Source: a virus (Duplodnaviria > Caudoviricetes). From it: a stretch of 35,643 nt of DNA. The position numbers were made by a program, and so were the translations under genes. The stretch is taken from positions 1-35,643 of the IMG/VR virus record IMGVR_UViG_3300011339_000249; one strand, written 5' to 3'. Position 1 is the stretch's first letter; the number at the start of each line of letters is the position of its first letter. Shown piece by piece: positions 1 to 35,643 of this stretch. Below the pieces are notes generated by a model, which saw only the letters and a program-made list of their open reading frames with translations, made no database searches and was not told the DNA's origin.

Positions 1-394
1 TGACCATGCCGTTGAAGATTTCTGCGACTTCAATGTCTGCGTGGTCATCGGCTGGAATAACTTTGCCACTTGGGCGGTTTTGCCTTTGGTCATTGGTTAC
101 TTGTCTGACGTGCTGGGGTAACTTATTGATCGTCAGGCACGGTCTGGCGTTGATTGTCTGACCCTGCACAGCGCCACGGGTAGCCAACACATCCGCTGGC
201 CATTGCCAGCGATTGTCGGGTGATCCAGCGTAGAACTTCAGGTCATCAATCTCATCTTGACGAGACTCAGACAGCGCGCCGATGGCCATGTCCAAACGCG
301 AGCGAGCAGTCGCCAAGACATTGGATTCTGAGCCTTTTTGCTTGCCGCCGTTGGCCACAGCACCGGCTGCGGCTATGCCTGTGTAATCTGCCAT
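1..394 (-). CDS. Portal protein (P22 gp1-like), N-terminal part, truncated by window start
   Basis: Not in ORF track. Manual translation from ATG at 394: MADYTGIAAAGAVANGG...DDLKFYAGSPDNRWQWP...RPCLTINKLPQHVRQVTNDQRQNRP..., open to base 1. The QW and RPCLTIN motifs are typical of P22-type portals; it lies downstream of terL. Confidence 0.9.
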   Translation of the reverse strand, partial: MADYTGIAAAGAVANGGKQKGSESNVLATARSRLDMAIGALSESRQDEIDDLKFYAGSPDNRWQWPADVLATRGAVQGQTINARPCLTINKLPQHVRQVTNDQRQNRPSGKVIPADDHADIEVAEIFNGMV

Positions 395-546
395 TATTTT
401 TTCTTCGCAGTTTTAGCCGAGTCTTTAAAATCTTTGGCCGTTGGCGCATTCTTGCTGCCAGGCTTGTTCATCTTCTCTTTAGAGCCAGCTGCAATACGGG
501 CTTGCTTGGCGTGAATGTTTGCATAGAGTCCAGGTTTAGTAGCCAT
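394..546 (-). CDS. Small basic hypothetical protein (50 aa)
   Basis: Manual translation MATKPGLYANIHAKQARIAAGSKEKMNKPGSKNAPTAKDFKDSAKTAKKK; its stop overlaps the portal start (TAATG). Confidence 0.8.
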   Translation of the reverse strand: MATKPGLYANIHAKQARIAAGSKEKMNKPGSKNAPTAKDFKDSAKTAKKK

Positions 547-548
547 GA

Positions 549-803
549 TCAACACTTCCATCTTTTAAGGGCTGCTTTGGCTCGCTCGCCGTCTTTGGCG
601 TGTGCCGCTACAGCGCCCATTCTTGCACAAAATGAAGCCTTGCGGCCTTCGTCTGCCTTGGTCTTTGGGTTGGGTGCTGGTGGTTTAAGGTTGGAGCCTG
701 TCTCTCGGTTGTACTTTTCGCGGCCTTTGGCCGTCAAGCCTGCACCTTTGGAAACGGGTAGTTTCTCACCTCGGCCAACGCTAAGAGATACGTTTTTTTT
801 CAT
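549..803 (-). CDS. Small basic conserved phage protein (SFCARM motif, DUF6321-like)
   Basis: MKKNVSLSVGRGEK...RKASFCARM...ALKRWKC; start reassigned to 803, giving an ATGA overlap with the terL stop. Confidence 0.75.
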   Translation of the reverse strand: MKKNVSLSVGRGEKLPVSKGAGLTAKGREKYNRETGSNLKPPAPNPKTKADEGRKASFCARMGAVAAHAKDGERAKAALKRWKC

Positions 804-2323
804 GCGCCCATCCAACCAGTTACCGCAGTGCCCTGCGCGTTAAAACGTGTGTGCGCTGGTTCTTTGTATTCTCTGTGCGCCACAGGAAAAGCAAACGTCA
901 CTGCAAGCGCATCAGCTGCATCTGGTGAAGCTAAACCTCTTGCTCGCATTTCTTTTTTGCCTTCCAAAAATATAGTGCCCGAAGAATTTGGTTTCTTTGT
1001 TGGGCCAGTAAAATCAGCTTTCAGTTGCCGATCTGTGGGAATACTAGCAGATTTCAGCCAGTTACGCATGTCATTCCACATCTCTGCTCGCTTATTTCCA
1101 AATGCTTGCGAGTGCTTGGCCTTATTCCCGAAATTCACACCCCGGACCTTGTACCTTTGCTCTGTCAGCCGGTCAAGAATGCCATACCCAAGGCCACCCT
1201 CATCGATGACGGTAAGCGTTGGTTTGTATTCCTCAATCGCATCAATCACCCGACCAACAATCTCCATCGTGTCCTCGCCCTTGTACCTCTTGATGGCCAC
1301 AATGTCCCGTCCTTGTCTCACCACAATCACAGTCGAATCTGCGCCACCGCGGGCTGGATCAACTCCCAAAATTATCGGTGCCGTCAAATCCTTGTAACGC
1401 GGGCGCTTGGCAGCGTCATCCACAATCACCGGGCTGATAAATTGATCTTCACCAGCTGAAGGAAACTCACCATACACCTCGACCTTGGCTTGGGCTGAGT
1501 CCTCGCCATATTCGGCAATGATCTGCTCATAAACCGACTTATCGGTGTCTTCCACCGTCCTAGCATCCACAATTTTGGACGTCCAAAAGTTGCGTTTGGC
1601 GTGAAAACACTCAAAAAAGTAGCCTTCATTGCGCCGCGGGTTAGAAAATGCAAACCAGTACCTGTCCGGCGTGTTTTCTGTAAAGAATCCAGCTCCAACT
1701 TCCCAAATCGGGTTAGGGATACCGCTAGATTCATCAAAAATCAACATCATGCCGTCTTGGTTGTGCACACCAGCGTAAGAATCGGGGTTTTCAGCACTCC
1801 AAAGCTTGCCTTCGCAGGCCCAATAACGGGTGCCTTTACGCAAATCGCGCTCTACCAGCTCGGTCAGCCATTGCGCCGGCACCAGTTTGGTGGCTGAAAT
1901 CTCCCACCAGTGCGAGTTAATAAGCATGGCTGCCCATTTGGTCAATTCTGCCCAGGTAACTGAGCGCAGCTGGTTCTCGCTGTTGGCGCTGACCACTACT
2001 GAGCCACCAATGCGAGTCGTTAGCATCCAAAGTATCAGCCAAGATACCAAGGCTGATTTGCCAATGCCTCGACCAGAAGATACAGCCATGCGGATGGTGT
2101 CATAATCAATCAAACCCTTTTGCTTCTTGATGTGCGCGGTTATATCCCTCAACACTTCTCGTTGCCATTTGCGCGGTCCACTAAACTTCTCCAGCGGCGT
2201 ATTCTTTTGACCCCAAGGAAAAGCAAACAGCACAAAAGCTTCAGGGTCATCAGCAATGGCCGGTGACCAAAGCTCCACCATCAGCTTTTGTTCTTCTTCA
2301 GACTTGTAGATCGTTGTTTGCAT
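800..2323 (-). CDS. terL: Terminase large subunit
   Basis: Walker A SGRGIGKS, Walker B LIFDES, coupling motif FSNP, RNase H-like nuclease motifs LGVDPARGGAD and SPDAADALA. Confidence 0.95.
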   Translation of the reverse strand: MQTTIYKSEEEQKLMVELWSPAIADDPEAFVLFAFPWGQKNTPLEKFSGPRKWQREVLRDITAHIKKQKGLIDYDTIRMAVSSGRGIGKSALVSWLILWMLTTRIGGSVVVSANSENQLRSVTWAELTKWAAMLINSHWWEISATKLVPAQWLTELVERDLRKGTRYWACEGKLWSAENPDSYAGVHNQDGMMLIFDESSGIPNPIWEVGAGFFTENTPDRYWFAFSNPRRNEGYFFECFHAKRNFWTSKIVDARTVEDTDKSVYEQIIAEYGEDSAQAKVEVYGEFPSAGEDQFISPVIVDDAAKRPRYKDLTAPIILGVDPARGGADSTVIVVRQGRDIVAIKRYKGEDTMEIVGRVIDAIEEYKPTLTVIDEGGLGYGILDRLTEQRYKVRGVNFGNKAKHSQAFGNKRAEMWNDMRNWLKSASIPTDRQLKADFTGPTKKPNSSGTIFLEGKKEMRARGLASPDAADALAVTFAFPVAHREYKEPAHTRFNAQGTAVTGWMGA

Positions 2324-2326
2324 TGA

Positions 2327-4375
2327 TTAAGGTGCAGCCAGGTAATTGGCTGGCTGCTCTGGTGCTGGTTGTGGTGCCAACATGTTTTTTGCAGCCATCG
2401 CTCCACCAGCAAGACCTGCAGTGCCAAGCATTGCAGCGGGAGTGGCGGCACCATAGTAAAGCTCTCGCCAATCACCTTCTTTCATCACCGGCTTGGTGCC
2501 GGTGTACCCTGCCTGCTTATGCGCGGCCAGCGCGTCGCGCATTTCTTGCCATGACTGCTTGGGCAACAACCTGTAGTCCGGATGGGCAAACTCATGGGGC
2601 TCCAACCTCTGGCGATAAACATCCCATTTGCGCCACTGTTCAGGAAACAACTCAATCGCTGGGTTTGCGCCCCTAGACTCATCAACGTAGTCAACCACTC
2701 TTTTGTAAAACGGGTTGAAGTCTTGCAGCTGCTTAGGCTCAAACGCCAATTTTTCAGGCGTGGCCACTCCAGGTATTTCATTCAATTCGCCAGTTTTGGT
2801 GCGATACATTTTCGACAATGATGATCCACCAATCACGTCAATGGCAGCCTTTTCAACCTTCTTGGTCGGCACTCCCAAAATAGCTTCTTTAGTTGGCTCA
2901 ACTCCCAACTTGCCAGCCATGCGAGTTCTAAATGCTTCCCCCACAATTGGATCGTCCAACATCCTCTCATACGAGTGCCGGATCATGTGCAAATCAACAG
3001 CCGACGTGTTTGCACGGTTTAAGTCCAACCAAGGCGTACCCAACGATGCAGTCTTTGGACCCAAGCCCGGCACCTGGTTCATTACCCTCAACGTCACATC
3101 CCTCATAGTCTCCCCAGGCGCAATCTGAAACATCTCAGGCTTGTCCAAAATCAATTTGGCCAACATCGCCTGATTCTTCAAATCTGCCGTGCCCAGCACT
3201 CCCATGCCACCGCGGCCAGCTGCCTGCACTCCCGTCTGCCCCTGCGCCGTGACAGACAAACCAGGCTCGCCAACCCTACCGGCCAGCGCCTTCAACTCAT
3301 CCATATTCGTCAACCTCAACCGCTGCGCCAAAAACTCATTGGGCGTCAACGGCGCATTAGGCGACAACTGGGCAAAACTCAACCGGTTAAACATGTCCAC
3401 CTGATCCGGATTGGCCACCTCATGCGTCCTGATCAACTTCTGCATCAGCTTGTCATGCACGTCCTTTGGCAGCGCCGCGGGATCAATATTGTTGGCCTTC
3501 ATCCAGAACATGTCCGGCACCGTAAACTTGCCCTCCAAACCACCAGGTATCTTGATCTCTCTCTTGCTGGTCAAGTCAGTAATGCCAAGCGACTTGGGCT
3601 CGGTCACCGTCATATTCACGCCGTGCTTCTCGCCCCAAGCTTTCCACTCAGCCTCACTCGCCTTGGCCCCTGGCGTCGTTGGCGCCTCACCCTTCATCCT
3701 TGTGCGCGTAGACAACGCATCATCAATCACCGACTTAGGCACATACCCGTTAATCTTAAAAGCCGGATTGTTCAATATTGATTTCGCTATATCTGGGTTG
3801 CCCTTCAATAACTTTTTCACCTCAGACCTCGGCACCGCGCTACCTGTGACTTCACCAGTAAAAGCCAAGTCGGCCAGCTCTTTATCCTTGCTGCTTAATT
3901 TTTGATATTGCTCTGCAATGTTCTGAAATTTTTGCAAATCAGTTGGCGGCCTTGCTGCGCCAGGCTGAACCGCAAAAGAAGGCTGCGGTGTAATTCCCCT
4001 TAACGGGCCTTCGTTAAACATTCCGCGCTCAATTTGCAGCAAAGCCTCTTTGCTTAAAAACTTTGCAGCAGGACCAAGAACTGTACGCAATGCCTGCATA
4101 CCAGGCCCAACCAAAGTAGCCATACCAGTGGCATACCCCTGCTCACCTCGACCAATAATATTTTGATAGTTTGGGTTCATTACGCTAAACCCCATCTGAT
4201 CAGGGCGCTCACCCAACATGCCACTGACAAAAGCATATGTCTGCGGATCAGGCAACATATTCACGTTTCTTTGCTGCGCTAATGCTCTTGCCTTTGCCCC
4301 TTGACGCTGAATATTCGGGTTGACAAACCCAACAAATTGATTTGCATCGTCAGGCGCCAGTTTATTTTTGGCCAT
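2327..4375 (-). CDS. 682-aa protein with an HhH-GPD superfamily DNA glycosylase-like domain; possibly virion-packaged
   Basis: FNRLSFAQLSPN, VPGLGPKTAS (HhH, Lys441) and AVDLHMIR (Asp461); low-complexity Ala/Gly/Pro/Gln ends resemble ejection proteins. Confidence 0.65.
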   Translation of the reverse strand: MAKNKLAPDDANQFVGFVNPNIQRQGAKARALAQQRNVNMLPDPQTYAFVSGMLGERPDQMGFSVMNPNYQNIIGRGEQGYATGMATLVGPGMQALRTVLGPAAKFLSKEALLQIERGMFNEGPLRGITPQPSFAVQPGAARPPTDLQKFQNIAEQYQKLSSKDKELADLAFTGEVTGSAVPRSEVKKLLKGNPDIAKSILNNPAFKINGYVPKSVIDDALSTRTRMKGEAPTTPGAKASEAEWKAWGEKHGVNMTVTEPKSLGITDLTSKREIKIPGGLEGKFTVPDMFWMKANNIDPAALPKDVHDKLMQKLIRTHEVANPDQVDMFNRLSFAQLSPNAPLTPNEFLAQRLRLTNMDELKALAGRVGEPGLSVTAQGQTGVQAAGRGGMGVLGTADLKNQAMLAKLILDKPEMFQIAPGETMRDVTLRVMNQVPGLGPKTASLGTPWLDLNRANTSAVDLHMIRHSYERMLDDPIVGEAFRTRMAGKLGVEPTKEAILGVPTKKVEKAAIDVIGGSSLSKMYRTKTGELNEIPGVATPEKLAFEPKQLQDFNPFYKRVVDYVDESRGANPAIELFPEQWRKWDVYRQRLEPHEFAHPDYRLLPKQSWQEMRDALAAHKQAGYTGTKPVMKEGDWRELYYGAATPAAMLGTAGLAGGAMAAKNMLAPQPAPEQPANYLAAP

Positions 4376-4396
4376 AAAAACCCCCGTTTTGATGGG

Positions 4397-4408
4397 CTGA
4401 ATATACCA
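4397..4408 (-). promoter_or_regulatory. Putative extended -10 promoter for the 682-aa gene and terL
   Basis: Minus strand TG-G-TATATT (hexamer 4405-4400), about 25 nt upstream of the ATG at 4375. Confidence 0.5.
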
Positions 4409-4483
4409 AATAAAAGCTGGCGCAGGGAGTTCTAGAAATACAAAGTTAAGGAGCTATGGTCAATCCAGTTGCTATGCGCCAGC
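4408..4483 (-). ncRNA. Candidate small RNA with paired ends and an anti-SD loop
   Basis: Perfect 9-bp inverted repeat GCTGGCGCA (4416-4424) / TGCGCCAGC (4475-4483). A -10-like TACATT (4495-4490) ends 7 nt before the stem, a U-rich tail follows it, and the loop contains CUCCUUAA. Confidence 0.4.
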
Positions 4484-4644
4484 AATTGAAATGTACATTA
4501 AAAAAATAAAAAATTGTGTGCGGGGGCACCCGTTCTTGCGCCCTTTTGCGCCGGACCCTCCCCCCCCCCCATCGGGCCAGCGGGCGAGCTGGCCACCGGC
4601 GCTAGACACGCGGCGGCTGGTCATAAGCCAGCGCAAGCAGTAAG

Positions 4645-4748
4645 TTATCCACAGGCTGAGTGCATAATCAGGCCAAGGTTAGACACATTGCCCTGTGGAC
4701 AACTACATTCTGCACAATTAGTAGGCAGAAACGCATGAGTTATCCACA
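4645..4748. promoter_or_regulatory. DnaA-box cluster
   Basis: Perfect TTATCCACA at 4645-4653 and 4740-4748. Near matches: TTATGCACT (rc 4659-4667), TTGTCCACA (rc 4694-4702), TTCTGCACA (4708-4716). Confidence 0.7.
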
Positions 4749-4752
4749 ATTG

Positions 4753-4780
4753 ACTTAACATAATGGACATCGTGTTAAAT
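4753..4780. other. dif-like XerC/XerD recombination site (11-6-11)
   Basis: ACTTAACATAA-TGGACA-TCGTGTTAAAT. The reverse complement ends in TTATGTTAAGT, one mismatch from the E. coli XerD arm TTATGTTAAAT. Confidence 0.65.
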
Positions 4781-4813
4781 GGATATTGTCAGCATTCTGT
4801 AAGTATGTATATG

Positions 4814-4826
4814 AATCAACAGGTTA
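4814..4826 (+). promoter_or_regulatory. IHF binding site
   Basis: AATCAACAGGTTA matches WATCAANNNNTTR exactly, with an AT-rich upstream flank. Confidence 0.6.
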
Positions 4827-4847
4827 GCGTCAAAAGATATGCACATG

Positions 4848-5321
4848 CTACTTTGGCTCTACGTCGGTAATATCGTCCACCTTGGCCATACCGATTTGCA
4901 CCCTAGCTTGCGCCTGCTCCAGCGCCTGAATAACGCTGATCCGGTTGTCGCTGACGCTGACATCAAGCCGGTCACCATATGTCCGTGGCTTAAGCTTGCT
5001 AGCCACCCACTTGCGCGCATCGACCTGCAAGCGCTTCTGGTTCACCCATGCGCTGACTGCAACGCCTTCTAAATGGTCAGGGATGGGCTGATCTGCCAGT
5101 TCGACAATTTCCTCTGCCAAGCGGTCTGCTCGCTGCTCTACGGCCTTGTGATAGGCCTCCTTAAGCCTTTCATCAGCCTGAAGCATTCGCCAAGCGTGAA
5201 CGTAACTTGGCATACCCGGCTCGCGCAAAGCGCCAGATAAGCTGGCACCGCTGCTGATCTTGTCTAGGATGCCAGGCCAGATGTCCGCGGTGTATTCGAT
5301 TGGTCGTCCCATTTGCCCCAT
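4848..5321 (-). CDS. terS: Terminase small subunit (Sf6 gp1-like)
   Basis: N-terminal GRP plus HTH (GASLSGALREPGMPSY) and the RLQVDARKWVASKLKPRTYGD motif. Confidence 0.85.
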   Translation of the reverse strand: MGQMGRPIEYTADIWPGILDKISSGASLSGALREPGMPSYVHAWRMLQADERLKEAYHKAVEQRADRLAEEIVELADQPIPDHLEGVAVSAWVNQKRLQVDARKWVASKLKPRTYGDRLDVSVSDNRISVIQALEQAQARVQIGMAKVDDITDVEPK

Positions 5322-5445
5322 TTTTTGCCCTTTTAGATAAAACCTATCGGCACCAAATTGTCGATAGTCAAAACCTCACGCGTATTTATTTCAAATGTTT
5401 TGCGATCGCGAATCGCCCGGCCCGACATTTCTCATCTTCGCCTCC

Positions 5446-5481
5446 AAAAAAACGGGGTACTCACGACAACCGCTTTCCCCC
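5446..5481 (-). terminator. Intrinsic terminator with an internal loop-E/sarcin-ricin-type motif
   Basis: Minus strand GGGG-GAA-A-GCGG-UUG-UCGU-G-AGUA-CCCC followed by G-U7; lies between the resolvase and terS. Confidence 0.55.
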
Positions 5482-5511
5482 TAAAGCTGGCGGCAACTGA
5501 TACCAGCGCCG

Positions 5512-5850
5512 TCATGCTATCACCTCAATTTCGACCGCGTAGACTTTGGGGCCATCTTTGCGCTGCCTGTACTGCCAGTCGAGTTGTTGATGGCCATCAT
5601 CGACGCCAAGCCAATCGGCAACGCCATCCCGCACTGCTTTGAAGGCTGACTGTAGGTTGTCACCGTCTAATGCTCGCGGTGCAACTCTGGTCAACACCAG
5701 TGTGCATGGTGGAGCTGGTGGTGCGGCAACAGACGCCAAGGCGCTGAACGCTTTTGACCGGTGACTTTTGGCCAATTTTGCCTTCACAGCCCAATGCAAC
5801 CTTAAGTTCGCAACCGACACAATCTTCACTGGCATCCTAATTTCAATCAT
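5512..5850 (-). CDS. RusA-like Holliday junction resolvase/endonuclease
   Basis: Likely start MIEIRMP at 5850 (the longer ORF reads through the ori repeats); RusA-type acidic motif LDGDNLQSAFKAVRDG...GVDD. Confidence 0.75.
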   Translation of the reverse strand: MIEIRMPVKIVSVANLRLHWAVKAKLAKSHRSKAFSALASVAAPPAPPCTLVLTRVAPRALDGDNLQSAFKAVRDGVADWLGVDDGHQQLDWQYRQRKDGPKVYAVEIEVIA

Positions 5851-5879
5851 TTCCTGTTCCTTTTCCCGTCTTTCCCATT

Positions 5880-6081
5880 TCCCGATCCTTCCGATCCCAT
5901 CCGGCCCATCCGCCATCCGATCCTTCCTGTGTCTATAGACACAGGAGGAAGGATTCGGATGATTGGCGGGGTGGGAACCCGGATGACTTCGGATGACTTC
6001 GGATGATTCGGATGATAATTCGGATGCATCCTTACTCATCCGATTCGGATGACTTCGGATGACTTCGGATGGTCTGGATGA
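5880..6081. repeat. Putative replication origin: 22-bp palindrome flanked by inverted iterons
   Basis: Perfect palindrome TCCTGTGTCTATAGACACAGGA (5925-5946). Many (T)CGGATG(AC) repeats lie on the right and (C)ATCCG/CCGATCC repeats on the left, directly downstream of the primase-helicase. Confidence 0.75.
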
Positions 6082-8084
6082 CTCTGATACCCACCTTCCA
6101 CCTCGACTACCATACCCTTGGCTATCATACTTTTCACTACTTCCCAAAATCTATTGTTCTTCACGCCATGCTCTTTGGCGCTCTCTCGCCACTCGTCGTA
6201 CTGCACTGGATAGTTGTTCAGGTTGTCCTGTTCGCGTTTAACTTCGATCAGCACCAAGCACTCCATGACCAGTTTTTGGTTTGGTGAGAGGTAGGTTTTC
6301 TTTTGGACTTGACTGACCAGACCGCTGATGTCTACGCTGGTGAGGAATGCGCCTTTGACTGGCAGATTGTGTTTGTCTAGAATTGGCAGATCGACCTGGG
6401 TAATTTGAAAGTTCTTAGCCGCGGGCATCTCAGCGTCTTTCATCTTTCTGGACTCAAACTGGATGGTTTTGGTGCCTGAGTCCAACGCCACCTTGTACTC
6501 TGCATCCAGTGCGCCTCTGAGAGCTGTAGACCCCCTGCTGCGCTCTTTGTCCATGGCACCTGAGTGATGGACTACTAAAACGCAACACTTCCATGGTTGG
6601 CGCAGGTAGGTGTCTAAGTGCTGGATGAAGGCATTCATGTCTTGGGTGCTGTTCTCATCCCCGCCCATGTTTCTGGCCACTGTATCGATGATGATCATGC
6701 TAGGTATACAGCCGGCATCTGCTGACAGCTGCTTAACTGACTCAGCCACAATGGCCGCCTCGGTGCTGTCGTATAGCTGTGCAGCCCTGTGGCTTTTGTA
6801 CAGTGGCGCGCCTTGCAGGCTGGTGCCGTTCCCCAGCTCCCAAGCTTTGAACCGCCTGGCCAACCCGTTATGCCCTTCGCCCGCAATATAAAACACCGCC
6901 CCCTGCTGTACCTGGTGCCCGTGCCATGGTTTGCCAGTAGCAATACAGCAGGCTATGTCGATTGACACAAAGCTCTTGCCACCGCCCGGGTCGCCAAACA
7001 CCTGCGCCAAGGAGTCGCTCTCAATGTAGTCATCCACCACCCAATGTATTTGGGTTAGCTGCAGGTTATCTGCCCTGGTGAACTCAAAGGCCAGCTTGTC
7101 TTTCACCGGCCCTGCTACGCGCTCGATCTGCTCTTTGACCGCATCCAAGCCCTGCAACACGTGCAGGTCGTTGAAGTCTGTTGGTTTGTTGGGCAAGTCA
7201 GACTCCGAGAAATTAGGGTAAACAACCTCGCCAAATACCAGCGCAGCTGCAGCCTTGCCCTTGGCCACGCCTGGGTTGCCCTCGGTGAACTGGTCATTGT
7301 CTGCGCCGATCACAATCCGGCTGCCAGGGAACATCTCTTTGGCAGCCTTAGCCACCTTGGCCAAGTTGCCACAGTCAAACGCCACCAATGTGGTGTACCC
7401 CGTCGCCTCATGGATGCTGGCGCAAGTAGCAAAGCCCTCACCGATAAAGATCACCTTCCGGTTACCACGTAGCTCATAAAAACCACCTTCAATCTTGCCA
7501 CCCTTTAAGAACCGTTTGTTACCATCAGCATCAATGGTTTGGTAGCTCAGTATCTCGCCCGCCTGGTCAATCACCGGCACCACCAACCTGCCAGCACGGT
7601 CAATCTTGATCCCATGGGGCTCAATACGTTTACGCACAAGGTAGGGATGGTCTGCGCTGGCATCTGTATAAGTCGATACCTCTTCTTCTGCCCGATCTGC
7701 CGCCTGCGCCTGGGAAGCCAACCTCTCAGCCTCTCGCTTGGCCTTAAACTCACCCACCCACTTGTCATGCTCTAGGCGCTCAGTAAACGTCATCGACCTG
7801 CCAGTGTCTGCCACCCATTTAGCCTCAAACGTAGGCTCCTTCCAGCAGCCACAGACCCCCACAGGAATCTTGCCGGTAGTGTGCAAGATGTACCAACCGT
7901 CCAATGCCCCCTTCTTGCTCGACACATGAGGCACCCTGTGAATCTCACCATCAGGTATCAGCTCCTTGATGGTCAACCCACTAGCCTCACAATGCCTGCG
8001 AAAGCTCTCAACAGGGTCTACCAGGTCAGTCGATGCTGTGGCCACGGCAAAGCCGTTAGGAAATATGCTTGATAGACTGCTCAT
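6036..8084 (-). CDS. Primase-helicase (TOPRIM domain plus RepA/AAA_25-type helicase)
   Basis: TOPRIM motifs IGEGFATC and GADND; PTDFND; Walker A GDPGGGKS; Walker B IIIDT; VVHHSG..RGSTALRG. Start reassigned to 8084 (ATGA overlap with the upstream gene). Confidence 0.9.
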   Translation of the reverse strand: MSSLSSIFPNGFAVATASTDLVDPVESFRRHCEASGLTIKELIPDGEIHRVPHVSSKKGALDGWYILHTTGKIPVGVCGCWKEPTFEAKWVADTGRSMTFTERLEHDKWVGEFKAKREAERLASQAQAADRAEEEVSTYTDASADHPYLVRKRIEPHGIKIDRAGRLVVPVIDQAGEILSYQTIDADGNKRFLKGGKIEGGFYELRGNRKVIFIGEGFATCASIHEATGYTTLVAFDCGNLAKVAKAAKEMFPGSRIVIGADNDQFTEGNPGVAKGKAAAALVFGEVVYPNFSESDLPNKPTDFNDLHVLQGLDAVKEQIERVAGPVKDKLAFEFTRADNLQLTQIHWVVDDYIESDSLAQVFGDPGGGKSFVSIDIACCIATGKPWHGHQVQQGAVFYIAGEGHNGLARRFKAWELGNGTSLQGAPLYKSHRAAQLYDSTEAAIVAESVKQLSADAGCIPSMIIIDTVARNMGGDENSTQDMNAFIQHLDTYLRQPWKCCVLVVHHSGAMDKERSRGSTALRGALDAEYKVALDSGTKTIQFESRKMKDAEMPAAKNFQITQVDLPILDKHNLPVKGAFLTSVDISGLVSQVQKKTYLSPNQKLVMECLVLIEVKREQDNLNNYPVQYDEWRESAKEHGVKNNRFWEVVKSMIAKGMVVEVEGGYQSHPDHPKSSEVIRIG

Positions 8085-8299
8085 GCCTGTGCCTCTAACA
8101 GTTCTGGCCATATGGCCTTCCAGCTGCCCTGGCACACCATCTTCCGGCTTACTCTTCCCGCAGTCTCCTGCTCTATCCGTACCGCCTCCCAAGCACTCAT
8201 TTCACGCCTGCCGGTCAAACATTGGTACAGGTACTGCTCATTCATGCCAACTTTTTCTGCCAGTTGTCGGCGCTCATCTGGTGTTATTTGTGTGTTCAT
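8081..8299 (-). CDS. Cro-like HTH transcriptional regulator
   Basis: 72 aa; RRQLAEKVGMNEQYLYQCLTGRR HTH and IEQETAGRVSR..IWPEL (YdaS/Cro-like); first gene left of the divergent promoter. Confidence 0.85.
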   Translation of the reverse strand: MNTQITPDERRQLAEKVGMNEQYLYQCLTGRREMSAWEAVRIEQETAGRVSRKMVCQGSWKAIWPELLEAQA

Positions 8300-8308
8300 A
8301 GACCGTGG

Positions 8309-8402
8309 AGTCTAGCAGATCGCTATAAATTTAAGGGCATAGGGAAAACACCTAGAAAATAATCTATCAACCCGCTAGAAATCTCTAGTTTTCCGCTAGA
8401 AT
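8309..8402. promoter_or_regulatory. Divergent promoters with three 17-bp operators (consensus TCTAGC-N5-GCTAGA)
   Basis: Operators at 8311-8327, 8363-8379 and 8384-8400; leftward -10 TAGACT (8314-8309); rightward -10 TAGAAT (8397-8402). Confidence 0.7.
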
Positions 8403-8409
8403 TCTGGTC

Positions 8410-8437
8410 ATGGGCAGGGAAATAGGTTCTTGCCCAT
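8410..8437 (+). promoter_or_regulatory. 5'-leader hairpin of the early transcript
   Basis: ATGGGCAGGGA-AATAGG-TTCTTGCCCAT, an 11-bp stem with G-U pairs starting about 8 nt after the -10 box. Confidence 0.5.
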
Positions 8438-8471
8438 CACGCCAAACGGCCAACAACACAAAGGAAACAAA

Positions 8472-8744
8472 ATGACAAACGCAACACAAACAACTGCTCA
8501 AGAAGAACGCAACATGAATATGTATGGAGTCGCTGATATTGACGCTTATGTGGAATCTGTCAAAGAATCCATCACTTACCAATTCACAGGCGGTCACATG
8601 ATAGTCGCTGGCCTGATGTCTGATGCTCAAGAATTAATTGCTGGTGGCGCACAAAACAGCAGCCGCCAAACTCTCAACATTGCTAAACACATTTTGTTTT
8701 TAATCATGGATGGCCAATTGGTTGGCACAGTCGAACGCAAGTAA
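8472..8744 (+). CDS. Hypothetical early protein (90 aa)
   Basis: AAGGA RBS before the ATG at 8472; first gene of the rightward arm; followed by hairpin GGGGC-CTCG-GCCCC. Confidence 0.75.
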   Translation: MTNATQTTAQEERNMNMYGVADIDAYVESVKESITYQFTGGHMIVAGLMSDAQELIAGGAQNSSRQTLNIAKHILFLIMDGQLVGTVERK

Positions 8745-8786
8745 ACCCAACGGGGCCTCGGCCCCCATCTTTAAGGAGACTTCACA

Positions 8787-8996
8787 ATGAAATACAAATT
8801 GAATTTTGCAAGGGACGTAGACACTGATGAGCCAGATGTTTACATTCTTAATCTGTCCAATGGATTTAAATTTGCTCATGACGCATGGGCTATTGAACAC
8901 GTTAGAGCCTACAACACCGTCCAAGAAATGAAAGATGACATCAAACATTTTGTGGTGGCCTGCAATTGCAAAGACTGCGTAGAGGTAACAACATGA
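8787..8996 (+). CDS. Hypothetical protein with C-terminal CxCxxC
   Basis: Strong RBS TAAGGAG; 69 aa. Confidence 0.75.
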   Translation: MKYKLNFARDVDTDEPDVYILNLSNGFKFAHDAWAIEHVRAYNTVQEMKDDIKHFVVACNCKDCVEVTT

Positions 8997-9133
8997 ACCA
9001 CACACAACACGCCCTAACCGCCGACAGCCACCGCAGGCTTGGCAAACGCGCCGAGGCTGCGCTGGACTATCTGCTGTGCCTTGTCATTGGCACTGGCCTT
9101 GCTGCACTTCTTGTTGCTTGGTGGTCATCATGA
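8993..9133 (+). CDS. Small single-pass membrane protein (46 aa)
   Basis: Manual translation MNHTQHALTADSHRRLGKRAEAALDYLLCLVIGTGLAALLVAWWSS; GAGG RBS; ATGA overlaps at both ends. Confidence 0.7.
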   Translation: MNHTQHALTADSHRRLGKRAEAALDYLLCLVIGTGLAALLVAWWSS

Positions 9134-9363
9134 CAAACTTGCAAGACTTCTGCCAACAGCCACGCACTATGCAAGAACTGGTCGACGCTGGCTTTGCTGC
9201 TCACACGGTCTACAACGCCGTCAAACGCAACGAACTGACTAACACTAACGCAACCGACGCTTGGGGCCGCAAACAGCGCCGCAAAGGCTTGTTTTTGTCC
9301 ACCGTAACCGCAACCCCTTACAACGCCTCCGTACTATTGGCCGCTTGGAGTACACAACCATGA
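9130..9363 (+). CDS. Hypothetical protein, possible winged HTH
   Basis: Start MTNLQDFCQQPRTMQEL at 9130 (ATGA coupling). Confidence 0.65.
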   Translation: MTNLQDFCQQPRTMQELVDAGFAAHTVYNAVKRNELTNTNATDAWGRKQRRKGLFLSTVTATPYNASVLLAAWSTQP

Positions 9364-9638
9364 ACATTGCACCCGTTTGTCCAGATGGAATGCTGGAGAT
9401 CAACATTGAATGCGAAGGCGTGGACTTAGTCTGCCACTTTGACTACACCCCTGCCGAGACAGGATCGAAAGATTCCATGGGCTTACTGTACGAGCCTGAC
9501 CAGGTTGCACAATGCACCCTCGCCCACGCTTACGTTGGTGACGTAGACATCGCCCATTTGCTTTTGCAATACCTGGTTGATGACCTTGAAGCCACCGCAC
9601 TTGAATACACCAAAGAGGAACAAAATGACAATTACTGA
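9360..9638 (+). CDS. Acidic hypothetical protein (92 aa)
   Basis: Start MNIAPVC at 9360 with GGAG RBS and ATGA coupling; strongly D/E-rich. Confidence 0.7.
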   Translation: MNIAPVCPDGMLEINIECEGVDLVCHFDYTPAETGSKDSMGLLYEPDQVAQCTLAHAYVGDVDIAHLLLQYLVDDLEATALEYTKEEQNDNY

Positions 9639-9999
9639 ACTTATTGCGGCACTCAAAGCCGCCAAAGCAGCCGAAGAAAAAGCCAAGGCCACACGCTTGG
9701 ACATTGAAACCCAAATGGTTGCTTTGTTTGCCAAGCCAGCTGCTGGCGAAGGCACCCATAACGACGAAGACTTCAGCATCACCTGGAAGCTTAACCGCAC
9801 GGTTGACACCGACAAACTGTCTGCTGCTTATGAGTCATTGCCGGTCAACGCCCAGCGAGCCTTTCGCTGGAAGGCCGAAGTCGAACTTAAGAACCTGCGA
9901 GCCTTGGCCGAGCTGGACCCTGTGTCTTACTCAGCTGTTGCCGAATTTATCACCAGCAAACCCGCCAAACCATCTATTGACCTGAAAGACAAACCATGA
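9625..9999 (+). CDS. Conserved recombination-module protein with coiled-coil N-terminus
   Basis: Start MTITELIAALK at 9625 with GAGG RBS; FRWKAEV and KPAKPSI motifs; directly upstream of the Sak4-like ATPase. Confidence 0.7.
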   Translation: MTITELIAALKAAKAAEEKAKATRLDIETQMVALFAKPAAGEGTHNDEDFSITWKLNRTVDTDKLSAAYESLPVNAQRAFRWKAEVELKNLRALAELDPVSYSAVAEFITSKPAKPSIDLKDKP

Positions 10000-10742
10000 G
10001 CTTTGACCTGAACTCTATTTTCAAAACCCGCCGTGTCCGCGCGCCCAAAATTGTGATCGTTGGCCAAGGCAAGATTGGTAAGACGACCTTTGCCGCTATG
10101 GCCCCCAACGCCATTGGCATCTTGACCGAGGACGGCGCCGACGCTGTAGACGCCAACGCATTTCCCTTGGCCAGTAGCTTGACTGAAGTTTATGCAGCCA
10201 TTGAAACATTGATCAGCAGCGAGCATGACTTTAAAACCCTGTTCATTGACTCGCTTGATTGGCTCGAGCCTATGGTGCAGGAACACGTTTGCAAGGCCAA
10301 CAGCTGGAAGAACATTGAGGCGCCAGGCTTTGGCAAAGGGTATGTGGCTGCAGCCGAGGAATGGCGCAACCTACTGTCTGGCTTGGAAGTCTTACGAGCC
10401 GCCAAGGGCATGGGCATCATCTTGATTGCTCACGACAAGATCAAACGCATTGAAGACCCGCTGACAGAGGGCTATGACTCGCATGTATTGAAGCTGCACG
10501 ACAAGGCCGCTGGACTGATCCAAGAGTGGGCTGACATTGTTGGCTATGCCGGTTACCGCATTTTCACCAGCAAGATCGATGCAGGTTTTTCTAAGAAGGA
10601 AACCAAAGCCACTACCACCGGCGAGCGTATCTTGCACGTCGAACCCCACCCGGCTCATTGCGGCGGTAACCGCTTTGGCCTCACTAATATGCCGCTTGAC
10701 TGGGCGGCATTCCAGGCTGCGCTCACCGCAGCTCAGTCCTGA
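9996..10742 (+). CDS. Sak4-like AAA_24 ATPase (single-strand annealing)
   Basis: Walker A GQGKIGKT, Walker B LFIDSLDWLE, GFGKGY, ILIAH, EWAD. Confidence 0.85.
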   Translation: MSFDLNSIFKTRRVRAPKIVIVGQGKIGKTTFAAMAPNAIGILTEDGADAVDANAFPLASSLTEVYAAIETLISSEHDFKTLFIDSLDWLEPMVQEHVCKANSWKNIEAPGFGKGYVAAAEEWRNLLSGLEVLRAAKGMGIILIAHDKIKRIEDPLTEGYDSHVLKLHDKAAGLIQEWADIVGYAGYRIFTSKIDAGFSKKETKATTTGERILHVEPHPAHCGGNRFGLTNMPLDWAAFQAALTAAQS

Positions 10743-10775
10743 TTTTCAGTCCAACCATTAACTAGGAAACACAAA

Positions 10776-11261
10776 ATGGCACACTTTTCTTTTGACGCAT
10801 CAACCGTAGCACCCCAGGCCGTGACTGGCCCAATTCCCGCAGGCACTTACCTTGCCCATTGCATTGAATCTGATGTCGCCCCGCTGAAGTCCGGCAACGG
10901 CACTGGTTTGAAAATGACCTTTGAAATTCTGGATGGCCAGTACAAAGGTCGCAGAATTTGGGAGAACCTCAACATCCAGCACACAAACGAGGATACTCAG
11001 CGCATTGCTCAGAGCCAGCTTTCAGCCCTGTGCCACGCCGTTAACGTCATCAAGTTGGAAGACACCGCAGCCCTGCACTTTAAGCCGGTCAAGGTCAAAG
11101 TAGTGGTGCGCGAGGCTCAAGGCCAATACCAGGCCAGCAACAACGTCAAAGGCTATGAGTCTGCCGGTGGTTCAACAGTTGCATTTGTACCGGCAACCGA
11201 CGCACCCGCACCGGCAGCTGTTGCACCGGTGTCCAAAGCACCCGCTTGGGCAAGGAAGTAA
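10776..11261 (+). CDS. DUF669-family single-stranded DNA-binding protein
   Basis: PIPAGTY, LKMTFEILDGQYKGRRIWENLN, Ala/Pro tail ending PAWARK; adjacent to the Sak4-like gene. Confidence 0.8.
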   Translation: MAHFSFDASTVAPQAVTGPIPAGTYLAHCIESDVAPLKSGNGTGLKMTFEILDGQYKGRRIWENLNIQHTNEDTQRIAQSQLSALCHAVNVIKLEDTAALHFKPVKVKVVVREAQGQYQASNNVKGYESAGGSTVAFVPATDAPAPAAVAPVSKAPAWARK

Positions 11262-11264
11262 ACC

Positions 11265-12350
11265 ATGGCCGCAGTTCCAACATCAGTTGTTGATCCTGTG
11301 GCCGACGCCATCTTTGCCAGTTACAAGGCAAAGTATGGTGTCGAAGTTCAACGCCCCTACCTTGGTGCCAGTTCTATCGGTAAGCCCTGCTTGCGCCAGC
11401 ACTGGTACTCGTTCAGATGGTCAAAGCAGCCTGAATTTTCTGGCCGGTTGTACCGAGTGTTTCAGTCTGGCCATTTGCAAGAACCAAGGGTTTATGCCGA
11501 TTTGCGAGCCATTGGCTGCACGGTCTATGACGTGAACCCGTCCACCGGCAAACAGTTTGGCTGGAGTGAACCAAGCACCGGCCATCACTTTCGAGGCAAC
11601 GCCGACGGCATTGTGACTGGCTTACCCCAAGCACCTAAAGCCCCGCATATATTGGAAATAAAAACAGCATCCAATAAATATTTTGGGGAAATGCAAAAGT
11701 CCGGTGTAAAGCAAGCCAAGCCCGAGCATTGGGCACAGATGCAATCATATATGCACTGGTCAATTGCTGAGTTTGGCGAAGACGGTTGCAAGCGAGCCAT
11801 CTACATTGTTGTTAATAAAGACAACGACGACATTTACACCGAACGCTTAGAGTACGACGCACAGGCAGCGCAGGCAATTGTGGACAAGGCACTGGCCATC
11901 ATTACCGCCATCGAGCCGCCGGTAGGGATCAGCACTGATCCAACCTGGTACGAGTGTAAGTTTTGCGACTTCCATAGTATTTGCCATGGCACTGATGTAC
12001 CGGCACCCACTTGCCGGTCATGCGCTCATATCACGCCCGAGCTGGAGGGTAACGGGAATTGGCTGTGTGAATTTTACGCAGGCAAAGTGTCTGACAAGGT
12101 GCAGCGCGACGGTTGTAACCATCACCGGTACATACCGATCCTGTTGGCCAAAAGCGCCAAGCCAATGGACATGGACGGTGACGCTGTGGTGTACCAGATG
12201 GCCGACGGCCAGCAATTCACTAACGGTGACCCCGAGGTAAACCCTAAGCACTTGGCTAGCGCCGAAATTCATGCAGCCAAAGACAAAGCTGTGCTGGTGC
12301 GTGAAGACGTGATAAAAATCCGCATTCAGTTTGAGGGAAGGATCGTATGA
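11265..12350 (+). CDS. Cas4-like PD-(D/E)XK exonuclease with Cys clusters
   Basis: YLGASSIGKPC, GNADG...LEIKT, QMQSYM, CKFCDFHSIC, CRSC. Confidence 0.85.
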   Translation: MAAVPTSVVDPVADAIFASYKAKYGVEVQRPYLGASSIGKPCLRQHWYSFRWSKQPEFSGRLYRVFQSGHLQEPRVYADLRAIGCTVYDVNPSTGKQFGWSEPSTGHHFRGNADGIVTGLPQAPKAPHILEIKTASNKYFGEMQKSGVKQAKPEHWAQMQSYMHWSIAEFGEDGCKRAIYIVVNKDNDDIYTERLEYDAQAAQAIVDKALAIITAIEPPVGISTDPTWYECKFCDFHSICHGTDVPAPTCRSCAHITPELEGNGNWLCEFYAGKVSDKVQRDGCNHHRYIPILLAKSAKPMDMDGDAVVYQMADGQQFTNGDPEVNPKHLASAEIHAAKDKAVLVREDVIKIRIQFEGRIV

Positions 12351-13960
12351 TCTTGCGCGACTACCAGACGCGCACGGTCACCGATTTGTTTGATTGGTGG
12401 ACAAAGCATCAGGATGCCAGCGACATTCCGTTGCTGGTGTTGCCAACCGCGGCAGGCAAGTCGGTGATTTGCGCTGAGATCGTGCGCCAAATGTGGGCAC
12501 AGTGGCCAGATTACCACCCCCGCACGGTAGTCCTGGTACCCAGCAAGGAGCTGGCCGAACAAAATGCGGCCAAGCTGCAGGCGCTGTTGCCGGACGACAT
12601 CCATGTTGGGTTTGTCAGCGCCAGCTTGGGCAAGAAGCAGCACCATGCTGACGTAATTGTGGCTACGATTGGCAGCATCCACAAGTCAGCGCATTTGCTG
12701 GGTGACATCAAAGCCGTGATCATTGACGAAGCTCACCTGGTGGACACCAAAGCCCAGGGGATGTACCGCACGTTTTTGGCCAAGCTGGGTGAGCTGTGCG
12801 ACTTTCGCACGGTTGGCATGACCGCCACCCCGTTTAGGGGTAATCAAGTCTGGTTGACCGACGGGGACGATCCACTGTTTACTGGCACGGCCAGCAAGGT
12901 CACCATGGGTGAGCTGTTGGCGCAGAAGTTTATTGCGCCACTGGTGCCGCCAACCGAGAAGATGACAACCCGCATCGATGCCAGCCAGGTCGGCATTGCC
13001 AACGGTGACTATAAAATTGGTGAGCTATCCGCGGTGGTTGCCGGTTACCTTGAGCAAGTGGCCAAGGAAGCCGTCTACATGGCCTCACAGCGCCGCAAGT
13101 GGATAGCCTTTACGCCAAGCGTGGCCAACGCTGAATGTTTGGCCGACAACCTTAACGGCCTTGGAATCACTGCAGCCGTTGTATGCGGGGAAACCCCTAA
13201 ACAAGAACGCCAAGACTTGATCCAAGACTTTCGGTCTGGCCAGATTCATTGCTTGGTCACCGTGCTGGCGCTGTCGGTTGGTTTTGACGTGCCCGACGTT
13301 GATTGCATTATTTGGTGCCGGCCCACTAAGTCGCCGGTGCTGTATGTGCAGGGCATGGGACGCGGCACCAGGATTGCACCAGGCAAAGAAAATTGTTTGG
13401 TGCTGGACTTCACCGACACCGTTGAGCGCCTGGGGCCGGTAGACATCATCAAGGGACGGGCCAAACGGGCCGGTGGCAACACCGAAGGACCGTACAGCAT
13501 CTGCCCTGAGTGTGGCGAGCGCAACGCTGCCAAAGCCCTGATTTGCACGTCCTGTGGCGCTACGATCCGCGAGGAAGAGGCCAAGCCGGTGGACGCCAAA
13601 GTATCCTTGGCCGCGCTTTTGTCGGCGCAGGCCGAGGCCGTGTTGGTTTGGCATGACGTGACCAGGGTGGCATATGCGGTTCACCGCAAAGAAGGCAAAC
13701 CTGACTCAATGAGAGTTGACTACTACAGCGGCATTCTGCGGTGCGCCAGCGAATGGGTTTGCTTTGATCACATTGGGTACGCCAGCCAAAAGGCCGTGGC
13801 CTGGTGGCTCCAACGCAGCCAATTAAGAAGTTTTCCCAATTCAGTTGTTCATGCCATTGAAGTTTTGCAGGAAGACCCAGATTATTTGCAAGCACCCAGC
13901 CGGATTGCGATACGCAAGAACGGCAAATACACCGAGGTAAAAGACTATGAATTTGATTGA
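12347..13960 (+). CDS. SF2 DEAH-box helicase (RadD/YejH-like) with zinc ribbon
   Basis: LRDYQ, PTAAGKS, IIDEAH, TATP, GFDVP, QGMGRGTR, CPEC..CTSC. Confidence 0.9.
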   Translation: MILRDYQTRTVTDLFDWWTKHQDASDIPLLVLPTAAGKSVICAEIVRQMWAQWPDYHPRTVVLVPSKELAEQNAAKLQALLPDDIHVGFVSASLGKKQHHADVIVATIGSIHKSAHLLGDIKAVIIDEAHLVDTKAQGMYRTFLAKLGELCDFRTVGMTATPFRGNQVWLTDGDDPLFTGTASKVTMGELLAQKFIAPLVPPTEKMTTRIDASQVGIANGDYKIGELSAVVAGYLEQVAKEAVYMASQRRKWIAFTPSVANAECLADNLNGLGITAAVVCGETPKQERQDLIQDFRSGQIHCLVTVLALSVGFDVPDVDCIIWCRPTKSPVLYVQGMGRGTRIAPGKENCLVLDFTDTVERLGPVDIIKGRAKRAGGNTEGPYSICPECGERNAAKALICTSCGATIREEEAKPVDAKVSLAALLSAQAEAVLVWHDVTRVAYAVHRKEGKPDSMRVDYYSGILRCASEWVCFDHIGYASQKAVAWWLQRSQLRSFPNSVVHAIEVLQEDPDYLQAPSRIAIRKNGKYTEVKDYEFD

Positions 13961-14144
13961 GTTGAACGCCATCAAGAATCATTTAGCCCAACAGCTGGCT
14001 GATCTTGATGGAATAAAAACAAATTGCACCAGCTGTAGTAAGTATGACGGTAAGTGCAAACAGTACCAAGCAGAGCCACCGCAAGAGTGGTTGCATGGAT
14101 CGGTTGAGTGTGAACATTGGAACTGGGACCAAATTCCTTTTTAA
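13947..14144 (+). CDS. Small Cys-rich protein
   Basis: 65 aa; CTSC...C...C pattern; ends DQIPF. Confidence 0.7.
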   Translation: MNLIELNAIKNHLAQQLADLDGIKTNCTSCSKYDGKCKQYQAEPPQEWLHGSVECEHWNWDQIPF

Positions 14145-14155
14145 GGAAAGCAACT

Positions 14156-14425
14156 ATGAAGTATTTTCTTTTTTTACTAATGAGCGGATGCGCGGCGGGA
14201 TCGTCTTGGCAGGCCAGCCTGGGCGAGCCTGCTGGCGGCGCGGAGCAGAAGATGGTGTTGGACAAGAACATCCAAGCCATGAGCCGCAACGAAGTCATCT
14301 TGGCCGTGCAGGAGTGCGAAAGCTCTGGCCTGCGGGCGGTCATGGTGTTTGCGAAACGCAAGATCAACAACTACACCGCTGACGTCGTGGCTGACGTAAC
14401 GTGTGCCCCTAAATACAGGTACTGA
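14156..14425 (+). CDS. Putative lipoprotein
   Basis: Start MKYFLFLLMSG-C at 14156 with TAAGGA RBS; short signal peptide and lipobox-like LMSGC. Confidence 0.65.
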   Translation: MKYFLFLLMSGCAAGSSWQASLGEPAGGAEQKMVLDKNIQAMSRNEVILAVQECESSGLRAVMVFAKRKINNYTADVVADVTCAPKYRY

Positions 14426-14427
14426 AT

Positions 14428-14574
14428 ATGATTGAAGCAATTAAAAATTTTTTTAGAAAAGACCAACAGATTGTCGAACAAGGTCTTGTCTGGCGGTGCA
14501 GTAACTGCTACCTTATTTTTCTAACCAAATCAGCCGGAGATGAGCACAAATGCCAAGACCCAAGAGTGAATTGA
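14428..14574 (+). CDS. Small zinc-finger-like protein (48 aa)
   Basis: Manual translation MIEAIKNFFRKDQQIVEQGLVWRCSNCYLIFLTKSAGDEHKCQDPRVN (CxxC...HxC). Confidence 0.6.
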   Translation: MIEAIKNFFRKDQQIVEQGLVWRCSNCYLIFLTKSAGDEHKCQDPRVN

Positions 14575-14708
14575 CTGGCGTGGCCAAGAACGTCGCTGTG
14601 CGGTTGATACCGGCGCATTATGCAGAATGGAAGCGTTTAGGTGGTGCCAAGTGGCTGCGCCAGATGCTGTCGCAAAGTATTAAGGAGAAGCGCGATGCCA
14701 GCGTTTGA
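14550..14708 (+). CDS. Small ribbon-helix-helix-like DNA-binding protein (52 aa)
   Basis: Manual translation MPRPKSELTGVAKNVAVRLIPAHYAEWKRLGGAKWLRQMLSQSIKEKRDASV. Confidence 0.65.
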   Translation: MPRPKSELTGVAKNVAVRLIPAHYAEWKRLGGAKWLRQMLSQSIKEKRDASV

Positions 14709-14844
14709 AACTTGGGAACGAGAGAACTTAATTAAGTTTGCTGCCGAAGCATACCAAAAGATGCAAGAGCAGCACGACCTGATACAACAGTTGCAGAACG
14801 ATGTGAAAGACGCCATTAAGGCATACAGGGAGTTGATCAAATGA
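14695..14844 (+). CDS. Small coiled-coil protein (49 aa)
   Basis: Start MPAFETW at 14695 with TAAGGAG RBS. Confidence 0.7.
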   Translation: MPAFETWERENLIKFAAEAYQKMQEQHDLIQQLQNDVKDAIKAYRELIK

Positions 14845-15077
14845 AACAAGAGCTTGTTGATTTGCCTTGTTGCGGGTACACGGATGCAAGTGCAGTCAAA
14901 TGGAATCCACTTAACGGCGTTGTGCAATGCCACAACTGTGGGCAGACCTACACCACACCACAGCGCACATGGGTAGGGCTGACTGATGATGATTGGAAAG
15001 AAATTGAAGATATGCCCGACACCTTTGACCAAGGGGTTGCATGGGCGCAAGCCAAACTCAAGGAGAAGAACACATGA
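14841..15077 (+). CDS. Hypothetical protein, QRTWVGL...KLKEKNT cassette 1 (zinc-ribbon N-terminus)
   Basis: ATGA coupling; PCCG..CHNCG; shares two motifs with the next gene. Confidence 0.7.
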   Translation: MKQELVDLPCCGYTDASAVKWNPLNGVVQCHNCGQTYTTPQRTWVGLTDDDWKEIEDMPDTFDQGVAWAQAKLKEKNT

Positions 15078-15289
15078 TTGAAATTACACGCTTTAGATTT
15101 GATATGGATGGTTCAATAGAGCCGTATGAGGATGGTAAATGGGTTCGTTATGAAGACATGCTACAGCGCACATGGGTAGGGCTGGCACCAGAAGACAGAC
15201 TAACGGCTAAATATATGCAAGACGCACCTGACGGCATTGAAGCAGTTATTGACTACATCGAAGCCAAGCTCAAGGAGAAGAACACATGA
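15074..15289 (+). CDS. Hypothetical protein, QRTWVGL...KLKEKNT cassette 2
   Basis: Start MIEITRF at 15074 with AAGGAG RBS and ATGA coupling. Confidence 0.7.
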   Translation: MIEITRFRFDMDGSIEPYEDGKWVRYEDMLQRTWVGLAPEDRLTAKYMQDAPDGIEAVIDYIEAKLKEKNT

Positions 15290-15372
15290 TTGCCACCATA
15301 TTTGTGTTGTTCATCGGCGCTATCATTGGCGTCGGTGGCATCATTGCGTTTCTGTATTTCTTCGCTGACTAG
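15286..15372 (+). CDS. Hydrophobic peptide (28 aa)
   Basis: Manual translation MIATIFVLFIGAIIGVGGIIAFLYFFAD; AAGGAG RBS; its stop overlaps the convergent endolysin stop. Confidence 0.6.
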   Translation: MIATIFVLFIGAIIGVGGIIAFLYFFAD

Positions 15373-15707
15373 ACGTTGCGCTCAAAGTGCGGGCAGTCTA
15401 TTAGGTTACTGAAGTACCCGCCCCAACGATTCTTGGGGTGCAACGATTCCCAGTAGATGCCCAGCGGTTCAATGATCTTTCTATTCCAGACAATCTTGCC
15501 GTCTTTGAAGAAGTTCAAGTCGATGGCGCAGCGTTTGAGGTGGATGCTGTTCATTGTCTTAGAACGCCCTGTTTTGACGTAGATAGCCTGCTGTTCGGGT
15601 GTGCGGGATAGTTCCCCACCAGTGACCATGAAGCCCTGTTCCGTGGCGTACTGGATCAGTTTGCACACGTCCAGCAGGAATGCGGCTTGTTCAGTGCTTA
15701 GGCTCAT
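15369..15707 (-). CDS. Endolysin, M15-family (L-Ala-D-Glu) peptidase
   Basis: R-T-x-E-Q-Q, SIHLKRCAIDL (S-x-H...D) and WGG...DCPHFE zinc-peptidase motifs. Confidence 0.85.
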   Translation of the reverse strand: MSLSTEQAAFLLDVCKLIQYATEQGFMVTGGELSRTPEQQAIYVKTGRSKTMNSIHLKRCAIDLNFFKDGKIVWNRKIIEPLGIYWESLHPKNRWGGYFSNLIDCPHFERNV

Positions 15708-15934
15708 TTTTGTTCTCCATCTGTTTCGCCGTGCGACAGTTTCACGCCAGCAAGTAAGCCAATAAAGCCACCAACAATGGTTTGGAATGCTGGGCTAATC
15801 AGTTTAAAGATTTCAGCGTTGTCAACTTTGTCGTCAAACAATCCAGCCATTAGAACGCCAACCATGCCAACGACAACAATGCACAAGGTGAAGCTAACCA
15901 TCAGGGTCACAAGAAAAGTTAGCTTTGCTTTCAT
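15704..15934 (-). CDS. Two-TM membrane protein, holin-like
   Basis: Two hydrophobic helices, charged C-terminus, next to the endolysin. Confidence 0.6.
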   Translation of the reverse strand: MKAKLTFLVTLMVSFTLCIVVVGMVGVLMAGLFDDKVDNAEIFKLISPAFQTIVGGFIGLLAGVKLSHGETDGEQK

Positions 15935-16440
15935 TTCTTTCTCATTTCTGCAAGTTTTTCAACCGTGCGACCACCAAAGTAAGCGCCCATGATCAGCATC
16001 CCCCAATTGCCCAGCAGCGTGACGTAGGACTCATTGGCGTTGTATCCAAAGGCAGACATCATGGCAAACAGGAAGTACCCCAAGAAGATGGCTATAAGGC
16101 TCATGGGGCGGATGTTTTTTGACAGCCAAGAGTCACTGGACATGTCTGCCTCCCAGCGATCCGTGACATTGTCGGCATCACTCTGCGCGGCCTTGGCCAA
16201 CAGATCAAGCTCGGCCAGTTCCATCTTGGCTTTTTCAATGCCTAGCTCCAACAGGCGCTCTTCGTGGTCAAACTGAAGCTGGCGCAGCTTGGCAACATCC
16301 TCAGATGTTGGGTTGTCAGGTATTTTTACGCCTAGCGTCTTTTCGACTACGTCCTTGCCCTTGGCTTGGATGGCGCTGGACAGCAGCCCTAAACCGTTTT
16401 CGGCTAGGCTGCCCAATAATGATGCAAGTATTGGGAGCAT
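15931..16440 (-). CDS. Holin (GTA-type 3TM holin family)
   Basis: DSWLSKNIRP and AYFGGRTVEK motifs flanking TM segments. Confidence 0.75.
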   Translation of the reverse strand: MLPILASLLGSLAENGLGLLSSAIQAKGKDVVEKTLGVKIPDNPTSEDVAKLRQLQFDHEERLLELGIEKAKMELAELDLLAKAAQSDADNVTDRWEADMSSDSWLSKNIRPMSLIAIFLGYFLFAMMSAFGYNANESYVTLLGNWGMLIMGAYFGGRTVEKLAEMRKK

Positions 16441-16712
16441 TATTTTTCCTTTTTAAGTTCACGCCTGAGTTTTTCTACCTTCTCCACCTGCGCTTTGACT
16501 TCGTGCTTGGCTTCTAGTATGTCCAGATACAACATACCCAGCAGTGGCAACATCAGCCCAACCAGAATCAAAGCAGCAACCCAACCCACTACGTTTTCCC
16601 AATCTTGCTTAAGAGGCCGAGAAGCAGCCACATATATAGGAGGAATAGGATAGTCGCCAGCAGGTACGCTTGCCTTTCGTTTAAAAGACGTTGCCTTTCC
16701 TTGCGTTGCCAT
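16440..16712 (-). CDS. Single-TM protein with C-terminal coiled coil (lysis region)
   Basis: One TM segment; stop coupled to the holin start (TAATG); overlaps the upstream gene by 124 nt, start uncertain. Confidence 0.55.
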   Translation of the reverse strand: MATQGKATSFKRKASVPAGDYPIPPIYVAASRPLKQDWENVVGWVAALILVGLMLPLLGMLYLDILEAKHEVKAQVEKVEKLRRELKKEK

Positions 16713-17269
16713 GATTCATCATCTCGTTTCTTCCTTGCCTTGTCCTGTTCTACCTTGATGACATCCCGCATTTCAAACACTTTGCTGTACAACGCCCCCA
16801 TCTCTTTAGGAGCGCCGTACACCATCGCCTCTCTTATCTCAACCTCCAACGCAGCCATCTGGTCTTGAGCCATTACCCGCTTTAGGGCGGCTTCCATCAA
16901 GTTGGCATCAGGGCTGTAGATTGTTTTGCTTTTCTCTTCCTCTTCCCTTATGTGGTCAGCAAGCTGTTCTTGCAATTTGAAAAACTGGGAAAGCTGGGTG
17001 ACGATGTCTGACATGACTTGGGTTTCGTCAACGGCAACGTAGGCCACAGGCTTGGGCGATTTTGTCTGTGGGACAGGTGCAGCATTTGCACCAAACATTT
17101 CTGCCAACTTTGACCAGAAACCCCTAACCTCTTTTGCGATTCCAATGACTTCGTTAACAGTGCTTTTGACCTCCATAAAGGAAGTCTTAGCTTGCTTGTA
17201 CAGTTTGCACCCTTCCTTGATTGCGGCAACGCAAGCATTAGCAGCGAAAAGGATGCTGATTGGATCAAT
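16589..17269 (-). CDS. Coiled-coil protein with C-terminal TM anchor; probable ATT start
   Basis: The frame stays open 31 codons upstream of the ATG at 17176 to ATT-GAT-CCA-ATC (I/M-DPISILFAANACVAAIK), 1 nt after the upstream stop. Confidence 0.65.
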   Translation of the reverse strand: MDPISILFAANACVAAIKEGCKLYKQAKTSFMEVKSTVNEVIGIAKEVRGFWSKLAEMFGANAAPVPQTKSPKPVAYVAVDETQVMSDIVTQLSQFFKLQEQLADHIREEEEKSKTIYSPDANLMEAALKRVMAQDQMAALEVEIREAMVYGAPKEMGALYSKVFEMRDVIKVEQDKARKKRDDESWQRKERQRLLNERQAYLLATILFLLYMWLLLGLLSKIGKT

Positions 17270-17270
17270 T

Positions 17271-17462
17271 TCACGCGCCTATCAATTTATTGACGATCAC
17301 GCCAACAAAGCCAGGGCCAAGCAACACTGCGCCGATCACGACGTAGAGCAGATACTCTATGCGCGTCATGCGCTGCTTTCCAGCCTCTAGTTTCTCTTCG
17401 ATATTCTTGTATCGCTCATCGCAAGATGCTTGGTGCGCGTAGAAGTCTGTCTCTAAACTCAT
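17271..17462 (-). CDS. Small coiled-coil plus TM protein (XhlA/holin-like)
   Basis: HQASCDERY...RMTRIE then a hydrophobic helix. Confidence 0.65.
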   Translation of the reverse strand: MSLETDFYAHQASCDERYKNIEEKLEAGKQRMTRIEYLLYVVIGAVLLGPGFVGVIVNKLIGA

Positions 17463-17611
17463 GCTGCTGGTGTCTCAGTTGGTGTTACTACTACGACTTC
17501 AGCCGCTACTTGTGCAGCTACTGCCGCATCATGCACTGCTTGTTCTTCAGCGGTGTACTCAACTTGGGAGACTACACCTGTTTCTACGTTTACTTCGATT
17601 CTGTGTGTCAT
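17459..17611 (-). CDS. Small acidic protein, probable fibre chaperone (50 aa)
   Basis: Manual translation MTHRIEVNVETGVVSQVEYTAEEQAVHDAAVAAQVAAEVVVVTPTETPAA; follows the fibre modules; ATGA coupling. Confidence 0.65.
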   Translation of the reverse strand: MTHRIEVNVETGVVSQVEYTAEEQAVHDAAVAAQVAAEVVVVTPTETPAA

Positions 17612-17614
17612 GAT

Positions 17615-18145
17615 TTAGCCTTCATAAAGAATGTTTACAGAGCCAGCGTCAAAGGTGTCTGGTGTTACAGAAGTAATGCGAATCCGATCAAGCGCGCCAC
17701 CAAGAGCAAGTGTTCCACCACTATTGGTACTTCGATCTCCAGTTGTATTAACTAACATACCGCATTCAACCCAAGTATTACTAGTAAGATTGACCAACTG
17801 AACTGTTCCAGTCCATAAATATGCCGCATTACCAGCAGTTGCAACAACAAAAGCAGTAGTGCTTGTTACTGCCGCAGAGCTACTTGCGCCTGATTGAATT
17901 GTGACCGCCCCCGATACATAACCAGTAGTTACAATTGAACCAGAGCCTATTTGAATTAAAAAATTTGAATTGCTACCTGTACTTACACCGTTAAACATCA
18001 CCGTAATTCGCTTCACCCATGAAGGGATAGAAGTAAAGTCAATACTCGTACCACTGGTAGAGGCAACAGCAGTGCCGGAGGTAATCCCCAGCACCGCACC
18101 TGAGTTGATCGTGACGCTTGCTGATCCATCAATTACTGTGCTCAT
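17615..18145 (-). CDS. Short tail-fibre/receptor-binding module (paralog of 18777-19349)
   Basis: S/T/G-rich beta protein; shares GTAVASTSGTSIDFTSxPxWxKRITVMxNGVS and DTFDAGxVNILYEG with its paralog. Confidence 0.7.
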   Translation of the reverse strand: MSTVIDGSASVTINSGAVLGITSGTAVASTSGTSIDFTSIPSWVKRITVMFNGVSTGSNSNFLIQIGSGSIVTTGYVSGAVTIQSGASSSAAVTSTTAFVVATAGNAAYLWTGTVQLVNLTSNTWVECGMLVNTTGDRSTNSGGTLALGGALDRIRITSVTPDTFDAGSVNILYEG

Positions 18146-18774
18146 GCCCATGTCCCCACGTTAGTCGCTGCGCCTGATGCGGAAAGCGGATTGATTCGGA
18201 TAAAGCTGCCAGCGTATGTCGAGTACGCGCCGCCAGGTGCTGCTGATAGCGTGTACTGCGGAATGAACGTGCCGCCAGCGTTGATTGAGACAGAACCCCT
18301 AATTTTAAAAATAAACGCAGTCGTGGCGGATGTAATTCCAGATTGAGCTACCGTGGCGGTAGCTTGAGAGCCAGCAAGACTTGTCATTGGGGTTACGGCG
18401 GTGGAAACAGCGGTGTTTAGCGCATTCATTCTTGCTGATGATCCGTCATAAAGAATGTTGTTTACTGTTGCCGTACCACCAAAGCCAAGAGAAACATCAT
18501 GCGATGTTGTTCCCGCAGTTTTATAAAGCATGATAAGTGCTTCAAACTCATACACAGTGCTTGCTGATAGCGTTACACCAACACCAAACAGACTTTGTGC
18601 GCCAGTTGCATTTGACCCTACAACAGCAGTATCAAGTCTGTAATACTGCTGAGTTGGAACAATGCCTCGCTGTGTGCCAATAGGTGTAGCCGCAAAGATG
18701 GGGCTTGTGTATTCAATCTGCCCTGCGGCGGCAGGACTTGATAGCGTGTCAGAAGTTAAAACAAGTATTGACAT
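18142..18774 (-). CDS. Short tail-fibre module
   Basis: A/T/S/G-rich, 210 aa, between the two paralogous modules. Confidence 0.65.
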   Translation of the reverse strand: MSILVLTSDTLSSPAAAGQIEYTSPIFAATPIGTQRGIVPTQQYYRLDTAVVGSNATGAQSLFGVGVTLSASTVYEFEALIMLYKTAGTTSHDVSLGFGGTATVNNILYDGSSARMNALNTAVSTAVTPMTSLAGSQATATVAQSGITSATTAFIFKIRGSVSINAGGTFIPQYTLSAAPGGAYSTYAGSFIRINPLSASGAATNVGTWA

Positions 18775-18776
18775 GA

Positions 18777-19349
18777 TTATCCTTCGTACAGAATGTTAAC
18801 TGTTCCAGCATCAAAGGTGTCAGTACTGGTTGATGTGATACGCACAATTGAAAGTGTTCCAGTAATAGCTTTTGACCCTGCCGCTAAACCCGCATAAGTA
18901 TTTACAGAATCAGCCATAGTTGCAGAACACACCCATGTACTGCCAGTTATATTTGCAATCGTCACAATCCCCGAATAGGTTGATGTTGCTTGCCCAGTTC
19001 TTGTTATCAAACATCCAGTTCCACCCCATGCACCTTGAATGCCATTGCCCAACACAACGCCAGAATATCCACTTGTTTCAACGCCACCAGATGGCCCAAT
19101 TTGAATCAGTATGTTGGCGGTGCTTGAAAGAGACACACCGTTCATCATCACTGTGATGCGCTTAATCCAGTTTGGCAGACTTGTAAAGTCAATGCTTGTA
19201 CCTGATGTAGACGCAACCGCTGTACCCAATGTATTGACAGCACTTGTCGCAGTGGCAGCAAGCAAAGTCAGCGTATTAGTACCCGCAACAGCAGGGGCAG
19301 CAAGTGTTACAGCCCCGCTGGTATCCCCCGAAATAACGACTGATGACAT
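18777..19349 (-). CDS. Short tail-fibre/receptor-binding module
   Basis: N-terminus SGDTSGAVTLAAPAVAGTNTLTL; C-terminal domain paralogous to 17615-18145. Confidence 0.7.
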   Translation of the reverse strand: MSSVVISGDTSGAVTLAAPAVAGTNTLTLLAATATSAVNTLGTAVASTSGTSIDFTSLPNWIKRITVMMNGVSLSSTANILIQIGPSGGVETSGYSGVVLGNGIQGAWGGTGCLITRTGQATSTYSGIVTIANITGSTWVCSATMADSVNTYAGLAAGSKAITGTLSIVRITSTSTDTFDAGTVNILYEG

Positions 19350-19358
19350 ATATTTCCT

Positions 19359-20072
19359 TTACAGAACAACCCAGCGAGCGCCGGAGGGGACAGTGACAGT
19401 GATGCCGCTATTGACGGTGATCGGGCCAACAGACATTGCGTTAAAGCCAGTGCTGAGAGTATAGTTTGTTGTGACAATCTGGCCGTTCTCCACAAACACT
19501 TGGTCAGCGCCGCCGCCAGTTGCGCCGCCGCCCAAGGCACCCCAAGCTGTTGCGCCGTAGCCTTCAAACTTGCCAGTCGTGGTGTTGTAGCGCACCATGC
19601 CGGTGACGGCGGTGGGGCGTTGGCCGGTGGTGCCCACGCTCAGTTTGGCTGCACCCGTGTTGTTTAAGGTCAGTTGGCCAGCCACTGTCAGTGTGCTGCC
19701 AAATGTGACCGCACCAGTGGCCGACAGTGTGGTGAACGCGCCGGTGTTGGGTGTGACGTCGCCAATGGGAGGTGGGGCACCAAAAGAATTGATGTCCAAC
19801 GGGATGGCAATGTTGTCTACGGTGTAGAGCAACACCTCCGTAGCGGTCTTGACTATGAACTTGTAGCTGGTGGTGTTGAGCAACCAGATGTTAGCTTGGC
19901 CAAGCGAGTCCAAGATGATCGGGTTGGTGTTGGGCGTAGCAGCGGTGTAGTCGGTGTACGTAGCGATAGGTGTTGAAGTGCCCGCCGCATAGGTGTAGAT
20001 TTTGCCTCCGACAAGAGGCAAGCCATCCGATCCGAAGATTTGCTGTTTGGGTGAGGGGGTTAAGCCAGCCAT
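19359..20072 (-). CDS. Tail-fibre anchor with tailspike head-binding-type N-terminal domain
   Basis: GLPLVGGKIYTYAAGTSTP...NTNPIILDSLGQA; GMVRYNTTTGKFEGY; C-terminus GPITVNSGITVTVPSGARWVVL. Confidence 0.75.
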   Translation of the reverse strand: MAGLTPSPKQQIFGSDGLPLVGGKIYTYAAGTSTPIATYTDYTAATPNTNPIILDSLGQANIWLLNTTSYKFIVKTATEVLLYTVDNIAIPLDINSFGAPPPIGDVTPNTGAFTTLSATGAVTFGSTLTVAGQLTLNNTGAAKLSVGTTGQRPTAVTGMVRYNTTTGKFEGYGATAWGALGGGATGGGADQVFVENGQIVTTNYTLSTGFNAMSVGPITVNSGITVTVPSGARWVVL

Positions 20073-20103
20073 GTGTTTACCTCAAGTTGTTTTTTCATGG
20101 ATA

Positions 20104-21948
20104 TTATGGAGCCATACTGTTTTTTGATCTAGATGGTGTTGCCAATTGATTTGGCTGTTTAAGTGATTCTTCAAGACGCTTGCTAGTTTGTCGTCCACGT
20201 TCAAATTGTGCTGCTTGTTTTGCAAGCGGAAATCTAATTGCTTCAAGCCCTTCCAATCCTCTAACAACAGCGCCAGCGGTGTTTGGATAATTAACGGCAC
20301 CAGGCTGCTTGACCAAAATATCTTTTAAAGCATCTCTTAAATCAACTATTTGGTTGCGGCCTTGTTTACCAAACATATAGACTAATTTGTCGTCATAATC
20401 CAATTGCTTCACTGCAGTATTGAAATTTTTAAACGACATTTGATCACCCTTGGTGAGCAAATCTTTTAAGTGTTGAATGGTTTGGCCTTGCAATTCAGCA
20501 TATGCCTGGCGGCCTTGTGGACCAGCTTTTTTCAACAAACTGGTAACGGTTCGCATTTCTTCCAAGCTGCCATCTAGCACAACATTCTTAAAGATGTCTT
20601 CATAAGCCACTTGACGATCTGCATAACCAGCTTTGGTGCCAAGCAATTTATCTACTCTAGACACATTTTCAAATTCTTTGGCCAGCTGCTTGCGCTGCGC
20701 TCTGGCTGTGCGGTATAGATTACCACCAGCGCCTTCGGTGGCCTGGTCAATCAATTGTTTCAATTGCTTGGCATTTGCTGAGCCTTTGACTTTGCCAACT
20801 TCTTGGTATACGTCTTCCAATGCGCGAATTGAAATTGTGCCCTTGTTGCTTGGGTCATTCATTCTTAATGATTCAGCCACTGAGTCCAAAATTGGGTCCA
20901 GCTTTTGTCTCATTGTTGGTGTTTTTTGATTTATGAAATCAACAATGCTTTGGTATGGGACTTCTTGCAAAGTTTCACCGGCAGTGTCTGCATTTGCATA
21001 AGCTTTTTTGTAAGCTTTAAATTTCTTTTCATATGTATCAACCAACGCTTTATCAACCAATTTGCCAACCTGGCGCATTTGAGTCGGGTCTGCAACCTCG
21101 GCACCAGTTTGCTCGGCCATGCTTTCAAGTTTTTGGGAAATGGCTTGTTTTTGTTGTTCTCTAAACCTAGCCATTTGTTCGACAAGTTCTTGTTTTTTAG
21201 CTTCACTAACACCAGAAATAGCGCCGCGCTCAATGTCGGATTCAAATTGTTGTTGCGCCAAAGACTTAGTGCGCTCACCAGCTGTAGCAGGCAAGTTCAT
21301 TCTTTGCAGGCGCTCTTCACGCAACAAGTCTTCGGCAGTGCTTGCAGCTCCCATGCCTTGCATGGTTGGCTGTTGACGAGTCAAAGTATTTGCCAACACG
21401 TTCTTAGCAGGTGCTACGGCCTGTCTAAGGATAGGACTTAATTGGTTGATTGCACCAGGCATAAGAGTGCTTAAGGCTGTGCCTGCACTGGTCAACGGTG
21501 TAGGTGGTATTGCACCCAAAAATTTGCCTATTGCCCCAGTTATTTCTGGGCCAGTTTCAGTCAAAGGCGTAAAGCCGATCATTTGTCTACTTGCTTTGCC
21601 AACGTCTTTGCCTGCTGACATTCCAAATTCAGTAGGAGTGCCGCCAATATTTTCACCTAAATACTCAGCAACCGGCCCGGCCACTGCACTAATGACATTG
21701 CCGGCAATAAGAGCTGGAGTCTCTGCAACACCCATGATCCTGTCGCGTAACGACACTTCTTTTTTGGGCAAAGTTGTAGTTTTTTCGGCACCAGGTATAT
21801 CAGCACCCACCAAACCTAATTTTTTAAAAAAGTCATTGCGAGGAATCTTGTCGGCATAGAATTTTTGATGCAATGCATCAGCCAACACAACATCTGAAAC
21901 ACTGTTGTATTCGGGGTTTTTTTGACGAAACTCAATAAGTGTTGCCAT
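20104..21948 (-). CDS. DNA ejection/internal virion protein (P22 gp16 position)
   Basis: 614 aa, helical, no Cys seen; third of three genes in the ejection-gene position; N-terminus FRQKNPEYNSVSD..LADALH. Confidence 0.6.
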   Translation of the reverse strand: MATLIEFRQKNPEYNSVSDVVLADALHQKFYADKIPRNDFFKKLGLVGADIPGAEKTTTLPKKEVSLRDRIMGVAETPALIAGNVISAVAGPVAEYLGENIGGTPTEFGMSAGKDVGKASRQMIGFTPLTETGPEITGAIGKFLGAIPPTPLTSAGTALSTLMPGAINQLSPILRQAVAPAKNVLANTLTRQQPTMQGMGAASTAEDLLREERLQRMNLPATAGERTKSLAQQQFESDIERGAISGVSEAKKQELVEQMARFREQQKQAISQKLESMAEQTGAEVADPTQMRQVGKLVDKALVDTYEKKFKAYKKAYANADTAGETLQEVPYQSIVDFINQKTPTMRQKLDPILDSVAESLRMNDPSNKGTISIRALEDVYQEVGKVKGSANAKQLKQLIDQATEGAGGNLYRTARAQRKQLAKEFENVSRVDKLLGTKAGYADRQVAYEDIFKNVVLDGSLEEMRTVTSLLKKAGPQGRQAYAELQGQTIQHLKDLLTKGDQMSFKNFNTAVKQLDYDDKLVYMFGKQGRNQIVDLRDALKDILVKQPGAVNYPNTAGAVVRGLEGLEAIRFPLAKQAAQFERGRQTSKRLEESLKQPNQLATPSRSKNSMAP

Positions 21949-21957
21949 TTCAACCGC

Positions 21958-23712
21958 CTATTTATCTGTAAACAAATTCAAAGGATCAAATGAGTTTGTA
22001 CCTGATTCACCAGGTATCAAACTTTGAATTGATTTTGCTCCTGGTCCAGCTTGAATTTCCATGGCTTTAATTGCCAATTCACGTGCTTTTTGTTTTTGTT
22101 TAATGACAGTAGAGTCTTCTCCTGGCTTGGGAAAATACAATTTTTCTGCTGTTATAAATTCCCCTGGTGAAATTGCTGCGCCTGATTCTTTTCGCAAAAC
22201 TGCTGTGATAAAGTTAATACGTCCATTTACTACTTGTTGTTGTTCTGGACTCATACCTCCTAAAATACCTGGCAACACATTAAAAATATCGTCTGTTGCT
22301 GCAGTAAATTTGTCACCAATAAAAGGAACAAGACCAACCACACTGCCAACCGCTCCTCTAACAACTCCAGTGCCTGTTTCTCCTTTGTTTTCAAGGTCTT
22401 TAAGCAAAGCATGAGAATCTTTCATTCTCATACCAAACGCGGTTGCATTACTTTGTGTTTCAGTCAATCCAGAAGATTTACCTTTTAATACATCGCCGCG
22501 AGGCTGAATGATTGGTGATGTAATATTTACAGCAGCGCCAGGCTTGGTTGCACCGCTAAGCACTGGTGCCGCACCGGCAACAAATGGCGCATTAACTGGT
22601 GGTAGAGTTTGACTAAGGGTAACTGGAAAAGCTTGCAAGGTTCGATTGTTGACGCCAACAATTGAGCCGTCTTCGGACTGTTGAATTGTGTAGCCAGGGT
22701 TGGCTTTTTCCCATGCAAATTTTTGCCGATCAAAATTTAATCGTTCCTGAGCAAGCCGTTCTGACGATCCAAGATTGGCAATTGCTTGATCGTATAGTTT
22801 GCGATTAGGATGGCCTACTGGCAATGCGTCACGCTCTGCAGTTAATCTTTTGATGTCAGTTGGCGTGATGTCTTGTGATGAAGTAAATATATTTTCACCG
22901 CCGCCAGTTACCAAATTTCTACCGACAGTATAAACTTTAGTTAACTGTTCCAGTTCTTTGTTCAAAAACGTAATTTGGTCTTTTGCTTTGGCGCTGTAGG
23001 GGAAATTTGTTCGCAAGTAGTTAATTTCTGCCCGTATTTGATCTGCTTTGGACGGCGTAGCAAGCGCGTTGGTTGGTGCAGCCGCAGCGGGCGGTGGTGT
23101 AGTGGGTAAATTATTGACTCGCGGCGCTGGGTCTACACCTGGCGCTTGAAGATTTGCCGTTACAACTGGTGTGGGTGCGGCTACTGGCGCAGCTAGACCT
23201 TCTGCTCGGCTAGCCACAAAATCGTCGTATGTAACGCCTGCGGGAGCATTTTTTACGTAGTCCATCTTCATCGCTTCATCTATAGGCGCGGATGGGCCAA
23301 CAACAGACGGCGCGGCGGCAGGCGGTGGTTTCGGTGCATTGCGATTTGCATATGATCTGTCTTGCTGATACGCCAAAACTTTTTGGTACGAGGTAAGCAA
23401 ATGGTCGCCCGTAGCTCGCACTTCTGGGCGAGGGTCTTGCAACATCAGCGTTGCCGCTTCCATAGGGTCAGCAGGGCCGCCATGCTTTCCAATCTCACCC
23501 ATAATTTTAGCTACCGTGTCCCGCGCTTCTTGCCCTTGCTGAATTGTCATTTGAACTTGTCCTAATTGCGCTTGGGCCAACTCGTTTTGCGTACCAGCAG
23601 ATTTTCTTTGCGCTTGTGCAGCCAAAATATTTTGTGTTTGACCATACTGCGTCAGTGGGTCATTCAACTGAAGTTGTTGAACACCAAGGGAAATTCTAGG
23701 ATCAATAGCCAT
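21958..23712 (-). CDS. DNA ejection/internal virion protein (P22 gp20 position)
   Basis: 584 aa, Q/A/P-rich, NFITAVLRKESGAAIS motif; synteny. Confidence 0.6.
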   Translation of the reverse strand: MAIDPRISLGVQQLQLNDPLTQYGQTQNILAAQAQRKSAGTQNELAQAQLGQVQMTIQQGQEARDTVAKIMGEIGKHGGPADPMEAATLMLQDPRPEVRATGDHLLTSYQKVLAYQQDRSYANRNAPKPPPAAAPSVVGPSAPIDEAMKMDYVKNAPAGVTYDDFVASRAEGLAAPVAAPTPVVTANLQAPGVDPAPRVNNLPTTPPPAAAAPTNALATPSKADQIRAEINYLRTNFPYSAKAKDQITFLNKELEQLTKVYTVGRNLVTGGGENIFTSSQDITPTDIKRLTAERDALPVGHPNRKLYDQAIANLGSSERLAQERLNFDRQKFAWEKANPGYTIQQSEDGSIVGVNNRTLQAFPVTLSQTLPPVNAPFVAGAAPVLSGATKPGAAVNITSPIIQPRGDVLKGKSSGLTETQSNATAFGMRMKDSHALLKDLENKGETGTGVVRGAVGSVVGLVPFIGDKFTAATDDIFNVLPGILGGMSPEQQQVVNGRINFITAVLRKESGAAISPGEFITAEKLYFPKPGEDSTVIKQKQKARELAIKAMEIQAGPGAKSIQSLIPGESGTNSFDPLNLFTDK

Positions 23713-23722
23713 TTTTTAATCC

Positions 23723-24394
23723 TTAAGGCATGCCACGAGCATATGCGGGATTATTCCCTGCTAATGCGTTTGCTATGTTTTGACTACTTGAATAGTTCAA
23801 ATACGTATTCAAACCGCCCGTCAAAGCGTTTGCTGTGCCAACATAGCCAGACGCCCGTGCAGCCGCGCCGCTGGTAATAGCGTCGCCAACATTTGAAGAC
23901 ATTTGCTGACCTTGCTGACCTATTTGTTGGGCAGTGGATTGGCCCATACCTGTCATAGCTTGCAAAGGTTGCAAACGAGCGGTACGCTCGGACTGATAGC
24001 GGTTGAATGCGTTGGTGTACTCTTGCGAGCCCATTTCTTGGCCGAATCGCGTAAGCGCCTTGCCAGTGCCGCCAGACAGCAAACCACCACGGGCCGCAGC
24101 GGATCGCTCCAAAGCTTTTGTGCCTTCGCTTAATCGAAATGCGTAGCCTGGATCGGCTTGAAACTGATCCATACCAAACGGCGTGTATTTTGATGCCTCA
24201 ACCAGTTCCGGCAACGCATTGACGCCCACGTCGTAAAAAGGTTTCTGTCTTGCAACGTCTTCTTGGTATTGTCTGTATTGCAATCGGGCTGCTTCGCCCG
24301 TAGCATCTGCCTGCATTTGCCCAGCTCTATTTGCTGCACTTGACCCAATTAACGAACTGCCAATAATTGCGGCGGGGATCATCCATGCGGCCAT
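23723..24394 (-). CDS. DNA ejection/pilot protein (P22 gp7-like)
   Basis: G/A/Q-rich, hydrophobic N-terminus, DPGYAFRL..G...SAAARGGLLSG motif. Confidence 0.75.
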   Translation of the reverse strand: MAAWMIPAAIIGSSLIGSSAANRAGQMQADATGEAARLQYRQYQEDVARQKPFYDVGVNALPELVEASKYTPFGMDQFQADPGYAFRLSEGTKALERSAAARGGLLSGGTGKALTRFGQEMGSQEYTNAFNRYQSERTARLQPLQAMTGMGQSTAQQIGQQGQQMSSNVGDAITSGAAARASGYVGTANALTGGLNTYLNYSSSQNIANALAGNNPAYARGMP

Positions 24395-24395
24395 A

Positions 24396-24461
24396 TTAAA
24401 CTCCTTCGCTCAAACACTGAGCAATATTACACACTTGTTTTTGTTTCGCTAAATCATTCAC
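24396..24461 (-). pseudogene. 21-codon minigene or deletion remnant
   Basis: GTG start overlapping the upstream TGA (GTGA); VNDLAKQKQVCNIAQCLSEGV-stop fills the gap and contains the next gene's AAGGAG RBS. Confidence 0.35.
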
Positions 24462-24793
24462 GATATTTCCCTTCCGCTGACGCGCATGTTGATTGCGCTG
24501 GCTGTGCCTGCGATTGTGGAGATAAACCCGCCAGATGGCAAGATGTGGCCAACAAGCTCAGGAAAGATGTACGTTTCAGACGCGGCCAAGGATTTGGCCT
24601 TGACGATCAAGTTGTCGTTGCTGGCGGTGCCCGTGGCGGTGATCAAGTTGACGCTGATGGTGGCCGCCGAGGCGCTGTAGTTGGTGGCGGTGAATTTGTC
24701 AATGATTGTGGTCACGCCATTGGCCGTGTATTGCGTTGTCTGAGTCGCCTCAACGGTTTTGGCTGGCACTAGATTTTTGGCAGTTACAGTCAT
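24458..24793 (-). CDS. Small beta-rich virion protein
   Basis: 111 aa within the tail operon. Confidence 0.65.
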   Translation of the reverse strand: MTVTAKNLVPAKTVEATQTTQYTANGVTTIIDKFTATNYSASAATISVNLITATGTASNDNLIVKAKSLAASETYIFPELVGHILPSGGFISTIAGTASAINMRVSGREIS

Positions 24794-24804
24794 TGAAGCA
24801 CCTT

Positions 24805-25527
24805 TTACAAAACAACCCAGCGGGAGCCGGACGAAACCGTCACTGTCTGACCGCTAGCAATGGTGATCGGCCCAGCCGACATGCCTGAATTTCCAGTGGC
24901 TATAGTGTAACTCGTTGAAACGGTTTTGCTGTTGACGTAAATTCCGTTGCCCGCGTTAAATTGTTGGGCTAAGAATTCGCCCGTAGAAGGCTTGTACAGC
25001 AACTTGGCGTTGCTGGTGTAAATTGTGGTTGGTGTACCTGTTATGGCGTCGGCAAACAACGGGAAGACGTTGGTGGCCGTGGCGGTGTCATTACTAAGCG
25101 CCGCGCCTGATATTACCGTGGCCCATGCGCCGTCCCCCCGCCAATAGGTTGTGGCCGACGCGCCGGTGCCGCTGTTCAGATTGGTGACCGGTAGATTGCC
25201 AGTGACTTGAGTGGTCAAGCTCACGTTACTCAGTGTGCCGCCCAACGTGATCGTGCCAGAAGTCGTAATGGTGCCGCCGGTCAGGGTAATTCCGTTGACT
25301 GTTCCCGCAGTACCCACTGACGTAACCGTACCTGTACCGCCGCTAGATGGCACAAACGGCGGCGCAAGTTGCAGGTCATCCAAAGATGTCTGGTTGTTGC
25401 CGCCGCCGGTCAACGTAAACAAGTTTAGAAAGAACCGGTACCACTCACGCGACATCAACCCCGTGCGGGGGTCGATAAACTCGACCCGCGACGAAGGTAG
25501 GTTCGTTATATTGAGTTGTTCAGGCAT
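24805..25527 (-). CDS. Tail needle/fibre-like protein (P22 gp26 position)
   Basis: Follows the gp10-like gene; G/T-rich repeats; C-terminus GPITIASGQTVTVSSGSRWVVL. Confidence 0.65.
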   Translation of the reverse strand: MPEQLNITNLPSSRVEFIDPRTGLMSREWYRFFLNLFTLTGGGNNQTSLDDLQLAPPFVPSSGGTGTVTSVGTAGTVNGITLTGGTITTSGTITLGGTLSNVSLTTQVTGNLPVTNLNSGTGASATTYWRGDGAWATVISGAALSNDTATATNVFPLFADAITGTPTTIYTSNAKLLYKPSTGEFLAQQFNAGNGIYVNSKTVSTSYTIATGNSGMSAGPITIASGQTVTVSSGSRWVVL

Positions 25528-26962
25528 TGGTCGGGCTCAGAATCAATTCAGCGCCCATAATGGCGACCTTTACAGGATCGGTGCCAGACACTTCATAAAC
25601 CCTGTCCCGTAACTTGAGCGTCATGCCAAGCCGCCGCCAGAAGACGCGCTGATAGTACGCCCCGATCTTGCCCATCGGTGACCAATGCTCATTGCTCCAA
25701 GTATGGCCGCCATCATCAGACCAGCGCAACATGACTTGGGGATCGTCGCCTTGGCCAGTAACCAACCCAGTACCTGATTCGCAATTTAACTGCAAACTGT
25801 GGTGCGCGGTGCGCTTGAGGTTGTTTTGACCGCTAGGCAGGGCTCGCCATGAGCGCAGCCATTTTTGAGGCTCGTCATAGTCATCGTAGACATCCAACGT
25901 CATCTGGTAAATGTTGCCATTCTCAAAGTCGCCCACAATGGTGTTGCCACCAAAGTTGCACTGACAATTGGATCGGTGACGGGTAAATTCTCCGTTGTCC
26001 CAGCCAGCACGTTCGTGCCATGCTTGGGTAGCCACATCAAACACCCACGTGGCGTTGCCGGCGGGAAACGTCAGGACGTAAAAAGCATGGCCTTCTTGCT
26101 GGTAGGTGTAGGCCACCGCGTCTGAAATATTGCCGTATTGAGCAATTGCATACTCAATGGCGTGGGTAGATATGCGTTGACCAGTGTAGCCATTGGCCCT
26201 GTAGACGATGCCTTGGCCACGGGCATCGGTGCCCAGCCAGAACAGGCCGTTGTCGAGCTTGGCCACAGAGAACGCAGCCACGCAACCAATTTCGTTGAAC
26301 GCGCCTTGAATGCGGGTCAGCGGGAAGTCAGCCAAGCCAGCGTCGTACCAAACTTCAACAGAATCGGTACCAAACAACCAGGCTTCACGGTGGTCTACGA
26401 TGAGCGCTACCAAACCGTCGGGTGAGCCTTCAGAGCTAGCAAAATCTAACGGATCAACCGACAGGCCGTCCAACAGCGAGGTCACCCACACTTTTTGGCT
26501 GTCTGGCTCATTGAACACAAAATAGCCGTCTAGATAGCCTACAGTCACCGCGCCAGGGAAATCTGGGTCAGTAATCTGGGCAAACACGTTGGTGACTTCG
26601 TTGTAGATATAGCTGTCAGGATTGCAAGCAAAGAATATCTGGGTGCCGTTGTCAGCAATGGACACGGGGCCAGTGCCGGTCACGGTGCCAAGCAAAGTAG
26701 GCACGGCGGTCATGCCCGTAACTTTATAGACTTCCAAACCTGACACCACATAAAAGTCAGACCCGTTGGTCTGATGTGCCCAAAGCGCTCTGATTGGGCC
26801 TGTGCCGATTGTTTGCAAAAAATCCAACCCAGGGCAGCGCGTTAGAAAAGCCGCCGTCTGACCGTTGTCTGGCGTGGCCTCGGGGTACAGGTTCACCATG
26901 CGATTGTTGGCAGCGTTGATGCTGCGAGCAACATAGCTTGCACCAAGAATCGGCGTTTGCAT
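25520..26962 (-). CDS. Tail hub/packaged-DNA stabilisation protein (P22 gp10-like)
   Basis: 480 aa beta-propeller-like; VNLYPE, SEGSPD, LRWSDDGGHTWS, WRRLG motifs. Confidence 0.85.
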   Translation of the reverse strand: MQTPILGASYVARSINAANNRMVNLYPEATPDNGQTAAFLTRCPGLDFLQTIGTGPIRALWAHQTNGSDFYVVSGLEVYKVTGMTAVPTLLGTVTGTGPVSIADNGTQIFFACNPDSYIYNEVTNVFAQITDPDFPGAVTVGYLDGYFVFNEPDSQKVWVTSLLDGLSVDPLDFASSEGSPDGLVALIVDHREAWLFGTDSVEVWYDAGLADFPLTRIQGAFNEIGCVAAFSVAKLDNGLFWLGTDARGQGIVYRANGYTGQRISTHAIEYAIAQYGNISDAVAYTYQQEGHAFYVLTFPAGNATWVFDVATQAWHERAGWDNGEFTRHRSNCQCNFGGNTIVGDFENGNIYQMTLDVYDDYDEPQKWLRSWRALPSGQNNLKRTAHHSLQLNCESGTGLVTGQGDDPQVMLRWSDDGGHTWSNEHWSPMGKIGAYYQRVFWRRLGMTLKLRDRVYEVSGTDPVKVAIMGAELILSPTNA

Positions 26963-27678
26963 CAGTAATTACCGGCGTAAATGTTGAACCGCTGACGTGA
27001 GGACACAATGGCGTAAGGCATGGACATGATGTCGTCAGGATTGTTGATGCGCTTGAGATTGCGCTTGGACGTCATTGCAATCCGTTGCACTTGTGGGCTT
27101 GGCTCAACGCCAAATTCAGGTGCAATTTCCATTGCCAAATTGTAGACAAACGCCCGCAAATAGCCTGGTGGGAACAGGATGTTGGTCACCAAAGTGGCGG
27201 GCTGACTCAATTCCTCAACCGAAATAAAGTGCCATTCCAAGTCCCGTGTAGGCTGCGGGTAAACGGTCATCGTAACGTCGGGGTAGGTCATGTTGACAAA
27301 AATGACCTGCGGGTACGTTGATGTGACGGTCTTAACCGCAATACCGTCGTATTGCTGTTGATTGATAAATTTGATGCCATAAGACACATTGGTGCCCGCA
27401 TCGCGGTAGTAGGTGGCGTCATCCAGCAATACTGGCCGGTTACCTACAAAATTACCTGACGGGCCAAGAGTGCGCGTAATTTGACCCGCAGGCCAAGTAA
27501 ACGTCTGATCTTGAGTGCTAAAAACAGCTAGGCGCTCAGTGTTCCATGAATCAATCATTTGATTCAACGCCATTAGCGAATCTTGAGACACGGACGCGGA
27601 AGTTGTCTCACCTTCGGCCAACACACCAAGCAATCGCAATGCTCTATTGATTTGATCGCCAGCAGTGTAGATGGCCAT
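26962..27678 (-). CDS. Head-to-tail adaptor (P22 gp4-like)
   Basis: TAGDQINRALRLLGV...LNQMIDSW and YNLAMEIAPEFG. Confidence 0.8.
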   Translation of the reverse strand: MAIYTAGDQINRALRLLGVLAEGETTSASVSQDSLMALNQMIDSWNTERLAVFSTQDQTFTWPAGQITRTLGPSGNFVGNRPVLLDDATYYRDAGTNVSYGIKFINQQQYDGIAVKTVTSTYPQVIFVNMTYPDVTMTVYPQPTRDLEWHFISVEELSQPATLVTNILFPPGYLRAFVYNLAMEIAPEFGVEPSPQVQRIAMTSKRNLKRINNPDDIMSMPYAIVSSRQRFNIYAGNY

Positions 27679-27680
27679 GT

Positions 27681-27866
27681 TTATGCTCCTTGTTCGACCA
27701 CCTCTGGTGATCGGCTACGACGACGTTTGACTTCCAGTGGAGCCGCCTCAACAGGCGTGTCTAAAGTATATCGCACCCAACCATTTTTTTCATCTTCTAC
27801 AGCTTCAAGCTCCATAGTGGCAACCTTGGCACCGTGAACTTCATGAGACATGTAAATAACAGCCAT
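27681..27866 (-). CDS. Small hypothetical protein
   Basis: 61 aa between head and neck genes; GW motif and basic tail. Confidence 0.65.
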   Translation of the reverse strand: MAVIYMSHEVHGAKVATMELEAVEDEKNGWVRYTLDTPVEAAPLEVKRRRSRSPEVVEQGA

Positions 27867-27900
27867 AATTTCAGAAGGGGGTGGTTAGCCCCCGTTTGTT

Positions 27901-28317
27901 TTAGCTTGCGCCGTGGATGATGGAAAAGTTGATGATGACAGCTTCAGAGTATGAAGTGGCAGCAGTCAAATTCCGCAACGTGATTAAAGCAGAACCGGCA
28001 GCCAAATACGAAACGTAAGTGGTGTAAGCCCCAGCAGCACTACCAGTCGTATTACTGGAAACGCACACAATGATTGTGTCATTGATAGAGATCGAGCTGT
28101 TGGTCAAAACAAACGACACTGCGGTGGCTCCTGCCAATGCCGCGTTGTTCATTGTGATGCGGCCAGCGCTGTTATTCAGCGTCACGCCTGTGGCTTTGCT
28201 GGTTAACTGCGTTACCGCGCCTTGGGCTGCTGCGCTGTAGCCAATTTCTTGGCTAGCGTAGCAGGTAGTAAATTCGGGGTCGCTATACGCAACACCTACT
28301 GCTTGAGTATTTGGCAT
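27901..28317 (-). CDS. Putative capsid decoration protein
   Basis: 138 aa, A/T/S-rich, downstream of the major capsid gene, AAGGA RBS. Confidence 0.6.
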   Translation of the reverse strand: MPNTQAVGVAYSDPEFTTCYASQEIGYSAAAQGAVTQLTSKATGVTLNNSAGRITMNNAALAGATAVSFVLTNSSISINDTIIVCVSSNTTGSAAGAYTTYVSYLAAGSALITLRNLTAATSYSEAVIINFSIIHGAS

Positions 28318-28328
28318 GATTTTTTCCT

Positions 28329-28356
28329 TTAAAAATAGGGGCCGAAGCCCCTATTT
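28329..28356 (-). terminator. Intrinsic terminator (C-UUCG-G loop)
   Basis: Minus strand AAATAGGGGC-TTCG-GCCCCTATTTTT. Confidence 0.75.
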
Positions 28357-28360
28357 AGGT

Positions 28361-28783
28361 TTAAGCAATACGATACAAAGTGTATGCAGCGTCGCCTGTT
28401 TTGCGGAACATGAACTGCGCTGCGCCACCAACACCTGCCGCGCTGCCAGTAATAGCAACAACCAAGTTGCCAACCGCAGTGATGCCAGTTCCAACAGCCA
28501 TTGTGATGAGGCCGGTGGAAGTGCCGAGGTTAATAACAGTCAAATTGAACGTGCTGCCAATTTTTGCGTTAGTTATGACCGCATCAATTGCGGTTGCCGT
28601 TGGCAAAGTGTACGTAGCAGCGGTTGTGGAGGGGTTACCCACCAAAAGATCATTGGTGATTTGTGCAACGGTCAGAGTGGCCGTAGCAGTTGCCGTTTGG
28701 GGCGTTGGAGCAACGCTCATAACGATTTCGTTTAGGTTGCCGTCACCGACTTGGTATCCACCGCCAGAATTAGGTAATGCCAT
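28361..28783 (-). CDS. Putative capsid decoration/cement protein
   Basis: 140 aa, immediately after the major capsid gene and before the terminator; TYTLPTA motif. Confidence 0.65.
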   Translation of the reverse strand: MALPNSGGGYQVGDGNLNEIVMSVAPTPQTATATATLTVAQITNDLLVGNPSTTAATYTLPTATAIDAVITNAKIGSTFNLTVINLGTSTGLITMAVGTGITAVGNLVVAITGSAAGVGGAAQFMFRKTGDAAYTLYRIA

Positions 28784-28811
28784 GATAATTTTCCTTTAAA
28801 AGAGTTTCTGA

Positions 28812-30011
28812 TCAACCCCAGATGCGGCAGGCCATCTGTGGACGAATTGTGCTGAAGCCATACAGAACGTCAATACGGCAAGGCATACGGTCGTTGTTGA
28901 TGTCGTACTGACGAACAACGCGCAAGCTAATACCGTTATGAACTGCGCGAGCAGCCATATCGACACCTTGGGGCAGCAACAAATCGGCGGTCGCAAAAGT
29001 GATCGCATCTTTGTGGTAAACCAAGTTCTGGGGGTACTGAGTGCTGGCCGTACCGACAAACACGACGGCTTTGCTGGTAGCAGGCAAAGTCAGCATGGTG
29101 GCCAGAGCATGTGCTGCTGAGTACATTGGCGCAACAGTCACAGTGGCAGTTGTAGTGGTTGTTGAAGAGGCCAAAGCAACAAACTGGAACAACGAACCAG
29201 TGGATTCACGGGTTTGTGGGTTCACAGAGTAAACATCAGCAATCGTAAACACATCACCAACAGCGATAAGTTCACCAGAGCCGACAGTCAATGTCAGAGT
29301 AGATGCACCTTCAGTTGTCACAGCAGCGCCGGTAGTGTTGCCAGTGGCAGCGCGTGTACCAGTGGTGTGTTGCTTGATTGACTGAGACATATTGACTTCG
29401 TCAAAGCCCAACACGCCAGTGCCCATCATGCCGTTCTTGAACTGCTTGCTGACGGTGTCAGTGGGGTTGAACAAACCTTTCATGCCTTCAACCAAACCAG
29501 CGTTTGCAGCAGGATTAACTGTTGCATAGCGTGGGGACATTACAGCAGCGTTTTCGTTCAGTTTTTGTTGCGCTTGCAACAGAACCAAAGAAGTGCCTGG
29601 AGTGGTGCCTGGGGTGCCAACGGTGTTACCGATGGTTTTGTACGCATTGGCAACGTCAGCATCAATGCTGGATGCCAACTGGCTGATACGAGGCTTCAAC
29701 ACACGTTCTGCAAAGTCGTCCAATTGCATGGTCAATTCAGCAGATGTAAAGTTCACGCCGACGTGCTTTTGTGAAGCAACAGTCAGAGTGGTGAACTGTT
29801 CGTTGTCGTCCTGAACTTGCAGAGCGGCACCGTCAGTTACCAGAGCGCGGTCGGGTAAACGGATACGCAATGTAGAACCGATCTTGGCACCTTCAACAGC
29901 AAAGCTGTCGTCGTACTGACGGTTTACGTTACGGGTGATCACCAGGTTGTTCTCGAGAATTTCGAGAGCTTTACGGGTGATCATGTCAATCGTTAAGATA
30001 CTATTAGCCAT
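28812..30011 (-). CDS. Major capsid protein (P22 gp5 coat family)
   Basis: MANSILT...KIGSTLRIRLP; NLVYHKDAITFAT; RIDVLYG; follows the scaffold gene. Confidence 0.92.
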   Translation of the reverse strand: MANSILTIDMITRKALEILENNLVITRNVNRQYDDSFAVEGAKIGSTLRIRLPDRALVTDGAALQVQDDNEQFTTLTVASQKHVGVNFTSAELTMQLDDFAERVLKPRISQLASSIDADVANAYKTIGNTVGTPGTTPGTSLVLLQAQQKLNENAAVMSPRYATVNPAANAGLVEGMKGLFNPTDTVSKQFKNGMMGTGVLGFDEVNMSQSIKQHTTGTRAATGNTTGAAVTTEGASTLTLTVGSGELIAVGDVFTIADVYSVNPQTRESTGSLFQFVALASSTTTTTATVTVAPMYSAAHALATMLTLPATSKAVVFVGTASTQYPQNLVYHKDAITFATADLLLPQGVDMAARAVHNGISLRVVRQYDINNDRMPCRIDVLYGFSTIRPQMACRIWG

Positions 30012-30034
30012 GAAAAAAGTCCTTTAAAAATTAT

Positions 30035-30826
30035 TTAGCGGTTGGCTTGTGCTTCCCACTTTTTTCGTTGTCTTACTCTTTCAGCTTCAATCCACTGCGA
30101 ATCCGTCATGGTCTTGGTAGACCGTGGATCAGTAGTGTCATAGGCTGGGCTCCCAGAGGAGCGAGCAGTGACAGGCGAAATCGGTGCTGGCGCAGACGTG
30201 GTTCGTTTCACGGGAGGATCACTGGCCATTTTGGCCTCAATTCTCCCAATTTCTTTAGCCTGCACGATAGGCGCAAGACGAGAGATTCGTTCCGCTTCCT
30301 TGGGGTTGGCACCGAGGTAGTAAGCTACTTCAGGGCCGATGTCCGAGGCTCGGATCGACTCAGCCATCACGTCAGTAATTGGAAGTTTTGGGTTGTATGC
30401 GACTTGTTCAAAGTCATCATATTTAGCCCGCGCTTCTTCTTCCTGTTCGTGATAAGCATCAAGAATTGCAGATTGCTGCCGTGCTTGTTCTCGCTGGGCA
30501 AGCAGTTGTTCAGCTTTCTGGAAGGCCAATGCGTCTGCATAGGCTTCAGTGCTTTCAAACTGATCGACCGACGGGATCGTTGCTGGCGCTCTCAGCGTTT
30601 GCGTTTCCGCTTGGCGTTGAGTCTGCTCTCTTTCCCACTTACGTTGTTCTCTTGCAAGCCTTTTGCCAATTGCTGCATCAAGCTCTTCTTGGGTAAAAAC
30701 CCGTGAAGACTCTTTTGCTTCATCAGCGACTTCCGGCGCGTTTACATTTGCTTCAGGAGTGGCCGTCACTTCTGCTGCGGGCGCGGAGTCTACTTCCGCT
30801 AAGGGTTGTTGGACTTCTTCAGTCAT
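30035..30826 (-). CDS. Capsid scaffolding protein
   Basis: Acidic coiled coil; GPEVAYYLGANP..AERI, EIGRIEAK, APAPI; directly upstream of the coat gene. Confidence 0.85.
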   Translation of the reverse strand: MTEEVQQPLAEVDSAPAAEVTATPEANVNAPEVADEAKESSRVFTQEELDAAIGKRLAREQRKWEREQTQRQAETQTLRAPATIPSVDQFESTEAYADALAFQKAEQLLAQREQARQQSAILDAYHEQEEEARAKYDDFEQVAYNPKLPITDVMAESIRASDIGPEVAYYLGANPKEAERISRLAPIVQAKEIGRIEAKMASDPPVKRTTSAPAPISPVTARSSGSPAYDTTDPRSTKTMTDSQWIEAERVRQRKKWEAQANR

Positions 30827-30830
30827 TTTT

Positions 30831-30868
30831 GAATCCTAAGATTCCCTGGTGATCCGCACCAGTACGGG
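30831..30868 (-). promoter_or_regulatory. Tandem hairpins covering the scaffold RBS
   Basis: CCC-GUA-CUGGUG-CGGAU-CACCAG-GG then GAAUC-UUAG-GAUUC, ending 4 nt before the AUG. Confidence 0.5.
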
Positions 30869-30877
30869 TTTTTGTCA

Positions 30878-31375
30878 TTATGCCGTCAATGCGGCAACTT
30901 TGGCTTGGAAATCTTTAACCCGAACGTCAAGGCTGGCTTGATCAGCCGTCAGTTTGGCGGCTAACTCATCCAAACGAGTTTGATTTTCGCTTTGTCGGCG
31001 TTCGCGGGTAGCAAAAGTATTTTCGCGTGTGGTCAATGCAGCTTCCCGCTCGGCGCTAGAAGTTTCAAACGCTTTAACTTGGTTGGCCAAATCAAGCTCG
31101 CGGGCAGCAAGTTCGTCAGCCTTAATTTTGGAGCTATCGTTTTTGTCTTTGGCTGATGCCACCATTTCTGCGGCTTGAGTTTTGGCAGTTGCCAATTCTG
31201 CGGCAGCTTTGGCACGATCAACCACTGCGTCTTGGGCAGCGGATAACGCGCCTTGGCGTATGGCCAATTCTTTTTGCAAATTAACCAAATTGGTTAAGTC
31301 CGCAGGTAATTGCTTCTGAATGTACTCAATCAGATTAGTGTGGTTCATAGAACCGCCATCACCATAAAAGTCCAT
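30878..31375 (-). CDS. Coiled-coil protein
   Basis: 165 aa, A/K/E/Q heptads, AAGGA RBS. Confidence 0.7.
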   Translation of the reverse strand: MDFYGDGGSMNHTNLIEYIQKQLPADLTNLVNLQKELAIRQGALSAAQDAVVDRAKAAAELATAKTQAAEMVASAKDKNDSSKIKADELAARELDLANQVKAFETSSAEREAALTTRENTFATRERRQSENQTRLDELAAKLTADQASLDVRVKDFQAKVAALTA

Positions 31376-31386
31376 GATTTAATCCT

Positions 31387-31692
31387 TTAGGAATAGTAGG
31401 TGATATTGATCTTGGCGCTGGCTGTTTGTTCAATAAATTGAATTTGAGACAAGTCGCCGTCGTATTGCAGAGTAACACCGGCTGCCAAAGGCATACCAAC
31501 AGAAGCTGTAGGTGCTACGCCATCATCACGCCAGCGCACAGCTTGGGTTTCGGGGGTAATGATTGCAATGCGGGGGGTGCCTGCCAAACCATTCAAATCT
31601 TTAGCTGGTACTGTTAATTTAGACGCCGAACTAAGACTTGTGATCTGCTGGTACCCCATCGTAGAGGTAATTGCTTTGAGGTTAATAGCCAT
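31387..31692 (-). CDS. Small beta-rich virion protein
   Basis: VRWRDDGVAPTASVGMPL motif; AAGGAG RBS. Confidence 0.7.
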   Translation of the reverse strand: MAINLKAITSTMGYQQITSLSSASKLTVPAKDLNGLAGTPRIAIITPETQAVRWRDDGVAPTASVGMPLAAGVTLQYDGDLSQIQFIEQTASAKINITYYS

Positions 31693-33933
31693 TCAAAATC
31701 TCCTTCTTTCGGTAAATGACCGAAGTTTAACCAACAATTGATCTGTGTTAATTGTTATTGAACTGTATGTGATAACGGCATTTTGACCTGTTACGCCATA
31801 CGTTCCCGAATCACCCAGTAAAAATCTGCCTTTGGAAAGTGTAGCAGATTGTCCGGTTATGGTATAGACACCGTAATCACCTGATAAAGCCTTTGAGCGT
31901 AACAAAGTAGCAGACTGACCAGTTACTGCGTAAGCACCGTAATCACCTGATAAAGCCTTTGAGCGTAACAAAGTAGCAGACTGACCAGTTATGGTATACG
32001 AGCCATTGTTTGCGCTTAAAACTTTAGAACGTAATAGACTTGCGGATTGTCCGGTTACTGCATAGGAGCCATTGTTTGCCGCTATGGTGTACCCTCCGTT
32101 GAATATCCATCCAATGTTACCGCCACCGTCTACATTTCCATTGGCTGTTGGCGCTAACCAAGTTGCACCGCCTGTAGCGATATTATTTGAAATATTTAAA
32201 TAAGATGTAGTTACAGTTCCGCTTGGCTTACTTAAAATTCCACCATCTAGAATATTTACTATACTGCTATTTCCATCTATAAGTAGACTAGAAACATTTA
32301 ATGTTGAACCAGCAACAAGTTGAATTTGTGCAGAAAAGGCATTTGAAGGAGAATTATTTGTTAATAGATTTGTTATTGTTTGCGTATTTCCAAGGCTTCC
32401 AATAGTAAGAGTTTGAAGAGAAGAAGCACTTCTATTTAATGTTACTGAAGGAAAAGTAGCGTTAGGAACATTTAAAGATGTAGTACTTCCACCAAAAACA
32501 AATGAAGACCCTGTAAAATCAACGGTAGTTCCTGTAAGAGTCCCAATAAATTGATTAGATATTGTAATAGTTGAGTTAAGGGTTATAGTTTTTGTGCTTA
32601 CATTATTAAAATTAAAACTAACGCAATTTAAATTGTAACTATTAGAATCAAATGATGAAGAGACAGTCCAAGTCCCACCCGTAACAGAATTTGATAATTT
32701 ATATATTGTTCCTGCCCCACCACTAATGTTTGTGGCAGTGGGCATAGAAGCAAAAACTGACTGTATGAAATTTGTTCTTGACGTATTAGTAGAAGAAAAA
32801 GTTATTGATGTAAATGGAGAACTGCTACTAAAATTATTTTGGTTTAAATAACTTCCATAAATGGTTGGCGTACTATTTGTATATGTATGAACGCCGCCAG
32901 CATTTAATAAAGTTAAATCTAAAACATAAGAACTGCTTAAAGCAATGGTTGCACCGCTGTTGCCAAAAGTAAAATTAAGGGCTTTGGCTTCTGCGCCGCC
33001 AGCCGATGTTCCGTGAGCAATAGTACAAGTACCAGACGTAGGAGAGAAACTTACGTTTGGAGTACCAGTGCATGAAAAATTTGTAATGTCTGGAAAATCC
33101 CAATACGTTGCACTAGCCGACCTTGTGTTTACATAAGACCCTGTACCAAAAGCAATAGCCCTTGTATTGTTATTGTTTGAAGAAAAAATTCCAAAATGAG
33201 TTAATGTGAAATTATTTAAATCTAGTGTGCCTGACGTTAATGTTATTGTTCTTAATGTTGTAGTGCCAACAGCTAAAGCATCTTGTAATCTGTAAGTTGC
33301 AGTACCAGAAAATGTAATTGGAAAATTTAAATTTAATGCCGCACTTACTATATTTTGTGTTCCGCTGGTAGCCGCAAAAGTTACCACGCCTGTGCCAGTA
33401 GCTATAGTCATTCCTGATTTAAATGTCAAATTACCATAAATCGTTAGCGTAGTACCAGTGGAACTAGCTTTTGACCCTGTAAATGTATTACTATAAACAA
33501 GACTTCTAATTGCTGTGCCAGTAGTAAAGTTTGTACTACCAGTTCCAGCAACAAATTGAAAACTTATGCTGTTTGCTTCTGTTGGCAATCCTGCATTAAT
33601 TGTCCTTGATGTTCCAGAACTATTTGTGCAAACTATTAGCGGAGTTCCGGTTACGTTATATGTTGCCGCACCAGTAAAAATAGTTCCTGTACTATTTAAA
33701 GAAATTGTATTTGTTCCAAATGCCAGAGTTCCAGTAAACCCCGTCATTGTTAGCGTTTGAATCGTAACGCTTACATTTACTGTTGCAGTACCAGCACCTG
33801 ATAACGCATTAAATGTCGCCGTATCTGCTGTACTTGGGACACTCGCACCCCTTGCGCCGCCAGATGTAGCACTCCAATTAGATGTGCTTGTCCAGTTACC
33901 TGAACCGCCAGAAACCCAAAATCTTGCCGCCAT
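31693..33933 (-). CDS. Large beta-helix-like fibre/adhesin with five C-terminal 22-aa repeats
   Basis: 746 aa, T/S/G/N-rich; N-terminus RFWVSGGSGNWTSTSNWSATSGG; visibly AT-richer than the flanks. Confidence 0.7.
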   Translation of the reverse strand: MAARFWVSGGSGNWTSTSNWSATSGGARGASVPSTADTATFNALSGAGTATVNVSVTIQTLTMTGFTGTLAFGTNTISLNSTGTIFTGAATYNVTGTPLIVCTNSSGTSRTINAGLPTEANSISFQFVAGTGSTNFTTGTAIRSLVYSNTFTGSKASSTGTTLTIYGNLTFKSGMTIATGTGVVTFAATSGTQNIVSAALNLNFPITFSGTATYRLQDALAVGTTTLRTITLTSGTLDLNNFTLTHFGIFSSNNNNTRAIAFGTGSYVNTRSASATYWDFPDITNFSCTGTPNVSFSPTSGTCTIAHGTSAGGAEAKALNFTFGNSGATIALSSSYVLDLTLLNAGGVHTYTNSTPTIYGSYLNQNNFSSSSPFTSITFSSTNTSRTNFIQSVFASMPTATNISGGAGTIYKLSNSVTGGTWTVSSSFDSNSYNLNCVSFNFNNVSTKTITLNSTITISNQFIGTLTGTTVDFTGSSFVFGGSTTSLNVPNATFPSVTLNRSASSLQTLTIGSLGNTQTITNLLTNNSPSNAFSAQIQLVAGSTLNVSSLLIDGNSSIVNILDGGILSKPSGTVTTSYLNISNNIATGGATWLAPTANGNVDGGGNIGWIFNGGYTIAANNGSYAVTGQSASLLRSKVLSANNGSYTITGQSATLLRSKALSGDYGAYAVTGQSATLLRSKALSGDYGVYTITGQSATLSKGRFLLGDSGTYGVTGQNAVITYSSITINTDQLLVKLRSFTERRRF
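31869..31991. repeat. 57-bp perfect direct repeat (66-bp period)
   Basis: 31869-31925 is identical to 31935-31991; encodes TGQSATLLRSKALSGDYG. Confidence 0.9.
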
Positions 33934-34115
33934 TATCCAACATCCTCATCTAACAAAGATTCTGATGGTGCAGATGTAATCAATAAAACCCAAGCATTGA
34001 TGCGTTCTTGTTTAAAAGCATCTATTTCAACATCAGTATATGTATGGTCATCAGGAAGATATAAAGCATCCCTAAACATAATTCCGTTGTGCGTATGCTC
34101 GTAGATTATTTGCAT
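33933..34115 (-). CDS. Small acidic protein accompanying the fibre gene
   Basis: 60 aa; FRDALYLPDDH...KQERINAW; TAATG coupling to the fibre gene. Confidence 0.7.
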   Translation of the reverse strand: MQIIYEHTHNGIMFRDALYLPDDHTYTDVEIDAFKQERINAWVLLITSAPSESLLDEDVG

Positions 34116-34117
34116 AA

Positions 34118-34189
34118 TTAAGCAATACCAATAAGAACAGTTGCAGCTACAGCGGCAGTGAAGTTAACAGTGAATGTACCGTACTGCAA
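34118..34189 (-). pseudogene. Orphan 3' gene fragment
   Basis: LQYGTFTVNFTAAVAATVLIGIA-stop, with an in-frame stop five codons upstream and no RBS; resembles the C-terminal strand of the upstream gene's family. Confidence 0.4.
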
Positions 34190-34208
34190 TGGAAAAAAAA
34201 GTCAATCG

Positions 34209-34607
34209 TCATGTTGCTTGGAACACGCCGTTAGTGCCGTCTAAAGTTACAGTGACTGTTTCGCTTGCCGCTACAGCTTGGCTTGATCCGTAGTCCCAAT
34301 AAGCCACGTTTGTGCCTGTTGTTGAATCAGTCAAAATTGCGTATTGAAAACTAAATCCAGCGCCAGACGCTGTCCAAAGCGTTGGGCTTGCCAATACCAA
34401 CTTAAACGTGCCGCCAGTTTGCGAGGCGCTAGTTGTACTAGCCGCATTACCGCCAGTTGTGTAGCCGTTACCGTTTGCAACTTCGGTAATTGTCCCCGCA
34501 GCTTGGCTTACCGCTGTGGCTAACTTGATCACCCATGAGTCTGAGCCAGAATTGATACCTTCAAACAAGTCCTCAATTGCTGGTTGAAATTTGTTGTACG
34601 TTGCCAT
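34209..34607 (-). CDS. Small virion structural protein (GYTxGG family)
   Basis: 132 aa; EVANGNGYTTGG, WTASG, YWDYG; GAGG RBS. Confidence 0.7.
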   Translation of the reverse strand: MATYNKFQPAIEDLFEGINSGSDSWVIKLATAVSQAAGTITEVANGNGYTTGGNAASTTSASQTGGTFKLVLASPTLWTASGAGFSFQYAILTDSTTGTNVAYWDYGSSQAVAASETVTVTLDGTNGVFQAT

Positions 34608-34616
34608 AGTAACCTC

Positions 34617-34979
34617 TTATGCCAAGTATTTCAGTTTGTAAAGTGTGCGAAGATAAATTTCAATGATGTTATCAATAAGCTGTTGCAATGACGAATCTGA
34701 CTTGTCTGCAACCTTATACCGAGCTTCTTCAATTTCAGCCAACGAGCTTTCTAAAAACTCAATGATGTTGGAAGTCTTCTTTGCCGAATGCAAAGTGATG
34801 GGGCCAATCAAACCATGACGGCCTTGGTAGGCTTCAGCAAAGTCATCTGCCGCGCCAACAATTCGGTCATAGAAAATGTTAAGTGCTTCGTGCTTGCTAA
34901 AGCTGCGGGTGTTCAAGTGAACGCTGTGCGCCACGTCCCGTGCTAGAAACAGCAAGCCTAAAAAATCAGCGGCTTTCAT
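34617..34979 (-). CDS. Ferritin/Dps-like four-helix protein (DUF5856-like)
   Basis: HLNTRSFSKHEALNIFYD...DDFAEAYQG, ending TLYKLKYL. Confidence 0.7.
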   Translation of the reverse strand: MKAADFLGLLFLARDVAHSVHLNTRSFSKHEALNIFYDRIVGAADDFAEAYQGRHGLIGPITLHSAKKTSNIIEFLESSLAEIEEARYKVADKSDSSLQQLIDNIIEIYLRTLYKLKYLA

Positions 34980-35643
34980 TGTGGCATTCCCATTTGTTGT
35001 TCAGGTGGCATCATTTCTTGCTCAGGGGGCATCATCTCTTGCTGGGGCATCTCAGGCATTTCATTGATCATATTTTGCGACTCCATTGCCGCAGCGACCA
35101 CGCCCATCGCAATATCTTGAATCTGTTGCTCAGTCATGCCCGCTTGCACCGCAGCAATTCGCTTGGTTTCAGCTTCGTACATCTTAACTTCAGCTTCAAA
35201 ATCTTTGCGCTGCATCTCCTGCGCTTCGATGGACTTGCCGACGTTCTTAAGCATCTCATGCAATTGGTCAAGCTCTTGACCCATTGCTTGCATTTGCTGT
35301 TCTGCGGCTTGTAACTCTGGTGGCTTGTCGCCGTCTTCCATGAGCTTAGGATCAATGGTCTTGGCAAACCGTTTGGCCATCTCTTGGGCACCAGGCCAGT
35401 CCATGTTCTTCACGAACAGGTCACCGGCCACAGACCACAGTTGCGGATTACCCTGCAACAGTTGGGCCATTGCTTCCAACGCCTCTTGGCGCTTGGTTGC
35501 GTAGCCTGGGCCGGTTGCCACCACCACGTCGTACTTGCCGACGCTTGGGTTGTAGATTTTTTCAATTACCACGTCGCCTTGCATGATCTTGTTGACGGCT
35601 TCAGGCTGGTCAGGGTTTAACTTGACCATGTCAGTTTCGCCGT
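34976..35643 (-). CDS. Portal protein (P22 gp1-like), C-terminal part, truncated by window end
   Basis: GKYDVVVATGPGYATKRQEA and KNMDWPGAQE motifs; Q/E/M-rich barrel tail; frame open to base 35643. Confidence 0.9.
   Translation of the reverse strand, partial: GETDMVKLNPDQPEAVNKIMQGDVVIEKIYNPSVGKYDVVVATGPGYATKRQEALEAMAQLLQGNPQLWSVAGDLFVKNMDWPGAQEMAKRFAKTIDPKLMEDGDKPPELQAAEQQMQAMGQELDQLHEMLKNVGKSIEAQEMQRKDFEAEVKMYEAETKRIAAVQAGMTEQQIQDIAMGVVAAAMESQNMINEMPEMPQQEMMPPEQEMMPPEQQMGMPQ

Follow-up and report, generated by a model that had tools for sequence, protein, structure and literature searches.

Why should a protein that resembles a base-excision DNA glycosylase be encoded between the two terminase genes of a phage, and what would it act on? 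The gene in question lies at 2327..4375 (minus strand) of a Caudoviricetes record (IMGVR_UViG_3300011339_000249); the whole stretch analysed, 35,643 nucleotides, is called the window here. It encodes a 682-aa protein, P0001, in the slot between the genes for the terminase small subunit (terS, Sf6-like; 4848..5321, minus strand; PF20901, E 3e-27) and the terminase large subunit (terL; 800..2323, minus strand; phrog_2, E 9e-45), and these two matches bear out the position given by the original prediction. The three genes of this P22-like phage share one strand, and P0001 is thereby part of the late packaging operon. The stop codon of P0001 is 4 nt from the start of terL, and terS is 473 nt away. 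Over 2327-4375, the reading frame is closed on the plus strand. A promoter and terminator scan gave no signal exceeding shuffles.

P0001 had no family or solved relative by sequence in Pfam, PHROGs, NCBIfam, PADLOC or the PDB, and its glycosylase core had zero tblastn matches among 50,697 cultured-phage records. Comparison with seven close loci gave dN/dS values of 0.013-0.040. The DNA sequencing runs matching the sequence were labelled riverine, freshwater, lake or with codes, and no RNA runs were listed among the matching runs. Habitat was dropped as evidence since 14 of the 20 runs may be the source itself; the other six share 0.23-0.27.

Architecture of P0001

The motifs occur in the order that had been predicted, with FNRLSFAQLSPN at residue 329, VPGLGPKTAS at 435, AVDLHMIR at 459 and QWRKW at 580, and the count of cysteines is zero, as was also predicted. 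The protein begins with a leader (residues ~1-138; 3962..4375, minus strand) that is also found on proteins without the glycosylase domain and that carries the N-x-L-A motif NKLA at residues 4-7 (4355..4366, minus strand), a candidate packaging tag. A conserved mobile module follows (residues ~176-650; 2426..3850, minus strand), made up of N-terminal helices and a beta-hairpin with a near-invariant PGG (residues 277-279), an HhH-GPD core, and a C-terminal extension. The core (residues ~297-594; 2594..3487, minus strand) superposes on Ogg2 in the predicted model.

Within the core, the motif SPN-x-PL-x-x-N (residues 338-346; 3338..3364, minus strand) is likely a DNA-wedge loop. The helix-hairpin-helix VPGLGPKTAS (3044..3073, minus strand) contains the predicted Schiff-base lysine, K441 (codon 3053-3055). 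The predicted catalytic aspartate, D461, and H463 (2987..2995, minus strand) were assigned by conservation and by comparison with OGG1. The base-pocket helix and loop, Q580-W584-D585-R588-E592-P593-H594 (2594..2638, minus strand), were placed from alignment end points on the assumption of a gap-free last helix. Two further N-x-L-A motifs, NMLA (664-667) and NYLA (677-680), lie near the C-terminus (2336..2386, minus strand) behind an Ala/Gly-rich hydrophobic stretch. The ends had been described as low-complexity and ejection-protein-like, which falls short of what they contain: a shared leader (residues ~5-138) and N-x-L-A motifs at both termini.

The predicted fold is closest to Ogg2

Both AlphaFold models of P0001 had a mean pLDDT of 95. 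When they were compared by VIA with MjOgg (3fhf/3knt) and TmOgg (3n0u), nearly the whole Ogg2 chain was matched (Z 14.5, rmsd 3.1-3.3, 194-197 residues aligned), and hOGG1 (Z 10.1) and EndoIII (Z 8.2) came next. VIA itself cautions that Z below about 13 can arise by chance in helical proteins, and only the Ogg2 rows at Z 14.5 surpass that value. A whole-library VIA search gave 3n0u at Z 12.7 (rmsd 2.9, 194 of 209 residues), and its best 22 rows were base-excision glycosylases or DUF2419 queuine-salvage enzymes, which we take to be members of the HhH-GPD fold, with Ogg2 leading. Foldseek likewise placed Ogg2 enzymes first, at E-values that are not significant (0.056 and 0.13), and the single significant match in BFVD was an uncharacterised homologue. 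From residues 58-65 onward, the model aligned loosely with 8vx4 and 3f10 (rmsd 4.6 and 5.2), so its N-terminal region is at most a candidate equivalent of the beta-sheet A-domain through which OGG1 supplies Gly42. In the model, K441 lies between helices 129-139 and 145-155, at the beginning of the latter, and D461 caps helix 167-177.

The models therefore predict a two-lobed HhH-GPD fold closest to Ogg2, in agreement with both the fold and the Fe-S-free, Ogg-type character that had been proposed. Ogg2 and P0001 share the absence of an Fe-S cluster, the HhH Lys with its Asp, and the Trp of the pocket helix. However, they are only 12-14% identical, and P0001 is a phage cargo with an N-terminal extension of ~120 aa and a long insertion. 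The Ogg2 family PF22175 had no match in P0001, in a search whose controls scored in 3 of 14 genomes. OGG1 of human and Clostridium resembles P0001 in its Gln...aromatic pair (i, i+4) and in the His two residues after the Asp, although its Z was lower, at about 10. We consider the domain to be more than a chance resemblance because of its invariant residues, the low dN/dS, the pLDDT of 95 and a VIA ranking dominated by glycosylases.

The HhH fold also hosts other chemistry, and P0001 might be a pure AP-lyase or nickase, a base-exchanging or base-modifying transferase of the AADT/aGPT-PPlase type or a DUF2419-like nucleotide hydrolase, as matches to DUF2419 (VIA Z 8.6, rmsd 5.2) and, weakly, to PaMx11 gp46 (8z2m; Z 4.0, rmsd 5.6, 193 aligned) would allow; this is the least probable of the readings considered here, as Ogg2 scores far higher, P0001 retains the Lys/Asp dyad of HhH enzymes together with the OGG pocket, and modification-pathway genes were not recognised in the genome. 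For amino acid:DNA transferases and aGPT-PPlases there was no Pfam match, and partner genes for hydroxymethyl-base synthesis were not recognised.

A predicted catalytic dyad and guanine-type pocket

Conservation was counted in 138 homologues at below 70% identity. K441, D461, D585 and G392 were invariant (138/138), which answers the test by conservation that had been set for the K441/D461 pair, and Q580, W584 and H594 (137/138 each) and H463 (134/138) were nearly so. The pattern of bifunctional enzymes, a Lys after the hairpin and an Asp 18-20 residues on, is present as K441/D461. The 4Fe-4S cysteine cluster of the EndoIII/MutY/MIG type is missing from P0001, and 136 of the 138 homologous domains are free of cysteine.

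The pocket for 8-oxoG is formed by Gln315/Phe319/His270 in hOGG1 and by Asp194/Trp198 and the C-terminal Lys in Ogg2, where this strictly conserved Lys reads N7-H of 8-oxoG through its carboxylate (PMC3397491). In P0001, Q580/W584/H463 correspond to the hOGG1 residues, in a register taken from alignment end points (model 295 on hOGG1 325; model 299, which is H594, on Ogg2 207). The Trp of the Ogg2 pair is retained as W584 and its Asp is exchanged for Gln as in OGG1. At the place of the Ogg2 sensor Lys207 stands H594, and the chain runs on for 88 aa. Since this sensor Lys is replaced by a near-invariant His, P0001 is not a member of Ogg2.

The original prediction held that the substrate could not be read from sequence. 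That was too pessimistic as to the class, since the pocket made by Q580, W584 and H463 indicates a guanine derivative, and it stands as to which derivative. Dag1 cuts 7-deazaguanine DNA through a Lys/Asp/D-x-x-x-W pocket (10.1101/2025.10.29.685425), so that the similar pocket of P0001 is no proof of 8-oxoG. These results suggest that P0001 is very probably an active glycosylase on a guanine derivative, and the balance tips slightly towards oxidised G over other derivatives.

Homologues are fused to polyvalent-protein domains and mostly lie near virion genes

Proteins that contain the mobile module span 360-4969 aa, and 46 of 137 are longer than 1000 aa. Homologues are fused to ART-PolyVal, LPD23, GNAT, PcfJ and methyltransferase domains, whereas P0001 itself has one recognised enzyme domain. 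Of 71 representative loci, 47 lay close to head genes and 15 to other virion genes or to lysis genes, so that 62 were within four genes of a gene for head, tail, ejection or lysis functions; nine were without assignable virion context. In other lineages, the module gene ends the ejection cluster or follows the portal. Fusions to ART-PolyVal, LPD23 and GNAT near late virion genes are like those of phage polyvalent proteins as described in the report that defined them (PMC5512222), although P0001 differs in its single enzyme domain. The word 'glycosylase' has zero occurrences in the main text of that report; its supplementary lists may differ.

P0001 also appears to be related to DUF7178 (PF23802), as suggested by a motif order matched by eye (SP..N, K-T, D-x-[HW], Y, Q-x-x-x-W). 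An hhalign comparison of the P0001 family with a DUF7178 profile of only six sequences reached no more than E 0.011 and a probability of 3.8%, over 32 columns. DUF7178 proteins were the top Atlas look-alikes of P0001, at 0.87-0.89, below the 0.9 mark. The PF23802 HMM matched neither P0001 nor 53 A2 members, whereas true members score 56-243 bits. DUF7178 proteins are shorter (~190 aa), lack the PGG hairpin, the insertion and the EPHE loop, and have LSP...N where P0001 has SPN-x-PL-x-x-N. D461 and Y557 are 96 residues apart in P0001 and the corresponding residues 20 apart in stand-alone DUF7178, which indicates an insertion of ~75 aa in the P0001 core. DUF7178 occurs as stand-alone actinophage genes, among small non-structural genes and in some cases deposited as 'glycosylase', and also inside a 1713-aa protein, P0316. 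No paper in the literature searched names DUF7178.

The terS-terL slot exchanges its cargo

Among 28 terS-terL pairs of close relatives, three slots held the HhH gene, 16 held other cargo and nine were empty. On a 36-row terL tree, the slot label changed six times, and five of these changes are forced by well-supported branches. The leader also heads SLT, DUF6973, ART-like and unknown bodies, and all 57 of the other leader-bearing proteins were without a match to the glycosylase-domain HMM. The suggestion that relatives might carry other enzymes in the same scaffold or locus is therefore supported by both the slot and the leader. Slot-mates include ART-like, GNAT-like and methylase proteins; the genes for DNA methylases are immediately upstream of terL.

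A scan of 53 ORFs of the window recognised none for base modification. Several 6-bp palindromes are missing from the genome, such as TGCGCA (0 vs 34 expected). Palindrome depletion looked milder in carriers of the glycosylase than in non-carriers (4-mers 0.89 vs 0.79, nominal p 6e-5, from 16 and 18 loci respectively). Closely related sisters that hold different cargo were alike in depletion (L027 0.80 vs L206 0.79; L007 0.83 vs L196 0.87; L041 0.76 vs L216 0.81), and the difference tracks clade on the terL tree, so it was rejected as evidence of anti-restriction. No carrier-specific depletion of target sites stood out.

Cargo and ejection proteins share a terminal motif

Three ejection-protein genes lie at 20104..24394 (minus strand). 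The gp7-like gene (23723-24394) matches phrog_598, DNA ejection (E 3e-38), and the other two (21958-23712 and 20104-21948) were assigned by position. Together, the three proteins contain nine N-x-[LM]-[AT] motifs in 1421 aa. Across homologues, this motif was enriched over shuffled sequences in gp7 (34 vs 10.9), the next two ejection proteins (ej+1, 104 vs 22.8; ej+2, 80 vs 21.5), the HhH cargo (15 vs 4.3) and other cargo (29 vs 7.3), and none of 100 shuffles reached the observed count in any of these sets. It was not enriched in terL (1 vs 2.5), portal (2 vs 6.4), coat (3 vs 2.5), gp10 (0 vs 2.9) or gp4 (0 vs 2.1). Among 25,276 terminal patterns, N.LA ranked first and NAL second; the motif had originally been noticed in this window and its relatives, and the homologues are not independent.

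The slot cargo all carry the terminal N-x-L(A) motif, as do the three ejection proteins, and it is seldom seen in most other proteins; this sharing is an observation added to the original prediction. The loose N.L form is also terminal in coat (4/4), o101 (5/8), portal (3/14) and terS (3/18). In the primase, the scaffold and a RusA-like gene, the motif was about 3-7 times over shuffles, with small counts and none terminal. A different lineage may use [YFM]-[AK]-x-G-G-x-V as its tag instead of N-x-L-A. Scaffold residues 40-263, modelled in complex with the C-terminal peptide 648-682 that bears the tag, yielded no answer (score 0.00), in a set-up without control folds.

The literature listed held nothing on point about a podovirus targeting motif. 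In P22, recruitment of the ejection proteins needs scaffold, and for gp7 and gp20 the N-terminal portions are sufficient; no shared short motif is reported in the text examined (PMC8402733). P22 ejection proteins and proteins with the T4 capsid-targeting sequence are taken in during head assembly, as proposed for P0001. The candidate N-x-L-A tag differs in being 3-4 residues long, often doubled, at either terminus and on non-homologous proteins. Its sharing with the ejection proteins and its rarity in most other proteins support packaging of P0001. From gene context, polyvalent-domain fusions and the terminal motif, we consider it probable that P0001 is packaged and injected.

What would an injected enzyme excise?

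We tentatively favour, without placing it above even chances, a swappable cargo glycosylase/AP-lyase of predicted Ogg2 fold that is tag-loaded into the procapsid, is injected, and rids the entering DNA of 8-oxoG or FapyG by excision. The N-x-L-A termini shared with the ejection proteins would load the cargo, which would be ejected with the DNA. The damaged base would be flipped out, its guanine edge read by Q580 while it stacks on W584, and Asp/Lys catalysis would cleave the glycosidic bond, followed by beta-elimination, by analogy with OGG chemistry. A backbone carbonyl near H594 may replace the Ogg2 terminal carboxylate as the N7-H sensor. Host AP endonuclease, polymerase and ligase would then finish repair ahead of replication. 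However, the free C-terminal Lys carboxylate of Ogg2 is absent and its Asp194 is Gln. Hosts usually possess MutM, and the quick turnover of the slot, together with its ART-like, GNAT-like and methylase slot-mates, suits conflict better than housekeeping.

Conflict enters a broader proposal, possible though rather doubtful: a minimal terminal tag loads interchangeable cargo, of which one is a base-excision weapon against rival-phage or host DNA marked with 7-deazaguanine, or removes guanine adducts installed by defences, a virion-delivered counterpart of Dag. Dag1 and Dag2, compared by published residue pattern alone, are HhH glycosylases with Lys, Asp and D-x-x-x-W that act on a guanine derivative; unlike P0001, they are encoded by the host and are anti-phage. 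A packaged glycosylase of the Dag1 kind, which would excise 7-deazaguanine derivatives (preQ0, dG+, dADG) and fragment the DNA of a rival phage or of a dpd-marked host, seems unlikely. Dag1 requires K118, D184 and W188 to cut 7-deazaG DNA, its D/Q-x-x-x-W spacing agrees with Q580/W584, and H594 occupies the place of the 8-oxoG sensor. The fast slot turnover would suit such a weapon, and the lack of recognised modification genes and the missing palindromes fit own DNA that is unmodified and hence spared. On the other hand, a packaged enzyme encounters a rival phage on co-infection only, dpd-marked hosts are patchy, and the family occurs widely and keeps its pocket invariant.

It is quite unlikely that P0001 is a late-expressed Ogg-type enzyme that repairs replicating or concatemeric DNA before packaging and is not a virion component. 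Its gene is flanked by terminase genes, P22-like terminases are not known to be virion proteins, and the stand-alone DUF7178 genes of actinophages lie among small non-structural genes; against this stand the terminal motif in common with ejection proteins, the end-of-ejection-cluster or post-portal position in other lineages, and the polyvalent-domain fusions. Counter-defence, in which the packaged enzyme strips a host-installed guanine adduct (ADP-ribosyl- or alkyl-guanine) and leaves a repairable AP site, is improbable. The timing of injection, the guanine-type pocket and the DNA methylases among the slot-mates directly upstream of terL agree with it, and a bulkier adduct could be accommodated by the additional hairpin at the N-terminal side and by the insertion, but the literature searched gave no precedent and restriction-site avoidance is equal in carriers and non-carriers within clades.

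Implications

No virion-packaged base-excision enzyme was found in the literature searched. If the favoured reading of an injected glycosylase, or the weapon reading, is true, phages bring the first step of repair for damage gathered while outside a cell, or they are armed with a weapon that reads bases. The near-invariant swap of the sensor Lys for His (H594) raises a question that biochemistry can address directly. How P22-like phages select the proteins that they pack may find a testable answer in the shared terminal motif, and N-x-L-A may serve as a tag to load proteins into phage heads.

Results

The cargo protein P0001 is encoded on the minus strand (2327-4375) and has 682 amino acids. 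Its sequence was re-read, and the four HhH-GPD motifs, Lys441, Asp461 and the absence of Cys were all as the original prediction had described. P0001 had no match in Pfam, PHROGs (one chance hit only, E 0.028), NCBIfam, PADLOC or PDB sequences, and alignments of its relatives likewise showed no family for the glycosylase domain. Residues 230-645 retrieved 182 proteins from the 90% collection and 233 clusters at 50% identity, and the module common to the homologues spans residues about 176-650. Among 138 sequences at <70% identity, reduced from 251 aligned rows, K441, D461, D585 and G392 were invariant, and S338, N346, H463, Y557, Q580, W584, R588, E592, P593 and H594 were nearly so. The dN/dS of the gene was 0.013-0.040 against seven close loci. 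Proteins bearing the module ranged from 360 to 4969 aa; 46 of 137 were longer than 1000 aa, and in 107 of the same set the module lay towards the C-terminus. The majority of 47 homologues scanned singly were without any Pfam domain; the domains found were ART-PolyVal (5), GNAT-type (3), LPD23 (2), PcfJ (2) and methyltransferase (1). The gene of one close relative (region L021:8807-10045) is read as two ORFs of 196 and 452 aa, with the leader (residues 1-138 of P0001) apart from the enzyme, which may reflect a frameshift or an error of assembly.

Both AlphaFold models (176-650 and 296-600) had a mean pLDDT of 95. The top Foldseek rows were OGG1, MjOgg, EndoIII and TmOgg, all at E 0.056 or worse. 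VIA-align against 48,161 chains ranked TmOgg first (Z 12.7, rmsd 2.9, 194/209), and its first 22 rows were glycosylases or DUF2419. In a second VIA-align pass against the 769 chains from Foldseek, the trimmed model gave Z 14.5 with MjOgg and TmOgg (rmsd 3.1-3.3, 194-197 aligned), 10.1 with human OGG1 (hOGG1), and 8.2 with AGOG and EndoIII. The models indicate that Ogg enzymes are the closest folds to the P0001 core, on which the comparison was centred, regions 176-296 and 595-650 being barely covered. P0001 is predicted to work like an Ogg-type glycosylase, yet membership tests placed it outside Ogg2.

The Atlas clusters nearest to P0001 carry DUF7178 (0.87-0.89), which is a lead only. The DUF7178 membership test was also negative, with no match to PF23802 in P0001. 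The invariant residues of DUF7178 occur in the same order as those of the P0001 family, but hhalign between the two gave only E 0.011. DUF7178 is best taken as a probable distant sister family of the P0001 domain, not one that includes it. Of 301 genomes, one, a bacterial genome assembly, contained a DUF7178 domain: a bona fide copy in P0316, a protein of ~1713 aa (L355:1-3483, minus strand). This domain matched 38 records of actinophages, several of them named 'glycosylase' on deposition. P0316 indicates that the sister family also serves as a module of giant proteins.

An excerpt of PMC3397491 assigns catalysis in OGG1 to Lys249/Asp268, reading and stacking of the base to Gln315 and Phe319 (Asp194 and Trp198 in Ogg2), and a phosphate contact to His270. 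In the same excerpt, N7-H is sensed by the Gly42 carbonyl (OGG1) or the C-terminal Lys carboxylate (Ogg2), and the lyase step may be incidental. A conserved Asp-Lys dyad is argued for in part of PMC13490550. The VIA alignments ended with model residue 295 on hOGG1 325 and 299 on Ogg2 207. Assuming a gap-free last helix, Q580 falls on Gln315, W584 on Phe319 and H594 on Lys207. Because of this register, the modelled pocket appears to be guanine-type, with a mid-chain His where Ogg2 ends. By analogy with OGG1, N7-H could be sensed by a backbone carbonyl.

The window is a P22-like phage of 35.6 kb, near-complete (98%, CheckV). It carries Sf6-type terS (4848-5321), terL (800-2323), a P22-type portal gene divided between both window ends, the P22 coat gene (28812-30011), a scaffold-like gene labelled by position, and tail genes like gp4 and gp10 (the latter by position). 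A gp7-like ejection gene (23723-24394) comes before two large genes in ejection positions, and primase, helicase and exonuclease genes form a further block. Pfam recognised no base-modification genes among the 53 window ORFs scanned. Several 6-bp palindromes were strongly avoided on both strands (TGCGCA 0 vs 34 expected, AACGTT 0 vs 18, CGGCCG 0 vs 17), suggesting unmodified DNA under restriction pressure. Between terS and the cargo gene (4645-4748) lie two perfect and one near 9-mer, which we take to be DnaA-box-like. In relatives, such 9-mers numbered 41 in 12.6 kb (450 nt past terS, 21 of 28 loci) vs 23 in 283 kb elsewhere. The cluster is possibly an origin, a DnaA-controlled promoter or terminase-binding repeats.

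The 192 domain-bearing loci were reduced to 71 representatives at 80% identity, and neighbours were labelled by a PHROG scan of 100 representatives out of 434 neighbours in 258 clusters. The domain gene had, in 47 of the 71 loci, a terS, terL, portal, scaffold or capsid gene at most four genes away; in 15 its neighbours were virion genes of other kinds, ejection genes or lysis genes, and nine loci had no assigned context. Its positions included terS-X-terL (5), terL-X-portal (7) and past the portal (19). Late-gene polyvalent proteins of this sort are described as packaged in PMC5512222, whose main text nowhere uses the word 'glycosylase'. In three loci, a PAPS-reductase-like gene (L173:2023-3114, L180:3052-3858, L185:599-1399) precedes the gene for a giant glycosylase-bearing protein by two to three genes, and an integrase follows in L173 and L180.

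Among 80 terL relatives, terS and terL were both visible in 28, and the slot between them held a glycosylase in 3, other large genes in 16 and nothing in 9. The other cargo gave weak ART- and GNAT-like matches below cut-off, or none. The glycosylase label required six changes on the terL tree (36 rows), and near-identical terL sisters carried unlike cargo. The leader matched 57 other proteins, all of them lacking the glycosylase domain. In 43 leader-bearing proteins scanned, SLT (1) and DUF6973 (2) were above cut-off and ART-PolyVal (5) and MATCAP (1) below. The leader on these 57 proteins and the other cargo in 16 of 28 pairs confirmed the expectation that other cargo is swapped into the same terminal scaffold at this locus.

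A frequent alternative cargo has a conserved domain (…H-x-R…EEVQSDWHQ…) with no Pfam or NCBIfam match (L197:4591-6897, L198:2738-4966, L202:4696-6993, L216:2530-5049, L240:2535-4826, L257:968-3544). A second unannotated family of ~510-560 aa follows the same leader type (L196:5177-6796, L200:4305-5825, L203:5107-6795, L210:523-2175). More distant loci without a recognised terS had C5 methylases and one LPD23 protein at or near terL. The C5 cytosine methylases that adjoin terL upstream (L253:5685-6998, L255:803-2071, L256:555-1808) bear N-x-L motifs at the N-terminus and are candidate virion-delivered methylases.

N-x-[LM]-[AT] occurs in the window three times in P0001 (residues 4, 664 and 677), nine times in the three ejection proteins and four times in the remaining 25 proteins of the reference set. 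Non-redundant sets were then drawn from 193 loci. Counts stood 3-4.6 times above those of composition shuffles in five classes: gp7, each of the two ejection genes that follow it, the glycosylase cargo and the other slot cargo. Counts for terL, portal, gp10 and gp4 matched expectation or fell short of it, and coat gave 3 against 2.5. When 25,276 terminal three-residue patterns were scanned without bias, N.LA and NAL came out first. Terminal N.L was present in 31/33, 43/43, 24/24, 6/6 and 13/13 members of the five enriched classes and in 0/11 terL, 0/16 scaffold, 0/7 gp10 and 0/8 gp4, but it was also present in 4/4 coat, 5/8 o101, 3/14 portal and 3/18 terS. Since members within one class are homologous, the strength of the motif rests on the agreement of five non-homologous classes.

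In another lineage, a different motif, [YFM]-[AK]-x-G-G-x-V, was seen in 13 of 15 loci that had been chosen by eye, without a shuffle control. It lies at the ends and domain joints of glycosylase proteins, in a repeat protein encoded alongside and at the C-termini of ejection proteins; terL (0/11) and portal (0/8) proteins lack it. Proteins of 400-530 aa adjoining head genes carry 6-9 copies of [YMR]K[KRS]GG.[VA], the same motif as in that lineage's cargo termini (L142:11446-12660, L157:8632-10095, L174:10444-11763, L178:5040-6545, L129:1814-3391, L092:19138 onward); a GroES gene is also present in many of these phages. Recruitment of P22 ejection proteins requires scaffold, according to part of PMC8402733. 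The terminal motif may act either as a tag for binding or as a site of protease cleavage.

Discussion

Oxidised guanine would be the first choice of substrate for P0001: no folds come closer than those of Ogg enzymes, and the pocket stays invariant among sequences of 25-30% identity, as would fit a small lesion that is universal. A section of a recent preprint (bioRxiv 10.1101/2025.10.29.685425) reports that Dag1 requires K118, D184 and W188 and cuts 7-deazaguanine DNA; therefore, a pocket of this type also serves for other derivatives of guanine. The terS-terL slot behaves like a conflict cassette, and for this reason 7-deazaguanine and a guanine adduct from a defence are both serious rivals to oxidised guanine. 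Most likely, the cargo glycosylase would be made late, directed into the particle by its terminal tag and ejected along with the DNA, after which the K441/D461 dyad would excise a guanine derivative.

Follow-up and report, generated by a model that had tools for sequence, protein, structure and literature searches.

What use would a tailed phage that encodes no integrase make of a site resembling bacterial dif, and why would this site be located beside its packaging genes? The question is raised by a podovirus genome of 35,643 nucleotides (IMG/VR record IMGVR_UViG_3300011339_000249, at its full length referred to as the window), which is rated 98% complete and encodes a P22-like portal and capsid, an Sf6-like terminase small subunit (terS), a primase-helicase, a helicase, a Sak4-like annealing protein and a Cas4-domain exonuclease. 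A sequence-only reading had recognized a dif-like site and the absence of a recombinase ORF in this genome, and had regarded the middle of the portal as its only missing part. Latter statement agrees with the presence of N- and C-terminal pieces of the portal at opposite ends of the contig. A search of six frames and 53 ORFs of the window yielded no recombinase of the tyrosine or serine type. In the same way, none of 53 records contains a match to PF00589 and thus an integrase (0/30, 0/22 and 0/1). Neither ParA nor a family A polymerase was detected in any of the five genomes searched, which include the window, and an HTH_3 repressor, present in two of four relatives, has no match in the window. 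A 746-aa ORF at 31693-33933 on the minus strand, located between the head genes and the portal in a stretch of low GC content (35-39%), shows no family match.

A Xer core site of comamonad type

On the minus strand, positions 4753-4780 of the window read ATTTAACACGA TGTCCA TTATGTTAAGT and thus display the 11-6-11 layout of a XerCD core site, with an 11-bp XerC arm (4780-4770), a spacer of 6 bp (4769-4764), within the 6-8 bp that are allowed, and an 11-bp XerD arm (4763-4753), both arms being of host type. The identification relies on the pairing of the arms. Single arms with two mismatches are found in the window at chance level (11 matches vs. 10.3 expected), whereas the paired site reaches 32.7 bits on a matrix built from 46 dif sites of Limnohabitans and comamonad hosts, compared to 1.5 bits at the next-best other place of the window and 12.7 bits in the best of 40 dinucleotide shuffles. 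The site detected in the sequence-only reading is thus clearly borne out. Its similarity extends to the dif of Rhodoferax ferrireducens, as listed in a table row of PMC2731167, with 23 of 28 identical positions that are distributed over the XerD arm (11/11), the XerC arm (8/11) and the spacer (4/6).

The same arms, when searched with a free spacer, are found in host chromosomes. Among 121 genomes of the genus to which a Limnohabitans-labelled bin belongs, the pattern occurs in 80 (92 matches, compared to 2 for the reversed pattern), and among 301 genomes of its family in 122 (138 matches, compared to 6). These matches are sites of the type (..)ATACGA-TGTATA-TTATGTTAA, with a spacer that is nearly always TGTATA or TGCATA. 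Owing to these matches and to the similarity to the Rhodoferax site, we assign the left arm as the XerC arm of comamonads. It had been described earlier as a second XerD-like arm, and the underlying counts are correct, since the canonical XerD arm matches 4753-4763 with one and 4770-4780 with two mismatches. The interpretation as a double XerD arm is nevertheless rejected, and with it the basis for a proposed sequestration of XerD is gone. The site is indeed quasi-palindromic, but so is the dif of comamonads to an equal extent. An assignment of the left arm as XerC arm of the cer/psi type was rejected as well, as a pattern based on this idea matched 6 of 121 genomes, which is chance level. In the comparison with candidate hosts the arms thus correspond to the comamonad type while the spacer differs, and we predict the host to be a Limnohabitans-like comamonad, a proposal based on the dif match, as the five genome contigs containing the site come with bin labels that are mixed and unreliable. 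Nine genomes of the Limnohabitans-type genus contain a second dif-like site, which has the spacer TTAATC or TTTATC and lies at a distance of 50-120 kb from dif where both are on the same contig.

The site is embedded in a gene-free cassette, which on the coding strand leads from the terS stop codon (4848) through an IHF motif, two 6-bp repeats, the XerC arm, the spacer, the XerD arm, DnaA boxes, a G tract and a T tract to an ORF of 682 residues and to the gene of the terminase large subunit (terL). The gene of the Sf6-like small subunit (phrog_1482, PF20901) extends over 4848-5321 on the minus strand and the core begins 68 bp past its stop codon. The IHF consensus (4814-4826, plus strand) is located 33 bp from the XerC arm, and the direct repeats CTTACA/CTGACA, which are 11 bp apart (4787-4803, minus strand), lie in between. 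On the other side, a perfect DnaA box TTATCCACA (4740-4748, plus strand) is found 4 bp from the XerD arm, as had been stated before, followed by a DnaA-like box with one mismatch (4694-4702, minus strand) at 50 bp and a further perfect box (4645-4653, plus strand) at 99 bp. The G tract (4556-4570, minus strand), a candidate marker of the genome end, holds one KOPS-like octamer directed away from the site, and a T-rich tract (4500-4514, minus strand) lies past it, upstream of the next ORF. This ORF (2327-4375, minus strand), without match in Pfam or PHROG, separates the cassette from terL (800-2323, minus strand). Motif assignments follow the consensus sequences of DnaA, IHF and KOPS together with the dif spacer of E. 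coli. Both consensus DnaA boxes of the entire window reside in the cassette and, as 4.9 would be expected window-wide, it is their clustering and not their number that is notable. A scan for promoters and terminators remained at chance level.

Several observations concern its surroundings. The IHF consensus occurs nine times in the window compared to 1.7 expected, with the other positions at 4156, 4330, 17280, 20340, 21439, 27549, 27552 and 32544. The CTTACA/CTGACA repeats are kept across cassettes of the window type, and similar CTGACA words are found near the ends of phiM5 and YN3. The 682-aa ORF is inserted between G tract and terL and absent from ten related genomes compared, many relatives containing terL or other genes in its place.

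Conservation and geometry of the cassette

To follow the site in relatives, we have used the downstream DNA of 79 out of 80 terS homologues in IMG/VR. The site is kept in 67 of them, 14-240 bp after the terS stop codon, in 54 cases in the orientation of the window and in 13 inverted, and each of these 67 loci contains at least one DnaA-like box. The other 12 loci carry neither site nor boxes, and their G tract follows the stop codon at 17-31 bp; DnaA boxes are thus gained or lost together with the core. In a terS tree of 63 rows, the site-less loci form a single clade (support 99/97), and about five changes are required to account for the inversions relative to terS. Four of four complete genomes of this clade lack the site anywhere, though their terL is 91-93% identical, and they show no match to the primase-helicase of the window. 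Conversely, each of six complete cassette-bearing genomes contains a single site.

The distribution of the site extends beyond the relatives of terS. A scan with the core pattern retrieved at least 119 loci (about 460 estimated), with the exact 28-mer of the window in 21 of 119 among the matches listed. Many copies of this 28-mer adjoin terL genes that are just 29% alike, in line with the 29-31% found between the terL of cassette-bearing lineages. Family matches of 31 ORFs neighbouring representative loci are mostly to terS and terL, and some lineages have none. When loci were chosen by the XerD arm and a DnaA box alone, a comamonad-type XerC arm was found exactly 6 bp upstream in 171 of 238 scorable loci, a set that remained after leaving out two cut loci and that overlaps with the other locus sets. 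Likewise, T predominates at the unselected arm positions 3 and 4, with 220 and 212 occurrences, respectively, in 221 distinct contexts. The conservation in relatives and at these unselected positions suggests that the arms are under selection. In a test for a crossover hotspot at the core with 50 cassettes, all pairs of segments were weakly correlated (0.04-0.40).

The arrangement of flanking motifs was analysed in 136 contexts chosen without regard to DnaA boxes. The boxes are found on the XerD side in 129 and on the XerC side in 57 of these contexts, with gaps on the XerD side that recur at 4, 10, 50-51, 65-66, 76, 88-90 and 99-100 bp. The most common gap of 50-51 bp accounts for 89 matches and that of 99-100 bp for 36, and the gap of 4 bp is present in 30 contexts, all three being represented in the window. 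The IHF consensus is confined to the XerC side (53 matches vs. 0), at distances of 33-34 or 43-45 bp that differ by one helical turn. The motif thus occupies the side on which the accessory sequences are located at cer and psi. In 128 of the 136 contexts, the core has a G/C tract no farther than 290 bp away, at distances of 30-219 bp, compared to 7% of random window positions. In the flanks of the 221 contexts, which were partly selected on DnaA boxes, we counted 802 DnaA-like and 65 IHF matches compared to about 17 and 2 per shuffled set. The conservation of arms and 6-bp spacing, together with a coupling to DnaA and IHF motifs, is thus upheld among relatives. KOPS show no polarity towards the site, with four in the window, the nearest of which is directed away, and 0-7 without shared bias in each of ten genomes, although small replicons need not show a bias. 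The ori-plus-ter mimic suggested in the sequence-only reading is thus a conjecture, with DnaA boxes that are present and phased and with KOPS polarity absent. At the level of sequence, these results confirm that the window contains a genuine, conserved and host-typed Xer site, which belongs to a cassette of three motifs at the packaging end and from which we infer its function.

Unlike the arms, the spacer of the window (TGTCCA, 4764-4769, minus strand) deviates from the host spacers TGTATA and TGCATA. We find 26 different spacers among the 221 contexts, with variation even between close relatives and with a constraint on the first and last bases (T/C and A/G). With respect to the spacer homology of IMEX, the TGT triplet of the host is kept on the XerC side in 104/221 sites, including the window, while the ATA triplet of the host is found on the XerD side in 0/221, with CCA in 149/221. 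The same CCA is found in the Xer site of the pSC101 record, which has the spacer GATCCA and which we take to be psi. A spacer identical to that of host dif, as it defines chromosomal-type sites under the control of FtsK, is present in 0/221 phage sites. Its search in the complete IMG/VR retrieved 23 viral contigs of 6-19 kb that contain neither DnaA boxes nor terminase matches. The 26 spacers, the counts of both triplets and the features of the host-spacer contigs argue for a partner site in the phage itself and not in the host. The 23 short contigs, which contain an exact comamonad dif, are likely elements integrated at dif.

Relation to host dif and to the end of the phage genome

Integration via host Xer, as suggested in the sequence-only reading, appears unlikely from the sequences. 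The spacer is never that of the host and varies among close relatives, and neither a junction at host dif nor a related prophage with junctions inside the 28-mer was found in bin contigs, public contigs, the sets of 121 and 301 genomes and 401 genomes of the order, an absence that applies to these samples and is not proof. The five genome-bin contigs carry an intact cassette with phage DNA on both sides. Ten of the 401 genomes of the order have a terS relative, with the site on a known phage contig only, and public contigs that break at the site have loose ends matching other cassette-bearing phage lineages. The spacer of the window and the other commonest phage spacers are found in none of the 92 and 138 host-genome matches.

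Five host-genome sites with the same core and non-host spacers, present as second dif-like sites, are located in satellite-like elements of comamonad-family chromosomes. Four have spacers common to 8/221 phage sites and the fifth an odd one. Each of the five has a tyrosine integrase gene at a distance of no more than about 1.5 kb. A PriCT-2/Toprim primase is nearby in two cases and a terminase match in none, and we have thus rejected those sharing phage spacers as phage integrations. An IHF-like motif at 45-46 bp from the XerC arm is present in two of the satellite-like sites, and a DnaA-like box on that side in four.

For the location of the genome end, we have turned to cultured phages. In Sinorhizobium phage phiM5, whose terL is 54.5% identical to that of a cassette-bearing lineage, an annotated terminal repeat of 357 bp extends 25 bp beyond a C tract, with its end 36 bp short of terL, and the same layout mapped on the window would span approximately 4530-4886 and thus the whole cassette. 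By analogy, we place the genome end approximately 25 bp beyond the G tract and propose a repeat that would be long enough to hold the site. phiM5 encodes its own integrase and has no Xer site near its ends, and the accessible part of PMC10386132 contains nothing on its termini. The cassette is absent from the nearest named records by terL (DU_RP_II, phiM5, DSL-LC05 and three from Manatee Spring). A site of enterobacterial type matched 247 phage records, many of them rV5-like, and three of these records were examined closely. In Erwinia phage Hena1, an annotated terminal repeat of 519 bp contains such a site at 289-316, its spacer being altered, and two rV5-like E. coli records have the same kind of site near their start, at distances of 170 and 263 bp. 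These three sites combine canonical enterobacterial arms and altered spacers with an absence of DnaA or IHF neighbours. A fixed position at the packaging end constitutes the main clue to the role of the site, which appears tied to this end and not to a replication module, as indicated by the terminase neighbours, the G/C tract in 128/136 contexts and the approximately five inversions.

Canonical enterobacterial XerC and XerD arms with an altered spacer are thus a feature of cultured lytic Vequintavirinae. In a further record, of a Rheinheimera phage without annotation of an end, a weaker site occupies a non-coding gap. Nucleotide searches with the window region or the comamonad dif gave weak chance matches in cultured phages, and plasmid records yielded weak chance matches and no similar cassette. 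Three viral contigs of 31 kb (284-417), 262 kb (1077-1211) and 37 kb (23-50) combine DnaA boxes with Xer sites that belong to other host types, and in two cases these sites form pairs 106-107 bp apart with several IHF motifs. We have dropped read depth as evidence for a terminal repeat, which was twofold over 4755-5965 in two of four runs and slightly raised or flat in four others, since all runs consist of contigs and most are possibly the source of the window. A pile-up of contig ends was rejected as well, since the 49 ends that fall within 700 bp, in a set of 197 sites, are scattered.

Possible functions of the site

Among the three initially proposed uses of the site, action on the DNA of the phage itself fits best, in contrast to integration and XerD sequestration. 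The explanation that we favour, with about even confidence, assigns the site to recombination between two phage copies at the genome end, which would circularize the genome via its short terminal repeat. Host XerC and XerD would bind the core, and IHF and DnaA the flanking motifs. Two copies, one in each repeat, would recombine to convert the incoming genome into a circle, with IHF on the XerC side shaping the synapse in a similar manner as accessory sequences at cer and psi. The changed spacer would block full exchange with host dif, and the same site might later serve to monomerize or unlink replicated circles. We prefer circularization over multimer resolution or unlinking alone because of the probable location of the site at the genome end.

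Elements of this proposal have precedents. In P1, loxP and Cre are located near pac, and the terminal redundancy holds two copies of the site for circularization and also for the resolution of dimers. The placement for two copies in redundant ends would be similar, yet P1 encodes its recombinase while the proposed enzyme here is the XerCD of the host. The comamonad chromosomal system of dif, XerCD and FtsK, as found in Rhodoferax and Limnohabitans, shares the single-copy, intergenic 28-bp core with its matching arms and is distinguished from the phage-borne site by its spacer, the lack of KOPS polarity and the IHF and DnaA flanks of latter. Closer in organization are psi of pSC101 and cer of ColE1, where a core for host recombinases on an extrachromosomal element has a non-dif spacer and a host-protein motif at fixed distance on the XerC side, which is the side of the accessory sequences at cer and psi. 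Still, these use PepA/ArcA or PepA/ArgR, whereas IHF and DnaA are the candidates in the tailed phages, where the DnaA boxes flank the XerD arm and the site is positioned at the packaging end. IMEX, including CTXphi, VGJphi, TLCphi, dif-type double-jelly-roll phages, gokushoviruses and the GGI, equally combine a dif-like site with the lack of an integrase, but known members integrate and are mostly non-tailed, according to parts of PMC12715192 and PMC5357621, whereas the site described here is located within a packaging operon, with no junction found and with homology to the host spacer on the XerC side in 104/221 sites and on the XerD side in none. Finally, the iss of T5, as described in parts of bioRxiv 10.1101/866236, shows conserved DnaA boxes in non-coding DNA at a genome end, although in a different phage with a multi-kb repeat and two-step injection, and these parts contain no mention of Xer.

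Several findings stand against circularization by Xer. The window phage is represented by assembled contigs only, with ends placed by analogy to phiM5 and Hena1, a site-less clade has nearly the same terL, and the rV5-like sites lack DnaA and IHF neighbours. XerD normally depends on FtsK, and recombination at cer and psi requires a supercoiled substrate (as described in parts of PMC5357621 and bioRxiv 2024.04.05.588136), which makes a joining of linear ends by Xer hard to explain. The Sf6-like TerS and the P22-like portal and capsid could indicate headful packaging, and the Sak4-like protein together with the Cas4-domain exonuclease could circularize a repeat without Xer. A wider version of the favoured reading, in which many lytic tailed phages from comamonad podoviruses to rV5-like myoviruses circularize via a host Xer site in their terminal repeat, is advanced tentatively and as less probable. 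For the comamonad phages, this version regards IHF and DnaA as a new set of accessory factors by which exchange would be activated or completed without FtsK, with XerC making a Holliday junction that is resolved by a fork started by DnaA, and the changed spacer would keep the phage off host dif.

The evidence on arms and spacers would equally be accounted for if host XerCD acted exclusively on intracellular circles, for multimer resolution or decatenation during early theta replication or in a plasmid-like carrier state, with the proximity to the terminase genes reflecting free non-coding space. The pSC101-type CCA (149/221), IHF on the side of the cer/psi accessory sequences and the satellite-like elements, where such sites coexist with another enzyme for integration, agree with this possibility. 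We nevertheless find it doubtful, since it leaves the G/C tract near the core of unrelated lineages unexplained, ParA is absent in 5/5 genomes and a repressor match is lacking in the window, and since concatemers and not monomers are the usual substrate of phage packaging. A function without any recombination, in which the cassette serves as docking pad for the titration of XerCD, IHF or DnaA, for the blocking or loading of FtsK or topoisomerase IV or for anchoring or starting the replication of first-entering DNA, would explain the phasing of DnaA boxes along the side of the XerD arm (129/136) and their gain and loss with the core. It would also be compatible with the missing family A polymerase and with the proposed role of DnaA arrays in the T5 terminal repeat as injection anchors (in parts of bioRxiv 866236). 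As a single copy per genome is a poor sink, and as the exact 6-bp spacing, the constrained end bases and the host-avoiding middle suggest strand exchange, with no KOPS polarity being found, we regard such a function as rather improbable.

We consider it very unlikely that the site is an attP for insertion at host dif, in the manner of IMEX or by a VGJ-like XerC-first route. The absence of an integrase, the host-type arms and the TGT kept in the window and 104/221 sites would fit, and an XerC-first integration that is completed by replication is known (from parts of PMC9226527). Yet 117/221 sites lack this triplet, phage spacers are missing from the host-genome matches, the bin contigs are flanked by phage DNA, the site in genomes with a terS relative is restricted to a phage contig, the loose ends lead to other phages, and an insertion at this place would separate terS from terL. 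Least probable of all, and in our view scarcely credible, is a packaging signal whose motifs bind terminase or other phage proteins and resemble those of the host by origin or chance. Its position in the packaging region and the CTTACA/CTGACA repeats, which match no known host binder, speak in its favour. Against it stand the identical 28-mer next to terS and terL of unrelated lineages (in 21/119 among the matches listed), the lack of the site in a clade whose terL is almost the same, and the score of 32.7 bits for a match to the dif of a specific host type.

Several unrelated freshwater tailed phages thus carry a comamonad dif with an altered centre beside their packaging genes, where it would likely serve the joining of their own genome ends by host XerC and XerD rather than insertion into the host. 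To our knowledge, the circularization of phages with short terminal repeats is largely assumed and not demonstrated, and a literature search, with subscription journals mostly outside its reach, retrieved no report of host Xer sites at the genome ends of tailed phages. If the proposal is correct, lytic tailed phages would newly be found to depend on the host XerCD, an enzyme of chromosome segregation, and IHF and DnaA might provide a new form of accessory control of Xer. As the XerC arm is specific for host groups, the site would predict Limnohabitans-like comamonads as hosts for hundreds of uncultured freshwater phages, and cultured rV5-like phages with a site in their terminal repeat would make the XerCD route directly testable in E. 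coli.
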